DNA from: a virus
Taxonomy: Duplodnaviria; Heunggongvirae; Uroviricota; Caudoviricetes
Reading direction: 5' to 3' (one strand)
Length of the DNA stretch: 64,000 nt
IMG/VR virus record: IMGVR_UViG_3300032030_000019
Shown here: in pieces, positions 1-64,000 of the stretch
Position numbering within the stretch: position 1 is the stretch's first letter
Layout: each line of letters opens with the position of its first letter
Notes under the pieces: model-generated
Seen by the model: only the letters and a program-made list of their open reading frames with translations
The model's database searches: none
Told to the model about the DNA's origin: nothing
Program-made: the position numbers and the translations under genes

Positions 1-43
1 GAATGGTCATACATAGGCGGAATAGGGCAATCTTTACATCGCA

Positions 44-958
44 TTAGTTCCCCTGTATACTACCTGACTGAACAGGAATCGGCCCATAATTGTTTGTCGG
101 AACATATTTACCGTCCCACTTACTTATACGAGCTATCTCCTCTTCATGCTTCCACTCAGCCTTTTTCATCTCGGCTGCCTTTGCGAGCTGCTGTGCCATA
201 TAGAGATCCGCATCCGCCTTAACCTTTACTGCTTCTGCCTCCAGCTTCTTTGCCTCGAGGTCTGCTAATGCGTTCAACTTTTTAGCTTCCAAGTCAGCCT
301 TAGCAAGTGCCACTTTCTTTTGCGACTCGGTCTCTACGATCTTCAAATCCTGCTCTGCCTTCTTTGCTTCCTGAGCTGATTTCATTGTAGACTGTATTGA
401 CCTATCGAACTCCTCACTCCAGTCATAATTCGATACCGATACCTTTATAATAGATACAGGCATATTTAATTCGCTCATAATCTTTGCAAATTCGGCCTGT
501 ACTTCCGACGTAATTTTATCCTGGTTCGCAGTTACGTCGTATATACTGTATTTACCTATGACCGTTTTAATTGCAGGACTTAAGTTACGTTTAAACGTTT
601 CCTCAATGATACTATCACCAAAGTCAGTCGCAATTAACATAATACCACTTTCTTCATACCTATACGTGATATTAGCCTCAAGTCCGATTGATTGCATATC
701 CTTTGTTACAGCGGCATCACTTCCGAACGTGAATTTGATAGTTGAGTTCTTTGGTGCAATGCTATACGTTTTAATGTTACTCAAGAACGGCGTATGTAAT
801 TTCACGCCGGGCTGAATTACGTCTCCGTTCACACGTCCAAGAAAGTACTCTACGCCACGCTCACGTTGTTGAATAATTGAACATGAGTTAAAACCCAATA
901 TAATTACCAACAATATTATACCTGCTACTACAAATAAACCAATGTGTTTTTCTTCCAT
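44..958 (-). CDS. SPFH/band-7 (prohibitin/HflC-like) membrane-anchored protein
   Basis: N-terminal TM helix (LFVVAGIILLVIILGF), SPFH-like core, long Ala/Lys/Glu coiled-coil C-terminus (ADLEAKKL repeats). Confidence 0.6.
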   Translation of the reverse strand: MEEKHIGLFVVAGIILLVIILGFNSCSIIQQRERGVEYFLGRVNGDVIQPGVKLHTPFLSNIKTYSIAPKNSTIKFTFGSDAAVTKDMQSIGLEANITYRYEESGIMLIATDFGDSIIEETFKRNLSPAIKTVIGKYSIYDVTANQDKITSEVQAEFAKIMSELNMPVSIIKVSVSNYDWSEEFDRSIQSTMKSAQEAKKAEQDLKIVETESQKKVALAKADLEAKKLNALADLEAKKLEAEAVKVKADADLYMAQQLAKAAEMKKAEWKHEEEIARISKWDGKYVPTNNYGPIPVQSGSIQGN

Positions 959-1000
959 GTCTATCTCCTATTTTTTTGTTTTTTTTTACTTACATCCAAA

Positions 1001-1237
1001 TTAGTTCCATAAATCTTCCGACTCCCAACCCTGATGTAAGTGCATTCCTAACAACGTTTGAAACGTAAACCAAAGTGAGGCGTTACGTGGACCCCCATTT
1101 AACGTTTCACCAACAAAACATAAATTTTCCTGATGGGGCATACAATACAGACATTTAACCCGATATCTAGTCATATGTGATGTCAATACATCTATCGTGC
1201 ATGTATCCCCAACGTTTACATCATACTTTATCCCCAT
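1001..1237 (-). CDS. hypothetical protein (78 aa)
   Basis: minus-strand ORF; start ATGGGGATAA overlaps upstream stop by 10 nt. Confidence 0.4.
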   Translation of the reverse strand: MGIKYDVNVGDTCTIDVLTSHMTRYRVKCLYCMPHQENLCFVGETLNGGPRNASLWFTFQTLLGMHLHQGWESEDLWN

Positions 1238-1539
1238 ACGTCTGAATCACCAATGTTGTTCCACACGTAGGTCTGAAGTTTGGTGAGATTAGTATGCATG
1301 TTTTCAGCTAAATCCCAGTTCGTACCTTCGCACAAAACGACTTGAGAGTCATCATCTACATAATTATATAGTGCCTTAAACTCCCACTCATCTATTACGG
1401 CGAACCTATGTGGACTTTGTGCTAACTTTACTTGGATAATTCTACGTGTATCCCCTATACATAAAGTCCTATTTTTGCTCATTGTATTATTCCGCATTGA
1501 CGTAACGTGAAGAAGAGAACTACAATGCCAAATATACAA
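1228..1539 (-). CDS. hypothetical protein, 'D-x-D-x-W-G' tail family
   Basis: C-terminal ...GDSDVWG shared with 4905..5189 and 1656..1889; true start probably the internal Met at about 1482 (MSKNRTL) coupled by ATGA to a small upstream ORF. Confidence 0.4.
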   Translation of the reverse strand: MYIWHCSSLLHVTSMRNNTMSKNRTLCIGDTRRIIQVKLAQSPHRFAVIDEWEFKALYNYVDDDSQVVLCEGTNWDLAENMHTNLTKLQTYVWNNIGDSDVWG

Positions 1540-1628
1540 CCAGCCAAAATAAGTCTAGCTATATCAGCGGTCCCATCTTTCTCACTATCACTTTCAGGAA
1601 ATAATTCGATTATATACTTTCGTCCCAT
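1480..1628 (-). CDS. small membrane peptide (49 aa, below the ORF-track cutoff)
   Basis: manual translation: MGRKYIIELFPESDSEKDGTADIARLILAGCIFGIVVLFFTLRQCGIIQ; one TM helix; stop overlaps the next ATG (ATGA). Confidence 0.25.
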
Positions 1629-1655
1629 ACACGCCTCCAACGTTTACATCATAAT

Positions 1656-1889
1656 CTAATCCCATATATCCCTGTCATAGCTGAATTGCCCCCAACGGTA
1701 GGTATTAAGTTTGGACTCGTCACTATAGGCGTTACCACTTAAATCCCACGAGGCGGGTTCACACCAAGTCACAAGACCAAATGTATATTCATATTGAACT
1801 AAAGCCTTGAGTTCCCAGAAATTCTCTACTACAGGTGCGACGTTGTGTTTTACTCCACGTATTATCTGAATATCACCAATGTCCATCAA
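1656..1889 (-). CDS. hypothetical protein (77 aa)
   Basis: ORF in the one-strand gene chain; C-terminal ...YDRDIWD resembles the D-x-W tail family. Confidence 0.4.
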   Translation of the reverse strand: MMDIGDIQIIRGVKHNVAPVVENFWELKALVQYEYTFGLVTWCEPASWDLSGNAYSDESKLNTYRWGQFSYDRDIWD

Positions 1890-2431
1890 ATTATTTTACA
1901 TTGGCACGAACGCATAACCTCAAGTGCAGCCTCATGTTTTTCCTTCGTTAGCCCAGCACACGCATCGGCCACGATAGTTACGTCCACACCTTCGATGGCT
2001 TTTATGGCCAACGCATTGGAAACGACGCAAATGTCAGTGCACGTACCAACCATCGTAACTGTTGAATGCGGCTCAATGAATGCACCCCACTTATCATATC
2101 CGAAGTGGGATTTATTGAGAATTGTATCATCTAACATAGGTGCCAACTCTTTTGTAATCTCCCAACCTTTAGTCTGATAGAGACAATGCGGCACAGGAAG
2201 ATACGTACCCTCTAACGTATTCAAATAATCTTCCTTGTGCGTGTCACGTGTGTAAATAATGTGATCACCACGTTTACGCGCCTCGCTTAACAACGTTTTA
2301 ATTTTGGGGATAATCTTCACTGCGTCCTCATTTGCGAGTGCCCCCGTTGTAAAATCGTTCTGCATATCAATAACCACAAAATATGCAGACGGTGTGTTTT
2401 CCTTTTCACTGCTTACTTTTTTTGTAAACAT
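1886..2431 (-). CDS. pncA: nicotinamidase / isochorismatase-family hydrolase (PncA-like)
   Basis: VVIDMQNDF (D-x-Q-N-D-F), DTH, catalytic-Cys motif VGTCTDICV; start set at the internal Met (MFTKK) with GAAGGAG SD right after the nadD stop. Confidence 0.75.
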   Translation of the reverse strand: MFTKKVSSEKENTPSAYFVVIDMQNDFTTGALANEDAVKIIPKIKTLLSEARKRGDHIIYTRDTHKEDYLNTLEGTYLPVPHCLYQTKGWEITKELAPMLDDTILNKSHFGYDKWGAFIEPHSTVTMVGTCTDICVVSNALAIKAIEGVDVTIVADACAGLTKEKHEAALEVMRSCQCKII

Positions 2432-2432
2432 A

Positions 2433-3053
2433 TTAGGCTCCTTCTTCCCTAAGATTTTTCGCATAAATTTTCACTAACTTCACACTCGATACATCAATCA
2501 AGTGCTGTAGCGATTTCCTCACTTCCGTTGCGCTTCCATCGCCGACGTATGCTACGTGTTCAACGTTTGTGCGTATGTTAATATTCTCAGACGTATACCC
2601 TGGACGATCCACTACAAGAATATCAGACTCACGTAGAATAACTTCATGTTTACGCCATAAGTGTAACATCTCGAAAGAGTCACCACCTATAACTGTTGTA
2701 AACGTATATTCGTTGCCCCATTTTTTCTTAACATCAAGTAACGTGTCAGCGAATCCACGTGTCGTATCCCTCAAATACGCAATTTCCATATCATCCACAA
2801 CTACGTTGCCCCAATTATCCGTAGCCTCACGTAACATAGCAACACGTTCAATGAAGTCAAAATTATATTCGTCTTCATCCTGTTTTTTACGATGCCATGT
2901 TACTGTAGTCGGAATGACCACTACCTGATCAAACCGATCCTTAAGCATCTCAATTATGCCTATATGTGTGGATGTGACAGGGTTAAATGTCCCACCATAT
3001 ATTGCTATTTTCATTCTAGTCTCCTGTTTACCATAATTTCTCCTGTTTACCAT
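2433..3053 (-). CDS. nadD: nicotinate/nicotinamide mononucleotide adenylyltransferase (NadD/NMNAT family)
   Basis: GGTFNPVTSTH (GGTFxPxHxGH-like), VIGGDSFEMLHLW...VVDRPGY, GSATEVRKSL match the NadD signature blocks; an alternative start is the Met of MKIAIYGG at 3014. Confidence 0.8.
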   Translation of the reverse strand: MVNRRNYGKQETRMKIAIYGGTFNPVTSTHIGIIEMLKDRFDQVVVIPTTVTWHRKKQDEDEYNFDFIERVAMLREATDNWGNVVVDDMEIAYLRDTTRGFADTLLDVKKKWGNEYTFTTVIGGDSFEMLHLWRKHEVILRESDILVVDRPGYTSENINIRTNVEHVAYVGDGSATEVRKSLQHLIDVSSVKLVKIYAKNLREEGA

Positions 3054-3412
3054 GATTCGACTCCAAAACCTATTCCCGGGTTGTAATATCCGTAATTCTT
3101 TTGGACCCCATATAATTCTATAAATATACCCAAATGTTCTGAAATCAAGTGACCGTCACACAGGTTCAACACAACCTCGTCCCGTGCTTCCCCTAAAAAT
3201 TGTCTACTATCATCATAGACCACAATACTAGCAAACAAATAGGTACCGACTTCTATTTTTTTCTTCATGTATTTACGCCCATGTATCCGTTTGCACCTTA
3301 AATGCACGATACGTTTTTGATGGATGTACCATGTCCGTACGTACGTGATAACTTTCATGTGGAAACGACCATTGATTACTACAGTCAGGGAAACGTAACA
3401 GGCCAAATTCAC
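3047..3412 (-). CDS. small protein, NPG-x-x-F...E-x-W tail family
   Basis: C-terminal YYNPGIGFGVESW; 7-nt stop/start overlap (ATGGTAA) with nadD. Confidence 0.5.
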   Translation of the reverse strand: MNLACYVSLTVVINGRFHMKVITYVRTWYIHQKRIVHLRCKRIHGRKYMKKKIEVGTYLFASIVVYDDSRQFLGEARDEVVLNLCDGHLISEHLGIFIELYGVQKNYGYYNPGIGFGVESW

Positions 3413-3537
3413 CGATTATGTGTCCACAAAGTTCTGTATATCTATTCCATGAACGAAATAAGCATAGTAATGTAAAGTCAACCTTACTTCCATTGCATAA
3501 AATCTTACGTTGGTAATAATCACCTACGTCTTTTGGT

Positions 3538-4449
3538 TTACGTCCCACTTTCAAACTCCAACGTTACACCACAATGAGGACATGTATTCTGTTCTCCTGT
3601 AAACTTTCCACCACATTCAGGACATTCGTACTCTTCCTCCTCATCCTGTACCTCAATCATATCGCACAAGTATTCATACGTATTCGCCGACATATGTTCT
3701 TTACCCTTGCCATACGTAACCAAGTCGGCAAGATCGTCAGAAGAAAACAGGCGCGCACGTACAAGATCTGAGATGATGTGTATAGGAAATTCCTGATGAT
3801 ATATAAAATCATCCGCGAGTGCTTGTACACTGATCTTATAATCCAAGAGCTCCATAGCTAATCTTAGATTAACCCTATTTCGTCCTAACGTAATCCCCAT
3901 CATATCATTAGGTACGTGAACCAATGCATGACGTCTCCACTCATCTAGATCGACTCTCATTGGTAATGTTAAATTAAGTGCATCAAGTATAAGTTTTTCC
4001 TGTCTCTCATTACCTGTAATCTGAATAACATCCATCGCACGATCATGCAGTACTTCACACAGATGTTCTTTATTAGCACCCCACTTTCCAATGAACGCAC
4101 CCATGTCACCCATAACACTGATCTTTGATCGTTCTCCGGGAACACGTACGGCTTTATATACGGTTACGTCACCATTACGTACGCCATCAATATCTTGCGT
4201 TAGTTTCAACAGATAATCAACGTTTCTGTCTAAGCTCAACGTATATCCTGTTGGCGTACGTTGAATACCTGTTACAAGTACATCTATGCAACTTCCGGTA
4301 TCACGTTCACTGATATACGGGACGTGAGCTTTCGGAAGTAATCCATCGATCTTTTGGTGATGAAACAAGATTAACCACTTGTTATTAACGTCTTGTGCGA
4401 TCTCCCCCGTTAATACGTCGCCTACGTGTTTTTCCAAACTACTTTTCAT
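3538..4449 (-). CDS. NusA-like RNA-binding protein (S1 + KH + C-terminal Zn ribbon), paralog 1
   Basis: S1-like N-terminus (VGDVLTGEI...GLLPKAHVP...TLSL), KH GxxG motif (AFIGKWGANK...MDVIQITGNE), CPECGG...CPHCG zinc ribbon. Confidence 0.5.
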   Translation of the reverse strand: MKSSLEKHVGDVLTGEIAQDVNNKWLILFHHQKIDGLLPKAHVPYISERDTGSCIDVLVTGIQRTPTGYTLSLDRNVDYLLKLTQDIDGVRNGDVTVYKAVRVPGERSKISVMGDMGAFIGKWGANKEHLCEVLHDRAMDVIQITGNERQEKLILDALNLTLPMRVDLDEWRRHALVHVPNDMMGITLGRNRVNLRLAMELLDYKISVQALADDFIYHQEFPIHIISDLVRARLFSSDDLADLVTYGKGKEHMSANTYEYLCDMIEVQDEEEEYECPECGGKFTGEQNTCPHCGVTLEFESGT

Positions 4450-4479
4450 AACGTTATATCCCTCCCACGTTATAATAAA

Positions 4480-4914
4480 TTACAAGCATATAGACATATT
4501 GGTCATAGCGGGTTCATACTCATAATTTATGTTTCTATAGATATTTACTTGACACCATCCTATACATCCAAACTCGTCATCCTCGGTATCATCCCACTCT
4601 TCACCTATACGCAAAAAGTGGACTCCATAATCCTCGTTGTCTAAATCCCGCACCTTGTGCATATAGTTCGTGAGAAATTGCGAATAGAGCATGCAAGAAG
4701 GGTCCCATCTTACACAATCGAAACATAAACATATATGTGCAACATCTTCGGGTCTTGATACACCGCACTTTGTTATGTACCCGCTTTGTATAATTGACTC
4801 TATAGCCTGAGGATCAGTAGCTTTTGTTTTTCTCATTTCATCCAAAAGCAACTCATATGCCTTTGGGGTCATTTCTATTACTATATCATGAGTGTAGCCC
4901 ATAATCACCCCCAC
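4480..4914 (-). CDS. hypothetical protein (144 aa)
   Basis: minus-strand ORF; start overlaps upstream stop by 10 nt. Confidence 0.4.
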   Translation of the reverse strand: MGVIMGYTHDIVIEMTPKAYELLLDEMRKTKATDPQAIESIIQSGYITKCGVSRPEDVAHICLCFDCVRWDPSCMLYSQFLTNYMHKVRDLDNEDYGVHFLRIGEEWDDTEDDEFGCIGWCQVNIYRNINYEYEPAMTNMSICL

Positions 4915-5189
4915 ATGTCAGCATCATCAGTATTAAATCTAACTATATTATCGATATATCCTTGCTTATCCAGTCCCGTATGTACAAAGCATTCTCCGTC
5001 ATGATTTACCCTGCCTATTTCAGATATACAATACCAATAACCAGATTGATATAGAATAGTAGCAGGTAAAGTCGTATTATTCCATGCATGTACATACGTT
5101 ACCTTTCCTCCTACATCACTCTCATTATAACTCATACGTGTGTCCTTACACTTAACACACAACATATTTCGAATACGAACAGACCCCAC
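4905..5189 (-). CDS. hypothetical protein, 'D-x-D-x-W-G' tail family
   Basis: C-terminal ...TDDADMWG, same coupling geometry as 1228..1539. Confidence 0.4.
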   Translation of the reverse strand: MGSVRIRNMLCVKCKDTRMSYNESDVGGKVTYVHAWNNTTLPATILYQSGYWYCISEIGRVNHDGECFVHTGLDKQGYIDNIVRFNTDDADMWG

Positions 5190-5596
5190 GTTACTAAGAT
5201 CTGTCCAATATGTAGAGCTTGATCAGCAATTAAGTTAAGAACACCAAGGTTCGCCTTCGCATGGTCTATACGCGCATGTAAGTCCATATTTAAAAAGAGT
5301 GTACCGAGATATGCTATCCAAACGTACCATTCGTATATATGAAAATAAGCCAACGTTACTACGAATATTGGCAAGAAAATAAAACACGCCCACTCAAATG
5401 CGTGTAAGTACAAACACATTATGAAGTCATTTTTATACGTGGCGTAATTGCATCCAAGTTCGTTACACTTACGTTCCCACCAACTTGATTGTTTGAGATC
5501 GCAAAATATACCTTGTAGATGGAAGTCTGATATAATATGCAGTAAAAGTGACGAAAAAAGTGTTAAACCAAATACAATGATATCAAGTTGTTCCAT
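5132..5596 (-). CDS. integral membrane protein (about 4 TM)
   Basis: several hydrophobic helices (IVFGLTLFSSLLLHII, ACFIFLPIFVVTLAYF, IAYLGTLFL). Confidence 0.45.
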   Translation of the reverse strand: MEQLDIIVFGLTLFSSLLLHIISDFHLQGIFCDLKQSSWWERKCNELGCNYATYKNDFIMCLYLHAFEWACFIFLPIFVVTLAYFHIYEWYVWIAYLGTLFLNMDLHARIDHAKANLGVLNLIADQALHIGQILVTWGLFVFEICCVLSVRTHV

Positions 5597-5598
5597 TA

Positions 5599-5934
5599 CT
5601 ACATCTCCTCCTCAATATCATCATAATCTTCCTCATTCTCGTCGTCCTCGTCATCCTCGTTGCTCTCATCTTCATCGTCACCATACTCACTGACGAAGCC
5701 TTTATCCCAATCATCAAATTCATCTTTGAACATCTCATAAAACCCGGCTGGACCGTATTCTATAAGATCGAAGTAGTATTCCGTGGCTTTCTTGGGGGCA
5801 TTACACAAATCAGGATCTTCCTTACACATCTGGCGTACTTCATCCCAATCGTCTTCAGGAAGTCCACACTCGAAGTCCATCTTTACCCATTCCTCAATAC
5901 GACGTTTTTGTTCGGGGGTTAGCTGTTTACTCAT
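5599..5934 (-). CDS. highly acidic small protein
   Basis: C-terminal DDEDESNEDDEDDENEEDYDDIEEE; start moved to an internal Met just after the upstream stop (the track ORF begins 5' at 6021 inside the previous gene). Confidence 0.4.
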   Translation of the reverse strand: MSKQLTPEQKRRIEEWVKMDFECGLPEDDWDEVRQMCKEDPDLCNAPKKATEYYFDLIEYGPAGFYEMFKDEFDDWDKGFVSEYGDDEDESNEDDEDDENEEDYDDIEEEM

Positions 5935-6358
5935 TGTCTTCATCCTCCTCATCATTTTCATTCGCTTCATACTCATCACTATACTCTTCATTTGCCTCTT
6001 CTCGCTCACTGAATACCTCATAAAACGCGTAAGGTGCCATACAGCAACGCGCTATCACATCCAGGGTTTCCCAGGCTCCATCTCTTACGTCTTGCAAGAA
6101 TCGTTCTGCATCGCAAAATTCCCCATATGCAAACGCAACTGTGGGTAAATCAGATAACACACAATCTCGCGCCTCTCCGCTATTACAGAAGTACGACCCT
6201 GTCATATTGCCTGTGATCTCATCACTGTTCATAACCTCTTCTTCTATTTGCTCCTTAGTCATGTGCAAGCATTTCTCTTCGTTATTATCGAGCCATTCCT
6301 CAACGTCCGCTCGTACAGCCTCATAGTAATAATCGCTGTCTTCTGAAGGTTCAAACAT
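5927..6358 (-). CDS. acidic protein (143 aa)
   Basis: Asp/Glu-rich termini (EYSDEYEANENDEEDEDNE); coupled to neighbours. Confidence 0.45.
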   Translation of the reverse strand: MFEPSEDSDYYYEAVRADVEEWLDNNEEKCLHMTKEQIEEEVMNSDEITGNMTGSYFCNSGEARDCVLSDLPTVAFAYGEFCDAERFLQDVRDGAWETLDVIARCCMAPYAFYEVFSEREEANEEYSDEYEANENDEEDEDNE

Positions 6359-6974
6359 CTTGCTCCTCCTGACCGTTCATTGCTTCCCATAATGACGCAC
6401 GTAAAAGCGAAAGTTGCGATAATGCGTGTGTGACGTTGTACTTACGTTCATCCGTTTCCTCAAATACGTCAGCAAACTCATCATATGTCATTTCTATAAC
6501 TTCAATATCCTCTGCCTCATCTAATTTTTGATCACCCGCTTTTTCACATCCTAACGCACAGTAGATATATACGTTATTAGTTTGTATAGCTGGATTAACA
6601 CTGTATTTTCCAACGAAATGCCAATTATTACTCGTATATCCTGTTTCTTCAAGTAATTCACGTTTAGCTGCATTAAGTGCGTCTTCACCTTCTTCGATTG
6701 TACCTGCTGGCAATTCGTACGTAACTTCATTCGATCCTATACGATGTTGTTTTACGAATAACACACGTCCATCCTTTGTTTTTGCGTATATATGTACCCA
6801 ATCACTCATTTCAAGTCCTACAAACGTACGTGTAAGTTGTTTTGACGGTAAGTACGCTCTAATCTCGATTGTGTTAAATATACGATTATGTCCCATTGTG
6901 TTTACATCTTTTATCTGCCAGACGTGATTTTCAAACCCTTCTTTGTTTTTTGTGTTTTTATTATATCCGAACAT
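6351..6974 (-). CDS. NUDIX hydrolase
   Basis: Nudix box GTIEEGEDALNAAKRELLEETG (G-x5-E-x7-REUXEEXGU). Confidence 0.8.
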   Translation of the reverse strand: MFGYNKNTKNKEGFENHVWQIKDVNTMGHNRIFNTIEIRAYLPSKQLTRTFVGLEMSDWVHIYAKTKDGRVLFVKQHRIGSNEVTYELPAGTIEEGEDALNAAKRELLEETGYTSNNWHFVGKYSVNPAIQTNNVYIYCALGCEKAGDQKLDEAEDIEVIEMTYDEFADVFEETDERKYNVTHALSQLSLLRASLWEAMNGQEEQDV

Positions 6975-7054
6975 TCTTACTCCTTACTTAACACCCATAA
7001 ACAAACTGCCCCGGCTAACACAAGCACGAGGCAGCGAATTAATATTTCTTCCAC

Positions 7055-7510
7055 TTAGAACTGTTGAGGTGGCATCTGGAATGACGATGCCGGTACCGCC
7101 TGTGGTGCTACAGGTTGTGCATTACCTGTAGATTCAGGGTTGAAGTACGGGTTTGCCTCAGGTGCATAATGGTCAGTCTGAGGTGCTGGTTGCTGATCAC
7201 CCTTTGCCCGACTCAAAAACTGAATGTTGTTTACAATTACCGTCAGTTTACTATGCTTTGCCCCTGTTTGATCTTCCCATCGATCCTGTCGTAAGCTACC
7301 TTGTACACATACCTGCTGACCTTTCTGACAGTACTGATTAATAAGATTTGCCGTACCCTCAAACGCTTTACAATCAATAAAACTCACGTCATTTTCTTTC
7401 ATACCATTTACTGCCAATGTGAACGTAACCCGTGGATGTCCTGTCTGTGACATTGCATAATCAGGGTTTGCTGTTAATCGTCCAATAAGTCCTAAATTGT
7501 TGTAATCCAT
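7055..7510 (-). CDS. ssb: single-stranded DNA-binding protein (OB-fold SSB)
   Basis: NLGLIGRLTANPDY...RVTFTLAVNG...KLTVIVNNIQFL matches the SSB OB-fold; Gln/Pro-rich tail ending ...PPQQF. Confidence 0.85.
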   Translation of the reverse strand: MDYNNLGLIGRLTANPDYAMSQTGHPRVTFTLAVNGMKENDVSFIDCKAFEGTANLINQYCQKGQQVCVQGSLRQDRWEDQTGAKHSKLTVIVNNIQFLSRAKGDQQPAPQTDHYAPEANPYFNPESTGNAQPVAPQAVPASSFQMPPQQF

Positions 7511-7512
7511 CT

Positions 7513-7896
7513 TTATCTCCTGGAAAAATTGTCTTTAAGGGTACGATGAAGCACCCACATAAAATGATTCATCTCCTCTTCGGTCATATTATTTAATGAT
7601 AAAGTCTCAAACCACTCAGGCTCTGCCTTGTCCATATGAGTAGTGCATAGTAGATTATCATTCTCATCAACCCACGCATCACAAAAGTATTTTCTATCTG
7701 GGATCCATTCGCGAGTCTGTAAATAATAATCATCTATTCTATCTACTAATATCCCATGATCATCATCCAATTTTATTTTACTGTGAGGCTCGTTTTTGAT
7801 ATATATCTTTATATATTGTATAGCCTCACTTCTTGATTGATGACAATTCAGGATATGTTTCCACAGCAAGGCTGCTAAATCTTCAGCGCTTACCAT
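7513..7896 (-). CDS. hypothetical protein (127 aa)
   Basis: ORF in the gene chain. Confidence 0.45.
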   Translation of the reverse strand: MVSAEDLAALLWKHILNCHQSRSEAIQYIKIYIKNEPHSKIKLDDDHGILVDRIDDYYLQTREWIPDRKYFCDAWVDENDNLLCTTHMDKAEPEWFETLSLNNMTEEEMNHFMWVLHRTLKDNFSRR

Positions 7897-8123
7897 GCGT
7901 CACCCTCATCCAAAGGGTTGAACCCCGTCTCAGTACGCTTTACCGCATTCTCTTTGCCACTCGGGAATTCATACGCCTCGAAAGTCTGATCCTTATCCTT
8001 ACCATGAGCTATTTCGAATTTTGCGCCCAAATCTACAGTTAATGCTTTCTGTTCTTCTTCTGTAACAACTGTACTCATTTTACACTCCTTAAACAAAGTT
8101 ATCGATTGACATTTGATACCCAC
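7890..8123 (-). CDS. hypothetical protein (77 aa)
   Basis: ORF; 7-nt overlap with the downstream gene; tail ...EGDAW. Confidence 0.4.
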   Translation of the reverse strand: MGIKCQSITLFKECKMSTVVTEEEQKALTVDLGAKFEIAHGKDKDQTFEAYEFPSGKENAVKRTETGFNPLDEGDAW

Positions 8124-8658
8124 GATATTTCTGATCGTCGGTTACATCTCTGACGCCCCATTCAGGTACCTTGAAATTCTTAGCAGCCTCTTCACTAGGA
8201 AATTCCTGTTCACCTGTTATGATTGTTTTTCCATTCGGGAATCGGCGTACAAGGACAACACCCTGATCATTCTCCATTTTGTACACCGTGTTATACGTAA
8301 TCCCTATTAATTGGTCCTTGTGTTCCTGTAAGTAGTGATCAAAGAAAACCTTCGAGACCGTATCAGTCATTTCAAGACGTTTAGTTCCACTTATAGTCTT
8401 CTTTACCAACTTCTTATACGTATGCTTAGGATCTTTCTTACGTATATACTTATCTACCATACGTACTATTTCTCCGCCCACGTTGAAGTAATAGTGTTCT
8501 ACGTAATGTGAAAGTGTGCCATGTTTTTCCACGTCAGCCAAATTTTTACACAAATACGTACGTTCAATTTCCACCTCCTGTCTTTTTACGTTTACGGGTT
8601 TAGAACCCTTATTCTCAAGAAACCTCAATTCTTGTTCTTCTAGATCCAACGCCCCCAT
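8089..8658 (-). CDS. hypothetical protein; possible CYTH/triphosphate-tunnel-like fold
   Basis: E-V-E-I-E-R (ExExK-like) motif near the N-terminus and a size of about 190 aa; weak. Confidence 0.35.
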   Translation of the reverse strand: MGALDLEEQELRFLENKGSKPVNVKRQEVEIERTYLCKNLADVEKHGTLSHYVEHYYFNVGGEIVRMVDKYIRKKDPKHTYKKLVKKTISGTKRLEMTDTVSKVFFDHYLQEHKDQLIGITYNTVYKMENDQGVVLVRRFPNGKTIITGEQEFPSEEAAKNFKVPEWGVRDVTDDQKYRGYQMSIDNFV

Positions 8659-8668
8659 TAAAACCTCC

Positions 8669-8932
8669 TTATAACAGTAGCTTTGCGGCTTTAGGGTTGA
8701 TAATTATTGTGCCCACGGTTAACGCCACTGATAACAATGAGCAAATTCCGCATATGAGTTGAACAACCGCATGCGAATCCATTTTTCTTTTCACCATACC
8801 CTCTTGTTGTGGCTGTACCTGAACGACTTCTTGTGCACGTACGGGTGGTTTCTCTATCAGACCCAAACGTATTTTTGTAGCTAAAATTCGTTCATCCAAC
8901 TCTTTTAATCTCTGACGTTCCGCTATTGTCAT
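8669..8932 (-). CDS. hypothetical protein with C-terminal TM helix
   Basis: VVQLICGICSLLSVALTVGTIII hydrophobic stretch. Confidence 0.4.
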   Translation of the reverse strand: MTIAERQRLKELDERILATKIRLGLIEKPPVRAQEVVQVQPQQEGMVKRKMDSHAVVQLICGICSLLSVALTVGTIIINPKAAKLLL

Positions 8933-9109
8933 GTAGTCTCCTATCTCTCACGTGTAAACTTAATTACCTTTCCATCCTTAAATACAAGTACGTCATCGCG
9001 AATGTAAGGTGGAAGTGGGCATGTACGTTTAGGCTTACGTGTGCTTAACCATAATGTAACACTGCCTAATAAGCACGTAACAATGCCCGTGATCCAACGT
9101 TTCCACATC

Positions 9110-9391
9110 TTAAAAATGTTCCCTCACGTCTTCCCCATCTATGAAATGTACGTTATCGCCATCAACCTCATACGTTGCGATTACGTGTTCTTTGGGTACG
9201 AACCGAGCTAACTCAGGGCTTTCCCATGTTTTATTCCATTCATCTTCCTCATATTGAAAACCCCATTTGTCACCAAAACTCTTAAACATTGCGTTACGTG
9301 TTTCAGTATACGTACCATATATTCGGACAGCGTTACCACCTAAACGTTGTCCACTTCCAAATGTAAATATGTATGCTTTACGTTCATTCAT
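9110..9391 (-). CDS. hypothetical protein (93 aa)
   Basis: ORF. Confidence 0.4.
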   Translation of the reverse strand: MNERKAYIFTFGSGQRLGGNAVRIYGTYTETRNAMFKSFGDKWGFQYEEDEWNKTWESPELARFVPKEHVIATYEVDGDNVHFIDGEDVREHF

Positions 9392-9393
9392 AA

Positions 9394-9876
9394 TTACGCC
9401 TCCTTAATGCGCATATTCTCAGGTGGTAACGTCGGCTCGGAAATTGTTGAACAGTAATAGTCCATATAATCACCTCCGTACGCACGTGCGAGCACATTTG
9501 ACCACCCACGTAGCGAATATTCAAGGCGATACGTATTGTTTATTATGGGACAACCGAATTCACCATGTTGATGATAATCAGGATCAAACTTAATGTTCGT
9601 TGCCTTCAAATAATCAACAAGTACGTTTTCACAACTATCCATGAACAAACTTATGTCGCCACCTTTGTACCTATCCCAGTCTGTAAATTGCGTATCACCC
9701 CAATGCGTAAAACCGGTGACTTTGTACAATGGATCGGTAGCCTCTGTAACCTTACCGGTTGTCACATTAAATCCACAAGCTATGAGTGCGTTTTTTACGG
9801 AATTAAGATGATTATTGACTTCTTCCTTTGTTAAGTCATCAGGTATTTCACATTCAAAGATAATGTTTACATTCAT
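9394..9876 (-). CDS. hypothetical protein (160 aa)
   Basis: ORF. Confidence 0.45.
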   Translation of the reverse strand: MNVNIIFECEIPDDLTKEEVNNHLNSVKNALIACGFNVTTGKVTEATDPLYKVTGFTHWGDTQFTDWDRYKGGDISLFMDSCENVLVDYLKATNIKFDPDYHQHGEFGCPIINNTYRLEYSLRGWSNVLARAYGGDYMDYYCSTISEPTLPPENMRIKEA

Positions 9877-10058
9877 TATGCATCCCTTTTAAGTCTGATT
9901 ATTGTCTTCTTATTTTTAGTTGTCTCTTGATCTGTGTCGGTGTGTAATTGTGGAATATTTTTTGCTACTTCTTTCATATGTTCCCATCCAACAAGAACGA
10001 ACCCTACACATATACACCCACAGACAACAGAGATAATCGCACATATAATACTAAACAT
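9876..10058 (-). CDS. small membrane protein (60 aa)
   Basis: N-terminal TM (IICAIISVVCGCICVGFVLVGW). Confidence 0.35.
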   Translation of the reverse strand: MFSIICAIISVVCGCICVGFVLVGWEHMKEVAKNIPQLHTDTDQETTKNKKTIIRLKRDA

Positions 10059-10075
10059 CTTTACCTCCTTGTGTA

Positions 10076-10312
10076 TTAGTTCTTATCCTCCCAATCATCA
10101 AATACGCCTTCTTCTGTGCAATCCTCTTCCACCTCGATTGAGTCAAGGAAAAGCTTATCACTAATATCTACATTTTCGTGTATTATTTTCACTCTTGGCA
10201 GCTCATTCACGACTGCACGTTTTAATTCATTCTCTGTTACACCGTAAGGCGTACGTATTGCTAATGTTACATTAAAAACAATACCACCCTCTTGAACTCT
10301 AGATACATTCAT
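10076..10312 (-). CDS. hypothetical protein (78 aa)
   Basis: ORF. Confidence 0.4.
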   Translation of the reverse strand: MNVSRVQEGGIVFNVTLAIRTPYGVTENELKRAVVNELPRVKIIHENVDISDKLFLDSIEVEEDCTEEGVFDDWEDKN

Positions 10313-10326
10313 TTTTCACTCCTTTA

Positions 10327-10578
10327 TCATACCCTATGAGAGAATTCTTTATTTAATTTTGACCCATGTGCTGCAAGCATTTGTGCAATTTCATTGCGAT
10401 TATAATAGAGATGGTCCTCATACATCTCCTGTAAAAACGCTTCTGTCTCGCCATCTTCTTCAAGAGTACAAAACAGTGAAGTCCCTACGTCTTCTAATAG
10501 ATCATCCCTATCCACAATAGTCGGATAATCATGATCAGCCAAGTATTCCTCAATGGCTGATGCTACGTACCCGTTCAT
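10327..10578 (-). CDS. hypothetical protein (83 aa)
   Basis: ORF; ATGA overlap with the upstream gene. Confidence 0.4.
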   Translation of the reverse strand: MNGYVASAIEEYLADHDYPTIVDRDDLLEDVGTSLFCTLEEDGETEAFLQEMYEDHLYYNRNEIAQMLAAHGSKLNKEFSHRV

Positions 10579-11123
10579 ACATCGCTCCTTTTAAAACCCT
10601 TTAGTTCCCCTTTCATCCACTTGCATGCCTGTTCACAGATATTATCAAAGTCCTCCATGTATCTACAGATACGCCGCCACCAAGCATCATCTGCGATTAA
10701 CGTACATGTGTCAATGTGATGGAATTTATCAGGATTATTACCCCACGTAGCATCAATTCCAACTTTGTAGACACGGGGTGGATATGCTGAATTTGTATTT
10801 GGAAACAATACAAGATAATGCAACAATTGATCCGTTGTATTTAAATAAGTTTGAAGTCCTAAACCCACCTCACCATCAGATGGCAAAAAGAATGCCCATA
10901 GCGTTTCAGGAACCAAATAATGAAACTTCCCTTTGCCATTAGACATAAATTGCTCACATCTTTTTAGCAGTTCTACCAACTCGAGCAATGTAGCGTTGTT
11001 TTCCTTAGTCCAGGCACCCCATCTCTCCTCGCGCTCCAACAATTTCTTTTGATACTCTTTTTCTTCGTTATCTTTTGCCTCTTCGTATTCTTTCAGCATC
11101 GCATCTAATTCTTCGTCTAACAT
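10575..11123 (-). CDS. hypothetical protein (182 aa)
   Basis: ORF. Confidence 0.45.
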   Translation of the reverse strand: MLDEELDAMLKEYEEAKDNEEKEYQKKLLEREERWGAWTKENNATLLELVELLKRCEQFMSNGKGKFHYLVPETLWAFFLPSDGEVGLGLQTYLNTTDQLLHYLVLFPNTNSAYPPRVYKVGIDATWGNNPDKFHHIDTCTLIADDAWWRRICRYMEDFDNICEQACKWMKGELKGFKRSDV

Positions 11124-11134
11124 TTGTATCCCCC

Positions 11135-11392
11135 TTAACCAAATACGTAATACGGGTCACCAATTCTCGTAGCTATTTTATATACAGTACCACCTTCTGT
11201 ATTATCCTTATTAGCCATTTCTTCGTCTTCATACAAATGGTGTTTTATATCAAAATTATCTGACCAATTTTCACCATCAAAGAATTCCCATGTTTCCGCA
11301 TCGAGGCTTGCGTGTTTGTATATACGTGCAATCACGTACATTGTTTTGTTAAACTCACAATCCTTAATGTAACCATCAAATCTCCCTGCCAT
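11135..11392 (-). CDS. hypothetical protein (85 aa)
   Basis: ORF. Confidence 0.4.
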   Translation of the reverse strand: MAGRFDGYIKDCEFNKTMYVIARIYKHASLDAETWEFFDGENWSDNFDIKHHLYEDEEMANKDNTEGGTVYKIATRIGDPYYVFG

Positions 11393-11393
11393 T

Positions 11394-11660
11394 TTAAATG
11401 CCTCCTACTTCCACCCAAATGCTTCTGCGCTTATCAAAAGCTCCAGCACATAATACGTCAACAAATTCATGACTTCGTAGCCACTTCCAATCTGTAGCTA
11501 ACAATGCTCTTCCATTAACTCTTTCCTCACCAATTACTGATCCATTTGCTACAACCATAGACCCAGCAAAAAGAGCTGACCATTCATCAACGACATAATC
11601 ACAACCAATGTCTTTTAGTATGAATAGTCTCTTTGTTACAGGGGTTCCTTTTCTTTGCAT
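11394..11660 (-). CDS. hypothetical protein (about 88 aa)
   Basis: likely start ATG at 11660 (MQRKGT) with AAGGAG 8 nt upstream and a TAATG overlap with the preceding gene. Confidence 0.45.
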   Translation of the reverse strand: MQRKGTPVTKRLFILKDIGCDYVVDEWSALFAGSMVVANGSVIGEERVNGRALLATDWKWLRSHEFVDVLCAGAFDKRRSIWVEVGGI

Positions 11661-11878
11661 TACCACGTCTCCTTTTTAAATGGTAGTCCGGGGTTTAAGT
11701 ACCCACATGTGGGAGCTCCTATACCAACTATCCAATCCAAAAACTCTGTGATAATTACATTACGATGGTAATGCAACGACTTACTACAAAAGGATTGATC
11801 CCCACGCCAAAAGAGGGTGTGCTCATTATACAATTCAGTCAGATAGTATGATACTCCAATTTCTGAACTTGTTACCAC
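11660..11878 (-). CDS. small protein, NPG tail family (YLNPGLPFKKETW)
   Basis: conserved C-terminal tail; its Lys-Glu codons (AAGGAG) form the SD of the next gene. Confidence 0.5.
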   Translation of the reverse strand: MVTSSEIGVSYYLTELYNEHTLFWRGDQSFCSKSLHYHRNVIITEFLDWIVGIGAPTCGYLNPGLPFKKETW

Positions 11879-12087
11879 TTATCCTCCTTGAACCGAAAAC
11901 CCGGATTTAGAAAGCCATAAGCATGCTCGTTAGTAGCATACCTATGCGAAAACTCACCTATATACTCACTACTTTCAAGCTCTAAGAAAAAAGGGTCATC
12001 ATAGTCTATAGGAATACTATCATTACCTATTATCAAATCAATAAATATTGCTTGTAGATGCCATCTTGTGCCCACTTCCATCACCAC
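11872..12087 (-). CDS. small protein, NPG tail family (FLNPGFRFKEDKW)
   Basis: same tail and the same 7-nt overlap geometry. Confidence 0.5.
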   Translation of the reverse strand: MVMEVGTRWHLQAIFIDLIIGNDSIPIDYDDPFFLELESSEYIGEFSHRYATNEHAYGFLNPGFRFKEDKW

Positions 12088-12314
12088 ACCTCCGAGTCAA
12101 AGCTAAAGCCCGGATTGTAATGTGAGCGTTGTAGATTCATATGAAAATCGAACGTTTCATTGAACTCCAGGATAAATGACGAGCGGTTTTGATAGAGTAA
12201 GACGTCAATGTAATTACAATAAATGTAATAACAACCAAAGACGCCCTCTCCATCCTCAGACATGCTACGGCACAGATAGGAGTTACCAATTACGTTAGCG
12301 ATCACGTTTGTCAT
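12081..12314 (-). CDS. small protein, NPG tail family (YNPGFSFDSEVW)
   Basis: same tail; GGAGGTG SD and a TGATG overlap with the next gene. Confidence 0.5.
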   Translation of the reverse strand: MTNVIANVIGNSYLCRSMSEDGEGVFGCYYIYCNYIDVLLYQNRSSFILEFNETFDFHMNLQRSHYNPGFSFDSEVW

Positions 12315-13422
12315 TATTGCAACGTGAGCACAACATTTGGCAATTTTCTTCCACAGTACGTCCGCCCTTTGACCATGGCACTACGTGATCACCTTGCATG
12401 TCCTCAAACGTAAACTCACCACCACATATAGCGCACTTATGCCCCTGACGTTCATACATACGTCTCTTCATTTGTTCAGGGAACGTACGTATGGATAAGT
12501 ACTTCTCATCGTGAGTTGTACGTTCAGACAATATGTACGGAATTATACCTGTTTGTTTAGTTACATCCTCATCCATAACCAACTTATTTATGGTTTCACG
12601 TAATTCATTTGTGTTATATACGTGGCCATGATATTTGTTATAGAGTGTGCCCCAATCCTGATTCTCCGTTAACTTTTTCGGTACGTCAGGGAACATACGT
12701 TTGGCCCACGATATAACCTCTTGAAAGTACAACCACAATTCGTTGGCATCCACGTCATGCTGATGTAGGGCCATGTACTGTTCCAACGTTATGCCGTCAC
12801 GTTCAGCTATCCACGTCAATGCCTTTTCCAAATATTCCTGACGTATGGAGTTCGCCTTTACATACCCGTCTGACATTTGTGCCGCAGCGCACCCACGTTT
12901 ACTGAAATAACGTTTGGCGTCTGAGATGAACGTTCCGGCATACGTAGCGTTTAACAATTCTTGGTTTGTTAATGGTACACCTGCAATGTTTATAATCTTG
13001 AACCATGCCAAACGTTCCTCTGTTGTACCCTCACATATGTATACTGTAACCTCGTAATCAAGTATACGTTGCTGCTCAGTTTCGGTAAGGTTACGCATGT
13101 ATTTTTCATGTCCGTCAATTTTAATAGGGTACATATTCTCCAAATACTGACCTATTGAGATCGTACGTTGCTGTCCATCAATAACCTCATATTCTGAGTC
13201 TGACACTTTTGACCAATACATCGTGTTCAATGGGAAACCATTGTAAACTGAATTAATGACAGCTCTACGTTGTTGATCGTTATACACAAACTCACGCTGA
13301 TACATGGGGCGTACAGTTAACTTATGATCAGCATTGTAATACGTGAATACGCCATCATCTTTAAGATCTATATACCCCTCACATAGATCTCGTACTTTAA
13401 TTTTTGCTTCTGTTATCTTCAT
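12295..13422 (-). CDS. DUF262 (ParB/GmrS-like, DGQQR motif) + C-terminal HNH endonuclease fusion
   Basis: YQREF...VIDGQQRTISIGQYL (DUF262 hallmark) and C-terminal HKCAICGGEF...GDHVVPWSKGG...NCQMLCSRCNNDK (HNH); 26-nt overlap with the upstream methyltransferase. Confidence 0.7.
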   Translation of the reverse strand: MKITEAKIKVRDLCEGYIDLKDDGVFTYYNADHKLTVRPMYQREFVYNDQQRRAVINSVYNGFPLNTMYWSKVSDSEYEVIDGQQRTISIGQYLENMYPIKIDGHEKYMRNLTETEQQRILDYEVTVYICEGTTEERLAWFKIINIAGVPLTNQELLNATYAGTFISDAKRYFSKRGCAAAQMSDGYVKANSIRQEYLEKALTWIAERDGITLEQYMALHQHDVDANELWLYFQEVISWAKRMFPDVPKKLTENQDWGTLYNKYHGHVYNTNELRETINKLVMDEDVTKQTGIIPYILSERTTHDEKYLSIRTFPEQMKRRMYERQGHKCAICGGEFTFEDMQGDHVVPWSKGGRTVEENCQMLCSRCNNDKRDR

Positions 13423-14347
13423 CTTGTGCTCTCCTTTTAATTAAGATTCTAAAATACGGACATTGTCCATTAATGCTTAGATCTTTGTCATTGTTACCTT
13501 TACGAAATTTAATAATTTCAAATTGTTCAGGATTGTACTTATCTACAAAGGTGACGGGGACTCCCATAACTCCGTAATAATCTTTAGGAATCAGAGCTAT
13601 ATCTCCGACTCGTTCCTTCTTTTTGTTTGTTTTCCCGATATCAATGGCATCATAATTATCATATTTAGGGAATTTCATAGGGTCATATGTTTCCCATAAG
13701 ATGAGGTCTTCATGACGCTTTTGTATATCTAAGTTTGTAAACCAACGACATAACCCCGAAACTTTCTTTGTAGTTCCACTTGGTGTATCAAATTCATTAG
13801 GACTAGTATAACCTAACCATACTCGATTATCCTTGATTAACGGAAATATCTCTTTATAAGTTATGCTATTTTTATTTCCAACAATCAAAAACTTTTTATT
13901 ATATTTCATCAATAATTCTATATAGTCACGAAAAAGACTAAATGGTGGGTTAGTCACAATGATGTCAGCTTCCTTTAACAACTCAACACATTCTTCGCTT
14001 CTAAAATCTCCATTACCACTTAGAAACGATTGTGTACCAATATCAATATCATTATCATTACCGCCTTCGTATTCGAGTTTATATGAAAACTTATCGCGTT
14101 CATAATGCGTAGATATGAGTTTTTTTAACCCTAACAACTGAAATTTAAGGTGGAAGTATTTCCAAAAAGCAGATGTTGTTGGGTCATCGCAATTACAGAA
14201 TACGATCTTATTTTTGAAATGTTTGTCATAATGGCACAGTTCGTTGGATACATCATCTAATTTTGTATAAAATTCATCATTCTTTTCTTTCTTTGCCTTA
14301 TGTAAATTCTTATTACTCATGTTTATTACCCCTCCTATACTCACCAT
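13397..14347 (-). CDS. N6-adenine DNA methyltransferase, EcoRI-methylase-like
   Basis: IVTNPPFSLF (motif IV NPPF), KNDEFYT, KIVFCNCDDP, YYGVMGVPVTF...NPEQFEI; from memory this resembles M.EcoRI-family enzymes. Confidence 0.65.
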   Translation of the reverse strand: MVSIGGVINMSNKNLHKAKKEKNDEFYTKLDDVSNELCHYDKHFKNKIVFCNCDDPTTSAFWKYFHLKFQLLGLKKLISTHYERDKFSYKLEYEGGNDNDIDIGTQSFLSGNGDFRSEECVELLKEADIIVTNPPFSLFRDYIELLMKYNKKFLIVGNKNSITYKEIFPLIKDNRVWLGYTSPNEFDTPSGTTKKVSGLCRWFTNLDIQKRHEDLILWETYDPMKFPKYDNYDAIDIGKTNKKKERVGDIALIPKDYYGVMGVPVTFVDKYNPEQFEIIKFRKGNNDKDLSINGQCPYFRILIKRRAQDEDNRSKN

Positions 14348-14631
14348 GTCTCCTCATTAAATCTCCTAGCAGGATTATACCAACCAAGCCCATGTTTTAA
14401 GATACGGGAATCTAAGTAGAACTCACTACAGTACCACACATCAAAATCCCCACCCGCAGCTAAAGCTTCTGTAATACAATACAAAAGCTTCATGGGGATG
14501 TGGGGTTTAAGTATATACCATGTATCGTGATGATTCCATGCACTATGTTTTAGTAGTGAAGTACCAGGTTGTAGGATCTCCATGTGATTAAACGTATCCC
14601 CGACGTCCGCCATGATGTTTGTCTTACGCAT
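14341..14631 (-). CDS. small protein, NPG tail family (WYNPARRFNEETW)
   Basis: conserved tail; 7-nt overlap with the methyltransferase start. Confidence 0.5.
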   Translation of the reverse strand: MRKTNIMADVGDTFNHMEILQPGTSLLKHSAWNHHDTWYILKPHIPMKLLYCITEALAAGGDFDVWYCSEFYLDSRILKHGLGWYNPARRFNEETW

Positions 14632-14634
14632 GCC

Positions 14635-14997
14635 TTACGTACTCAAAACGTCTTCATTCACGTTTGCAAAATCGTCTGTACCATATGGACTACGTAAAGT
14701 AAAGTTTTTTCCGTTATACGTTTTTGCAGGACGTTTAGGTATATCCACATATTGCCAACGTTCTGCCCCATCGAATGACTGACGTTTAAGATACCAATCA
14801 TCCCCTACGATTAAAATATCATCCACAATCTCCTGTATGCCGTACCCACTATCATAATCAAGTACTGACGCGACATCCTTAAACGCGTCAATATCAAGTT
14901 CAATCTCACGTGTTCCAACCCAGCGTACATCATTCCACGTTTTGTGATTACGCGACAGCACATGATTTGTCTCGGTTAAAAAATTTATCATCTTCAT
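14635..14997 (-). CDS. hypothetical protein (120 aa)
   Basis: ORF. Confidence 0.45.
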   Translation of the reverse strand: MKMINFLTETNHVLSRNHKTWNDVRWVGTREIELDIDAFKDVASVLDYDSGYGIQEIVDDILIVGDDWYLKRQSFDGAERWQYVDIPKRPAKTYNGKNFTLRSPYGTDDFANVNEDVLST

Positions 14998-15177
14998 CTC
15001 CTTAATATATTGGATTACCCCATTGTGTGACGTCTATCTCGGCGTATTCAGATAAATCATGCATATTTGAACATATACCTCGAATGAGCTTCTCGAACTT
15101 CTCTTGATAAGATTCATCCTTCAGACCGTTATTCAGAATATCTTCATATAACTCATCGAATTCTTCATCTTCCATTT

Positions 15178-15483
15178 TTATACTCCTTCTGAAGGTGGTA
15201 ATGTCTTACATTTCAGTTTATTCTGAGTACATCCCTTACACGATTCACTACGTGTAGGATCGAGTTTGAGGTGTAGGTTAATAGGATCTTTAGCTGTGGT
15301 CATTCCTCGCAGACTCAGATATGGCACATCTTCTAAGTTAGGACTCCATGCCATTTTAACACCTAATCTCCGTAAATGTTGATCATCCACAAAACCTTCT
15401 ATCGTAACTATTTTTATAATCTCTTCTGTAAACGGACAATGTACATACAGATATATCATATTATGTCTCCTTAAAAAAAACAT
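15178..15483 (-). CDS. hypothetical protein (101 aa)
   Basis: ORF. Confidence 0.4.
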   Translation of the reverse strand: MFFLRRHNMIYLYVHCPFTEEIIKIVTIEGFVDDQHLRRLGVKMAWSPNLEDVPYLSLRGMTTAKDPINLHLKLDPTRSESCKGCTQNKLKCKTLPPSEGV

Positions 15484-15522
15484 ACGTTAGCGCCACGTAC
15501 GGCACTAACGTATATACACACG

Positions 15523-16509
15523 TCAGAACGAATAACGACCACTTGCTTCCATTTCACCCTTGATCCAATTACGAATACGGTGGAAATCATCTGAACCAAC
15601 GTAGGTCTCACGTAAGTTCTCAGGTACAGCCGACTCAAGTGAGAGGAACGTATTCATGATGTCCTGTGTATGTGAGAAGTATGCTGACGGACGTCCTTTC
15701 ATACCACCACGCTGTTCAGTCAGGAAGTCTATGATATCCTTACGTCGCTGCCAGAACTTATGCAAACGTTCAGCCTGTTCGTTTTCCAACAGTGAGCCCT
15801 CAAGTATCTCCTGTAAATGGTCAACCCAATACGTGTTCTTTACGTACAGACAATACAGAAGTACGCCTGTTTTGACATCATCGTATCGCCCAACGTTACG
15901 CCCAAACTTAAAGCTCAAGCCTGTTAACGTAAATGGCGACTCCGCGTTGTAACGTTCAAGTACCTCATACATTGCTTTCGTTACTGTCAACGGATCCCAG
16001 CCAACACGTGTGAACGATGCCACATTCTTAAGCACGGACGTCTCAGTCTGTGGCTTACGTAAGGCATCAGCAATTGAACGTTTACGCTGACGATCGATGG
16101 TCTCATATGCGTCATCACGTTCGCCCATACTTAATTGTACGACACACTCACCTGGTATATGTCCCCATACGTGTCGAATTGCCTCAAGACGATGCTGACC
16201 ATTCAACAGGACCCACGATTCTGATATTCCAATACCCTGCTCAGGTGCATATATCAATCCTGAGTTTACAAGACTATTTTCAAGTTTCTTTTTAGCATCT
16301 GCACTCATGGTACGATTAGCCTCATTACGTTCCAACAGTGCCTCGATAAGTGGAAGTGTCAGTTTTACAGCAGCCGTAACCACACCATTATACTCGGTTG
16401 CTATCCCATTTCCTGCATATTCCACTTTTTCGCCATCACAAAACAGTTCGGTGCCTCTTAACTCCAACTGATGTTTCTTAATGGTCTTTGAATTTCTAAC
16501 TACTCTCAT
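15523..16509 (-). CDS. DGQHR-domain protein (DndB/ParB-like nuclease-fold family)
   Basis: WVLLNGQHRLEAIRHVWG contains the (D/N)GQHR signature of the DndB/DpdB-like ParB-fold family. Confidence 0.55.
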   Translation of the reverse strand: MRVVRNSKTIKKHQLELRGTELFCDGEKVEYAGNGIATEYNGVVTAAVKLTLPLIEALLERNEANRTMSADAKKKLENSLVNSGLIYAPEQGIGISESWVLLNGQHRLEAIRHVWGHIPGECVVQLSMGERDDAYETIDRQRKRSIADALRKPQTETSVLKNVASFTRVGWDPLTVTKAMYEVLERYNAESPFTLTGLSFKFGRNVGRYDDVKTGVLLYCLYVKNTYWVDHLQEILEGSLLENEQAERLHKFWQRRKDIIDFLTEQRGGMKGRPSAYFSHTQDIMNTFLSLESAVPENLRETYVGSDDFHRIRNWIKGEMEASGRYSF

Positions 16510-16527
16510 TTTTGAGCTCCTTATATT

Positions 16528-16558
16528 AATTTATTTTATATTTTTTATTATATAACCC
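16528..16558 (-). promoter_or_regulatory. candidate sigma70-like promoter for the DGQHR gene
   Basis: minus-strand TATAAT at 16547..16552, about 30 nt upstream of AAGGAGCTCAAAAATG; weak -35 (TTCGGG). Confidence 0.3.
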
Positions 16559-16872
16559 GAATTTGATTCCCGAACACTATATCCGCCTTCTTCTAGCTCA
16601 TAGGCGTCCTCCTTTGATACAAAACCTCTGTATTCGATCTCGATAGGTTTATAGTGATCAGCCATATCAAGACAATTTTTTTAAACGTTCCCACACACTC
16701 ATGCTTGCCTCTTAAAAATTTTATCTATCCAACGTATCAGCTTGTCCAACCAACTTGCCTTGCCATATTTCCTACAACGGTTGATTCTGAATTCATCAAT
16801 AGACATCATTTTTTCTATTTTCCCTTTTGGTCTTTCTTGATACACTTGCATAGCCCCTCCTCATACAAGCTT

Positions 16873-17256
16873 CTATATCCACCTTTTCTTACGTGTCCAT
16901 GTCATCGGTCGTAAACACGGGAACGCCTCCGTGAACTGACTTAAATGTTTAGTTGTAGTAGCCGATAGATAACGTGGCCATAACGCGAGATCTGTATCCA
17001 CCCATAGCTCCGTTCCATCGCTATTTAAATGCCACTTATTTGACAGTGTGATGATAGGTGTGCTGTATGAAATTAATGTGACCTCTTCAGAACCCGTATC
17101 TTCTAACTGTCGTCTTTTCATAACAGCTTTTCGTCTGGCTCCGCCTGCTTCTTTCGTTTTGTATGTTTTAGTTTTCCAATCATATCTTTGGATATAAAAT
17201 GGCTCATACCCATACCATTTTGCCTCAGATAGCGTCCAATACATATACTGTCCCAT
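16873..17256 (-). CDS. hypothetical protein (127 aa)
   Basis: ORF with AAGGAG SD. Confidence 0.45.
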   Translation of the reverse strand: MGQYMYWTLSEAKWYGYEPFYIQRYDWKTKTYKTKEAGGARRKAVMKRRQLEDTGSEEVTLISYSTPIITLSNKWHLNSDGTELWVDTDLALWPRYLSATTTKHLSQFTEAFPCLRPMTWTRKKRWI

Positions 17257-17258
17257 AC

Positions 17259-17570
17259 CTACTCCTTTGGCCTGTTTTTATATTCTTTCCATTGTTGCAT
17301 ACGTTCTTCCTCCGTAAGTTTAACTTTTTCATCCGTAAGTTCAACGTTTGGATTTACGTGTTGCTTTGCTACGAACATATCACATAAATATGCGTCACCC
17401 ACGTAAGCATCTAAGTAATCACAACGTCCAAACATAATGTGATCACAATTCGCACAACACGTCGAACTACGCCTATAATGAACTTTGTCTTTTAATAAGG
17501 CTTCCACTTGCTGACGTAATCTCTCATTCTCCGCACGTAACTGTTCTATCGTTTCCATTATGCCCTCCAC
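17259..17570 (-). CDS. hypothetical protein, coiled-coil plus Cys cluster
   Basis: N-terminal coiled coil (IEQLRAENERLRQQVEALLK), then CCANCDH...GRCDY...LCD. Confidence 0.4.
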   Translation of the reverse strand: MEGIMETIEQLRAENERLRQQVEALLKDKVHYRRSSTCCANCDHIMFGRCDYLDAYVGDAYLCDMFVAKQHVNPNVELTDEKVKLTEEERMQQWKEYKNRPKE

Positions 17571-18190
17571 GTATCAGCATCCACATCAAACAATTGACGC
17601 TTATTCATTGGTCGTAATGTTGTTAATGTGTGTCCATCCACAAACTTATAGAACACATCCCCCAACGTCTCACTTACGAACAAACGTCTGCCATTATCCC
17701 CGTATTCATCCCCGTCAAACACATAGAGCACGTGCTGTTCGTAGTCTTCAAAATTATCCCACAACGTTGACATGCGTACACCAACGTCAAGCTCGTATAC
17801 GTATGGTGACATCGGGTCTACGTTGGCTGGACTTCCACAACGTTCGCTCTCACGCATCACGTCTAGTGTGTTGTCTATTGCATACTCTATATCACTATCC
17901 TCCAAAGATGAATAATTACTAAGTTCATCAGTGAGATCATCTAAAAACATTCGTTGTAAGTGTGGATTACTATGAAACTCGTCAATCTTAAATGGTAGGT
18001 CGTGATCTTCTTCATTATACCCATCGAAATATCTGTCTTCAAGTTCAGCCAGACAATCCGTAGCCACCCAATATTGATATGCAATAACATTCGGATGAAA
18101 CAGATTAATAGCGTTAGAGTTTTCTGATTTTTCTTGCACCCTCCATCCACTATCACCAACAGGGATTTGTTCTCGTTCCCATCTTGTCAT
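17558..18190 (-). CDS. acidic hypothetical protein (210 aa)
   Basis: GAGGAGG SD; preceded by the conserved intergenic motif. Confidence 0.45.
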   Translation of the reverse strand: MTRWEREQIPVGDSGWRVQEKSENSNAINLFHPNVIAYQYWVATDCLAELEDRYFDGYNEEDHDLPFKIDEFHSNPHLQRMFLDDLTDELSNYSSLEDSDIEYAIDNTLDVMRESERCGSPANVDPMSPYVYELDVGVRMSTLWDNFEDYEQHVLYVFDGDEYGDNGRRLFVSETLGDVFYKFVDGHTLTTLRPMNKRQLFDVDADTWRA

Positions 18191-18203
18191 ATCGCCTCCT
18201 CGC

Positions 18204-18227
18204 TCGGTGCTAAAAAATGACGAAAAG
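18204..18227 (-). promoter_or_regulatory. conserved intergenic motif (minus sense TTTTCGTCATTTTTTAGCACCGA), about 35 nt upstream of the 17558..18190 start
   Basis: near-identical 20-mer also at 29031..29055; related copies at 30671, 32098, 32336 and 36161. Confidence 0.4.
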
Positions 18228-18373
18228 AATAATCAGCCGAAATCCCGCATTAGAGCGAGAAGACGGCTGACTAATGGTATTAAGATTTCTTCGAAGCTAA
18301 CACATTAAATACAAATACGGCTGCCGTTGTTACCAACGTACCGACTGATTTAATGAGTTTACTGAGATCTTGA

Positions 18374-18691
18374 TTATCCATTTGCAGCCTCCTCATCAAT
18401 AATTTCTACATTACTGTTTACCAATTCTGTTCTACTATTGTCGACCAAAAGAACATCCTTGTTCTGTTGACTCAATGAAACTGCCGAAGCAACAATATCA
18501 GTTATTGCCTGGCCTCCTTGTGCAATTAGCGAAGAAACATTTGATATATGTTCCTCACGTAACTGTTTCTTTTTGGTCCTGTTCGACGATAATAAATTGA
18601 CGAGATTGGTTGTTGAAGAAGCTACCGAGATCCCAAGATCCAGCAACAATCGAATAGTACTTAACTTCATTAACTTCATACTATACCTCAC
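18374..18691 (-). CDS. hypothetical protein (105 aa)
   Basis: ORF. Confidence 0.35.
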   Translation of the reverse strand: MRYSMKLMKLSTIRLLLDLGISVASSTTNLVNLLSSNRTKKKQLREEHISNVSSLIAQGGQAITDIVASAVSLSQQNKDVLLVDNSRTELVNSNVEIIDEEAANG

Positions 18692-18824
18692 TAACCCATT
18701 GTACGTAGCATAAACTACGCATGCGCCTTAATGTTTTCACATTATGCGCCCATATTCTCGTCCACAATCGTCGAGGTTACGGTCCTAATATCATGTCGTG
18801 TACCTCCTACGTGAGAATTTGGTT

Positions 18825-19055
18825 TTACTTTTTTGGTTTCCACCCACGGTGTATTACAGGCGACCTGCTCGAAGTCGTGTGAAAATAACCACAGTGGGGA
18901 CACTTGTATATACGATCGGGAATACGTTTACCATAACGTTTTATTCTCGACCGTCTTCTTCTGTGTGCTATATTTACTACTCTCTGCGCCTCTTGAGAAG
19001 AGTAGCATACTTTTCCACTCGCGGGGCAGATTTCGTATTCGTTTTTGTCCTCCAT
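18825..19055 (-). CDS. small zinc-ribbon protein (76 aa)
   Basis: CPASGKVC...CPHCG pairs (C-x4-C ... C-x2-C), basic. Confidence 0.4.
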   Translation of the reverse strand: MEDKNEYEICPASGKVCYSSQEAQRVVNIAHRRRRSRIKRYGKRIPDRIYKCPHCGYFHTTSSRSPVIHRGWKPKK

Positions 19056-19157
19056 GACTATCCTCCGAATACCTTTCTTTCCATCCCATTGCGAGCCTTG
19101 TATTTTGTATATACATATATACTCCTTATAATTTTCTCTTTTCGCTCCCTCAAAAAA

Positions 19158-19958
19158 TTATTTCGTGAATTTACGTACAAAGTATTTTGCCAAATCAATT
19201 TTCTTTTTTCCGTATCTAAGGTAATACCTTGTTGGAATCCGTAAGTGAGCCTTACCCTGTTCATCCTTAAATGCTATAGGCGTTGTTTCGGATATTAATG
19301 TAAGGGTAGAATCTATCACCTTGAGTAGCGATTCGGATACCCCTAATACCTCAGTACCCTTTGTATGAATGAGGTATAGAGTTTTGATGTTGCCCCCCGT
19401 AGTGCGGCCTGTGATCTTAAATGTCCCAGCATGAAGAGACATCAAGCAGTGTGTGGCTAGAGGAGCAACCTTTTCCATTTCCTCCCATGCACTAAAGGGG
19501 TCTACGTCTTCAAATATAGCTCCTCCGTTTCTTGCAATGAACATACATTCGGATGTTCTCTTGCGATCCTCGCTATCTAGTCCCTGAGAATAATTCTTCA
19601 AGAGGAGGATCCATACGTTCTCTACATGATACCCTGATGGTGTAGGGTGTTTGTTTTGTGTGACCCACAAAATATGATCCTGTTCATCGCCCAGTTTCCC
19701 ATGACAAGTTAGTTTTAACCACTGAGTGCATTTTTCATGCTCTATCTCCATGATTTCAAACTCATCAGTATCGGGTGATCCAATCACAGGGATCAATACC
19801 GTTTCGCCAACCCTTGGATCAAATTGTACTAATTTCTCTTTCCCATTCCAAGGCAAATTATTCTCGATAATCCACCTTTTGTATAAGTTATGCAACTTCT
19901 GTTTATTTCCCCATTTCCATCCTAAAAACTTATTACTATTTACTTTACTATTGCTCAT
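19158..19958 (-). CDS. hypothetical protein (266 aa)
   Basis: ORF. Confidence 0.5.
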   Translation of the reverse strand: MSNSKVNSNKFLGWKWGNKQKLHNLYKRWIIENNLPWNGKEKLVQFDPRVGETVLIPVIGSPDTDEFEIMEIEHEKCTQWLKLTCHGKLGDEQDHILWVTQNKHPTPSGYHVENVWILLLKNYSQGLDSEDRKRTSECMFIARNGGAIFEDVDPFSAWEEMEKVAPLATHCLMSLHAGTFKITGRTTGGNIKTLYLIHTKGTEVLGVSESLLKVIDSTLTLISETTPIAFKDEQGKAHLRIPTRYYLRYGKKKIDLAKYFVRKFTK

Positions 19959-19970
19959 ACCCGGCCTCCT

Positions 19971-20375
19971 TTAGCCTACTAACAATGTTATAACCATCTT
20001 AAAGATCTCACCATCAAGATCTCCCAACTCCACGTCTGTCACTACGTTCGTTACGTCCCCATACGTAAGCGTATAATCCACACACGCAGGTTCCCCGTAA
20101 CCTTTGCTGTAAATACGTTTAATCTTACATTTAGCAACAACGTATTCGTCTTCGCCTTCGCCGGACGTTCCGAACGCTTTTGCCGGTACAGCTATACGTG
20201 TGTACAACGGACCGGTAAACGTATACTCTGATTGTGGTAAATTGTAGATACCGTCTGCGATGTCCTGAGCGATCTTTTTGTAATCGCTCTTAATTTCTGA
20301 GAAAGTTTTAATCATTTCAGCCTCCTTCTTAATAATATTCCCATATATCCTTATTTGGTGGAAGCTCGAGTACAC
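19971..20375 (-). CDS. hypothetical protein (134 aa)
   Basis: ORF. Confidence 0.45.
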   Translation of the reverse strand: MYSSFHQIRIYGNIIKKEAEMIKTFSEIKSDYKKIAQDIADGIYNLPQSEYTFTGPLYTRIAVPAKAFGTSGEGEDEYVVAKCKIKRIYSKGYGEPACVDYTLTYGDVTNVVTDVELGDLDGEIFKMVITLLVG

Positions 20376-20634
20376 CTCCTGTAACGAGCCCCCGTAATCC
20401 TAACAACTCAGTGTCTATAGCCGTTTGTTGTCTTGTTACATCCCTATTAACGCCGAACTCATTAACCCAGTAAGCTCCATAAGCCGTTTCCATGAGTTCA
20501 TCTAACACACGACCCGTAACTGTACAAGGTTCGAAGCAATGCAACGTTCCTGCTATACGTGACGGTTTAAACCGAGTTGTTATTTTCCATCCGATTCTCA
20601 TATATTGTGGGCCCAATTGAATAACGTACACCAC
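20329..20634 (-). CDS. hypothetical protein (101 aa)
   Basis: ORF; overlaps neighbours, so the start may be internal. Confidence 0.4.
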   Translation of the reverse strand: MVYVIQLGPQYMRIGWKITTRFKPSRIAGTLHCFEPCTVTGRVLDELMETAYGAYWVNEFGVNRDVTRQQTAIDTELLGLRGLVTGGVLELPPNKDIWEYY

Positions 20635-20984
20635 ACCATTGCTTCTACGTTATCAGGTAAGTGATCTACGTATGTCTCTACGATTACTCCATTAGTGGGT
20701 TCCTCGTATGAATCCATGTAGTCCTTCATTGGGAAAAAGGCTACACAAGCTTTCAACCGTGAGACGTCTGAACGGTATACAGATCGCACTTGACATATAT
20801 ACCAAGGTTCATCCGCAGAATACCCCTCGATTTCCTCAGCGATCTTATAATTCCCGTAGATATCTGTTGGAATATTCAATCCCATTGAATCGAATACATG
20901 ACAACGAGTGTCTTCAATCTTCGCTATCACATCCCGTTTCAATTCCTCATAAGATGCATGTACTTCATTCCATGTTTTGACCAT
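20598..20984 (-). CDS. hypothetical protein (128 aa)
   Basis: ORF. Confidence 0.45.
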   Translation of the reverse strand: MVKTWNEVHASYEELKRDVIAKIEDTRCHVFDSMGLNIPTDIYGNYKIAEEIEGYSADEPWYICQVRSVYRSDVSRLKACVAFFPMKDYMDSYEEPTNGVIVETYVDHLPDNVEAMVWCTLFNWAHNI

Positions 20985-21030
20985 TGTAAGCTCCTTTTAC
21001 TCTAAAAACAGCGAAAATTACGTATCCAAC

Positions 21031-21067
21031 AAAAAAAACCGACGCATATATAACATACACACGTCGG
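21031..21067 (-). terminator. rho-independent terminator after 21100..22125
   Basis: minus-strand stem CCGACG/CGTCGG with loop ..tatgttatatatg.., followed by T8. Confidence 0.55.
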
Positions 21068-21099
21068 CCTATCTAATATAAGGACACAATAATTTTAGC

Positions 21100-22125
21100 C
21101 TATTCCACTACCTCAAGACGATGTCCACACTTTGGGCATTTGAATGCGAGAACATTATCAGGCATTTCAATTTCCGTCCCACAATCAGGACATGTCGTCT
21201 CAATACACCCTTCTTTTCCCTCATCCTTTTCCTCATCATCCTGGAACTTAAAATCAAAAAGCCCCTCAATGATTCGGAATGTTTTATCGGGGATCCTTCC
21301 GTCAGGGTTGCCCGCATTTACGATCTCTGCGAGTTCCGCTGTTGTCTTAATCCCTTCCGCCAACAGATCATGCATACACGCTGATGGTAGTTCTTTGCCT
21401 AATTCAGGGAAATAGTTGGATTGCACATCTAATATTATTTTATACCCAACAAGTTTCTGAATCAGAGCTAAGTTCGTGCCCTTACGTCCGAGGATTTTGA
21501 ATACATCCTGACGTTGGCACGTTACGTGGGCTGTACGTTCAACCATATTCACGTTGATACTACTCACGTGAATATCATGTAAGGCGTTACGTATATACTT
21601 AGATACGTCAGCATCCCACATGATAAAGTCTATTGGCTGACGTATAACCTTTTCGATGTTGTACTTTTCAGCCGTACGTATTGCCGACGTTAGCACAGGA
21701 AATGGATCCGTATACCCATTTGACGTTATGGCTACTTTGATACCACAACCTTCATATACAAACCCCTTAATCTGAATATCACCGTCAGCAATAGGCGTAC
21801 ATATGCTGGCAAGAACGTACGGCAACTGTTTTCGTCCACGTGCCAACGTATAGACAACTTGTGTTTTATTGTCTACACTATTGAACAATTCTCCGATTAT
21901 TGTTGCCCATATTTTCTTGCCAACGTTTGTGTCTACGTCGGGCTTACATTTGTGCTGACGTCGACCCTTCTTTTCTTCCTTGGGTCTATTATCTTTCGGA
22001 ATGTTATCAGCTGGCAAAAAACCTATTCGTTTTCTACCAGCTTCAACGAAAGTACACATATATTGCCCTTTCGTCTCATTCCGAATTTCTGCTTCAACCG
22101 TTCTCCCAATTAGTCGTTCGCTCAT
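21100..22125 (-). CDS. NusA-like RNA-binding protein (S1 + KH + C-terminal Zn ribbon), paralog 2
   Basis: S1-like N-terminus (GRTVEAEI...RIGFLPADNI), KH motif VFKILGRKGTNLALIQKLVGYKIILDV resembling NusA KH1, CPDCG...CPKCG zinc ribbon. Confidence 0.55.
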   Translation of the reverse strand: MSERLIGRTVEAEIRNETKGQYMCTFVEAGRKRIGFLPADNIPKDNRPKEEKKGRRQHKCKPDVDTNVGKKIWATIIGELFNSVDNKTQVVYTLARGRKQLPYVLASICTPIADGDIQIKGFVYEGCGIKVAITSNGYTDPFPVLTSAIRTAEKYNIEKVIRQPIDFIMWDADVSKYIRNALHDIHVSSINVNMVERTAHVTCQRQDVFKILGRKGTNLALIQKLVGYKIILDVQSNYFPELGKELPSACMHDLLAEGIKTTAELAEIVNAGNPDGRIPDKTFRIIEGLFDFKFQDDEEKDEGKEGCIETTCPDCGTEIEMPDNVLAFKCPKCGHRLEVVE

Positions 22126-22249
22126 ACAGAGCCTCCTTATATAAAAAAAAAGAGGACGTTAACTGGCAATGTGACACGCACGTGCTGCTAACGTCCCTGT
22201 TCTATTAGGTACTTTGTTATTCTTAAGCTTCGCTCATTTTCATGCCTCC

Positions 22250-22468
22250 TTAGTAATCTTCATCTTTCCAACCCTCTATAACGAACACTCCTCCACCATT
22301 CCGTGTCATGGTAGCCCGTACGTTCGTTTCGCCGTTTTGGGGATATTCACTGTTTTGGGGATAGTTGATACGTACCGTAACCTCATCATCGGGACTATCA
22401 GCTAACTGTAAACATTCAATCAGGTCTTTCACAGTCATGGCCGTACCCACGTCCCCTCGAATACCCAC
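22250..22468 (-). CDS. hypothetical protein (72 aa)
   Basis: ORF. Confidence 0.4.
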   Translation of the reverse strand: MGIRGDVGTAMTVKDLIECLQLADSPDDEVTVRINYPQNSEYPQNGETNVRATMTRNGGGVFVIEGWKDEDY

Positions 22469-22701
22469 ATCGGAGCACCATTGTTAGAGTCCACTCCGAG
22501 GAATGTTACGTTTTCATAACATACTTCGTCATGCCAAGTGCTTGTTCCCCTCACATCACCATACGCATACTGATACGTAGTGGTAGTATTGGGTGCGTAC
22601 ACCGTCAACTTGGCTTTCGCCTTGTTGTACAAAAAGTTGTCTACGGCGGTGATTACGTACTCGTCACTATCCTTATCCTTTATCTTTAATACATGTGACA
22701 T
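22435..22701 (-). CDS. hypothetical protein (88 aa)
   Basis: ORF. Confidence 0.4.
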   Translation of the reverse strand: MSHVLKIKDKDSDEYVITAVDNFLYNKAKAKLTVYAPNTTTTYQYAYGDVRGTSTWHDEVCYENVTFLGVDSNNGAPMWVFEGTWVRP

Positions 22702-22720
22702 TTTATACCTCCTTTGTCAC

Positions 22721-23080
22721 TTACGCTGCTTTTTCCAAACCCATTTTTGCTCGAAGCTCTGACGGAAGCCCTACTAACGTGTATGCTTCGAAGTCCAAGT
22801 CAGGGCATCGATTATACACGACTGCATGATCTTTTGAGATAAGACGAACGTAGGACTTAAATTCCTTGCCACTCACGTGATTAACCTGTGTAAGGTATCT
22901 ATGAAAATCACCTAACTCACGTGCCTCGTATGAGTTAACCGTTCCCTCGTCTTTGAAGGACTTGTCGAAGTGTTCAGGATGTTCCATTACATACTGAAGG
23001 GCCTCGGGATACTTGTGCTGATCCTCGATTAATTCACCGTTTGTTTTCAACTCTTCTAACATTTTTCCAAACCATGTCAT
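22721..23080 (-). CDS. hypothetical protein (119 aa)
   Basis: ORF. Confidence 0.45.
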   Translation of the reverse strand: MTWFGKMLEELKTNGELIEDQHKYPEALQYVMEHPEHFDKSFKDEGTVNSYEARELGDFHRYLTQVNHVSGKEFKSYVRLISKDHAVVYNRCPDLDFEAYTLVGLPSELRAKMGLEKAA

Positions 23081-23164
23081 ATTATATCCTTTCGCGTACT
23101 TCTAGGGCTCGCGACACCACATAATAATTTAACTTCACTTATCCGTACGACACGCGCTAGATGG

Positions 23165-23208
23165 AAGTTAAAAAGAAATAAGCCCCTCACGTATAACGCA
23201 AGAGGCTT
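23165..23208 (-). terminator. probable terminator after 23236..23676
   Basis: imperfect stem AAGCC(c)TC/GA(g)GGCTT followed by ATTTCTTTTT. Confidence 0.35.
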
Positions 23209-23235
23209 ATCGTTATAATGACGAAAAACTTATCA

Positions 23236-23676
23236 TCAGAACTTCTTCTCGACAGCCACTACAAATCGAGAAAGGGATTCAGGGTCATCGCCCTTCAGTT
23301 CATCACCATTAATCCAATAAACAATAAGTTCATCACCTGACCCTTTAGGGAAATATCCTACATAATCAGGGAAAAGCACTACATTGTCATTTTCATCATG
23401 AAAGATGTACTTTGGGGCTATATACCGACCCTTACTTTGATCGAAACATACTGTAATAGTCTGACTCTGTGTACAATTTGCCACAACATGTCGTACTCCG
23501 TTTTTGAATTCGATCATTTCCTTAGACAGTAATACAAGCTTCTGACAATCAGGTGTCTTTAAGATAGGCGTACATAATGTCATTCCTATCTCGAGATTTT
23601 GCAACAGAAGCTTCTCCTGTCCTGGAATATTTTTTAATTTCTGATCCTTGATAAATTTTTCTGCCAATTTATGCAT
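23236..23676 (-). CDS. hypothetical protein (146 aa)
   Basis: ORF. Confidence 0.45.
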   Translation of the reverse strand: MHKLAEKFIKDQKLKNIPGQEKLLLQNLEIGMTLCTPILKTPDCQKLVLLSKEMIEFKNGVRHVVANCTQSQTITVCFDQSKGRYIAPKYIFHDENDNVVLFPDYVGYFPKGSGDELIVYWINGDELKGDDPESLSRFVVAVEKKF

Positions 23677-23739
23677 ATAGCTACTCCCTTTGAATAAATC
23701 TTCTTTGTATTGCCATATGCTCCCTCCTGTAATACTGGT

Positions 23740-25062
23740 TTATCCAGCTGGGAATACAACCTCAAACTGTTTATATGGGCATGTATCCATTATATTGTTT
23801 GTCAGAACAACAGTCTTGTCTTCAAACAACACAGGACTCCAATCAGTATAATTGTCTGTCATAATAACAATCAAATCAGGATCCATTCTATGGTCCTGTA
23901 CATATACGCTGATCGCACCCATATCTGTACCACCACCTTCTGTAGTAAGCACTTCGCTTTGACATACATCAAAGTCCTGTATTACACGACAAACAGCAGT
24001 GTCACATTCAAGGATAGTGACTTTAATCTCAAGATCATCGGAATCAGCTATTGATTTCATAATTCCATACATCTTTTCGGTTAAGCCACTCATACTCCCC
24101 GACACGTCCATTCCGATGACAAGATTTAATTCAGTGACATAATCTACACGTGCCGGATAAATTATGTTTTTAATTAAGCCTTGTAGTCTACGATTAGGTT
24201 TTCTGAATGTTCTATGCTCGAATCCATACTGCATCTGTGATGACTTCGTATGTAGCACAGCCTTGAATACATCCTCCCAATTGTAGACAATCTTTTCCAC
24301 TTTTTTCAATGCATCGCTCGGATTAGAACCCTTTCCTTGGGCTTGCGCTGCCGCGGATTCACATTCGCCTCTGAGCTTCTGCACGGCCGTCGTGGTTTTT
24401 CCATCCTTGTATCCTTTCATGCTTATATCCATACCATCAGGACCTAATGGTACACCTAATGGCACACAGTTCTTACACTGTGGATATTGGCTAGGATCGA
24501 AAGGCATAGGAATAGGATTCCCATTCGCATCTTTTGGACAATTCTTGCAATCTTTACAAGAAGATGCAGATTGAACCAAGAGTTCCAAATACTCCTCATA
24601 AGTTCGATACTCAGGGAACGGCCGACCATCCTTCAGCTTGTAATTACTTGGCATTTGTGGTGTTCTATGAGGATACTCAATATACTGATTTATCTCCATA
24701 TCTGCCGCAATATTATGCACGAGAAAATTTACATCCTGACGTGGGCTACGTTTGATACGCGTATGATGATCAAATATATAATGCATTAATTCATGCAGTA
24801 TATGACCACACAACTCTTGACTCACGACATTCTCTTTATCAGTGTTTGTCATTCCCGTACCTTGAGGCTTATACTTTTCATAAAGTTTCTTTACATATTC
24901 CCTATTAAAAGAATACTCAAGGTTCGCTGACATCGCACCTGTATCGAGTGTTTCGTTGTCTTCCGCATAGCGCATCTGTGTAATCACAGGTCCGTAAAAA
25001 GGATGATCTTTCGCAATCTTTCTCAAGGCAACCATGATCATATCGATTACTTCATCGACCAT
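23740..25062 (-). CDS. von Willebrand factor A protein with N-terminal HExxH metallopeptidase-like region (DUF2201-like), MoxR partner
   Basis: HILHELMHYIFDHH (HExxH), MIDAS motif LVIGMDVSGSMSG (DxSxS), adjacent to an AAA_5 ATPase. Confidence 0.7.
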   Translation of the reverse strand: MVDEVIDMIMVALRKIAKDHPFYGPVITQMRYAEDNETLDTGAMSANLEYSFNREYVKKLYEKYKPQGTGMTNTDKENVVSQELCGHILHELMHYIFDHHTRIKRSPRQDVNFLVHNIAADMEINQYIEYPHRTPQMPSNYKLKDGRPFPEYRTYEEYLELLVQSASSCKDCKNCPKDANGNPIPMPFDPSQYPQCKNCVPLGVPLGPDGMDISMKGYKDGKTTTAVQKLRGECESAAAQAQGKGSNPSDALKKVEKIVYNWEDVFKAVLHTKSSQMQYGFEHRTFRKPNRRLQGLIKNIIYPARVDYVTELNLVIGMDVSGSMSGLTEKMYGIMKSIADSDDLEIKVTILECDTAVCRVIQDFDVCQSEVLTTEGGGTDMGAISVYVQDHRMDPDLIVIMTDNYTDWSPVLFEDKTVVLTNNIMDTCPYKQFEVVFPAG

Positions 25063-25110
25063 GTTTACCTCCTTTTACTAACACACCATATTCTCCCATT
25101 GTCCCGTAAC

Positions 25111-26319
25111 TTACCAACCGATATAAGGCGATAATTCGTCGTATCCCTCTATCATGCTTGACAAATCAATACCTTTACCTTTCAATTCCTTCGGCTGAAT
25201 AATACCCTGTTCAATCAGGATATCAATATGACCGCGAAGGAACTTCATGATAAGAGTCGGGTATCCATGGTAATCACCGTATTTGCCATCTTTGTTATAG
25301 ATGACATTAATAACCTGAGCCCAAAGAGGTAAATACTTCTTAGGATCAAGCTGAAAGTAATATGCCATGGATGACATAATCTTGCTCACCTGGTCGTGTT
25401 CTTCTGGGTCTGGTAATTTGAAGTCTTTCTCATGACCGACGAAAGATGATAATTCGATACCGAGACCTTTGTAATCACGACAAAATGACAAGAAAAGCGG
25501 AGCCGCGGCAATACCTACTGTACCACACAATATCTCCAACAGGTAATCCGGTTCGTTCTGATCCAATGTTGCCATAATCTGAGTTGCAAGATCCCACGTT
25601 CTACCCGTTGGGAATGCTACATCGGTTTTCTTCACAATTGTCGTCGGCGTGATATTATGCATATCAGGATTCTGTTTAATGAAATCCACAGTTGCCAAAC
25701 GATATTGTAGAAGTTTCTTCCGACGTGTCTCAAGATCGTTGATGATCGGACGCTCGTAGCTCTGGAAGCCACTTACAAGTCCTTCACACCACTGCACCGG
25801 ATCAGGTTCTACAAACAAGTGTACAAGTCGATTCATCAATGCTGTACTCATCTGTTTGTTGCCTGCTGTATCCGTATAGTTTCCTGCTGCTACACGGAAT
25901 GTTGTCTCAGGGATACTAAACTCTCCATAATTACAATCCTGAATAATAGAGAGCAACGCTACCTGGATACTCATTGGACAAGTATTAATCTCATCAAAGA
26001 AGATGATACCATTTCGACACTTTTCCAACTGTTTGATGTGTAACGGAACAGAATATTTCATTTCCATTCGTCCATCTGCACCTGTATCCAAATACGGAAT
26101 ACCTCCGAGGTCCGTCGGGTCTGCCTTATTACCCGACTTGATATATGTGGGCACTTTTAAGATCTTGCCCATGAACTTTACGGTGGCTGTTTTACCACAG
26201 CCTGGCGTACTCCAAATCATTGTTGGGACACCTGCATGATACAGTCCCAACAGTAATTTAATTAAGGAGTTATGCTTTACCACTGGATTAACTCCACCGT
26301 CCACTTTCTTTTTTGCCAT
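25111..26319 (-). CDS. MoxR-like AAA+ ATPase (AAA_5 family)
   Basis: Walker A STPGCGKTAT, Walker B IIFFDEINTC, size and sensor region typical of MoxR/RavA/CbbQ-type ATPases. Confidence 0.8.
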   Translation of the reverse strand: MAKKKVDGGVNPVVKHNSLIKLLLGLYHAGVPTMIWSTPGCGKTATVKFMGKILKVPTYIKSGNKADPTDLGGIPYLDTGADGRMEMKYSVPLHIKQLEKCRNGIIFFDEINTCPMSIQVALLSIIQDCNYGEFSIPETTFRVAAGNYTDTAGNKQMSTALMNRLVHLFVEPDPVQWCEGLVSGFQSYERPIINDLETRRKKLLQYRLATVDFIKQNPDMHNITPTTIVKKTDVAFPTGRTWDLATQIMATLDQNEPDYLLEILCGTVGIAAAPLFLSFCRDYKGLGIELSSFVGHEKDFKLPDPEEHDQVSKIMSSMAYYFQLDPKKYLPLWAQVINVIYNKDGKYGDYHGYPTLIMKFLRGHIDILIEQGIIQPKELKGKGIDLSSMIEGYDELSPYIGW

Positions 26320-26379
26320 TTAAGGCTCCTTTTACTAACACACCATGTTCTCCCATTGTTAAAAAAAATATTCAAAACG

Positions 26380-26637
26380 TTATTTTACGTCATCTTTTGT
26401 ACCCTCCTTTGGCACATACATAGGCAGGTATGACCATTTCAAAACGTCTTCTACGTGGATTACGCCTGTGCCCTCGTATTCCCAATATCCAAAGACGTTA
26501 GAACGTTTATCATAATATCCAGCCACAGGTACGCCCGCGTTTACGTTTGCGTACGGCTGAATAATGATCGTCTCGTGATGGGGTGGTAATTTATCTTTAA
26601 GACTGTACCACTCCATAATTGGTTGCATGCCGCTCAT
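26380..26637 (-). CDS. hypothetical protein (85 aa)
   Basis: ORF. Confidence 0.4.
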   Translation of the reverse strand: MSGMQPIMEWYSLKDKLPPHHETIIIQPYANVNAGVPVAGYYDKRSNVFGYWEYEGTGVIHVEDVLKWSYLPMYVPKEGTKDDVK

Positions 26638-27175
26638 TTGTACCTCCTATCCTCTCGATTGGGGCTTCTTTTACCATAATCGAGAATTTCTCCATATCTA
26701 TAAAATCCTCCAATATCCCATTCTTGACAAATAAAATTGGGAGGATATTTATCTTCTCACCGTTCGGAAACTTCTTAATTGGCTGCCACGTAAGAAGCAT
26801 ATCCTTACGTTCATCTTTCAGGTCAGTATTATACGTACTACGTCTGTACTGATCTACAACCGATGGGGAGAAGAACCGACGTAGCTTCTCAACGTCGGCA
26901 GCATATGGCTGAACCTTTTCCCAATCGTAGGCAAACAGCACCACGACGTCTTGACATTCAAGCACCTCATGTATAACCATATTCTTGAATGTTCGTCGAG
27001 TAATACGGCTGATATGCTGGACCTCATTTCCGACTTTTACGCTTGCACCGACGTGAAAACCACCTATATGCGTGGTTTTAGGGTGCTCCTCGCTCATAGC
27101 CTCGCCCTGAAACCAGTTCGGCACGTATTTCTCGTCTATTTTTGCTAGCGTTATCACTCTTTTGTTCTCAACCAT
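26597..27175 (-). CDS. hypothetical protein (192 aa)
   Basis: ORF. Confidence 0.45.
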   Translation of the reverse strand: MVENKRVITLAKIDEKYVPNWFQGEAMSEEHPKTTHIGGFHVGASVKVGNEVQHISRITRRTFKNMVIHEVLECQDVVVLFAYDWEKVQPYAADVEKLRRFFSPSVVDQYRRSTYNTDLKDERKDMLLTWQPIKKFPNGEKINILPILFVKNGILEDFIDMEKFSIMVKEAPIERIGGTNERHATNYGVVQS

Positions 27176-27449
27176 TCTTAGCCTCCGTTTTTGTATTTTG
27201 GGATTTTAACTTATCCCTTAACTCACAAGCACGTGAATACTTAACTTGCCCACGTGCATACAACCATGCGACGTAATCGCCCTCATGCGAACCGTCGATG
27301 ATTTTTAATAACTTCGCATCATCGCGATGTTGTGCTTTCTGACCATTTACCCAGATTTTGCACAGACCATGATAATACTCTACCTCAATTGACCGTAATA
27401 TCATGACCCCATCTTCATTACTAACGTACGTATAAGCTCTATTCCTCAT
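27168..27449 (-). CDS. hypothetical protein (93 aa)
   Basis: ORF. Confidence 0.4.
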   Translation of the reverse strand: MRNRAYTYVSNEDGVMILRSIEVEYYHGLCKIWVNGQKAQHRDDAKLLKIIDGSHEGDYVAWLYARGQVKYSRACELRDKLKSQNTKTEAKNG

Positions 27450-27585
27450 ATATACTGCCTTGCCTTATACATACCACACACTGCCTCAGGACTATGTGAC
27501 TGTAGATCCCGAGAACACACAGGCATAATACTTGATCCACACCTGTATGCACAATTCTTACAACATTCGCTCATATGCAACCTCC

Positions 27586-27801
27586 TTACACGCCAAGAAA
27601 GAGTTTAACTGCACCTATCATGAAGATACAGAAACTCACACCCGTTATGATTGCTGACACCATACCAACGTATGCCGCAATCGTGGCAATTACGTCGGTT
27701 GTATCTTCCTTTCTCGCTGTTAACACGAGAGAAGATAGTATCGTTACAGCGACTGAAATTATCATTGTAACGAAAACCCAAAACAAGAACACCTTAAACA
27801 T
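27586..27801 (-). CDS. small two-TM membrane protein (71 aa)
   Basis: two hydrophobic helices (VFLFWVFVTMIISVAVTILSSLVL; VGMVSAIITGVSFCIFMIGAV); holin-like topology, unproven. Confidence 0.35.
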   Translation of the reverse strand: MFKVFLFWVFVTMIISVAVTILSSLVLTARKEDTTDVIATIAAYVGMVSAIITGVSFCIFMIGAVKLFLGV

Positions 27802-27866
27802 ATTGTACCTCCTTTAGAAATCTATATGTCCTTAATAAATTTTCTCTTTTCGAAACCCCACCAATT

Positions 27867-28988
27867 TTATCCTTTCAAAACCATTCTAGCTTGTTCTGCA
27901 TTTTCAAAGATGCACTCCTTGCCGTTTATGATTATCTTAACTTTATTGTTAGAAGAAGTATTGTTGACTTTTACATCTACATTTACTTCAATCTTTGGTT
28001 CTGACGTTTCCTCAGGTTTAACACGGAACTCGAACCTCTCATCGTCAAAATACTCAGGTTTTATAGTTACCATTTTAATCCCAGGACAAAGATCTCCCCA
28101 TTCATTCGTTGAGCTTCGTCGTATCTGAATAGGCTTGTCCTCCTTGAAATACGCCCATTTAACCTCATAGTTTGGGTCGTAGTAGGCGAATCTATAGTAT
28201 CCTGCGCTACCTTGAAGACAAAAGGGATACACATCGCTCTCTGAGTAGTGTGATAGTGTGCCCATCTCGCTAGGTCCTTTATGATGAATCGCCCTTTGAA
28301 GGGTTTCTATATAATCACCACAAAACACTTTTTTCCCACGCAACACCTCATCCCATTCAAAATGTACGAATTTTGAATTGTATAAGTTCACTTCTTTTCT
28401 CTTTTCGGTGTTGTTCGTTTCAGTCATATTAACCTCCTTTTTTGGTCTCCTAGTTATAGCACAATCAGAATCGACTATTCCTTCCGGTCTAATCTCTAAC
28501 TGTGCGGGTATTGAAATATTTTTCAGGTTAGAACAACCAAAGAATACATGGCTACCAATACTTGTTACGCTATCGGGTATCGTGATACGAGTTAGACTGT
28601 TGCAATACTTGAATGCTAGATCACCTATATTCGTCACACTGTCAGGTATAACCACATTCATCAAACTGTAGCAGTCTCTGAATGCATTATCGCCTATGTT
28701 CATCACGCTGTCAGGCATCGTCACACTCGTCAAGCCAGTGCAGCCATAGAATGCATAGTCACCAACAATTGTTACTCCGTCCTTTATTACGACTGACTCA
28801 ATCTGCTGACACCCGTAGAATAGGAAATCGGGAACCACGCTATTCTTGCCCGTATTTATGACTACTTCCTTGATGTCATAATACCCCACTAGACCATTAT
28901 AAGCTGGTCCACTAACACCTTCGAACGACCAGATTACTAGCCGATCATCGTCTATACAGAAATCGTTCTTTATTCTAAGAATACCCAT
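27867..28988 (-). CDS. BspA-type leucine-rich-repeat protein
   Basis: tandem units of about 23 aa (IPDSVTNIGDLAFKYCNSLTRIT / IPDSVTSIGSHVFFGCSNLKNIS); start set at MGILRIK with AGGAGG 6 nt upstream. Confidence 0.7.
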   Translation of the reverse strand: MGILRIKNDFCIDDDRLVIWSFEGVSGPAYNGLVGYYDIKEVVINTGKNSVVPDFLFYGCQQIESVVIKDGVTIVGDYAFYGCTGLTSVTMPDSVMNIGDNAFRDCYSLMNVVIPDSVTNIGDLAFKYCNSLTRITIPDSVTSIGSHVFFGCSNLKNISIPAQLEIRPEGIVDSDCAITRRPKKEVNMTETNNTEKRKEVNLYNSKFVHFEWDEVLRGKKVFCGDYIETLQRAIHHKGPSEMGTLSHYSESDVYPFCLQGSAGYYRFAYYDPNYEVKWAYFKEDKPIQIRRSSTNEWGDLCPGIKMVTIKPEYFDDERFEFRVKPEETSEPKIEVNVDVKVNNTSSNNKVKIIINGKECIFENAEQARMVLKG

Positions 28989-29030
28989 TTTACGCCTCCT
29001 ATTGCTACGCAACCGTTTCGCTCACGCTCA

Positions 29031-29055
29031 TCGGTGCTAAAAAAATGGCAAAATT
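29031..29055 (-). promoter_or_regulatory. conserved intergenic motif (minus sense TTTTGCCATTTTTTTAGCACCGA), about 45 nt upstream of the LRR gene start
   Basis: shares the GGTGCTAAAAAA(A)TG(A/G)C core with 18204..18227; lies between a terminator and the next RBS. Confidence 0.4.
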
Positions 29056-29096
29056 ATGTGTTAAACAAAAAAAAACCTGACGTACATATAACATAC
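29055..29096 (-). terminator. rho-independent terminator after 29135..29674
   Basis: 8-bp stem CTGACGTA/TACGTCAG, loop tgtatgttatatg (nearly the same loop as the 21031 terminator), then GTTTTTTTTT. Confidence 0.65.
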
Positions 29097-29134
29097 ATAC
29101 GTCAGATCTGATTGATATAAAAACAGGAAGTTTG

Positions 29135-29548
29135 CTATGCCACGTCAGACATATCAACCTTTAAGGTATACTGAAATGTATTTTTCGTCCCAGCCGTGGT
29201 TCTCTTCATGACAAAATTCGACTGTGAGCTGTTTATGTCATTTAAGATCATTTCAAGCTCTTTGTCATCTTTGATCTCATGACCTGTGATGACGACTGTG
29301 CCACGGACGAAATAGTTGTTCCCCTCTCGGTCAAGGTTTTTATAACCCTTATCTTTGAGCTGCCTCTTAATATCCGCCAACGCCGCATTCAGAAAAGCTT
29401 GACGTTTGGCATTTATCATCACCTTTGCTTCGCCGAGAACATCACCAATAGTCACTATCTCTTGACATGACTTAATACGGTCATTCGGATTGAATTTCTT
29501 CTCTGTTTCATATTTTCTCATTTCGGTTGGTTTAAATTCATCAAACAT
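29135..29548 (-). CDS. hypothetical protein (about 137 aa)
   Basis: ORF; start moved to the internal Met (MFDEFKP) just after the upstream stop. Confidence 0.4.
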   Translation of the reverse strand: MFDEFKPTEMRKYETEKKFNPNDRIKSCQEIVTIGDVLGEAKVMINAKRQAFLNAALADIKRQLKDKGYKNLDREGNNYFVRGTVVITGHEIKDDKELEMILNDINSSQSNFVMKRTTAGTKNTFQYTLKVDMSDVA

Positions 29549-30245
29549 TTTGTGCCTCCTCTTTGCACTCTGCTCGAAATGCCTTAATCTGTTCGGGCGT
29601 AAATCCAATACTCTGAAGCTCCTGATCTGAAAACGCATCCCCATTGTACTTAATCGTACCCGTTTTCTGATCATACGTACCTTTACTTTTAGGAATTATA
29701 TGAAGACACACTTCCCCATATATTTCCTTGTTAAAATGCCCTGCAACCCACGTCCACGGGATAATGTGGGGTACCTGTCCCCTATAATCAAGTAACCACG
29801 TTGACGGTTTATCCTCGTGGTACATGCAATAGAAGTACGGAGTACCCTGCACGCTTGCCCACGTAAAAAGATACGTAGCTTTTGCGTCCTCCCAAATTAT
29901 GTTCGTTACGCGGTCTTCGACACCTAACGTAACCACTTTTGGGGTAGACGTGACGGGGATAAGTTGGGGTGTCATAATCAATACGTCACCCATTTTGAGC
30001 TTTGTTGCCTCTGTAAAGGGCTCTTGAGGCAACTGATCACCGAAAAGGTCTTCGAATAATGGTTTTTCTTTTACCACTTTTCGTAAAAACTTTGGCTTAT
30101 TCCGTTCAATCTCTTTATCCCATTTCTTCTTCTTTGCCATGGCAGCTTTGTATTTGCGTTCCTGTTCCATGGCTTCCTCACGTTGAGCCTTTTCCCAACG
30201 TTCTTTTACCTCACGTGGGGATAAGGTTTGTTGTACATCGCTCAT
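29541..30245 (-). CDS. hypothetical protein (234 aa)
   Basis: ORF. Confidence 0.45.
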   Translation of the reverse strand: MSDVQQTLSPREVKERWEKAQREEAMEQERKYKAAMAKKKKWDKEIERNKPKFLRKVVKEKPLFEDLFGDQLPQEPFTEATKLKMGDVLIMTPQLIPVTSTPKVVTLGVEDRVTNIIWEDAKATYLFTWASVQGTPYFYCMYHEDKPSTWLLDYRGQVPHIIPWTWVAGHFNKEIYGEVCLHIIPKSKGTYDQKTGTIKYNGDAFSDQELQSIGFTPEQIKAFRAECKEEAQNV

Positions 30246-30394
30246 TTGTACCTCCTATTTTATTTCGATTCCGATCTGTTGAAACCAAATATCGGAATTC
30301 AATTCATACTGATATGTTCTTGTGCGTGGGTGTTCTACATTCCACGCCATCTACTCCAGTAGAACCTCGATCTGCATATCGATTTGCTTGTTTG

Positions 30395-30655
30395 TCATAT
30401 TGTCTCCTTATCTGCCGAACATGTCTTGCTATCCGTAATTTTTGTTGAGAGAACACCAGCTTGGAAAATATTATTGTAAACATAATCGGCTATTTCTAGA
30501 CTATTCTTGAAACCAGCCTGTTTACAAATATTCTCTAATAATGAGGCAGTCACCTTCTTATGTCTAGTTAATAACCGCTCCTTATACTCTGGCGAATCCT
30601 CATCTACATAAGGTTGAATTTCCTCAATGATTTTTACTACATCTATTGCGTCCAT
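30395..30655 (-). CDS. hypothetical protein (86 aa)
   Basis: AAGGAGG SD 5 nt upstream; preceded by the conserved motif and a terminator. Confidence 0.45.
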   Translation of the reverse strand: MDAIDVVKIIEEIQPYVDEDSPEYKERLLTRHKKVTASLLENICKQAGFKNSLEIADYVYNNIFQAGVLSTKITDSKTCSADKETI

Positions 30656-30672
30656 CTTAGCCTCCTTATACT

Positions 30673-30726
30673 AAAAAAAATGGCGAAAAAAAGAATCCCA
30701 ACAAACTTCGTGAAAAGCTGTTGGGG
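30673..30726 (-). terminator. rho-independent terminator after 30745..31170
   Basis: stem CCCCAACA/TGTTGGG, then ATTCTTTTTTTCGCCATTTTTTTT. Confidence 0.55.
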
Positions 30727-30744
30727 TCTAAGAAAGAAAAATAA

Positions 30745-31170
30745 TTAGAGTCTGTCGTGCAGGAGGCATGCTAATCGTAAGAACATGCACTGCTCGACGT
30801 CAGGGTGAAACTCAGGATGACGTGGATTCGGCGTTAACACATCACGTAACGCACGCTCGACGACGTCCCATGTTATCATGTCCCATGTTACGTCTTCGTC
30901 AGGTGCATCGATGAACGTCTTTACACACGTACTAAAATACGTCTGCCCGCACGTATCCATGACACGTAGGGCGAACGATACGTCTTCGTCCGTGGGTAAA
31001 TAGTCACGTAGGGCCCAAATCCAATCCTCCATTTCCTTCTTCCCCTGCTCTATTATTTTCTCTTTCCTAGAATCACTTCTCGCCAAAATCTCCCGATGAA
31101 CCTGTTCCTGAAGACGATCAAGAGAGTCGTCATCTAGGTTTTTAATATCAACCTTCAAGTCTTCGCTCAT
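30745..31170 (-). CDS. hypothetical protein (141 aa)
   Basis: ORF; terminator hairpin 20 nt downstream. Confidence 0.45.
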   Translation of the reverse strand: MSEDLKVDIKNLDDDSLDRLQEQVHREILARSDSRKEKIIEQGKKEMEDWIWALRDYLPTDEDVSFALRVMDTCGQTYFSTCVKTFIDAPDEDVTWDMITWDVVERALRDVLTPNPRHPEFHPDVEQCMFLRLACLLHDRL

Positions 31171-31396
31171 AAAGAGCCTCCTTTTGGGCTGATACCTTCT
31201 TGTTGTAGAGGTACCATACGAGAGCCTCTAGAATATTGAATAGGAGGAGTGCAGCGAAGGATATACCTAAGCCTATCCAACTCCACTTTACTGTTGCCCA
31301 TATCATTACGGCTAATTGCCACAATGCATGGAAAACATTCAAACAAATACTGAGTATCAGCGCCCAGTAAACGCTTTTGATAAATTTTAAGATCAT
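31148..31396 (-). CDS. small membrane protein (about 82 aa)
   Basis: start at MILKFIK with AAGGAGG SD; 2-3 TM helices (WALILSICLNVFHALWQLAVMIW; GLGISFAALLLFNIL). Confidence 0.4.
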   Translation of the reverse strand: MILKFIKSVYWALILSICLNVFHALWQLAVMIWATVKWSWIGLGISFAALLLFNILEALVWYLYNKKVSAQKEALYERRLEG

Positions 31397-31511
31397 TTTT
31401 AACCTCCTTTGATCTGAAAAACAATAAATAAACAGAGGAATATGTAAGAAGGAGTCAAAATACAAGTGGAGTAAATGGAGCTCACATATCCTCTGAATTT
31501 AACCACACACA

Positions 31512-31973
31512 CTACTTATTGGCCTTGAACTTCATCTCGCCTTTTATATCAAGGCTAGACTCCATTCCCCGGACTGCGTCAGCGAACTTAAGCAGCCGAT
31601 ACTCGTATCCGGAGAAATCGACGTCATTGCTGCGACCTACAAGATCCCAGTATTCGTCGTTTTCCCATTCCCATATAATCTCTGCTGCCGTCTTAATGAG
31701 ACCTCTTTTGAACGCCTCATACATTACTTCCCCGTATGGGCCTGTTATTTCATCATCAGAATCCCATACCCGAAGTTTGTACTGGTCTGGCCCGAGTCGA
31801 TACAGATCGAGCCAATCTCCAGTCATGGCTTTTGTTGCAATCCCTACACCTCCTTCCTTCATGGGCTCAAAGCCCGGTACTTTCTTCATCTCTTCTCGAA
31901 ATTCCGAAAGAGTCCCCTTCATAATCCGAACCATCTTCCCACTTTTCTTGTTAAAAATTTTGATGTCAATCAT
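31512..31973 (-). CDS. hypothetical protein (about 153 aa)
   Basis: start at MIDIKIF with AAGGAG 6 nt upstream. Confidence 0.45.
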   Translation of the reverse strand: MIDIKIFNKKSGKMVRIMKGTLSEFREEMKKVPGFEPMKEGGVGIATKAMTGDWLDLYRLGPDQYKLRVWDSDDEITGPYGEVMYEAFKRGLIKTAAEIIWEWENDEYWDLVGRSNDVDFSGYEYRLLKFADAVRGMESSLDIKGEMKFKANK

Positions 31974-32097
31974 TTGTGTCTCCTTATATATGAAATTACC
32001 AATAAAAGCGGACGTGAGGCTAACGTTGTGCAACACACATGTCGTCTCACGTCCTATTGATTATTCAAAGTTCACATTAAAGCCATTACGTTTAGCC

Positions 32098-32129
32098 AAA
32101 AAATGGCGAAAAAATGGCGAAAAAAAAAT
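32098..32129 (-). promoter_or_regulatory. tandem duplicated AAAATGGCGAAAA motif (plus-strand sense), iteron-like
   Basis: caaaaaatggcgaaaaaatggcgaaaaaaaaa; a third copy at 32336..32356. Confidence 0.4.
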
Positions 32130-32158
32130 TTCTGACGTAATCATGGTCATTACGTCAG
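32119..32158 (-). terminator. strong rho-independent terminator at the end of the structured non-coding island
   Basis: 10-bp stem CTGACGTAAT/ATTACGTCAG, 7-nt loop, followed by AAATTTTTTTTT. Confidence 0.7.
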
Positions 32159-32335
32159 ATAAGAAAAAGAAAATGCCAACGTCAATGCGTAATACAAAAA
32201 TATTTGGGGAGGTTGTACTACTATGAGCTGACGTAACGTTTAGGGTAATACGTACACAACATACGTAGGGGACGTTACGCCAACATGCGCATTAACGTTG
32301 GCATATATTTTTATCTTCTCGCCATCCTTACGTAG

Positions 32336-32356
32336 TGTAAAAAATGGCGAAAATAT
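32336..32356 (-). promoter_or_regulatory. third copy of the AAAATGGCGAAAA motif
   Basis: gtaaaaaatggcgaaaatat inside the structured non-coding island. Confidence 0.35.
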
Positions 32357-32505
32357 ATCCTCTGCTTACGCTTCGGATACACGTCTCGGGTTATGTCCTT
32401 GACGTCAGAATCCAGGTGGGTTACACGTACAACTTCCCCTGGACGGAAGTCATACGTGATGGGCCTTGCACCCATACGTCCTCATGCCCACGAATGGCTG
32501 ACGTA

Positions 32506-32841
32506 TTAGTACGTGAATCGTGTCACGCCTAAGATACGTCCACCCTCGTCTCGTACAGCAGTCTTACCTGTGTCAGGACATATAACGTCCTCACGTTCAG
32601 CAAGACCATCTTTAACGAGTCGGCTTACGACGTACATTACACCTTCTTCTGGTGTTGGAACGCCTTCAGCCTCACCAAAGACTGTACGAGCGAGAGTTGT
32701 GCCATTTACTTCGCCAACGATTTCCTCGCTTACGGCACGTCTTGCGACGTTACCTGATGTGGGGATCTCGTATGCAATCTCACCATCCTTGTAGATTGTG
32801 AGGGCATGCGGAGTCAAATTCACAAAACGGATTTCGCTCAT
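32506..32841 (-). CDS. hypothetical protein (111 aa) in a GC-richer island flanked by long non-coding regions
   Basis: ORF with ACGT-rich codon usage; flanked by about 350 nt of non-coding DNA on each side. Confidence 0.45.
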   Translation of the reverse strand: MSEIRFVNLTPHALTIYKDGEIAYEIPTSGNVARRAVSEEIVGEVNGTTLARTVFGEAEGVPTPEEGVMYVVSRLVKDGLAEREDVICPDTGKTAVRDEGGRILGVTRFTY

Positions 32842-33144
32842 TTTGCTTATCCGTGAGCCTTTTTACCGTTGCTCAGGGTCTAGTGTAGGATCAACCTCAA
32901 TCTCTGGTCGGATAACCATCAATGTATTAGTATTAGCTCAACAAGCTTTCACCTACTCCCGTCTGCTTTTGATTTGTTCAGGATGTACAGCTTCAACCTG
33001 AGGACCCGTCTTCGTTGACTTTTTTCAGATCAACGCCCTGAAATGGGTGGTCCTTTAAAATAGTGCCCCTACATAATAATACACGTGCGTACACACGTAA
33101 CGAGACCGCGGGCAAACAATCTCTTGTATTATTATTCATATATG

Positions 33145-33182
33145 AGTGTTTTAAGTAAATTTTTGTGCTTACTCAAAACACT
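33145..33182 (-). promoter_or_regulatory. near-perfect 14-bp palindrome/hairpin just 3' of 33190..33948
   Basis: AGTGTTTTAAGTAA-atttttgtgc-TTACTCAAAACACT; no U-tract follows, so it may be an operator or RNA structure rather than a terminator. Confidence 0.4.
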
Positions 33183-33189
33183 TATGATT

Positions 33190-33948
33190 TTACATGTACT
33201 TGTCATCCTCCTCTTCTACAGGAGGATCCTCGTGACAAGCCTCGGGGGTTCTGTCGATGATGGCCTGATTGGCCTCACGACAGGCTTCGACAGTACTATA
33301 ATAGGTACCGTCTAGGGCGAAATGTGGGCCGTCGTCATCCCACTTACTGTACCCGTTCATGAATACATCCTGTCTGAATGTATTCGCGACCTGCCTCTCG
33401 TATGGGGAGTTTTCTTTCCCCTCGAATATCCCCGACACTCCTTCAGAGGAAATCTCAGGCTCTTCAAGGGAGTCGTTGATTATCTGATACACTCGCCCTT
33501 CTTCAGGGGTGTATCCTTCGAGATCAGCGGGATGATATAACTTCCATCCCATTGCATCTACCAAGATCTGAATCAAATCAGGAAGAAACATTTTTATCCC
33601 TTCATTAAATTTTCCTGCTGAAGAGATGTGCAGCGAATCCCTGAACTGCCATCCAAATGGCGTCCAGGTAAAGATTTTGTGATCTACGCACCCGGACATC
33701 CCGTGACGAACCGACAATTTAATGGCATCATGTCTTTTATAAGACTTGATACAGTTAAAGATTACATCCCGAATTTCAGGGATGGCGATCACGTAATCCA
33801 GATCTACCTGGTCCAAAGCAACGCCTTTCAGCGTTGCAATGGTAATAGTCGGAGCGTCGCTTTCCGACCATGTTTTCGATAATGCGACACCAATCAGTGT
33901 CTTTTTAACTATTATATCATTATTTTTAACATTAACCTGAATTTTCAT
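33190..33948 (-). CDS. hypothetical protein (252 aa)
   Basis: ORF; strong palindrome right after the stop. Confidence 0.45.
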   Translation of the reverse strand: MKIQVNVKNNDIIVKKTLIGVALSKTWSESDAPTITIATLKGVALDQVDLDYVIAIPEIRDVIFNCIKSYKRHDAIKLSVRHGMSGCVDHKIFTWTPFGWQFRDSLHISSAGKFNEGIKMFLPDLIQILVDAMGWKLYHPADLEGYTPEEGRVYQIINDSLEEPEISSEGVSGIFEGKENSPYERQVANTFRQDVFMNGYSKWDDDGPHFALDGTYYSTVEACREANQAIIDRTPEACHEDPPVEEEDDKYM

Positions 33949-34104
33949 TTTTGTGTCCTTTCCTTATCTTTTTACAACTTTGGGCTGTTGTTTCGATTTT
34001 TTTGGTTCGTAATTACCGACATCCTTGTCAGATAACCACTTAAGCCCTTGCAACCTATAGGGCATTTTTCAGGATCAAGATAATAAGTCTTCTTCATACG
34101 AATA

Positions 34105-35340
34105 TCAACCTCTTGTCCCTTCAGCAAATCTATTTTTTTTAATATGCACTCTTTTCGGAAATGCATTTTCCCCGATTAATACTCCACTGGGTATAGTTAC
34201 ACTCGTCAGTTGAGTACAATCCTCGAATGCATAATCACCAATGCTCATTACACTGTCAGGTATTGTTACACTCGTCAGTCTGCTACAACACAAGAATGCA
34301 CCACTGCCTATGTCTGTCACGCTGTTACCTATTGTTACACTCGTCAGACCATCACAGCCACTGAATGCATAATCACCTATGCTTGTCACGCTGTCAGGTA
34401 TTGTTACACTCGTCAGACCATCACAGCCACTGAATGCATAATCACCTATGCTTGTCACGCTGTCAGGTATTGTTATGCTCGTCAGACCGATACAGCCACT
34501 GAATGCATAATCACCTATGCTTGTCACATTACTCGGTATCGTCACACTCGTCAGGCCGCTGCAGTTATAGAATGCATGGCTGCCTATGCTCGTCACACTG
34601 TCTCCTATCGTCACACTCGTCAGACCATCACAGCCACTGAATGCATAATCACCTATGCTTGTCACACTGTCAGGTATTGTTATACTCGTCAGACTACTAC
34701 AACCGTTGAATGCATGGTTGCTTATACTCGTCACGCTGTCAGGAATAATCAAGTCTGTAACAAGCTTTCCATCCACCTCAAGTTGGTAGGTGAAATTAAA
34801 AGGCCAAGGAGCCCAGTGAATGTGACACCATTGCTCGATAGTCCCCTTATATTTTATTAGGAGGGACTGATTTAACAATGCATTCTCCCCAATATAGCTA
34901 ACAGTATCTGGGATCACGACACTGTCATTTTTCATATATGAGATCAATCCAAAGGGTAGATACACAATCCCTTTCATGAAGACCTTGTATCTTTTTTCCT
35001 CAAACTTGGGGCCTTCATCCTTGTCCCAACCGAGGCTATTTACTTCCTTGACCTCTTGAAGATACTCATCCAGGATCTGGGTATCATTTAAAACATAATC
35101 CTTCCACTCTATTACATTGGAGTATGGAAGTTTGTATCTGTTTTTATAGAGGAGTCCCCAATTATACTCCTCAAGGTTTTGATGTTTTGCCCTGTTCATT
35201 ACAGAGAGAGCAGTGGTTCTGTTAATTGTCTCCATCTTTTGGATCTTGGCTTTTTCTTTGTCAAACTCCTTCATACCCGGCGTCCTCCTTAACAAACACT
35301 TACGTCCGACATAACGCAAGAGAGGTTTTACGGAACCCAT
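34105..35340 (-). CDS. BspA-type leucine-rich-repeat protein with near-identical tandem repeats
   Basis: at least 9 consecutive units of 23 aa (IPDSVTSIGDYAFSGCDGLTSVT) encoded by near-identical 69-bp repeats. Confidence 0.7.
   Translation of the reverse strand: MGSVKPLLRYVGRKCLLRRTPGMKEFDKEKAKIQKMETINRTTALSVMNRAKHQNLEEYNWGLLYKNRYKLPYSNVIEWKDYVLNDTQILDEYLQEVKEVNSLGWDKDEGPKFEEKRYKVFMKGIVYLPFGLISYMKNDSVVIPDTVSYIGENALLNQSLLIKYKGTIEQWCHIHWAPWPFNFTYQLEVDGKLVTDLIIPDSVTSISNHAFNGCSSLTSITIPDSVTSIGDYAFSGCDGLTSVTIGDSVTSIGSHAFYNCSGLTSVTIPSNVTSIGDYAFSGCIGLTSITIPDSVTSIGDYAFSGCDGLTSVTIPDSVTSIGDYAFSGCDGLTSVTIGNSVTDIGSGAFLCCSRLTSVTIPDSVMSIGDYAFEDCTQLTSVTIPSGVLIGENAFPKRVHIKKNRFAEGTRG
34190..34770 (-). repeat. 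69-bp near-identical tandem repeats (coding; LRR units)
   Basis: e.g. ccatcacagccactgaatgcataatcacctatgcttgtcac... recurs almost verbatim at a 69-nt period; this also explains the spurious plus-strand ORF 34210..34860. Confidence 0.8.
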
Positions 35341-35369
35341 ACGTACTCACCTCTACAAGTACGCACGGG

Positions 35370-36059
35370 TTAGAGACGAATCACATGATAGGGTCGTATC
35401 AAGTCCTTAAACTCTTCCGACTCTATCATTTCAATAAACCCCTCACTCATCTCCTCTATGAGAGGTTTACCCGTTCGTCCGATAATCTCCGCAGTAGCCG
35501 AACGGTCTTCACCACTGCGGATAGCCTCACGCACACGCTCTCGGCATAATTCAGAGTCGCGTGAGGCTGTTTCGAGAATTACGAAGATTGGTTCGTAGCC
35601 ATAGGCCAAAACCATCTCGAGCTCATCCCGAATACCCTGAAGCCAAAGGTGAGTTTCGCTGAGGTAGATGCCTCGCTCACCGAAAGACATCTCCCTACGG
35701 AGGAAGTGATGACACAGATCAAACACCTCCGCGTTCCTTGTTTGATCTGAGACTGAACCAGTACAAATCCGTCGAATCGCGTCTGGTTCAATCATTACAG
35801 AATTCACGAAGCGGGTCTCATGGAGGTAATTCTTCCCTGCCCCGCTAATACCAACAGGGAAGACAACTATGCGAGTTGCTGGGACAAATGCCGTATCCCA
35901 TCCGTAGGAACGGAGAGGGTTCTCTGTATGTCCCATGTAGTGAATCACCCACGTAAGTCCACTACTTAACTCACTGAGCTTGTATCGAATTTGGGTTACC
36001 TCAAACCCATTTCGACGCTGTTTTTGAATCCACAGCTGGATATCTTTCGGGTGTTTCAT
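35370..36059 (-). CDS. P-loop kinase, polynucleotide-kinase-like (AAA_33 family)
   Basis: VVFPVGISGAGKNYL (Walker A) followed by SVMIEPDAIRR resembles the T4 Pnk kinase N-terminus (TIGCPGSGKST...NRDDYRQ). Confidence 0.5.
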   Translation of the reverse strand: MKHPKDIQLWIQKQRRNGFEVTQIRYKLSELSSGLTWVIHYMGHTENPLRSYGWDTAFVPATRIVVFPVGISGAGKNYLHETRFVNSVMIEPDAIRRICTGSVSDQTRNAEVFDLCHHFLRREMSFGERGIYLSETHLWLQGIRDELEMVLAYGYEPIFVILETASRDSELCRERVREAIRSGEDRSATAEIIGRTGKPLIEEMSEGFIEMIESEEFKDLIRPYHVIRL

Positions 36060-36165
36060 GATACCTCCTTCATGCCCAAAAATTCAGTATATACAAAGGG
36101 GCAATCAATCTCTTTATATATACTTCAATAATGAGAATTTTAAGTATATTTTTGATCCATGGTAT

Positions 36166-36200
36166 TTTTGACGAAAAAAAAGTACCCCTCAAAAGAGGGA
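36166..36200 (-). terminator. rho-independent terminator after 36215..36424
   Basis: stem CCCTC-TTTT-GAGGG, then TACTTTTTTTTTCGTCA. Confidence 0.55.
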
Positions 36201-36214
36201 TAACTTTCTAAACA

Positions 36215-36424
36215 TTACGCAGACCAAAGTGCGAAATCGTTGTCCATTCCACATTGCCCACGTTCGAAATACGTACACTCACCTGATTGCCCACGTACGC
36301 ACGTAGAACAATCACGCGACGTATTCCTGTCTGCCTCATCGTATGCAAACTCGTCCTCATCGTTAAAGTCGACATTAGAAAAGTTTACGCCATGACTATC
36401 CAAATCACGATTATCAATATACAT
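36215..36424 (-). CDS. small Cys-rich protein (69 aa)
   Basis: CSTCVRGQSGECTYFERGQCG. Confidence 0.35.
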   Translation of the reverse strand: MYIDNRDLDSHGVNFSNVDFNDEDEFAYDEADRNTSRDCSTCVRGQSGECTYFERGQCGMDNDFALWSA

Positions 36425-36433
36425 ATGTACACC

Positions 36434-37153
36434 TCACAATAACGTATCTGACTCTATACGAACGTAAGTCAGATTGTCAGTATTAATTACACCGAAGTAC
36501 CCCAAATCAGGTTGACTAGGATAATGTTGATAAGGTGGGGATACAGAATAGTCTTTACCAATTACCTCACCATTATTATTCTTATGTGGGAACTCTACCG
36601 GCGAATGTATATCCCCAAAAATACCCAACGTATAATCCCCAATAGGTTCTTGACATAAGCCCAAAGAGACGTGACCAAGTGCAACATCACAGTCCGTAAA
36701 TTCAATTTTATCCAAAGGTTGCCAGTTCTTGAAATGAAACGTACGTCCCCCAAGTTCGAGATGTTCATCATGCATGTACGTAAAGTTTGGTCCGTTAAAC
36801 ATGCTTATGAACGTATCATTTACATCGATGGTCTCAACTTTCGCGTCCATGTCATGTTGCCCAAGTATATAGAACGTATTAAACTGCGTTGTTAATATTT
36901 CTATAAAACGTCGGCATGTATGTACGACGCGAGGTGAGGACCGAGGTTTATTGATTATGTCACCCAAAAGAAACAAATTGCTTATATTCTCACGTTTACC
37001 ATACTTAACTAAACCTTGAGCAAACGTCAGGCATTGATTGAGACGATAGTCTTCGATATTGCCTGTAAGATCAAGCTTATCATAGTCCTCACGTGAGGGA
37101 TTAAAGTAACGGTAGTCATCAATATGAACATCCGCAATACAACATATTTTCAC
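36434..37153 (-). CDS. calcineurin-like metallophosphoesterase
   Basis: CIADVHID (DxH), LLGDIIN (GD), ILGQHD (GNHD-like), further His residues downstream. Confidence 0.75.
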   Translation of the reverse strand: MKICCIADVHIDDYRYFNPSREDYDKLDLTGNIEDYRLNQCLTFAQGLVKYGKRENISNLFLLGDIINKPRSSPRVVHTCRRFIEILTTQFNTFYILGQHDMDAKVETIDVNDTFISMFNGPNFTYMHDEHLELGGRTFHFKNWQPLDKIEFTDCDVALGHVSLGLCQEPIGDYTLGIFGDIHSPVEFPHKNNNGEVIGKDYSVSPPYQHYPSQPDLGYFGVINTDNLTYVRIESDTLL

Positions 37154-38481
37154 GATGTGCTCCTGTCATAATACGTAGAGTAAGTTCTTAATATTTTCTC
37201 AGCTGATAATTCGGTAAAGTACTCGCAATGATTAACCGATTGAAATACACGTACCTTAGATGGATCCACAAGATGTACACGCATGAATATCGCAAGATCA
37301 CGTGCAAACACTTCCATATCCTCATTATCTTTGACGATTATATGGAATTCGTAATCCTTGAAGTAGAGATGAAAGTACCCCCAGTGATTAGTTCCATCCC
37401 CACCTTGTCTCAGGAAATCGAAGAAGTATCGGTCTAAGCGACCTTCCATTTTTATATACAGTGGCTCAGTATTCCCCTCGAGCTCATACCTGCATATTCC
37501 ATCAAAGACATACCCTAGTTCCGATTTCATATAGTTCGATACACCACCAGGCCCGTAATATAGCATTGGATTAAACCAAGCAGCAAAGACATCCTTAGAG
37601 AGAATGCGTTGGTAGTCCTGTTGAAGACAATAAGTCATCTTACCACCACCAAAGTCAGATGAGAATACGAAGCGAACCTTTTGATTCTTTGCCTTGTTTT
37701 GCAACTCGTATAGATTCACGGACGGATCAAACTCAATGGGCTCGAGTGCGTTGTTTTTAAAGCGAATTGTGCGTGTAGCGATCCAGGCGCGTTCATGCTG
37801 TTGCTCCTCAGGGGATTTTTCACGCTCCTCACTTAAGAGAATTATGGTTATATCTCCGTAGCAATCACAAATGTAGCAACGGCAAACATGGACGAACCAG
37901 GAGTTCAGCTGTAGTTTATTCGCGAGTTCCATCATATACACGAATTCATTCGACCCGTTTTTTTTGGCTTCGCACCCCTGTAGATAACAAGCATGCACGT
38001 GATTCTCAAATTCCTTCTCATTGAATGTGCACATATTGAAGTGTTCATTAAGATGCCGATATTGTCTTTCATCAGCCCCTGAATGATCAAACTTGATGAC
38101 TATTGGGGAATGTTCCTCATCAGTAATATAATGGTCAATGAAATCACGAAAGAATATCATATCCGTAAAGACTGGTATGGCATATCCAATATCACGTAAA
38201 GTCTTTTCAAGTATTGCCTTAATATTCGGACGATAATCCAATGTAATATCAAAGATTGCAATGATATTCATATCATTTTGAGGATACAGTTTGTGTAAAC
38301 GTAAAAACGTAATCATATCTTTCGTTACTGTTGCCAAGACTACACGTTTAGATTTGAGATAATCAATAGGCTTCCATAGCTCAGGGATATCCATTGTACA
38401 CCAATTAGTACAATTTGACTCCATAGGGTTCCAGGGAACAGGTGTTTGAGAGGACATTTCCTGTGGCTGTAATTCATTCAT
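37150..38481 (-). CDS. hypothetical protein (about 443 aa)
   Basis: start moved to MNELQPQ with GAGGAG 7 nt upstream and right after the upstream stop; central Cys cluster HVCRCYICDCYGD. Confidence 0.45.
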   Translation of the reverse strand: MNELQPQEMSSQTPVPWNPMESNCTNWCTMDIPELWKPIDYLKSKRVVLATVTKDMITFLRLHKLYPQNDMNIIAIFDITLDYRPNIKAILEKTLRDIGYAIPVFTDMIFFRDFIDHYITDEEHSPIVIKFDHSGADERQYRHLNEHFNMCTFNEKEFENHVHACYLQGCEAKKNGSNEFVYMMELANKLQLNSWFVHVCRCYICDCYGDITIILLSEEREKSPEEQQHERAWIATRTIRFKNNALEPIEFDPSVNLYELQNKAKNQKVRFVFSSDFGGGKMTYCLQQDYQRILSKDVFAAWFNPMLYYGPGGVSNYMKSELGYVFDGICRYELEGNTEPLYIKMEGRLDRYFFDFLRQGGDGTNHWGYFHLYFKDYEFHIIVKDNEDMEVFARDLAIFMRVHLVDPSKVRVFQSVNHCEYFTELSAEKILRTYSTYYDRSTS

Positions 38482-39184
38482 AAGATTGCTCCTCTTCATC
38501 CATTGGGTCACTTTTCCACTTAAACGCATACGGTATCTGTTGTTCAGAAAAACCAAGACTTTGTTTTTCTTTCTGATTTTTCTTGATAAGCTGTAGAATA
38601 TCAGTCGTAGTGAGCCCATATGGAGATAAGTATTGATTGCGAACTATGTAATACCCTGATTTAGGGTTCCATTTAAAATACTTCTTCAGATATTCCAATT
38701 CAATGTAAGCTCTGAAATCCTTATCCCCATAATCATCCTGTGTCAATAAAGCAAGAATACCAAGAATAGTAATATCATGTCTCTGGATCCGATATTTTTC
38801 TTGTTTCTTCTTTCGCTTATTCCCCTCGTTTTTCACAGATAACCCCGGATATTCAAGTAAACCTCGCATGCGCCCTGGTTTCGAAAACACGAGAACACCA
38901 TTGATCAAAATAAAGAACCTTCCGTAATCAGCACTAAAATCTAGACAATTCAGAGATGGATCTCCTTCGATAATGACCATTTGTTTCTGAAGATTATGGA
39001 TGTTTTCGAACGACAAGTCATATGGTCTGTATTCAACTCTTTTTTGACTAAGATCACTAAAATTAAATCGGCTAACATACGGCTCGTCATACGACATTGT
39101 GTGCCTGTCATTTGGATCATACAATACTCGCTTATCAAGAGTCGGATCCATCATATGATCCAGTTTTTCCAACAAATTCATCAT
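38474..39184 (-). CDS. hypothetical protein (236 aa)
   Basis: ORF. Confidence 0.45.
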   Translation of the reverse strand: MMNLLEKLDHMMDPTLDKRVLYDPNDRHTMSYDEPYVSRFNFSDLSQKRVEYRPYDLSFENIHNLQKQMVIIEGDPSLNCLDFSADYGRFFILINGVLVFSKPGRMRGLLEYPGLSVKNEGNKRKKKQEKYRIQRHDITILGILALLTQDDYGDKDFRAYIELEYLKKYFKWNPKSGYYIVRNQYLSPYGLTTTDILQLIKKNQKEKQSLGFSEQQIPYAFKWKSDPMDEEEQSYE

Positions 39185-39194
39185 TTCTTACTCC

Positions 39195-42100
39195 CTACCC
39201 TGCAAGTAGCTTATTAGCAATATCTACAGGATATATTTTTGATGGATTATCACGTATATGAAGACTCTGTTTATTTTGAGCCTTCTCCTCATCATCCTCC
39301 ATTCCTGGTATTAAATGTTCATCCCATCGCTTTACCTTGTCAAAATACGATGGAATACCCAATGGCTTTGTTGCAGTTTCAATACCACGTACGTGACGAT
39401 TTACCTTAAATTTTACAGTACGTATATACGGACTCAAAAACTCAGGATAATCACAAATATAATGTGGTTTCGCACGTGGCCCACCTGTTGGGTTCTTAAT
39501 GAACTCGCCGATAGGATCCACTAACCCTTTATCAGGATTATCCGTTATCTCATCCTCAAGTATTGTAATATCAGGCTCAGTCAAATATGTAAAGACATAA
39601 TCCACAGAACCTTTTGGACCTGAGATCTTACCTTCCATTGTCTCAACATCAAGAGAATACGACATATGCTCACATGAATTGTACAAAATATCCAAGTCAT
39701 ATTTAAAGTCGATGCCATACTTCTCGAAAATGTACTTGCGGAAGTAGTTGCGATAACATATGTCGGCTTCAAACAAGTCACGTATAGGCAAGTTATTCTG
39801 ATTTGAGTCATGTATAACGCTTTCAGCACTAACGTCAATATCCAACGCACGTATGTTCATAATAGACAATTCAAAGCCCTCGTTCGCAACAACAGACGCA
39901 TTTCCCTGATTACCATAATTAACGGCCGTCGTAAATGCGTCGTCTTTGTCTCCATGTAAACGATCCCCTAAGAACGTTTCAATTTCACCCGTTTGCTGTA
40001 AATAATGAAGTTTGTGCTGACGTAAACGGTCAACTTCCCTCCACGTACCAAACATAGCACGCTTCATCTCTGTCACACGTTCCGTAGTTACACCCGCACG
40101 TGCAGCTAACCCTGCATCTCCTTGCCCATATATCGATGAAATCATACATGTTTTGGCAATCCCTCGATATTTAGCTTTAAAGTCGGGGTCGTTAACGTGA
40201 TCAGGCCACGTAATCTTCGCAAGCTCCATATACGCATCTTTGCCTGAGTTGTATATATCCATAAATACAGGATCATGGGATATATAACAAATTGAACGTG
40301 GCTCCATTTGTGATACGTCGAAATACGTTTTTATACGTCCTGGCTCTACGATAAGGCACTTCATTGTGTCGCTGTGTGGCAAGAACGTATGGTAGCCTGA
40401 CGTACATCGCTTTGTTGCCAACGTATTCATCGCGAACGTTGGCACATACGTATCTTTCGGACCATTATCAGAAAAATAGCCTGAATGTACACCTGGATAA
40501 AAGATCTTATGTTTACCGTTAAGTATGTTTTTCAGGTACGTATTCAGCTCTTTACTTGCTACTGACGCAAAATCCGTAAGAAAGCCAAGTTTTGCAAGAA
40601 GTTGGTACGTATCATCAGGAAGTTCAGTCGTCATATTGTTACGAGGTTCATCAAATAAATACTGAAAATATTCCTCAGCAAAAGTAACCCCGTCGCTAAT
40701 AAACTCCTTTTTCCATACGGCTGGCTCACGTTTCATAATAGACACACGTCCACCTTCTTCGCGTGAGTAGTAACTTCCTATTTCTACTTCAGGCATAAAC
40801 AAGTCTAATGCATCTGACTGGTTCAGTAAGTCTATTTTACTTTCAAAGACGGTTAGTAGTTCACGTATCTTTTCAGGTGTACGTTCGACATTGTTCGCCT
40901 TGATGTATTGCCACGTAGAGTACATAACAAGATAGTTATCCCTATATTCGTGTTTCAACATAGCACCGAAGATCTCAGGAAATTGATCGTTCGAGCTGTA
41001 CTTACATACTTTCTCAAAATACAGCTTATCTCGTCCTTCATAGATTGTACCAACGAACGGGTCCTCTGTTACACGTATATGTTCATCAAATCTTGTAATT
41101 TCTTCAGCACACGCACGTAAACGCAAATAACGATATGCGGATATTTCAGGATGTGTAATGCCGTCAAACTCCTCTGCAACAGCTTTAGGCACAATAGTAG
41201 ATAGATCGAACTGTAAATAGTAATCATCATCTAAATCCCGTAAATCATAAACCTGAGCAAGAGTGGATACCTGTTTCTTGGGTTCAAATATGGTCACCTC
41301 ATTATGCACTTCCTCCAATAACCATCTCAAGTTATTTTCAGGTATGTCTTCCGCAACACCATGAGTCGTTACACCCAAATCTATACTCACTTTCTTAAAA
41401 CGTGAACATAACGTATCATATAACGTAACCGTCACATCTTTCTTGCCCCTCTTCGTTTGCGCCTCAATTTTCGTCCCGTACTTTTTATACCATGCACGTG
41501 CAACATCGATTGCGATCCATGCGTCTTCCATACGTATATACTTTTGTAAAGGCGACCACATATACGTTAAACCTGCGTTCTTAATATACTCTTTTAACGC
41601 AATATAAACGTCAGCCACTATAAATCGATTAAACGACTCCACAAGTTCAGACAAATGTATCATAGTCTGTATAAACTTACCGATAGGTTCAGCTGTCTTT
41701 TTCTTACGTGTATACGAATCAAGCCCCTGTGACATAGCTTCTTCGTCTAAAACAGAAGAAACCTCATCACTTACGTCATATCCGAACATGTCATTCAAGA
41801 ACGTACTCGGAATATTCCAGTCAGGCTTTTTCGGACACAGTCTTCCTAACAGTATCTTTGTGATCTTCATTGGATCAGCTTGGCATACCTCAGGATATTC
41901 GGCTATAATACGTAAAGTCTGTTTAGGTATCTCGATTGTACACCACTTATTCTGCTTCATATACGAACGTAGGAAGATCTTATTCAATAAAATCTCGTAG
42001 TTACTACATATGTTTTGGCAATATTTCGCATACTTTGTGGCTTTCTCAACATCTACCTTGATCCCTGACATTTTTAATTCCATGCCCAGATATTTATTGA

Positions 42101-43319
42101 ACAAGAACACAGGATAACAGTTAGAACCGTAAGCGGGGAATAACTTCTCTGCCAATTTCACACCATAAAAGGCATCATAGCAGCAATATACACCCAGTTT
42201 TTCAGGATCACAAGCATACCAATCAGAATACTCATCCCAATAGTTGCTAAGAAGGTTAAAGAGATGTCCATTGTTATTTTTTACATCCTGTACGTAAAAT
42301 TCGCATGCATCAATATACGTTTGTGGCAATTTCTCTTTCGGATCCAACACCTGTCTTACGTTATCCTCTTGATCTAAACAGAAGTACAACGCGGACTTAA
42401 ATGAAGCAAACGTAGGATGCTGCGCACGTATGGCTTTTATGTATGCCTGTTCAGTACTCAACGTATCATTCCATGATGGTGCATGTAGGTAATACTGTAC
42501 GTTATACTTAAGTGAGTGTTTTTGATCGTCAGCTGTTGTAAGGGCGTACGCATCCTGAATGTAGTAGAAACGTTGGTACATTCTGTACAGAACCATCATT
42601 TCAAACGCACAGTTATACGCCCATACGTTTGCAGCATGCGTATCCATATATTGTTTGAACTTAATCATGAATTGTGACGCAAAGAACATACTGTCAGGTG
42701 TTTGTTTGGACTCATCGTAATCGAAATCCTTACGAAAATCAAAGAAATATGCGGTATCTTTAAGTGATAACGCAAATCCTGAAATCCTAAAATCCTCATC
42801 TTCAGGAAATCCAGCTGTCTCAAAGTCCAATCCTACCCACGTAGTTTTATCGGGCATAAATACTGTCTCAATTATACGTGTGCCTTCCTTCAGCCCAACG
42901 CAAATCGTCTCAGGCAAGAACGTATGTCCACCTTCCACCCCATCAGACAAGAAGTATGTGTATTTTGAATCCACCAATACATCCTCATCTACGGAAGGTT
43001 TGGTTCCAAATACGAGTACGTTCTTGCCTATATGGATTGACGGTAGGGCTGTAAATGAGGCATATGTAAACTTACGTAAACCTATGTGTATTTTTAATGC
43101 CCGATGTAATTCCAATAGTTTATCATATATTTTACGCCCATACGCAAGGAATACGTTATTCTCAGACGTTTGTATTAAATTAAAAAACGTATCCTCATCT
43201 ATCAACTCAATTGTACCCTCAGGAAGAGTTGAATAATGATTTTTAATTCCTCGATGTAAACCTTGTTTATCTTTTACAATATAGCGCATGTTATAATCCT
43301 TTAGAAAAGTTGTGAGCAA
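39195..43319 (-). CDS. family A DNA polymerase with 3'-5' exonuclease domain (1374 aa)
   Basis: Exo I motif GLDFETAG; motif A DVSQMEPR; motif B RGIAKTCMISSIYGQG (R..AK....G..YG); motif C VIHDS. Confidence 0.85.
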   Translation of the reverse strand: MLTTFLKDYNMRYIVKDKQGLHRGIKNHYSTLPEGTIELIDEDTFFNLIQTSENNVFLAYGRKIYDKLLELHRALKIHIGLRKFTYASFTALPSIHIGKNVLVFGTKPSVDEDVLVDSKYTYFLSDGVEGGHTFLPETICVGLKEGTRIIETVFMPDKTTWVGLDFETAGFPEDEDFRISGFALSLKDTAYFFDFRKDFDYDESKQTPDSMFFASQFMIKFKQYMDTHAANVWAYNCAFEMMVLYRMYQRFYYIQDAYALTTADDQKHSLKYNVQYYLHAPSWNDTLSTEQAYIKAIRAQHPTFASFKSALYFCLDQEDNVRQVLDPKEKLPQTYIDACEFYVQDVKNNNGHLFNLLSNYWDEYSDWYACDPEKLGVYCCYDAFYGVKLAEKLFPAYGSNCYPVFLFNKYLGMELKMSGIKVDVEKATKYAKYCQNICSNYEILLNKIFLRSYMKQNKWCTIEIPKQTLRIIAEYPEVCQADPMKITKILLGRLCPKKPDWNIPSTFLNDMFGYDVSDEVSSVLDEEAMSQGLDSYTRKKKTAEPIGKFIQTMIHLSELVESFNRFIVADVYIALKEYIKNAGLTYMWSPLQKYIRMEDAWIAIDVARAWYKKYGTKIEAQTKRGKKDVTVTLYDTLCSRFKKVSIDLGVTTHGVAEDIPENNLRWLLEEVHNEVTIFEPKKQVSTLAQVYDLRDLDDDYYLQFDLSTIVPKAVAEEFDGITHPEISAYRYLRLRACAEEITRFDEHIRVTEDPFVGTIYEGRDKLYFEKVCKYSSNDQFPEIFGAMLKHEYRDNYLVMYSTWQYIKANNVERTPEKIRELLTVFESKIDLLNQSDALDLFMPEVEIGSYYSREEGGRVSIMKREPAVWKKEFISDGVTFAEEYFQYLFDEPRNNMTTELPDDTYQLLAKLGFLTDFASVASKELNTYLKNILNGKHKIFYPGVHSGYFSDNGPKDTYVPTFAMNTLATKRCTSGYHTFLPHSDTMKCLIVEPGRIKTYFDVSQMEPRSICYISHDPVFMDIYNSGKDAYMELAKITWPDHVNDPDFKAKYRGIAKTCMISSIYGQGDAGLAARAGVTTERVTEMKRAMFGTWREVDRLRQHKLHYLQQTGEIETFLGDRLHGDKDDAFTTAVNYGNQGNASVVANEGFELSIMNIRALDIDVSAESVIHDSNQNNLPIRDLFEADICYRNYFRKYIFEKYGIDFKYDLDILYNSCEHMSYSLDVETMEGKISGPKGSVDYVFTYLTEPDITILEDEITDNPDKGLVDPIGEFIKNPTGGPRAKPHYICDYPEFLSPYIRTVKFKVNRHVRGIETATKPLGIPSYFDKVKRWDEHLIPGMEDDEEKAQNKQSLHIRDNPSKIYPVDIANKLLAG

Positions 43320-43837
43320 ATGTCATTATACTCTTGCCATATTTTGGTATTATGTAAGGGCTTACGTAATGCCTCACATATGCCTTTGTAATACCACCCC
43401 TGATCCACTTTACCTCGGTTGAACTTGGTCCAAACTATATCACCTTTCGTGTTAACTTCTTTGAGTAATGAACGTACGTTAGATAATTTATCAGCTAAGC
43501 AAATCATCTGTACGTCATGACTTTCTTTAGGTAATTGTGAGATCGTATGCAATTTACGTTGCTCCCACGTTTTTGTTTTATCTTCAGACTCAGCTTGTAC
43601 TAACTGCAATACGTACGGTCCGAATAAGTTCTTGATCTGTGCTGACGTAGTAGACGTATCCTCAAGTGTGTCATGAAGTAAGCCCGCAATTTGCACCAAC
43701 TCAGGTTCACCATTCTCACGTAATATACGTGCCACCTCAAGTGGGTGCACAATATACGGCTCACCTGTTGACTTACGTTGTTGCCCTTTATGAGCTTCGG
43801 TAGCAAATTTTTCTGCTTTTATATATAAATCTGTCAT
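43301..43837 (-). CDS. RelA/SpoT-type HD-domain (p)ppGpp hydrolase (small alarmone hydrolase)
   Basis: EAHKGQQRKSTGEPYIVHPLEVARIL...IAGLLHDTLEDT, the canonical SpoT HD signature. Confidence 0.75.
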   Translation of the reverse strand: MTDLYIKAEKFATEAHKGQQRKSTGEPYIVHPLEVARILRENGEPELVQIAGLLHDTLEDTSTTSAQIKNLFGPYVLQLVQAESEDKTKTWEQRKLHTISQLPKESHDVQMICLADKLSNVRSLLKEVNTKGDIVWTKFNRGKVDQGWYYKGICEALRKPLHNTKIWQEYNDICSQLF

Positions 43838-43846
43838 ATATCCCCC

Positions 43847-43880
43847 GAAAAAAGAAAGGGGCTGAATAACTCAACCCCTT
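43847..43880 (-). terminator. rho-independent terminator after the 5'-3' exonuclease gene
   Basis: stem AAGGGG/CCCCTT, then TCTTTTTTCGGGGG. Confidence 0.55.
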
Positions 43881-43882
43881 AA

Positions 43883-44929
43883 TTAAATACTCTTGAATCC
43901 CTCAACAAAAGAAAAATAATTTTCAAACCCTGTATCTAAAAAGTTATCAAAACAATAATACGTGAATTGCCCAGGCTCATATGTGAAATGTTCAGGATCA
44001 ATAGCCTGTTTCACAAGATCCTCAGTATCATGTTTGTAAGTCTCTGTTGATCCGGGAACGGTGCCTTCAAGCATATTCATAGCATAATACGCATCATGAA
44101 GTAATTGATAATCTATTAAAGTAGTATCGCCATTCATAAAACGTGCAATAGCCTCTGGTCGCTTAATGTTACGATGCGACCATACGCATGCGTTATTGTG
44201 CGATTTATGCATTAATTCTTCCAAGATTCCATATTGGAATCTTAAAAGTTTACATGGTTTTCCATACAGTTTCTCAGAAGCATCATTGATTTTCGTATTG
44301 ATCTCTTCGAATTCTTCTGTGAGATTATAGTAGTTTGACCAGTTATACGTTGAAAGAAAGTCCACCCCAGGGAGTTGAAAGTTTGCCCAATCTTTATCAG
44401 CCGTTAATAAAACAGCATTATTCGACTCATCCTGTTTATACAATTCTGATATCTGACAGGATGCAAAGAATGCAAGATCATCCGCTTCGTACCCTTGTTT
44501 GATTAATGAGTGAAATCCGTATTTACTCATATCCTTAATAAACTTACTTTTAACATAACTCGTTGTCTCAAAATTTGCTTGATCTAACCGTATTTTTCTT
44601 TGTTGTTCAATTATCTCTATAAGACGTAGTGGGGACGCGGTAGCTTTTTCAGCTTCAAGTGCGTCGTACTCCTCATCTGTTCCTACCCATCTATCCGCCT
44701 TATAAGCCTGTAATGTTTTGAGCTTGTGATATGGCGATTTATCCCATATGTATAAGGGATACATACAATCGCCCTCGTACTTTAGCTTCATAAAAGACTG
44801 CAATACTGACGAGAAAAGTTCGTGACGTGGAATTGGTTCCTTATCATACTTACTCGCCAATATTGCTTTATTACGAAACAAAATGTAGTTTGCGTCAATC
44901 AAGCCCCATTTGTACGCATATTGATGCAT
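43883..44929 (-). CDS. 5'-3' exonuclease / flap endonuclease (T4 RNase H / T5 D15 / Pol I 5'-nuclease family)
   Basis: GYEADDLAFFAS and LLTADKDW (GxEADD and TxDKD motifs). Confidence 0.8.
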   Translation of the reverse strand: MHQYAYKWGLIDANYILFRNKAILASKYDKEPIPRHELFSSVLQSFMKLKYEGDCMYPLYIWDKSPYHKLKTLQAYKADRWVGTDEEYDALEAEKATASPLRLIEIIEQQRKIRLDQANFETTSYVKSKFIKDMSKYGFHSLIKQGYEADDLAFFASCQISELYKQDESNNAVLLTADKDWANFQLPGVDFLSTYNWSNYYNLTEEFEEINTKINDASEKLYGKPCKLLRFQYGILEELMHKSHNNACVWSHRNIKRPEAIARFMNGDTTLIDYQLLHDAYYAMNMLEGTVPGSTETYKHDTEDLVKQAIDPEHFTYEPGQFTYYCFDNFLDTGFENYFSFVEGFKSI

Positions 44930-46119
44930 TATGTATTACTCGTAGGCATTTGAAATCCTGGAGTAAAAGATGTCTGTTGTGCCTGTATTGGTTGTTGTGG
45001 CGTAAACGTTGTGCTCTGTTCCCATGGCGGTACCTCTGAACCCAATGGCATGGACTGCGACTGTTGCTGTTGTTGTACAGGCTGTGCCGATTGTGTTGTG
45101 GAAGTATTCTGATATTGTGAAGCATACCCTACGTTAATTGTGTTTGTTGTAGTAGTTTTAGGCTGTTCCAATGATGTATATGGAGGTGTCTGTAATGTAG
45201 ATACCCCATAAGTTTGTTTCTGTGCTTCCATAGCGTCATCAATGTAGCTTTGTATTCGATTCGTCAAAGATACATAATAATCAGCATTGAAGGTAGTCAC
45301 GTCGGCCATTTGTGCGTACAAATCAGTACACTTAGCAATATCGGCTTCCGTAATATCAAACGGAGCTACATCCATAAATTGGACATTATTAGAATAACCT
45401 TTAACTCCTCCCGGAGGATTCAGTACGGTATTGACTGACATTACCCCAGTAAATGTACCAGGAGTATGCCCCATGAACTTAGCTGTCCATGCACCATTGT
45501 CTCGCATAGCATCAGTTCGCATTCTCATTGCATTGGTCCATGTAGACAAGAAACCTGTACTTATATGTTTACATAGTTTAACAGTCGGCTCAGTAATAAT
45601 CGACTTGCCCTGAAGGTCAGTTGCTGAAAGGATTTTTGCCCAAAAGAGAATAACCTGACTTCGGAACTTAACCCCTAGTTTTGTCGGCGTCTGATCCTGT
45701 TTAATGACACCCGACTTCAACAATGACTCGTAATTTCTCAATACATCAACCAACTTATTCATAATTCCCATCTGTTCAGGTGAAAGTTTCAACAGATTGG
45801 AAACAAAGTTGGATTTTGTCGGGTCGGCAGTAGGAATTACCGTATTGGTATAATCCACCCAAGGTTTGCCCTCTTGCGTAACCTTTGGTGTACCATCAGG
45901 ATTGTAAACAGGAGTTGACTCGAATAACTCATAGCCATAAGAAATAATTCGATACGGCTTACCTAATTCATCAGTTATCGGTCGTAATGTTACTGTACCC
46001 TGATTTTTCTGTGCGCACATATTAAATAACAGTGCGTCATTCTTGCCACTAGATGCAGTCGTCATTGCGTCTACCTTTTGCTGCATCTGATTAAAATAAC
46101 CCATTACATTTTCATCCAT
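44929..46119 (-). CDS. hypothetical protein with Gln/Thr-rich C-terminal tail; candidate ssDNA-binding/annealing protein
   Basis: sits in the exonuclease-X-RusA recombination cluster; low-complexity Q/T/P-rich tail (QPVQQQQQSQ...). Confidence 0.4.
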   Translation of the reverse strand: MDENVMGYFNQMQQKVDAMTTASSGKNDALLFNMCAQKNQGTVTLRPITDELGKPYRIISYGYELFESTPVYNPDGTPKVTQEGKPWVDYTNTVIPTADPTKSNFVSNLLKLSPEQMGIMNKLVDVLRNYESLLKSGVIKQDQTPTKLGVKFRSQVILFWAKILSATDLQGKSIITEPTVKLCKHISTGFLSTWTNAMRMRTDAMRDNGAWTAKFMGHTPGTFTGVMSVNTVLNPPGGVKGYSNNVQFMDVAPFDITEADIAKCTDLYAQMADVTTFNADYYVSLTNRIQSYIDDAMEAQKQTYGVSTLQTPPYTSLEQPKTTTTNTINVGYASQYQNTSTTQSAQPVQQQQQSQSMPLGSEVPPWEQSTTFTPQQPIQAQQTSFTPGFQMPTSNT

Positions 46120-46170
46120 AAGCTTAAATCTCCAAAATATAAAAAATATAAACCAAAATAAAGAAAAAAA

Positions 46171-46707
46171 TTAATCTTCCAAGTCCACTACTTCCGTCGA
46201 TGTCTCTTGCGTTTGATTCTCAAGAGGGTGTTTCAGTGGACTTGTCATGAGATCACCCTTTGAAAACAAACAACCAAATACGTAGTCCTCAATTTCCTTA
46301 CGTATTTCATCAGGACAGGCATTAACAAACTCAGCTAAGTCTTTGTGACGTATACTGTACAAAAACATAATGAGTCGTTTAATGTCATTGTTCATTGCCG
46401 TACCGAAGAGACCACGATACGGCATACTATCACGAATGAGACGTTGCTCTGTAAAGTCAACAAACTCGGGACGTATTGTTAAAGTCATATCGAGTTTATG
46501 ATCGTACGGATCAACATTCTCATCCTGTAGCACTTTAAAAATGTAGTACTGATCATTATTGTAGTACTGATAGGCACCATAGTTGTTAAACTCAACGTAT
46601 ATACCTTCAGGTACACGTTTCATGTCATAATATTCAAACGTATACATAGGTGTATTCGTAGCATTTAGTAGCAACATATTGAACTCAAAATCGTTTATTA
46701 ATGACAT
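46171..46707 (-). CDS. hypothetical protein (178 aa)
   Basis: ORF. Confidence 0.45.
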   Translation of the reverse strand: MSLINDFEFNMLLLNATNTPMYTFEYYDMKRVPEGIYVEFNNYGAYQYYNNDQYYIFKVLQDENVDPYDHKLDMTLTIRPEFVDFTEQRLIRDSMPYRGLFGTAMNNDIKRLIMFLYSIRHKDLAEFVNACPDEIRKEIEDYVFGCLFSKGDLMTSPLKHPLENQTQETSTEVVDLED

Positions 46708-47138
46708 TATTTTTGCACTCCAAACTTTCCTATCAAAGTCTCCATATCTAATTTTTGGTCAGCACTTACATCTTCTTTAATACGGTAGAACAATAAATCT
46801 TCCTCACTACCCACCAAAGCACGTTTATATGTTTTGATAGAATACACACGATTATCGTTAAACCCATAATATTGTGACAATGTGTCTATAATGAATTTCA
46901 GACAATTGTCGAGGTCTTTTCGTCCAAGTGAGGTGTGTAAGTAAAAACCTAACTCGAGCGATAATTTCACCTTATCAGGTACTGTAGCCCCCACGTCGAC
47001 TTTACTCATTTGTGAGAATGCGTGCTCACGTATCGCAACACATTCGGGATTCATACATTTCCTACGATGTGCCAATATATACATCGAATTTACTGATGGA
47101 AAGTATTTTACCTTAAATACGCCTTGTACATCATACAT
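46707..47138 (-). CDS. rusA: RusA-family Holliday junction resolvase
   Basis: RKDLDNCLKFIIDTL matches the RusA D-x-D-N-x-x-K-x-x-x-D motif; size about 140 aa. Confidence 0.65.
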   Translation of the reverse strand: MYDVQGVFKVKYFPSVNSMYILAHRRKCMNPECVAIREHAFSQMSKVDVGATVPDKVKLSLELGFYLHTSLGRKDLDNCLKFIIDTLSQYYGFNDNRVYSIKTYKRALVGSEEDLLFYRIKEDVSADQKLDMETLIGKFGVQK

Positions 47139-47167
47139 TGGGAACTACACTCCATATAATAACAAAA

Positions 47168-47884
47168 TTATTCCGTTTTGTCAAGTACTTTTTCTTCTTT
47201 CAGTACTTTTTTCTTCTTTTTCGATTTGATTGGAACCTGTTCGTTTTGCAAGGCTCTTTTGTTTTCTTCGATCATTTCCTCGATTGTATCAACTTGCTTT
47301 ATCGGCGATGCAAAAACCTGTTCCGCTTCCTCAACCTTATTTAGAATAGCCTTTCCATCTTTATCAATTCCGCCAAATACTAATTTTTCTGTCTGAACTT
47401 CATTTCCGCCATTCTCAGATGGTATCTGTGTATGCCTATAAGTATCTTCCTCGTAGCGCTCACCCGCCCCCAAAACAGCATTGTTGTCTAAATCCACCAT
47501 ATGAGTACTATAATAAGCTCGTAAACGTGTATCAGCAGCCTTGTCAAGATCACCGTTGTAAGCTTCCTTGTCGTTCTCTAGTGCCTGATTAGTATAAGCT
47601 CGCCCAATACGTATGGAAGCATCTAGATCTTCTTTCTCATCATTATCTTTTGCTGCCTGTGCGTTTTTCTTTTTAGCTATTTTTTCTCGAAAACGTTTTA
47701 CCACAGGCTTAACCTTTGACTCATCTACGGGTGGGAACTCAACCTTACCATACTTCTCAAAGTCATGTCTCTTTTTGTCGAAGATTTTCTCTAGTTTCAG
47801 TTCATTGGTGTCTTTTTTAACCGCAAGTAACATGATAAAAATATAAGCCACTACAATCAAAAAGAAATTAACCATACTCAACAT
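47168..47884 (-). CDS. membrane-anchored Lys/Glu-rich protein
   Basis: N-terminal TM (FFLIVVAYIFIMLLAV), then a charged low-complexity region. Confidence 0.45.
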   Translation of the reverse strand: MLSMVNFFLIVVAYIFIMLLAVKKDTNELKLEKIFDKKRHDFEKYGKVEFPPVDESKVKPVVKRFREKIAKKKNAQAAKDNDEKEDLDASIRIGRAYTNQALENDKEAYNGDLDKAADTRLRAYYSTHMVDLDNNAVLGAGERYEEDTYRHTQIPSENGGNEVQTEKLVFGGIDKDGKAILNKVEEAEQVFASPIKQVDTIEEMIEENKRALQNEQVPIKSKKKKKVLKEEKVLDKTE

Positions 47885-47887
47885 AAA

Positions 47888-48454
47888 TTACTCCTTAGTT
47901 TTTTGTGCATTTGTTATTGCTATTTGAAAAGCTTCCTTGGTTTCAAACAATTCGCTTCCATTCCCATAAAAGACCACGTTATAGCGAAGCATTTCACGTA
48001 CGAGCGACGAACTAACGTACGCTATACTTGGGTCAGACATAATATATAACGTTTGTACGTACCCATTAAGCCTACGATTAATATGTTCGAGATTTTGTTC
48101 ATAACTCAAATCTGACACATCACGTAAGCCACGTATAAGCGCTTCAGCACCTACTTCAGCACAATATTGCATGGTCGTACGATTAGGTGCAAGCGTACGT
48201 ACGAACAACTTTTCCCTATGTGGCATATCCCCTTCTAACGACGCAAAAATAATATCCATGCGAACGTCCGTGCTAAACATAGGTGCTAACTTTCCAGGAT
48301 TAGACGCAACAAGAATATGCACTTCATCAAACACATCCAACGTCATGACTTTACGTATAATCTCCGTATGCCCCTTTGTAAACGGATCAAATGTACCTGG
48401 AAATACCGCTATCTTATTTTTACATTCTCTATCGGTAGACACATCGCTTGGCAT
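47888..48454 (-). CDS. coaD: phosphopantetheine adenylyltransferase (CoaD/PPAT)
   Basis: IAVFPGTFDPFTKGHTEII, LIRGLRDVSDLSYEQNLEHINRRL, SSSLVREM align block by block with bacterial PPAT. Confidence 0.85.
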   Translation of the reverse strand: MPSDVSTDRECKNKIAVFPGTFDPFTKGHTEIIRKVMTLDVFDEVHILVASNPGKLAPMFSTDVRMDIIFASLEGDMPHREKLFVRTLAPNRTTMQYCAEVGAEALIRGLRDVSDLSYEQNLEHINRRLNGYVQTLYIMSDPSIAYVSSSLVREMLRYNVVFYGNGSELFETKEAFQIAITNAQKTKE

Positions 48455-48466
48455 GGTCCCTCCTTG

Positions 48467-48952
48467 TTATTTTTCTTTAGACTGCTTCTCCCAAAACTCA
48501 ATAAGATATGGATACTCGTAGCTAAAATTCGTTTCAAGCCATTTTATAGTATCGAAATCATATTCCCTAAAACTTACTCTGTTTCTATCACGTACGTTTT
48601 CATTACTTAACCCACGTCCAGCCGCAGCACTTGATGCAAAGTTTGACGCACGTTTTCGCACCTCTATGGATGAAACGTCAGTGTTACGTATGGTTTCTTT
48701 AAAAGGTTCGAAACCTAAGTACACACTACGTATCCATCCAAAGTTGGTGCGTACCCATCCATCCGTTTGTAAACCTAACGTCATTACCAACGTATTTTGT
48801 GTTAGAATATGTAGCTTCAACGATTGTACATTTGGTTCGGAATATGTCACGGATTTACGTGGTAACACATACATTTCCTCACATAGGCTTACGTATGCGC
48901 TTATCCATAGTAAAAACGTAGAGATTAATGCCATTTTATATAATCTTTTCAT
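48467..48952 (-). CDS. secreted or membrane-anchored hypothetical protein
   Basis: N-terminal signal-like helix MALISTFLLWISAYVSLC. Confidence 0.45.
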   Translation of the reverse strand: MKRLYKMALISTFLLWISAYVSLCEEMYVLPRKSVTYSEPNVQSLKLHILTQNTLVMTLGLQTDGWVRTNFGWIRSVYLGFEPFKETIRNTDVSSIEVRKRASNFASSAAAGRGLSNENVRDRNRVSFREYDFDTIKWLETNFSYEYPYLIEFWEKQSKEK

Positions 48953-48960
48953 ATTTACCT

Positions 48961-50316
48961 CTATTTCGCTTTAAGAAGGGGTATGTTATTTAGATCTACT
49001 TCTTTATTAGAATCTGCACAGCCTGAACCGGGAAGTGTTACGGGGTCAAGACAGTTTTTGAGCCATTCGTAAAGATCGCGACTGATTTCCTCAAATCTCC
49101 CATTCTTGTCCATAAGATAATGTGTGCTAGCCAACATACCACCGCGGTACTTCGGCACATTGATAACCCCAATATGATTCTGTCCACCCTTAAAAGGAGG
49201 GAAGGAAATTGTAATCATATTATCCACAATTTGCTGCTTTCGGCTACTCTCATTACCCGACTCTAGAGGAAGTATTTCTTCACTGTAATAATTGGGTTTA
49301 GGCTGACATGCTACAAAGACCCATTTCCCTGGTCGGTCACTGAGGGCCTTGAGCTGATTGTATGTCGTTTCACCCTTTTGATACATTTCTTCCTCAGAAG
49401 CAAAGTTACTGTCATAATCAGCAATAAACACATCGTACTCATCATAATACCCCTTTGATTTAATAAATGAGATCCAGTTAGTACAAGATATCTGATCAGG
49501 CGTGAAATACTGTATCAAGAGGTTATCAAGCCACTTCATCTCAGGGTCATTCATAGCTTGAGTATATACGGTTCTGAAGGTAGTCGCAACACGCGTCATG
49601 GACATACGATATTGCTGGGCCAAAATACGTGTGACAAAATGGAATTCGTTCATATCCCCGAGAGCAAGATACAAGACTTTTTTGCCCTGTTTACAGAACT
49701 CACAGGCCTCCTGGATTAAGAACAGTGATTTACCAGATCCTGGCTTACCACTTACCATAGTTAATGTACGATCAATGTATCCACCGAGAGGTGAACAGTA
49801 ATTAATCATATTCATGGATGACTTCAATGCATTACCTGTCACTTCCTCTTCAAGCTTCGCAATATCGATCTCAGTAAACTTTGACTCTCTGTATATACGT
49901 TTATCCACGTCTTGTATGTTATCAACGTTAAATCCCTGAATTGCACGTACAAAGTCAATAGGTGAACTGAAGTTTTCACGTTTGCATTTATTTATAGCCT
50001 CATTCGTGATTACGTTAGATAATGCATTACGTACAGCATGCAATTCATCTTCAGTGTAGTTCTGCATCTTCTGAAACGCCTGATCCATAACCTGTATCAT
50101 ATCAGACGTATAAGATAAGCTAATCAAGTCATTCTGAAAAGTGGTCTCAGTGTAATTCCCCTGTGAGATAATATCATATTTATCATCAATTAACTTCAAT
50201 AATTTCTCGAATTCAGTATATCCAAAGTATTTCGACTTCAGATATTCCATATTCGATTTAGCTATTGAAGCTACACTTGGATTAAAACAAGAAATTATCA
50301 AATCTACTTCTTGCAT
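48961..50316 (-). CDS. replicative DNA helicase (DnaB / T4 gp41-like SF4)
   Basis: GGYIDRTLTMVSGKPGSGKSLFLIQEA (H1/Walker A); DVFIADYD (Walker B-like). Confidence 0.7.
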   Translation of the reverse strand: MQEVDLIISCFNPSVASIAKSNMEYLKSKYFGYTEFEKLLKLIDDKYDIISQGNYTETTFQNDLISLSYTSDMIQVMDQAFQKMQNYTEDELHAVRNALSNVITNEAINKCKRENFSSPIDFVRAIQGFNVDNIQDVDKRIYRESKFTEIDIAKLEEEVTGNALKSSMNMINYCSPLGGYIDRTLTMVSGKPGSGKSLFLIQEACEFCKQGKKVLYLALGDMNEFHFVTRILAQQYRMSMTRVATTFRTVYTQAMNDPEMKWLDNLLIQYFTPDQISCTNWISFIKSKGYYDEYDVFIADYDSNFASEEEMYQKGETTYNQLKALSDRPGKWVFVACQPKPNYYSEEILPLESGNESSRKQQIVDNMITISFPPFKGGQNHIGVINVPKYRGGMLASTHYLMDKNGRFEEISRDLYEWLKNCLDPVTLPGSGCADSNKEVDLNNIPLLKAK

Positions 50317-50325
50317 TTTAAACTC

Positions 50326-51354
50326 CTAAAAAGATACACAAATTTGCAATGGTTTAGTCGCATCAATCAGTTTGCAAGGTCTTGTCGTACAAACTTTATC
50401 AAAATTAACCCGAATTCCACTATCAAGACAATTCTTTATTCTTCGTCTAAACTCCTCTAATCCATATTGCATTAGAAGCTCTTCTGAATCGGCCCCTGAT
50501 GACGGTATTATGTCACTTTTAATTCCTTCACCCCGTAATTTTTTAACCACGTCATTCGATAATTTGGTCTCATCCATCATTGAATACACCTTACCGAATA
50601 AGCCCAAATGTTGTAATAACTGTATTTGATATGGAGTAGGAACCTTGCCTAAAAGCGCGACTACATTTACAGCGTCTCCTACTACTATCTTCAATGCGAT
50701 TGCTGTTAAAGCACCCTCAACCAAAATAGTTGTGCTTTTCTTCCCCCATTCAACATGCCCGTTAAAGTTGGGTACGATATAAACAGGTTTTTTATCTATC
50801 GGTGGATTAAAGTACTTCGACCCCGTCGGACTAAGGTTTACATCTATATACCTGAATTGGTAGTAATACGGCCTCTGATGTAAATCAAAATAAGGAATGA
50901 TTATTTTGGGAGCCTTAAACTTTAGTCTACAAAAATTCTGACGCACATCATAGAATTTATTCCGATTATGTATATAGACACCACCTGCATTCGCATTAGA
51001 CACAAATTCAGCACCATCGTACGCACGTGTGTCTATCCTACATAACTCAAACTCCTCTTCATCAGGTCCGGATAAAAGCACGTCTAGATCTACTTCTCTA
51101 CTTAATTCAGCTAATTTGTCCTTAAAAACAGCCTCACATCGAAAACATTTACCCCACGTACAGTCCTTATTTATACTGAGGTTCTTTTTATCATAACGTA
51201 AGTTGCCTCGTCGTTCATTACGTTCTTTACATCGTGGGCAAACGCAACGAACGAACTCACCACTGTCTACTACGTCTTCCGAACGTATTAAGTCCTGTAA
51301 CTCACCTTTCTCACATTCAATTACTTCAAAACCGTCTGTCTTGTTCCATTGCAT
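50326..51354 (-). CDS. DNA primase (DnaG-like: zinc-binding + TOPRIM)
   Basis: CPRC...C..C zinc ribbon; TOPRIM ILVEGALTAIAL ... GD. Confidence 0.7.
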   Translation of the reverse strand: MQWNKTDGFEVIECEKGELQDLIRSEDVVDSGEFVRCVCPRCKERNERRGNLRYDKKNLSINKDCTWGKCFRCEAVFKDKLAELSREVDLDVLLSGPDEEEFELCRIDTRAYDGAEFVSNANAGGVYIHNRNKFYDVRQNFCRLKFKAPKIIIPYFDLHQRPYYYQFRYIDVNLSPTGSKYFNPPIDKKPVYIVPNFNGHVEWGKKSTTILVEGALTAIALKIVVGDAVNVVALLGKVPTPYQIQLLQHLGLFGKVYSMMDETKLSNDVVKKLRGEGIKSDIIPSSGADSEELLMQYGLEEFRRRIKNCLDSGIRVNFDKVCTTRPCKLIDATKPLQICVSF

Positions 51355-52015
51355 GTTCTGCCCTTATTACATCCTTTACAAGTGTACGTCTATCAACATG
51401 TTTCTTGTATGGATAGATTTCTTGTTCAATATAGTTATAAAAATCAACAATAGACGCAGGTTGATGTGGTTTGACCTGTTTACGTGTTGCATATTTCATT
51501 TCTTCACACTCATTCGGAAATGAACTCAACATCAAATAAACCATGTCTGACGTTAAATATCCTGGATATCGTAAGTCGTCCATCATGACTCTAAACTTAC
51601 CACCATTGACTATTGTGCCTGTCAAGTCAAAATTATCTACGTCGTTATATATACAAAAATCAGGCTCAAATGAATCCAACGTTGTGCGTACACGTAAAAA
51701 GAGCACACGTTTGGCTTCTATTACTGTGATAAGGTTCCATAGCCCACGTGCCTCTAACGTTACGCCTACGTCAAATAATATTTCTTCGTTCAAAACCACG
51801 GCTGGTGTCATAACCAACGTAAACTTATAATTGTTATTACGTAAATACGACGCAAGTGCATAATTCTGTTCAGTCGTGGGTAGCGTGTACATGATGAAGC
51901 GTACGTCCTTATACTTAGCTAACATCATTTTATTCGCTTCAATGGTATCCACGTAGTCGTTTAGGCACGCACGTAGACCATCATGATACAAAATTACATC
52001 TAACATTAAAATCAC
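51326..52015 (-). CDS. hypothetical protein (229 aa)
   Basis: ORF. Confidence 0.45.
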   Translation of the reverse strand: MILMLDVILYHDGLRACLNDYVDTIEANKMMLAKYKDVRFIMYTLPTTEQNYALASYLRNNNYKFTLVMTPAVVLNEEILFDVGVTLEARGLWNLITVIEAKRVLFLRVRTTLDSFEPDFCIYNDVDNFDLTGTIVNGGKFRVMMDDLRYPGYLTSDMVYLMLSSFPNECEEMKYATRKQVKPHQPASIVDFYNYIEQEIYPYKKHVDRRTLVKDVIRAEHAMEQDRRF

Positions 52016-52167
52016 CTTTCAAAAAGAATGAGGGGTTTGCTTCTTACCTCAATCGGACAGGCCGAGAGCGACCGTGAAACCCCTCGAAAAACGTGGAGCA
52101 TTAAAGGAGGTGTAGGCTTTTTACGGAAACCTACAAAACCGTATTAAGAGGAATAAATGACTTAATA

Positions 52168-52602
52168 TTAAACCAATTCCTCGATCGGTGAGTTGTTTAA
52201 CCCATCTACGTATAATCGATCGTAAATGAGTGAACACCACTGAAGGAGTTTTTGAATTGATTTTGTATCAGAAAAAGTCATAATCATACCAATATCTTTA
52301 ACTCGTTCCTCAATCGGTTTTTTACCAGTTGGATCTGACTCCAACTTCACCAAAACGAGACCAGGGACGTCACTAAAATTAAGCTGCGTTACAGCCACGT
52401 CAGGCGAACTCATGTCTACCCCTACGACTGCGATTTTGCCTGTATTTGGGTCACGTCCCTCTTCCATCTTTGCGATTACAGCATCATTAAATCGCTGTAA
52501 AGCGGTTTTTTGTACTGTTGAGGCCCCCTGAGCGAGTTCTGCCTCATTCTTTACTACTTCGTCTTCCATTTCAGAATACTCCTGTTTCTTTTCCTTGTAC
52601 AA
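52168..52602 (-). CDS. hypothetical protein (144 aa)
   Basis: ORF. Confidence 0.45.
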   Translation of the reverse strand: MYKEKKQEYSEMEDEVVKNEAELAQGASTVQKTALQRFNDAVIAKMEEGRDPNTGKIAVVGVDMSSPDVAVTQLNFSDVPGLVLVKLESDPTGKKPIEERVKDIGMIMTFSDTKSIQKLLQWCSLIYDRLYVDGLNNSPIEELV

Positions 52603-53482
52603 CGTTCATGATGTCGTCCACACTAGGCATACGTACGATACTCGGTGATACGCCCAATGGTTTGAAATACGGCTGCGAATTTACTACATTTTTTGCACAA
52701 ATATTTTTATTGCAATTATATCCAAAGTGTTCGGGTTTTGTTTCGCCCCAAATAACTGTGATGTCTGCACCTACGCCTGTTGTCATGTGTTGTAATGACG
52801 AATCTGTACATATAATTTTATCAGCATACTTTGCCAATACGTGATATACTAGATACGGCATAACCATTTTGATAGCACCTTCATAAGAAGGTTCATTTTG
52901 TAATGCGTAATGCAATATGGAACGTCCTGGGTATGCTTTCTTCAGTGCATCAATCAACTCTTGACCTTTATGAAAATTCCTGTGGATCGGTTCAACGGTG
53001 TCATTATAGCCTTGCACTGGCTGAACGGGACTCTGACCACCACAGAACTGAACAATAATGAATTTTCCGAGTTGTTTCTTTACATCTGCTACTATAGCGT
53101 CAATATTAGGGATAGGCTTCTCAATCTGATCAAGAATTGGGACATAATCCATAGCAGGCTTACTCAATTCAATACCATACTCCTGCGCCCATGCATCAAA
53201 CAAATGACATTGTTTTTTGATAAACTTTTGATTGGAGTAGGGCTCTCTCCAAAGCACATCACACTCATCGTCAAGTACTAATTCTTGATATAACGATCCT
53301 TGTCCCATAGGGAATGCATCCGTGACCACGGAACATGCTTTGAATATATCTACATACGGTGAAACTACGTACAACTCTTCGTAGTATTTCGCTAAGTCGG
53401 GCAAGATTGAAGTAAGCATAACATTCTTGCCAACACCACCCTCTACTGTAATGAGGGCACGTTTATTTCTAAGTTCTGACAT
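52571..53482 (-). CDS. glycosyltransferase family 9-like (heptosyltransferase fold)
   Basis: C-terminal ICTDSSLQHMTTGVGADITVIWGET resembles the GT9 signature (NDSGxMHLAAAxGxPxVALFG). Confidence 0.5.
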   Translation of the reverse strand: MSELRNKRALITVEGGVGKNVMLTSILPDLAKYYEELYVVSPYVDIFKACSVVTDAFPMGQGSLYQELVLDDECDVLWREPYSNQKFIKKQCHLFDAWAQEYGIELSKPAMDYVPILDQIEKPIPNIDAIVADVKKQLGKFIIVQFCGGQSPVQPVQGYNDTVEPIHRNFHKGQELIDALKKAYPGRSILHYALQNEPSYEGAIKMVMPYLVYHVLAKYADKIICTDSSLQHMTTGVGADITVIWGETKPEHFGYNCNKNICAKNVVNSQPYFKPLGVSPSIVRMPSVDDIMNVVQGKETGVF

Positions 53483-53530
53483 TAATAACTCCTGTCATTA
53501 ATATAGAGGGGCATTTCACCCCTCTCATTG

Positions 53531-53725
53531 TTAATCTCGGCAAACATACCAATCTCGACTTATAGGCGTAATTGAGATAGGTGCTGTAAGATCTACTGAA
53601 GTTAAGTCTTCTTCGATTACCATTTTCATATTGTTGATTCGTAGAAGGTTCTTGTCGCCATCCTTTCTAAATCCCCAATCGATAGTCTCCATTACACTGT
53701 TTGTGTCTGCAATTTTAAAAATCAT
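53531..53725 (-). CDS. hypothetical protein (64 aa)
   Basis: ORF, ATGA-coupled. Confidence 0.35.
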   Translation of the reverse strand: MIFKIADTNSVMETIDWGFRKDGDKNLLRINNMKMVIEEDLTSVDLTAPISITPISRDWYVCRD

Positions 53726-54420
53726 TTATCTTCACCTTTCTTTTTCTTTACAACTTTAATTTTTTGTTTACCTTCTGAAGATACCACTTTCTTTTCCGAT
53801 GCTTTCTTAACAAGATCGGGTTTACCTTCGTCTGTGATGATTTTAGATACGAGTTCATCTATAAATGCTTCGGCAGCGTCGCCATCGCCATGAACAATCA
53901 CGGTAACACTACTGTCACCGTCCTCATCATCCTCATCGTCCTCATCATCTTCGTAATCCTCGTCGTCATCCTCGTCAACGTCGCCTGCAAATGGACAATC
54001 TGCGCAATCGCCATCACATATGTTGTCGTCATCTTCATCAACGTCTTCATCTTCATCGATGTCCTCATCCTCGTCAACGATTTCGAGTATGGCATCATCA
54101 TCTGTGAGGTTTCGGTCAGCGTCAAATACACACTCGTCAGGATCGAATTCACAACCCTCACATGTGTCTTTACTACACATAAATCCTGCAGCAGATGTTA
54201 ATTCCACACCGCTATCAAACGCTACGGTATCTTGTATGCGTGCTTGCAAAAGTTGTGCATACTGTGATAATGTGGCAATTTGAAGACTAATCAAGATACC
54301 TTCCATGGACTGTTGATGCTTCATTTTTGAGTAAATACATGATAAGTCATGGATTTTCTCCATAACCTTATCTTTTTCGTTCTTTAAATCGACTACTAAG
54401 TCAAATACTGCTTTTTCCAT
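53722..54420 (-). CDS. extremely acidic low-complexity protein (possible DNA mimic)
   Basis: about 80-residue run of Asp/Glu (DEDEDIDEDEDVDEDDD...DEDDDEDYEDDEDDEDDEDGD). Confidence 0.5.
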   Translation of the reverse strand: MEKAVFDLVVDLKNEKDKVMEKIHDLSCIYSKMKHQQSMEGILISLQIATLSQYAQLLQARIQDTVAFDSGVELTSAAGFMCSKDTCEGCEFDPDECVFDADRNLTDDDAILEIVDEDEDIDEDEDVDEDDDNICDGDCADCPFAGDVDEDDDEDYEDDEDDEDDEDGDSSVTVIVHGDGDAAEAFIDELVSKIITDEGKPDLVKKASEKKVVSSEGKQKIKVVKKKKGEDK

Positions 54421-54435
54421 TTTTGTTGTCTCCTG

Positions 54436-54630
54436 TTAAATTTTATATTCTTTTCGGTCCTCGAACTCTTGTGCTCTACCTTTGTTCCAATTTTTAATAG
54501 CCCGATAATACCCAACGATGCGAGAATATACCTCGGTCTCTTGGTCTCTCTTGCCATCAAGTATGTCTTTACGTCGTTGTTCTAGATCGGCTAAGCGATC
54601 TGTAAGTTCTTGTTTACTTGCTACTCGCAT
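54436..54630 (-). CDS. nrdD: glycyl-radical domain of NrdD encoded as a separate, overlapping ORF
   Basis: SRIVGYYRAIKNWNKGRAQEFEDR matches the RxxGYxxxxxxxNxGK glycyl-radical tail of NrdD, but lies in the -1 frame, overlapping the nrdD stop by 10 nt. Confidence 0.6.
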   Translation of the reverse strand: MRVASKQELTDRLADLEQRRKDILDGKRDQETEVYSRIVGYYRAIKNWNKGRAQEFEDRKEYKI

Positions 54631-57600
54631 TTGTTTGTTTCCTCCATTTCTCGTTTCTGAATAGCTTCTTTAACTTCACGAATTTGAGCATCCACTCTTG
54701 CAAGCTCCTCATCCCGACATTTAGGACAAAATTTTTGTTCACCATCCAAATATCCATGTTTGGGGCAAATAGAGAACGTTGGTGAAATCGTTAAGTATGG
54801 AAGTCTGTAATTAGTAAAAATTGTTTTTATAAGTTCAGCACACGCTTTCCAGTTGTGTATCCGTTCGCCTAAGTACGCATGAAACACAGTTCCACCTGTG
54901 TACTTTACTTGAAATTGATCTTGGATATCAAGAGCCTCGAAAATATCATCAGTAAAAGTAGCAGGTAACCAAGTGCTATTGGTATAATACGGATCTCCAT
55001 TATCATTTGCTGTGATAATATCGGGGTAGTTTTTCTTGTCATGTAAAGCAAATCGATACCCAGTACCTTCAGCAGGGGTTGCCTCTAGATTAAACAATAA
55101 ACCAGTCTCTTCTTGAAAATCAGATAACCTTGAATTAATGTAATCCATTAGTTCGTTTGTAAAGGCTTGCCCCCATTCATCAGTAATATCATGCTCGTCA
55201 TTAGTGAAGTTTCGTATACATTCATTGCATCCATTGATACCTATTGTATTAAAGAAGGTGTCATAAGACTGAACATAAACTTTACTGTACGGATAGAATT
55301 GTCCTTCAAGTAACTCTTCAATGGTCTTCCGCTTGATTACTAGAGACTCTTTGGCCATAACCAAGAGACAATCAAGCTCTTTATAGAACCCCTCTTTATC
55401 TCCCTTGAACCTATAGCCAAGTTGTGGTAAATTAATTGTAACAACACCAGTAGAACCAGTTTTTTCAGCAGCTCCAAACAGACCACCACCTCGCTTCATT
55501 AACTCTCTTTTATCGAGTCTGAGTCGGCAGCAATTATGTGTCAAGATATTATTAGCATAGAATGTATGTCCTAACGACTCACTTTGATTATAATCGTCGG
55601 GAGAGTCAACTTCAAGATCATAAACTAATCCATCATAATCAATCAGCTCGATAGATACTATTTCATCTCTATAATTGATGTAACCACGATATGAATCGTC
55701 ATTATTGCTTGGATCGAATACCAAAAGATTGTATCCTGCATTACGAATAACCTGATTCCAAGGCTTCTTTACGTATGGGGAATCCTCAATCTCATCATTA
55801 TAGTAACAATGTGTATCTCCTGAAAAATTAGTCTCTAATTCTATTACTAAATTCTTTGAGGGGATATAGAAATCCGCGATCCCAGTAAAGTTGCCATTAG
55901 AATCATTAATAACAAACTGATGCTTATACTCAAGCCCCAATGCGTCCAACTCTTTTCTGAATTTAAATTCCCAGTCAGAAGCTATGGTTGTGTGCCCATT
56001 AGTTTCTTGAACATGATCCCAATAGCCTTGTGAATGGATTGGGTTATTGGCTTTCCATCGTTCACTAGACGCTTTTCGACATTTTTCGCTAACTGGATGC
56101 CCCATACTAGTTTGTGATATTTTTTTCATGCGTTCACGGTTTTGTTCATCGGTCATGGTACGCATAGGATTGCTATTTCCTTGCCATCTACCAAGTCTTT
56201 TATTTCTATCGGAACACTTTTGTCGATAAAGTTTACCTTTTTCTTCACCGAAACGCTCTTCACATGTTTTACCACGATTCTTGTTATTCCACAACTGAAT
56301 AGTATTTTTCTCATATCTAACAGAGAATTTATCGCCAACTTTTAAGTCTTTTGCTTGACGAATGATCAATGATTTATCATTCTTATTTCTTTCTGCATAG
56401 ATTAAGTGCGGATGATCTGGTGTTGTAATGAGAATTTTACCAGATTGAGTTGTAAACTTGTACATCTTTCCAGAATACTTGATAACTATTTTCCTCTTGA
56501 TCGGATAGTATCCCCAACGTGTGAGAACTTTAATTTCATTCTCATCATAGTTATCGAATATATTCTTAATAGAGTCCTCTTCCCACTTACCATCTGGATT
56601 CAGAATTCTGATAACGGTATCAGGCATTATACACATGCTTCTTATATCACTTGGGCTTAGATCAGAATTGATGAAGTTCTGGAAATAAGGCATACCATAT
56701 TTACATGTTATTTCAAATAGCTTCTTGGCATTTGATGATTCCCAATCGAAATCCTTAGTTATGGAGTAAGTACAGATTGGGTAACTGTACAATCTGCCAT
56801 CTGCATCGCCCTTCTCGAACAAATCAAGAAGAACTTCATTAAACATATCCATCTCTTTCTGACAATCTTTATACTTGAAATCTACTTGTTTTCCACCGAC
56901 CCAACAATATGTTTCTGCTAAATCATTAGGAACAATCCAATCTAGAGTAAAGTTACTGAAGGGTGCTTGACTATTCGCCGATATAAATTCATGTCCATTA
57001 ATGTCTTGAAAGAATACTACGCCATTATCTGTTGTAGGGCACCAAACTTCTCCGTCATAAGGTATTTTCTCGACCTCAACTGGAATATTTATACGCTCAA
57101 TAGATTCAAATTTCGAGGTTAAACCAAACCCCTCATCTACGCTTAATGGAACAGTAAAATTAGCCTCTTCATCTAAGAACTCATATGCTCTGTGAATTTC
57201 TCCGTTACCAGTATATACCCGATGCTCATATGATACTATTTGCTCATAATTACAGTCTTTGTTATATAATTTAATCAAGAACTCTTTATCATTAAGCTTC
57301 CGAGTTATTTTCTTAACTGAGTTAAATTCAACTTTACGAGTCTTAGGATTTACCGTATATACCACATCTCCGATCTTAACTTCAGAACACTGTTTCCAAC
57401 CATCCTGTGTTAAGAGTCTTGTTGAGATCGGTACACACCCCCATCTACTACTACAATTGAGACCAAACAAAAGCGACTGAACACATTGATAAACCTCTTT
57501 GCGAGAAAGGTTATCTATTTTTATAAAAGGAGCCACATAAGTATCAACACTAGAATACGCCATGGCTCCAGAATTTTCGTTTTGTAGTAGGCCATTGTAG

Positions 57601-58199
57601 TTAACTAGCTGATTGAAGAGTGTGCTTAAATGCTTAGCTGGTTTTGATGTTATTTTGCCGGGCACACCACCAATACCTTCCCTGATTAAATCTAGGAAAT
57701 TATGTCCAACGCAATAACATGCCAACATACTTAAGTCATGTATATGAAACTTGCAAGCTCGATGTGCATCGCCTATCTCTTTGGGATATATCTTATTCAA
57801 CCAGTAGTTAGCCGTAACAGCCCCACTATTATTGAGAATCATCCCACCAAGTGAGAAACCCACAGACGCATTCTCCTTAACACGCCAATCACTTTCGTCT
57901 AGATATTTGTCAACCAAGTCTATCGGACGTATGCTACGTAACTGCTCACGATTATACCGATATTTGATGTATGCACGAGCGACGTTAGGATTGTACTTCA
58001 TCAGAACTTCTTCTATCATATCCTGAATCTGTTCTACGTTCATTTTGTCTACGAGCCTATCCTCTAATTCATGAAAAACAAAGTTTCCCATCTCAGGCTC
58101 ATTTGTTGCATGGCAGGCTTTATCGACGGCATCTTGTATTTTCAGACGGCTAAATTCGACTTCTCTACCATCACGTTTAATAACTGTTTTTAATTCCAT
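54621..58199 (-). CDS. nrdD: anaerobic (class III) ribonucleoside-triphosphate reductase NrdD precursor interrupted by two inteins
   Basis: N-terminal ATP cone; NrdD blocks (YSSVDTYVAPF, SQAPFSNFT, CCRLRLD...GGGLFG) and a C-terminal Zn ribbon; exteins total about 670 aa. Confidence 0.9.
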   Translation of the reverse strand: MELKTVIKRDGREVEFSRLKIQDAVDKACHATNEPEMGNFVFHELEDRLVDKMNVEQIQDMIEEVLMKYNPNVARAYIKYRYNREQLRSIRPIDLVDKYLDESDWRVKENASVGFSLGGMILNNSGAVTANYWLNKIYPKEIGDAHRACKFHIHDLSMLACYCVGHNFLDLIREGIGGVPGKITSKPAKHLSTLFNQLVNYNGLLQNENSGAMAYSSVDTYVAPFIKIDNLSRKEVYQCVQSLLFGLNCSSRWGCVPISTRLLTQDGWKQCSEVKIGDVVYTVNPKTRKVEFNSVKKITRKLNDKEFLIKLYNKDCNYEQIVSYEHRVYTGNGEIHRAYEFLDEEANFTVPLSVDEGFGLTSKFESIERINIPVEVEKIPYDGEVWCPTTDNGVVFFQDINGHEFISANSQAPFSNFTLDWIVPNDLAETYCWVGGKQVDFKYKDCQKEMDMFNEVLLDLFEKGDADGRLYSYPICTYSITKDFDWESSNAKKLFEITCKYGMPYFQNFINSDLSPSDIRSMCIMPDTVIRILNPDGKWEEDSIKNIFDNYDENEIKVLTRWGYYPIKRKIVIKYSGKMYKFTTQSGKILITTPDHPHLIYAERNKNDKSLIIRQAKDLKVGDKFSVRYEKNTIQLWNNKNRGKTCEERFGEEKGKLYRQKCSDRNKRLGRWQGNSNPMRTMTDEQNRERMKKISQTSMGHPVSEKCRKASSERWKANNPIHSQGYWDHVQETNGHTTIASDWEFKFRKELDALGLEYKHQFVINDSNGNFTGIADFYIPSKNLVIELETNFSGDTHCYYNDEIEDSPYVKKPWNQVIRNAGYNLLVFDPSNNDDSYRGYINYRDEIVSIELIDYDGLVYDLEVDSPDDYNQSESLGHTFYANNILTHNCCRLRLDKRELMKRGGGLFGAAEKTGSTGVVTINLPQLGYRFKGDKEGFYKELDCLLVMAKESLVIKRKTIEELLEGQFYPYSKVYVQSYDTFFNTIGINGCNECIRNFTNDEHDITDEWGQAFTNELMDYINSRLSDFQEETGLLFNLEATPAEGTGYRFALHDKKNYPDIITANDNGDPYYTNSTWLPATFTDDIFEALDIQDQFQVKYTGGTVFHAYLGERIHNWKACAELIKTIFTNYRLPYLTISPTFSICPKHGYLDGEQKFCPKCRDEELARVDAQIREVKEAIQKREMEETNKCE
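55533..56633 (-). mobile_element. intein 2 (367 aa) in NrdD with embedded Vsr/DUF559-like (PD-(D/E)xK) endonuclease
   Basis: starts CIMPDTVIRIL, block B TTPDHPHL, ends VYDLEV...GHTFYANNILTHN followed by Cys +1 at the CCRLRL active-site region; internal WEFKFRKELDALGLEY...GIADFYIPSKNLVIELE resembles DUF559. Confidence 0.75.
56973..57437 (-). mobile_element. mini-intein 1 (155 aa) in NrdD
   Basis: starts CVPISTRLLT (block A), TxxH-like block B (SYEHRVYT), ends YDGEVW...NGHEFISAN followed by Ser +1; parallels the end of intein 2. Confidence 0.65.
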
Positions 58200-58230
58200 A
58201 ACAAATCTCTATTATTCACAAAGTATAGTC

Positions 58231-58623
58231 TTACGCCAGCACAAACGTAATTGCATACGTTTTACCCAAGAAGAACGTAGGCGTTTGCGCATCACGTGAG
58301 GTAACAAGATTTGCACAAACGTATGAGCAACCATCTGTACTTTCTAAATCCATGAACGAATATACGAATCCGTTTTGGTCACCCACGTTTGCTTCAACGA
58401 GTTTGCCATGCACGTAAATTGCATCTGACGTTGGCGCCACACATGTCTCGTCGTCCTCGCCTTCAATGGCACACGTGAACTGTTGACCTAAGTATAAGTC
58501 AAAGTCAGGTATAGATGTTTGTAGGCTGAATGTATCGTGTGGGTTTGAGTTACTTGTGAGTGTCAGACTTACGTTATTATCTGACATAGACATATTAGTT
58601 AATGTTAAATACGAAAAATTCAT
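58231..58623 (-). CDS. hypothetical protein (130 aa)
   Basis: ORF. Confidence 0.4.
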   Translation of the reverse strand: MNFSYLTLTNMSMSDNNVSLTLTSNSNPHDTFSLQTSIPDFDLYLGQQFTCAIEGEDDETCVAPTSDAIYVHGKLVEANVGDQNGFVYSFMDLESTDGCSYVCANLVTSRDAQTPTFFLGKTYAITFVLA

Positions 58624-58632
58624 ATATGCTCC

Positions 58633-59307
58633 TTATTTATCCTCGAGAATTTCTTTTAATGTTCGTTCTTTTACTAAATCTAGTCTACCTGTCATAACAA
58701 TAGAGTTAGACCAGTACATATAAGATTCGTAATACGGTGTCTTTACGCCAATTTGAGACAATAGTTTGCTTACGTATTGTGCTGATGAGGCAATTTCAAC
58801 TTTCTTATAGTCTACTTTGTCAACTTCAGCATAGATTTTATCATTAATAGCCTCTACCGTCTTCGTTTCATGTCCCTTATAGAAATACATGATAACCTGT
58901 ATCACGAACGGTACACCCCAATTCAAATGTTTCATACCCAATGGCAGATGAGCTAAAGCACGTTTCATATATTCTGTCTTATACAACGCTAATTCAGGAT
59001 AATATGGTTTAATACCTGTGCTTACTTGATCCTTACGTGGGGGAAACATTGCGTTCAAACGTGCCAGCCCTGTAAGGTTACGTCCGAAAATGGGTTCACC
59101 TGTTGATCGGTCAAGTACCTTAAGCTCAATAACGTCAGCCTCATATTTACTTACGTCCAATGTGTTCATGGGCTCAAGCAGGGTGACGTATGATGGCACT
59201 ACAGCAACGTATTTCTTTGTAGCTTTGCCTAAGAATATCTTGAGGTTGTCCATGATATTCAAGCCATCGTATTGGTATTCATAAAAATCGATATCTTTGT
59301 TTTCCAC
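58633..59307 (-). CDS. hypothetical protein (224 aa), GTG start
   Basis: AAGGAG SD 6 nt upstream of GTG. Confidence 0.45.
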   Translation of the reverse strand: MENKDIDFYEYQYDGLNIMDNLKIFLGKATKKYVAVVPSYVTLLEPMNTLDVSKYEADVIELKVLDRSTGEPIFGRNLTGLARLNAMFPPRKDQVSTGIKPYYPELALYKTEYMKRALAHLPLGMKHLNWGVPFVIQVIMYFYKGHETKTVEAINDKIYAEVDKVDYKKVEIASSAQYVSKLLSQIGVKTPYYESYMYWSNSIVMTGRLDLVKERTLKEILEDK

Positions 59308-59317
59308 TAGTTACTCC

Positions 59318-59491
59318 TTAATAGACCGCATTAAACTCGTCAGATACACCTTCCTTGGATGACTTACGAGTTTTTGGAGGTCTTTCGTTTGCTTCTACGG
59401 GGATAGTCTCAACAGACTCATCCTCGTATTTTACATTGATCGTTATCTGTTTTATATCTCTTTCAGATTCTGCCTCAATCTTAAACTTCAT
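59318..59491 (-). CDS. small protein (57 aa, below the track cutoff)
   Basis: manual translation MKFKIEAESERDIKQITINVKYEDESVETIPVEANERPPKTRKSSKEGVSDEFNAVY; AGGAGG SD 6 nt upstream. Confidence 0.3.
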   Translation of the reverse strand: MKFKIEAESERDIKQITINVKYEDESVETIPVEANERPPKTRKSSKEGVSDEFNAVY

Positions 59492-59524
59492 TTGCATCCT
59501 CCTGCGAGAGGGAGTAGGAAGAAT

Positions 59525-60145
59525 TTAAAGAATAAGGCTGTCAGGCCCAAGAACAAGGTCACTCCTAGTCCGATTGCTACTCCAACTATCTTTTTTGTCA
59601 TTTAGGTCTCCTTCTACCCTGTACCATGGTCTTGACGCGATCATGTCAGCGTAATGTAAAATTACTATTTCCTCAGGCAATACATCAGCATTTGTGTCGA
59701 ATTCAGGATTATCAAAGCGCCCCATATGCGACTTAACAATCTCAGAAATAAAATTAACATCACATTTTAAGGTGCTGTCTTTGATTGTAGTTGCGACAAA
59801 AGACAATTCATCAGCCGCGCGTTTAGCATGATCTTTTACAGTCCACTTTGATGATGTGCTGTACTTCCACATATCATGTAGAATAGCTGCCGCGTAGAGA
59901 CAATCCCAATTCAATGATGGTCTAGCCTCTTGAATCGCCGTTAATATCTGTATCACTGCTTTTGTATGCCTCACCAATCCCCCATACCCCAACGCAAACG
60001 GAGGATGGTGTTTTCCTGTACTTGATGCTGGTTTCTCAAAATTGATAGGATTAACATAGTGATCAAGTACAGAGATAATTACGTCTCGAAGTTCTGATTT
60101 CTCAATCCTCTCGAGATCGTCCTTGAAAACTTCTGATCCTCTCAC
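59525..60145 (-). CDS. HD-domain phosphohydrolase
   Basis: KHHP ... H..AV ... AAILHDMWK (H...HD motif). Confidence 0.6.
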   Translation of the reverse strand: MRGSEVFKDDLERIEKSELRDVIISVLDHYVNPINFEKPASSTGKHHPPFALGYGGLVRHTKAVIQILTAIQEARPSLNWDCLYAAAILHDMWKYSTSSKWTVKDHAKRAADELSFVATTIKDSTLKCDVNFISEIVKSHMGRFDNPEFDTNADVLPEEIVILHYADMIASRPWYRVEGDLNDKKDSWSSNRTRSDLVLGPDSLIL

Positions 60146-60975
60146 AAAAGCTCCTTCTGGTGCAAGAAATTCACCATTTCCTTTGGTTTTATCGTGGAGA
60201 AGAGATAATTAGCGATCGTAGAGGGTAATTTATCATGTTTTTCTCGTGTAAATAGTGTTTTAAGCCACTTTTTAACGTTTCTTACCCACTTGACGATATT
60301 TTTTGCCCACTTAACGAAAAATAATGACTTTTTTGCATCGTTTTTCAAATCTTGTGCTTTTTCATCACTTTTTTTAGTTTTTTCGTCAATTTTTTGTGTT
60401 TTTTCCTGATTTTTTGGGATAATTTTGACTTTTTTCAGTTTTTTAGGACAATTTTTCATAACATATCCTAAAATATACGCGTTCCCAGGCTGATTGAGGT
60501 CTACTACAAGATAGTCATCCTGTTTCTTTAAGTAGTCATCAAAAAATGAGTACGTGTGCTGATTTAAAGTCTTTAAGATCGCCTTAATACCTTCTTTCTT
60601 ATTCCAGAAATGTCCGATGAAATCAAAATAGATAAATGAGAATGGGGCGATTTGGTTGTTCTTATCGTCCCATCCGTAAGTAAATTTATGGTGGTAACCT
60701 AACCAAAAGTAAAAATCTTCTTCAGGGACGCCCTTGCGATACACAATACTATTATCTGAAAGAAGATAACCTGCTGAAGACGCTTTCAATAAGTATTTCG
60801 CTTCTTTTTTTGATGGTTTAGTCAAAAAATTAGCGTATTCAGCATAAATCGAGCAAATATTGTGATACTTTTCGTGAACGGCGACTAAATGTCTTGGAAT
60901 CATTGCCGATAATAAATAGTACTTATACATGTGCTCTTCCTTTGGTAAATCCTTGTAAGTTACCGTCACGCCCAT
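60142..60975 (-). CDS. hypothetical protein with Lys-rich low-complexity C-terminus
   Basis: ORF; the K-rich segment (KIDEKTKKSDEKAQDLKNDAKK) is encoded by T-rich repetitive DNA at 60290-60450. Confidence 0.45.
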   Translation of the reverse strand: MGVTVTYKDLPKEEHMYKYYLLSAMIPRHLVAVHEKYHNICSIYAEYANFLTKPSKKEAKYLLKASSAGYLLSDNSIVYRKGVPEEDFYFWLGYHHKFTYGWDDKNNQIAPFSFIYFDFIGHFWNKKEGIKAILKTLNQHTYSFFDDYLKKQDDYLVVDLNQPGNAYILGYVMKNCPKKLKKVKIIPKNQEKTQKIDEKTKKSDEKAQDLKNDAKKSLFFVKWAKNIVKWVRNVKKWLKTLFTREKHDKLPSTIANYLFSTIKPKEMVNFLHQKELL

Positions 60976-60978
60976 ATT

Positions 60979-61227
60979 TTACTCCAATTCACCCTTGAAA
61001 TAAGCGATGATCTCTCCGTCACTAACAAAACGCTTAACTTCTTCGTTGTTGTCATCTAAAATGATTAAAGTAGGTGCTGCCTTTACTTTGTGATCAATGG
61101 CGAACTCTCTACCGTCATCTTCTGATGCATTTAGGATTTTAAGATCATTCACAGGGTTTTCATTCAAATACTTCTCTACTTCCTTGCATTTTCTACAAGT
61201 TTTGGATTTTATCAACACTTTTTGCAT
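60979..61227 (-). CDS. glutaredoxin/thioredoxin-like protein (NrdH-like redoxin)
   Basis: CRKC CxxC motif near the N-terminus of an 82-aa protein; sits near the RNR genes. Confidence 0.55.
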   Translation of the reverse strand: MQKVLIKSKTCRKCKEVEKYLNENPVNDLKILNASEDDGREFAIDHKVKAAPTLIILDDNNEEVKRFVSDGEIIAYFKGELE

Positions 61228-61363
61228 ATTCTATCCTCTTGTGGCATAATTAGCAACGACCATCGTCGCCCACTCCACCTGCACCCCATATAGGGCAAGT
61301 CATCTGAATTTTTCTCATATCCGTTACAAAACTCACGTATGGATTATTCATTTTCGACTCCTT

Positions 61364-61951
61364 TTACATCCATTCACATGGCCAGCTCACGAGTTCGTTT
61401 ATTTTATAACTAGAAGCGTAAATTTTTTCCATAGTTCGATCTAACTCTTCTATGCTCTTTCCACGGTTTCTACGTCCATAATTAAACAGAATATACTCAT
61501 CCTGACCTTTGAATTTATATACACAATCGTAGTGCCAAAAAGCAGGTTTCGCACTCAGTTCAGCATAACCACGAGTTTTACAGTACTCCAAGTCTTTTCC
61601 ATACATTGATTTAAGTTTCTGACAGATATAATGGCCTACATCATCACAGTCACCGAAATCAGTAAAAAACTCGATAGGGAAGTTATTATGATCAAATAAA
61701 CCCTTAGGGCCATCCCATTTGTACTGATAAACATTCTTGATGTATTCAGCTAACTCATTGTCATCGATCACTGAATTCCATCTCTCTACGTTGCCCTTGT
61801 ATCGTACGTAAGCCTGTTTATCCTTACGTATCAGCAACATGTATCTAACGTGTACAAAGAAACCGAATACGTTCGCCCAAATTACACGTAACCCATGATG
61901 CATATACCACATAAAGCCCTTTCTGATTGCTTTTATAAATTTATTTTGCAT
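61364..61951 (-). CDS. hypothetical protein (195 aa)
   Basis: ORF. Confidence 0.45.
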   Translation of the reverse strand: MQNKFIKAIRKGFMWYMHHGLRVIWANVFGFFVHVRYMLLIRKDKQAYVRYKGNVERWNSVIDDNELAEYIKNVYQYKWDGPKGLFDHNNFPIEFFTDFGDCDDVGHYICQKLKSMYGKDLEYCKTRGYAELSAKPAFWHYDCVYKFKGQDEYILFNYGRRNRGKSIEELDRTMEKIYASSYKINELVSWPCEWM

Positions 61952-61954
61952 CTA

Positions 61955-62479
61955 TCAATCCTCTTTCTTTTTCCGTTTACGTTTTTCGACTACGTAATGA
62001 TTAAGGAACATGGCATTGCAAAGAACGTGTGCGATATGTGGAAGACCTGATTCATCATCAAGTCCGTCAGGGTCATCCATGTACCGACACAAATGTCTTA
62101 ATAATGCGCCGATGTATCTGTCTGCGCTTACGCGTGTCCACGTCCAATCACCGTATTTTTCAGCACCTGACGTAAGCACGTCTCCAAGCGACTCATATAA
62201 AGACGTAGGTATAAGTTCCAAACGTCTCTTTCCTGCGTCTGTTTTCACACGTTGATCACGTTTGTTATTCGTATGTCCTTCTTCATGTACGATGTAATTT
62301 TCCGGAGGATTTTCAACCGGATTCTTTAGTTTTTCAAGCCCTTTCCACCACTCACCAACCTTCACTCCCAGTTCATCAGCGGCCCCCTCTATTTTGTCTT
62401 TTGCGTTTTTCAGAACCTCGCCGGTGAACTTAGGAATGTAGTTGGCAGGATTAAGGGTAGAGGTAGTTGTTTGTTCCAC
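61955..62479 (-). CDS. MazG-like / DUF550-type nucleotide pyrophosphohydrolase
   Basis: LELIPTSLYESLGDVLTSGAEKYGDWTW...RYIGALLRHLCRYM..DESGLPHIAHV resembles all-alpha NTP pyrophosphatases in phage dATP/dGTP pyrophosphohydrolase modules. Confidence 0.45.
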   Translation of the reverse strand: MEQTTTSTLNPANYIPKFTGEVLKNAKDKIEGAADELGVKVGEWWKGLEKLKNPVENPPENYIVHEEGHTNNKRDQRVKTDAGKRRLELIPTSLYESLGDVLTSGAEKYGDWTWTRVSADRYIGALLRHLCRYMDDPDGLDDESGLPHIAHVLCNAMFLNHYVVEKRKRKKKED

Positions 62480-62489
62480 ACCTTACTCC

Positions 62490-62705
62490 TTACGATTTCT
62501 TAGACTTTACGATGCCGAACATCATACCACCAAACAGGCATGAAATTACAACAAAAACAATATTAAATACCCATAAAGCATGAGCACTTCCCAATTTAGC
62601 TGTGGCATCGGCAATTGTAGCGCCAACCAATATCAGCGTATTCAGGATCTCTACGCCCAACGTAATTATTAACGTGAGCGGATGTTGAAAGAATTTTTTA
62701 AGCAT
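62490..62705 (-). CDS. small two-TM membrane protein (71 aa)
   Basis: two hydrophobic helices. Confidence 0.4.
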   Translation of the reverse strand: MLKKFFQHPLTLIITLGVEILNTLILVGATIADATAKLGSAHALWVFNIVFVVISCLFGGMMFGIVKSKKS

Positions 62706-62708
62706 ATG

Positions 62709-62996
62709 TTACTCCTCGATAATTCCCAAGATTTCTTTTGCCTCGATGATCCAGTATTTCTCACCCGTCTCATCTTCATATTCCTCGAAAGCTACATTTT
62801 TGTTGTAGTAGATCTTTGAGCCGACTTTTATAGCACTGAATTTATCTTCAATGCCAATGCCCACCGCCGTTACCTCAGCCTCGACAAGTGGTTTATAAGG
62901 TTTCTTAGATAAAACAAACCCTGAAGCTGTCTTATCATCCTCATCTTTCTCAATCGGCTGTTTTACCAATACTCTGTTTCCAAGTGGTTTTAACAT
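62709..62996 (-). CDS. groES: co-chaperonin GroES (T4 gp31-like function)
   Basis: MLKPLGNRVLVKQ...TASGFVL...VTAVG.G...IKVGSKIYY matches GroES block by block. Confidence 0.8.
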   Translation of the reverse strand: MLKPLGNRVLVKQPIEKDEDDKTASGFVLSKKPYKPLVEAEVTAVGIGIEDKFSAIKVGSKIYYNKNVAFEEYEDETGEKYWIIEAKEILGIIEE

Positions 62997-63033
62997 TCGT
63001 TACTCCTTATTCTGTACGTATTTACGAAATTCT

Positions 63034-63999
63034 TTATGCATTGACGAAGTTGATTGTAATAGTATTCTCAGCTCCAATGACTTTATCGCTGCCTTTCTCT
63101 GTTGCTTTGAATGTGATTATCTTCGGTGTCTCAGCAACAACTTCTGCTTTAATCCACAGAATAATATCACTTGTACCATCAATTCCAAGATCCTGTGCTG
63201 CAGTGTACTCTGACTGTGGTAAGATACTTCCGTTGTAATAAACATCAGCGTTATTTGCGTTGTATGTAGTATTTACGATAAGCGCAACCCATTTACCATC
63301 ACCCTGACTCGGATCTGACGATGTACTTGTTTGCAATGCCTCGAGGCTACCTGTAACCGTTACTGTAGCACCATCCTGAGTTACTGTTACGGCATCTTGG
63401 TTAGCCTTACAGACCCCCTCATTAGCGTCTTTTGGTGCATTAGCTGACGGTAACTTTGTGATTGTTACACCCAATACAGTCGGCTCGGTATCGCTACCAC
63501 TATCCTCACCCTTCAGTTCAGCGTACAATGCATCATCAATTTTAACTTTCATGCTACTTGACTTCTCAACGTCATCCAACGTAGCCGTAACCGTAATCAC
63601 ACCCGTCTGTGCCAACGTATCGCCCGACGTAAAGGACAATGTAGTACCACTTACGTTCCAGCCTTCGGTTTCTGTTGTAAGTACCAACGTAGCTCCACAA
63701 CCTTCCTCAAGTACCTGGATTATGTCAGCAAAATCAATACCGTCACTGTAATTATCTTTTGTAACTTTAAACGTATAATTTTTCTTGTTTCCCTTGAAGT
63801 CAACGCTAATCAGGTCATACACAACAGTTTCACCCTCAGGAATCGGCTCAAGTCGGTATACTTTCTCAACGTCCTTCATAAGTCTGTACAAAACAGGTTT
63901 TTCTGTGTTTGTTTTAGGGATCACGAAGCTCCAATTCGGTCGCATACATCTCTGATTTACAATTGCGTTAATCTTGTTGAAACGTACGTTCTTAAACAT
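63034..63999 (-). CDS. Thr/Val-rich beta-rich protein, probable virion structural component (possibly Ig-like domains); may be truncated at the window edge
   Basis: TVTVT/GVITVTATL beta-strand repeats; first Met at 63999, one nucleotide from the window end. Confidence 0.4.
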   Translation of the reverse strand: MFKNVRFNKINAIVNQRCMRPNWSFVIPKTNTEKPVLYRLMKDVEKVYRLEPIPEGETVVYDLISVDFKGNKKNYTFKVTKDNYSDGIDFADIIQVLEEGCGATLVLTTETEGWNVSGTTLSFTSGDTLAQTGVITVTATLDDVEKSSSMKVKIDDALYAELKGEDSGSDTEPTVLGVTITKLPSANAPKDANEGVCKANQDAVTVTQDGATVTVTGSLEALQTSTSSDPSQGDGKWVALIVNTTYNANNADVYYNGSILPQSEYTAAQDLGIDGTSDIILWIKAEVVAETPKIITFKATEKGSDKVIGAENTITINFVNA

Positions 64000-64000
64000 A

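Follow-up and report, generated by a model that had tools for sequence, protein, structure and literature searches.

A Vsr/DUF559-like nuclease predicted in frame within an intein of a phage class III ribonucleotide reductase

Intein endonuclease domains are almost always of the LAGLIDADG type and occasionally of the HNH type, and to our knowledge these are the two kinds known to be encoded in frame with an intein. The second intein of the phage nrdD gene described here appeared to carry neither, which raises the question of what nuclease it contains and whether this nuclease could serve homing. In the window (the whole stretch of 64,000 nucleotides that was analysed), the ORF for the class III ribonucleotide reductase (RNR) large subunit NrdD occupies 54621..58199 on the minus strand and encodes a precursor of 1192 aa with two inteins. 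The ORF matched Pfam NRDD (E 8.7e-144), together with the ATP-cone and Intein_splicing families, and NCBIfam PRK08270 (1.6e-272); after splicing, the extein is predicted to be 670 aa long. None of the 1192 codons is a stop, and a single frame runs through the IntN, NUMOD3, nuclease and IntC segments. Free-standing HNH endonucleases are also encoded in the same window.

The original prediction had placed intein 2 at 55533..56633, which proved to be the exact intein on the minus strand: the Cys523 codon is 56631-56633 and the Asn889 codon 55533-55535, with Cys890 coming next, giving a class 1 intein of 367 aa (precursor C523..N889). Its splicing residues are Cys523, block B TTPDHPH (aa 592-598), His888-Asn889 and Cys890 at +1. 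The N-terminal splicing (Hint) lobe, with model strands 7-105, spans aa 523-637 (56289..56633, minus strand) and matches TIGR01445 intein_Nterm (3.6e-10), while the C-terminal splicing lobe spans aa 845-889 (55533..55667, minus strand) and ends in ...ILTHN; the intein further matches PF14890 (7e-13). An AlphaFold model of the intein (pLDDT 84.7, pTM 0.73) retrieved 23 intein or Hint-domain structures in Foldseek at E<=1e-3, including the gp41-1, RadA, TFIIB and RecA inteins and the hedgehog autoprocessing domain. The class 1 Hint features are intact, and we predict from them that the intein splices. A 213-aa insert lies where the Hint fold usually receives an endonuclease; in it, three degenerate NUMOD3-like repeats precede a nuclease domain of alpha-beta-beta-beta-alpha-beta topology. 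GC content is 35.5% in the intein and 38.4% in the extein, a small gap that does not single out the intein as foreign.

The intein lies in the finger loop at the junction SM/CCRL (slash, insertion point), one residue ahead of the thiyl-radical cysteine. Of the extein residues Cys890-Cys891 (55527..55532, minus strand), the first is the +1 splice nucleophile and the second aligns with the radical Cys290 of T4 NrdD, taken from NC_000866 with its numbering verified via C543/546/561/564 and G580. The intein had been said to sit at the RNR active site, and its +1 cysteine does directly precede the radical cysteine (C290 in T4 numbering).

The first part of the insert is a helical linker (aa 638-736; 55992..56288, minus strand) holding the three degenerate NUMOD3-like repeats, a predicted DNA-binding module that is all-helical in both structure models. 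It contains the sequence SMGHPVSEKCRKASSERW at precursor aa 698-715, where a basic Cys/His segment had been described. The segment is present as placed, but it has one Cys and one His only, and therefore no zinc site, and forms part of the NUMOD3-like array. PF07460 NUMOD3, whose helices repeat the pattern G-K-x-H-[ST]-x-E-x-[KR]-x-K-[IM]-S, gave no match to the query itself in the Pfam search; it matched four of the seven members of the NrdD-intein clade (best E 6.2e-6). In a word-indexed search, the clade profile (A2) retrieved about 30 NUMOD3 proteins, with E down to 2e-11, that carry GIY-YIG or DUF559 domains, while the members of the clade itself were not among the matches. The DNA-binding domain of I-TevI (1i3j) scored between 0.018 and 0.11 against the family profiles, the value of 0.018 being obtained with the joint profile. 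We tentatively assign the linker as NUMOD3-like, with DNA binding predicted by homology.

The nuclease domain follows at aa 737-844 (55668..55991, minus strand) and includes the stretch WEFKFRKELD...VIELETNF, found at precursor aa 743-792 as originally placed. Searched alone, the insert returned intein and extein families and no nuclease family in Pfam and NCBIfam, a single marginal match in a PDB phmmer search (3k93, 'phage related exonuclease', E 0.06), no match in a word-indexed protein search and no match by tblastn against 50,697 phage records; the query found nothing at E<=1 with PF04480 DUF559, PF03852 Vsr or PF18741 MTES_1575. Relatives became accessible only when the 213-aa insert was searched exhaustively with phmmer in a set of 1.84 billion representative proteins, which gave 22 matches at E<=1e-3, a similarity well above chance. 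Six of the 22 are NrdD inteins at the same insertion site; the others are free-standing proteins combining NUMOD3 with DUF559, MTES_1575 or Vsr domains (E 1e-5 to 1e-3). These free-standing relatives exceed the DUF559 thresholds, and a few match Phage_endo_I instead. Among clade members, Pfam gave one DUF559 match at E 0.051 and one PvuRts1I-like_N match at 0.02.

Against the PDB, a joint family profile matched 3R3P (I-Bth0305I) at 1.4e-11, 3HRL at 3e-7, PvuRts1I at 1e-5 and AbaSI at 1.5e-3. A profile of the clade only, run against the whole PDB, also ranked 3R3P first (E 0.078), and hhalign aligned the domain to I-Bth0305I with 86% probability. The predicted secondary structure (H220-231, E237-243, E249-257, E262-266, E276-278, H279-284, H291-298 and E302-306 in intein numbering) contains the alpha-beta-beta-beta-alpha-beta core, and the nearest structural neighbours fall within the Vsr-like clade (Vsr, DUF559, MTES_1575, RAP, PvuRts1I). 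Foldseek E-values for the nuclease were marginal (best 1.1e-3), and the input alignment of the structure model included DUF559 homologues. The assignment is thus transitive and profile and model based, because the single-query Pfam, NCBIfam and PDB searches found no nuclease family; on this footing, identification of the domain as a Vsr/DUF559-type nuclease is supported. The prediction of such a nuclease in place of LAGLIDADG or HNH is supported, and searches of Pfam, NCBIfam and PDB sequences as well as fold comparisons detected neither of the latter. Two outcomes had been named in advance as counting against it, failure to recover a PD-(D/E)xK fold and a match to LAGLIDADG or HNH; both were checked and neither arose.

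We then compared the putative active site with those of I-Bth0305I and Vsr, whose residue roles were taken from PMC3239194. Across 24 aligned homologues, E744, D776 and E787 are invariant. Glu744 (intein E222; 55968..55970, minus strand) lies on helix alpha1 and is also invariant in an alignment of 17 homologues. Asp776 (intein D254; 55872..55874, minus strand), on beta2, corresponds to I-Bth0305I D196 and Vsr D51 and is a predicted metal ligand. In the Glu787-Leu-Glu789 motif (intein E265 and E267; 55833..55841, minus strand), E787 on beta3 corresponds to I-Bth0305I E206 and sits at the Vsr F62 position; both acidic metal-ligand positions are conserved. E789 occupies the position of I-Bth0305I N208 (Vsr H64); six of the seven clade members have Glu there and one has Gln. 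The core pattern originally proposed reflects a real DUF559/Vsr similarity, but its 'IE.DG' element reads 'IELET' and the His that follows is not conserved in the clade.

The clade-wide signature is D...ExE...N[D/E]. In EDxHD enzymes the catalytic His, a putative general base, is H213 in I-Bth0305I and H69 in Vsr, and the second Asp is D222 and D97, respectively (PMC3239194). Opposite His213, hhalign placed Asn801 of the Asn801-Asp802 pair (intein N279 and D280; 55794..55799, minus strand), and all seven NrdD-intein clade members have Y-x-N-[D/E] where Y-W-H is canonical. His797, four residues before Asn801, is present in the query alone. Opposite D222 lies Tyr809 (intein Y287), in a variable region; a column that is Glu in five of six relatives is Lys811 (intein K289) in the query, and four acidic residues, D802, E803, E805 and D806, precede this region by a helical turn. 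The original assignment to the EDxHD class (I-Bth0305I type) holds as homology to I-Bth0305I and as the bipartite architecture, with NUMOD repeats on the N-terminal side and the Vsr-like catalytic domain on the C-terminal side, but the full motif is absent. We do not file the domain as strict EDxHD because every one of the seven members has Asn in place of the catalytic His.

Evidence on mobility came from comparison with related nrdD genes. The closest relative (P0056; 88% amino acid identity, 92-94% nucleotide identity in 150-nt windows flanking the site) retains intein 1 and lacks exactly the 1101 nt of intein 2 (...AGCATG/TGTTGC...), leaving the empty site GATGTAAGAAGCATG/TGTTGCCGTCTTAGACTC. 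The precise empty site in L030 reads ...GATCTAAGCCCGAGTGATGTAAGAAGCATG/TGTTGCCGTCTTAGACTCGATAAAAGAGAG.... This clean presence/absence polymorphism in P0056 supplies a putative homing site. Palindromic symmetry of the empty site is not above background, unlike that of the I-Bth0305I target. Inteins of the same type occur at the SM/CC site of NrdDs whose exteins are just 36-55% identical to that of the query. Two broken ORFs (P0002 and P0004) were considered as natural split inteins and rejected: each is disrupted within the Hint lobe by a single frameshift, in the case of L026 on a contig of 2x coverage, and misassembly or a pseudogene is the likeliest explanation. A 157-aa mini-intein in the same loop (P0057) shares only generic block-B similarity with intein 2 by BLASTP (E 0.012), and we therefore rejected the idea that it is an endonuclease-deleted form.

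The chief alternative to a working homing nuclease is that the insert is Vsr-like by descent and catalytically dead, a DNA-binding or structural remnant in an intein that is inherited vertically or mobilized in trans by other phage endonucleases. The clade-wide change of His213 to Asn and the lack of a conserved Asp222 equivalent would fit such a remnant, as would the position of the query below all curated nuclease HMMs and the presence of the free-standing HNH endonucleases in the window. Divergence from the query is also similar for intein (37-46% identity) and extein (36-55%), a pattern that vertical descent with occasional loss could equally produce. Against this, E744, D776 and E787 are invariant, and K782, N783, N801 and E/Q789 are conserved among members with 24-51% identity in the nuclease domain. 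Mean identity within the seven-member clade is 34% for the nuclease, 38% for the NUMOD part and 32% for the N-terminal splicing lobe: conservation of the nuclease matches that of the splicing lobe, and the intein has not been reduced to a mini-intein. The precise empty site in a relative 88% identical likewise speaks for mobility, and other PD-(D/E)xK enzymes can be active with Glu or Gln as the third catalytic residue, as in BamHI (D94/E111/E113) and BglII (D84/E93/Q95). We consider a dead remnant unlikely.

A further possibility is that the nuclease derives from another PD-(D/E)xK lineage, T7 endonuclease I-like or classical D...ExK, rather than from Vsr/DUF559/EDxHD. Three weak phmmer matches (P0009, P0011 and P0019) have ExK and match Pfam Phage_endo_I, the joint profile picked up T7 endonuclease I chains at E 0.1-0.2, the marginal 3k93 match is to a phage related exonuclease, and the ExE arrangement resembles classical enzymes more than Vsr. 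We find this origin improbable. It is scarcely credible that the insert represents a divergent enzyme of the LAGLIDADG or HNH type: a weak PHROG match to phrog_559 'HNH endonuclease' (E 1.5e-4) covers the NUMOD/linker and the nuclease start and includes no HNH motif, and the lack of any HMM, sequence or fold match refutes this reading as far as the tools used allow.

We favour, with a probability of roughly 70%, the reading that intein 2 is a mobile, splicing-competent class 1 intein with a NUMOD3 and Vsr/DUF559-fold nuclease fused in frame, related to I-Bth0305I and with a modified active site. The NrdD precursor would be translated through the insert along the observed open frame. The Hint domain, given its intact splicing residues, would then remove the 367-aa intein and join ...SM to CCRL..., restoring the finger loop with its radical cysteine. 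The released intein may contact an intein-less nrdD allele through extended NUMOD3 helices, by homology with I-TevI and I-Bth0305I, and the nuclease would cut near the insertion point by metal-ion catalysis involving Asp776, Glu787 and Glu789. During co-infection, repair off the intein-bearing allele would copy the 1101 nt into the empty site, which is consistent with the precise presence/absence polymorphism.

As to origin, a free-standing phage NUMOD3-Vsr-like endonuclease gene most likely entered the intein and was fused in frame afterwards, a route that corresponds to step IIIa of the model of Dassa et al. 2009 (PMC2677866). The 24 relatives on viral contigs are, without exception, free-standing genes; most have the canonical ExDG..WH, one has ExK and one ExQG. 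One relative (L032) encodes IntN-NUMOD3-DUF559, then IntC-extein, a half-fused state. In the searchable literature we found no description of an in-frame Vsr/DUF559-type nuclease in an intein; Vsr-like endonucleases near inteins are described there as separate genes only, between split-intein halves (PMC2677866) or antisense (bioRxiv 10.1101/2025.01.02.630785). We tentatively suggest, at somewhat less than even odds, that the NrdD-intein clade is the first described case of a third in-frame kind of intein endonuclease, a captured free-standing phage gene with a NUMOD3-tethered Vsr fold, active with a rewired D...ExE plus Asn site and thus a catalytic variant new to the EDxHD lineage. If true, inteins would repeatedly recruit any free-standing phage endonuclease that lands in them, and the fusion would provide the final stage so far lacking from the model of gene fracture and re-fusion, with L032 as the half-fused intermediate. 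Clade-wide loss of the Vsr-type His with retention of the acidic triad raises the mechanistic question of how water would be activated. The 88%-identical relative offers a ready natural substrate. A compact nuclease with tethered NUMOD helices in a self-excising intein may hold some interest for endonuclease engineering. No broad principle is altered, as this is one rare family, with seven NrdD-intein proteins in 22 matches from 1.84 billion representative proteins.

Among known systems, I-Bth0305I (3R3P; Taylor et al. 2011, PMC3239194) shares with the present domain the NUMOD repeats N-terminal to the nuclease. It is, however, a free-standing ORF in a recA group I intron, whereas the domain here is a covalent part of the intein polypeptide; its NUMOD type is NUMOD2/HTH rather than NUMOD3-like, and its His213 and N208 are replaced here by Asn801 and Glu789. 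Dimerization and a target of about 60 bp have been shown for I-Bth0305I (PMC3239194). The Vsr-like endonucleases of fractured genes (PMC2677866) also accompany inteins in phage genes for nucleotide metabolism, among them RNRs close to the radical cysteine, and some have tandem NUMOD3 motifs ahead of the nuclease. In those systems the two halves of a split intein flank an endonuclease gene that has start and stop codons of its own, while here everything lies in one frame, as in the end state that the model hypothesizes as step IIIa; NrdD does not occur among the hosts in Dassa et al. 2009 (0 occurrences). Certain actinobacteriophage inteins (bioRxiv 10.1101/2025.01.02.630785) are contiguous, as here, and their endonuclease region encodes a Vsr-like, 3R3P-related nuclease. 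In those inteins the nuclease gene runs antisense, so that its product is a protein apart from the intein, and the in-frame stretch has no recognizable fold, while here the nuclease itself is in frame. A Thermosynechococcus paper (PMC9403480) mentions a 'DUF559-containing gene' among intein genes and does not state where DUF559 lies relative to the intein; as it is silent on DUF559 inside an intein, we treat it neither as a precedent nor as dismissed.

The best structural matches to the nuclease are the DUF559, Vsr, RAP and PvuRts1I-AbaSI domains (3HRL, 1CW0, 4OQ2 and 4PAR), with which it shares the core motif E...Q...DF..P..NL.IE. Their ExD(G)..H and downstream Asp are absent here, as are the zinc site and intercalating Trp residues of Vsr, and these proteins act in repair, restriction or RNA binding and are not intein domains. 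Finally, the LAGLIDADG and HNH inteins (PI-SceI, PI-PfuI and phage HNH inteins) resemble intein 2 in having an endonuclease inserted in frame at this position within the Hint domain and in their predicted homing, but their nuclease fold and catalytic chemistry are unrelated to those of the present domain. Here, DNA is predicted to be bound not through a saddle but through tethered NUMOD helices, as is typical of the GIY-YIG, HNH and EDxHD enzymes of phages.

The nrdD ORF (54621..58199, minus strand) encodes a 1192-aa class III ribonucleotide reductase large subunit (Pfam NRDD, 8.7e-144, and ATP-cone, 4e-20; NCBIfam PRK08270, 1.6e-272), whose reading frame is interrupted by two in-frame inserts, inteins 1 and 2. 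Intein 1 (56973..57437, minus strand; aa 255-409) is a 155-aa mini-intein without endonuclease, inserted in the context ...SRWG|C...SAN|SQAPF. The 367-aa intein 2 spans precursor residues C523 to N889, and the predicted interval 55533..56633 (minus strand) starts and ends exactly on its terminal codons. It carries the class 1 residues (Cys1, block B TTPDHPH, terminal His-Asn and +1 Cys) and is matched by both TIGR01445 and PF14890. The whole intein, modelled with AlphaFold (pLDDT 84.7, pTM 0.73), resembled solved inteins and Hint domains in Foldseek (23 matches at E<=1e-3).

To locate the insertion site we used T4 NrdD (from NC_000866), with its numbering verified by zinc cysteines C543/546/561/564 and Gly580. 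T4 reads ...SPMG-C290-RSFL... against ...RSM-C-C-RLRL... in the window, which suggests that C891, the second Cys of the 'CC', corresponds to the thiyl-radical Cys290, an equivalence based on the M-x-C-R motif, since the local alignment begins 26 residues downstream and loop lengths differ by 4 residues. The +1 nucleophile of intein 2, C890, immediately precedes C891, and the placement of the intein at the active site in the original prediction was thus correct. A 64-aa ORF of its own (54436..54630, minus strand), in a different frame, encodes the NrdD glycyl-radical C-terminal domain (…YSRIVGYYRAIKNWNKGRAQEFEDRKEYKI); it shares 10 nt with the end of the 1192-aa ORF (nrdD stop 54621..54623). 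The same arrangement, with a 63-aa NRDD ORF and a 14-nt overlap, recurs in L030 and L031, the contigs of two close NrdD relatives, which argues for a conserved natural split or programmed frameshift rather than an assembly error. Among the other intein carriers, P0003 and P0005 end short of this domain, and P0002, P0006 and P0007 have it fused.

The two splicing lobes of intein 2 are separated by a 213-aa insert (aa 638-850). Both structural models gave about 100 helical residues followed by a helix, three strands, a short strand, two helices, a strand and a helix; the predicted order in the C-terminal half is that of the PD-(D/E)xK core. In Pfam and NCBIfam the query alone matched no nuclease family, and its PHROGs matches were weak (best phrog_22215, unknown function, 1.8e-7). 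No match to the insert was found by word-indexed protein search or by tblastn against 50,697 phage genomes, and exhaustive phmmer against 1.84 billion representative proteins returned only 22 at E<=1e-3. Six were NrdD proteins (35-46% identity) whose inteins are of this type and occupy the same ...S[MF]|C...N|CCRL site, and which together with the query form a seven-member clade; P0010 was a 109-aa piece of a further intein of this type. The remainder were free-standing proteins of 150-440 aa. Ten of these were scanned with Pfam: eight matched DUF559, seven of them above its cut-off, and they also matched MTES_1575 and mostly Vsr; five matched NUMOD3. The other two, P0009 and P0011, matched Phage_endo_I instead of DUF559 and, like P0019 (outside the Pfam scan), carry an ExK motif.

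A profile of the seven inserts and ten free-standing relatives, run against all PDB sequences, matched the I-Bth0305I catalytic domain (3R3P, E 1.4e-11), a DUF559 protein (3HRL, 3.1e-7), PvuRts1I (4OQ2, 1e-5) and AbaSI (4PAR, 1.5e-3), and with its N-terminal part the I-TevI DNA-binding domain (1I3J, 0.018). With the nuclease domain of the seven clade members only, 3R3P was again top-ranked (E 0.078). The protein crystallised in 3R3P bears D196A and H213A; for the wild-type domain, hhalign gave 86% probability. Foldseek recovered Vsr-like PD-(D/E)xK structures, AbaSI and PvuRts1I first, 3R3P eighth and Vsr eleventh, with marginal E values (best 1.1e-3, probability 0.99); the model's input alignment contains DUF559 homologues, so this search is partly dependent on the sequence evidence. 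No LAGLIDADG or HNH match was among the structures. The observation of a Vsr/DUF559-like nuclease is thereby confirmed and its interpretation supported, and we regard the fold and homology assignment as solid (probability about 0.9).

The N-terminal half of the insert resembles NUMOD3. Pfam NUMOD3 matched four of the seven clade members (best 6.2e-6), and the clade profile pulled out about 30 NUMOD3 proteins, down to E 2e-11, including NUMOD3+GIY-YIG and NUMOD3+DUF559 architectures. In the query, three degenerate NUMOD3-like helices can be read at about aa 642-670, 672-699 and 700-720. The segment noted earlier as basic and Cys/His-containing is part of a conserved element, KGH.VSENC[KR]K.SSERW.G.NNP, but with a single Cys and a single His it is not a zinc-binding site. 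The EDxHD family is described with precisely the order seen in the insert, NUMOD repeats first and a Vsr-like domain after them (PMC3239194; PMC2677866).

The active site agrees with that family only in part. I-Bth0305I uses D196, E206 (Vsr F62 position), N208 (Vsr H64), H213 (Vsr H69) and D222 (Vsr D97) (PMC3239194). The first two correspond to D776 (intein D254) and E787 (intein E265), both invariant in 24 sequences, as is E744 (intein E222) in helix 1. At the N208 position stands E789 (intein E267), Glu in six clade members and Gln in one; K782 and N783 do not vary within the clade. The catalytic His is replaced by N801 (intein N279) in a clade-wide Y-x-N-[D/E] in place of Y-W-H, and His797, four residues upstream, is confined to the query. 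D222 has no clear equivalent: hhalign places Tyr809 (intein Y287) opposite, and the column with Glu in five of six relatives has Lys811 (intein K289) in the query. The predicted EDxHD class therefore holds as homology, but with one defining residue failing the nuclease does not appear to be a strict member. BamHI and BglII have D...ExE and D...ExQ active sites, respectively, and by this analogy activity without the His is plausible. The missing His is the main doubt about an active homing nuclease, which we still consider the likelier state of the domain.

Within the clade, mean pairwise identity was 34% for the nuclease domain, 38% for the NUMOD part, and 32% and 49% for the N- and C-terminal splicing lobes, suggesting that constraint on the insert is not below that on the splicing machinery. 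Identity to the query was comparable for inteins (37-46%) and exteins (36-55%). In L026 (P0002) and L027 (P0004), which have the same intein type, nrdD is split into 2-3 ORFs by frameshifts in the Hint lobe and extein; L026 is a 2.2x-coverage contig, and the frameshifts are probably sequencing errors, or possibly mark decaying genes.

Searching with the spliced extein revealed two close relatives, P0056 and P0057; the closest cellular NrdDs (56% identity) were from Treponema and other spirochaetes. P0056 (821 aa, 88% identical) keeps intein 1 and reads an uninterrupted ...SDVRSMCCRLRL... at the intein 2 site. Its contig, L030, is 82.7% identical in DNA over the spliced gene, 92-94% in 150-nt windows around the site and identical at 83 of 90 nt across the junction; the 1101 nt of intein 2, and only these, are missing from it. 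Presence or absence of intein 2 is a clean polymorphism, and the empty site is the putative site of homing. Of the seven differences, four lie just 3' of this site (in window 55485..55532): synonymous third-position changes, all within the 12 nt that follow the junction (TGC TGC CGA CTC against TGT TGC CGT CTT in L030). This cluster, a post hoc statistic, may reflect a short co-conversion tract or target-site drift. Intein 1 is a second presence/absence polymorphism within nrdD: it is common to the query and P0056 (150-nt windows spanning it are 87-93% identical) and missing from P0057 and every more distant intein 2 carrier. P0057 (L031 5001..7469) has a different 157-aa endonuclease-less mini-intein in the same finger loop (...VRAM|CPIPGD...LITKN|CRLRL), unrelated to intein 2 beyond generic block-B similarity, with a predicted spliced product one residue shorter (AMCRL against SMCCRL). 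The finger loop is thus an intein hot spot in this phage lineage.

The window belongs to a 133-kb contig (JGI metagenome 3300028888), and its replication module comprises a DNA polymerase, a DnaB-like helicase, an ATPase and two free-standing HNH-type endonuclease genes (12295..13422 and 23740..25062, minus strand; PHROG HNH families, E down to 8e-34). Besides its inteins, then, this phage has several selfish nuclease genes. A 1374-aa ORF (39195..43319, minus strand) matches DNA polymerase PHROGs at residues ~990-1170 only, with a long unmatched remainder. L030 and L031 are otherwise syntenic, but a few kb upstream of nrdD a 415-aa RRXRR+HNH endonuclease gene (L030 1035..2282) separates two ORFs that are direct neighbours in L031; here a free-standing endonuclease gene is polymorphic for presence or absence.

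All 24 relatives in viral contigs were free-standing genes, most with zinc-finger and NUMOD-like N-termini and the canonical DFYIPSKN..IE.DG.YWH (ExK in one, ExQG in one). We found no description of an in-frame Vsr-like intein nuclease in the open-access literature, and precedent elsewhere is possible; a Thermosynechococcus study (PMC9403480) is ambiguous, listing a 'DUF559-containing gene' among intein genes with its position relative to the intein unstated. A 2025 actinobacteriophage preprint (bioRxiv 10.1101/2025.01.02.630785) states that VSR-like endonucleases were previously reported only with split inteins, adds antisense-encoded ones in full inteins, and offers the speculation that indels may put such genes into the reading frame. 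Interest for intein and homing endonuclease specialists is moderate to fairly high.

L032 4001..6479 holds a fractured radical-SAM gene in which the endonuclease is joined to the N-intein half: ORF 1 encodes N-extein, IntN, NUMOD3 and a canonical DUF559 nuclease before a stop, and ORF 2, starting within the last codons of ORF 1 (ATGGAGTTGAAGAGGCTTAA; 20-nt overlap), encodes a 40-aa IntC followed by a CPFGCKYC (CxxxCxxC) extein. One frameshift would give the architecture of intein 2. In its organisation L032 falls between the 'fractured genes' of Dassa et al. 2009, whose hosts do not include NrdD, and the fully in-frame intein 2, which would have arisen by re-fusion of the endonuclease gene in frame, step IIIa of their model (PMC2677866).
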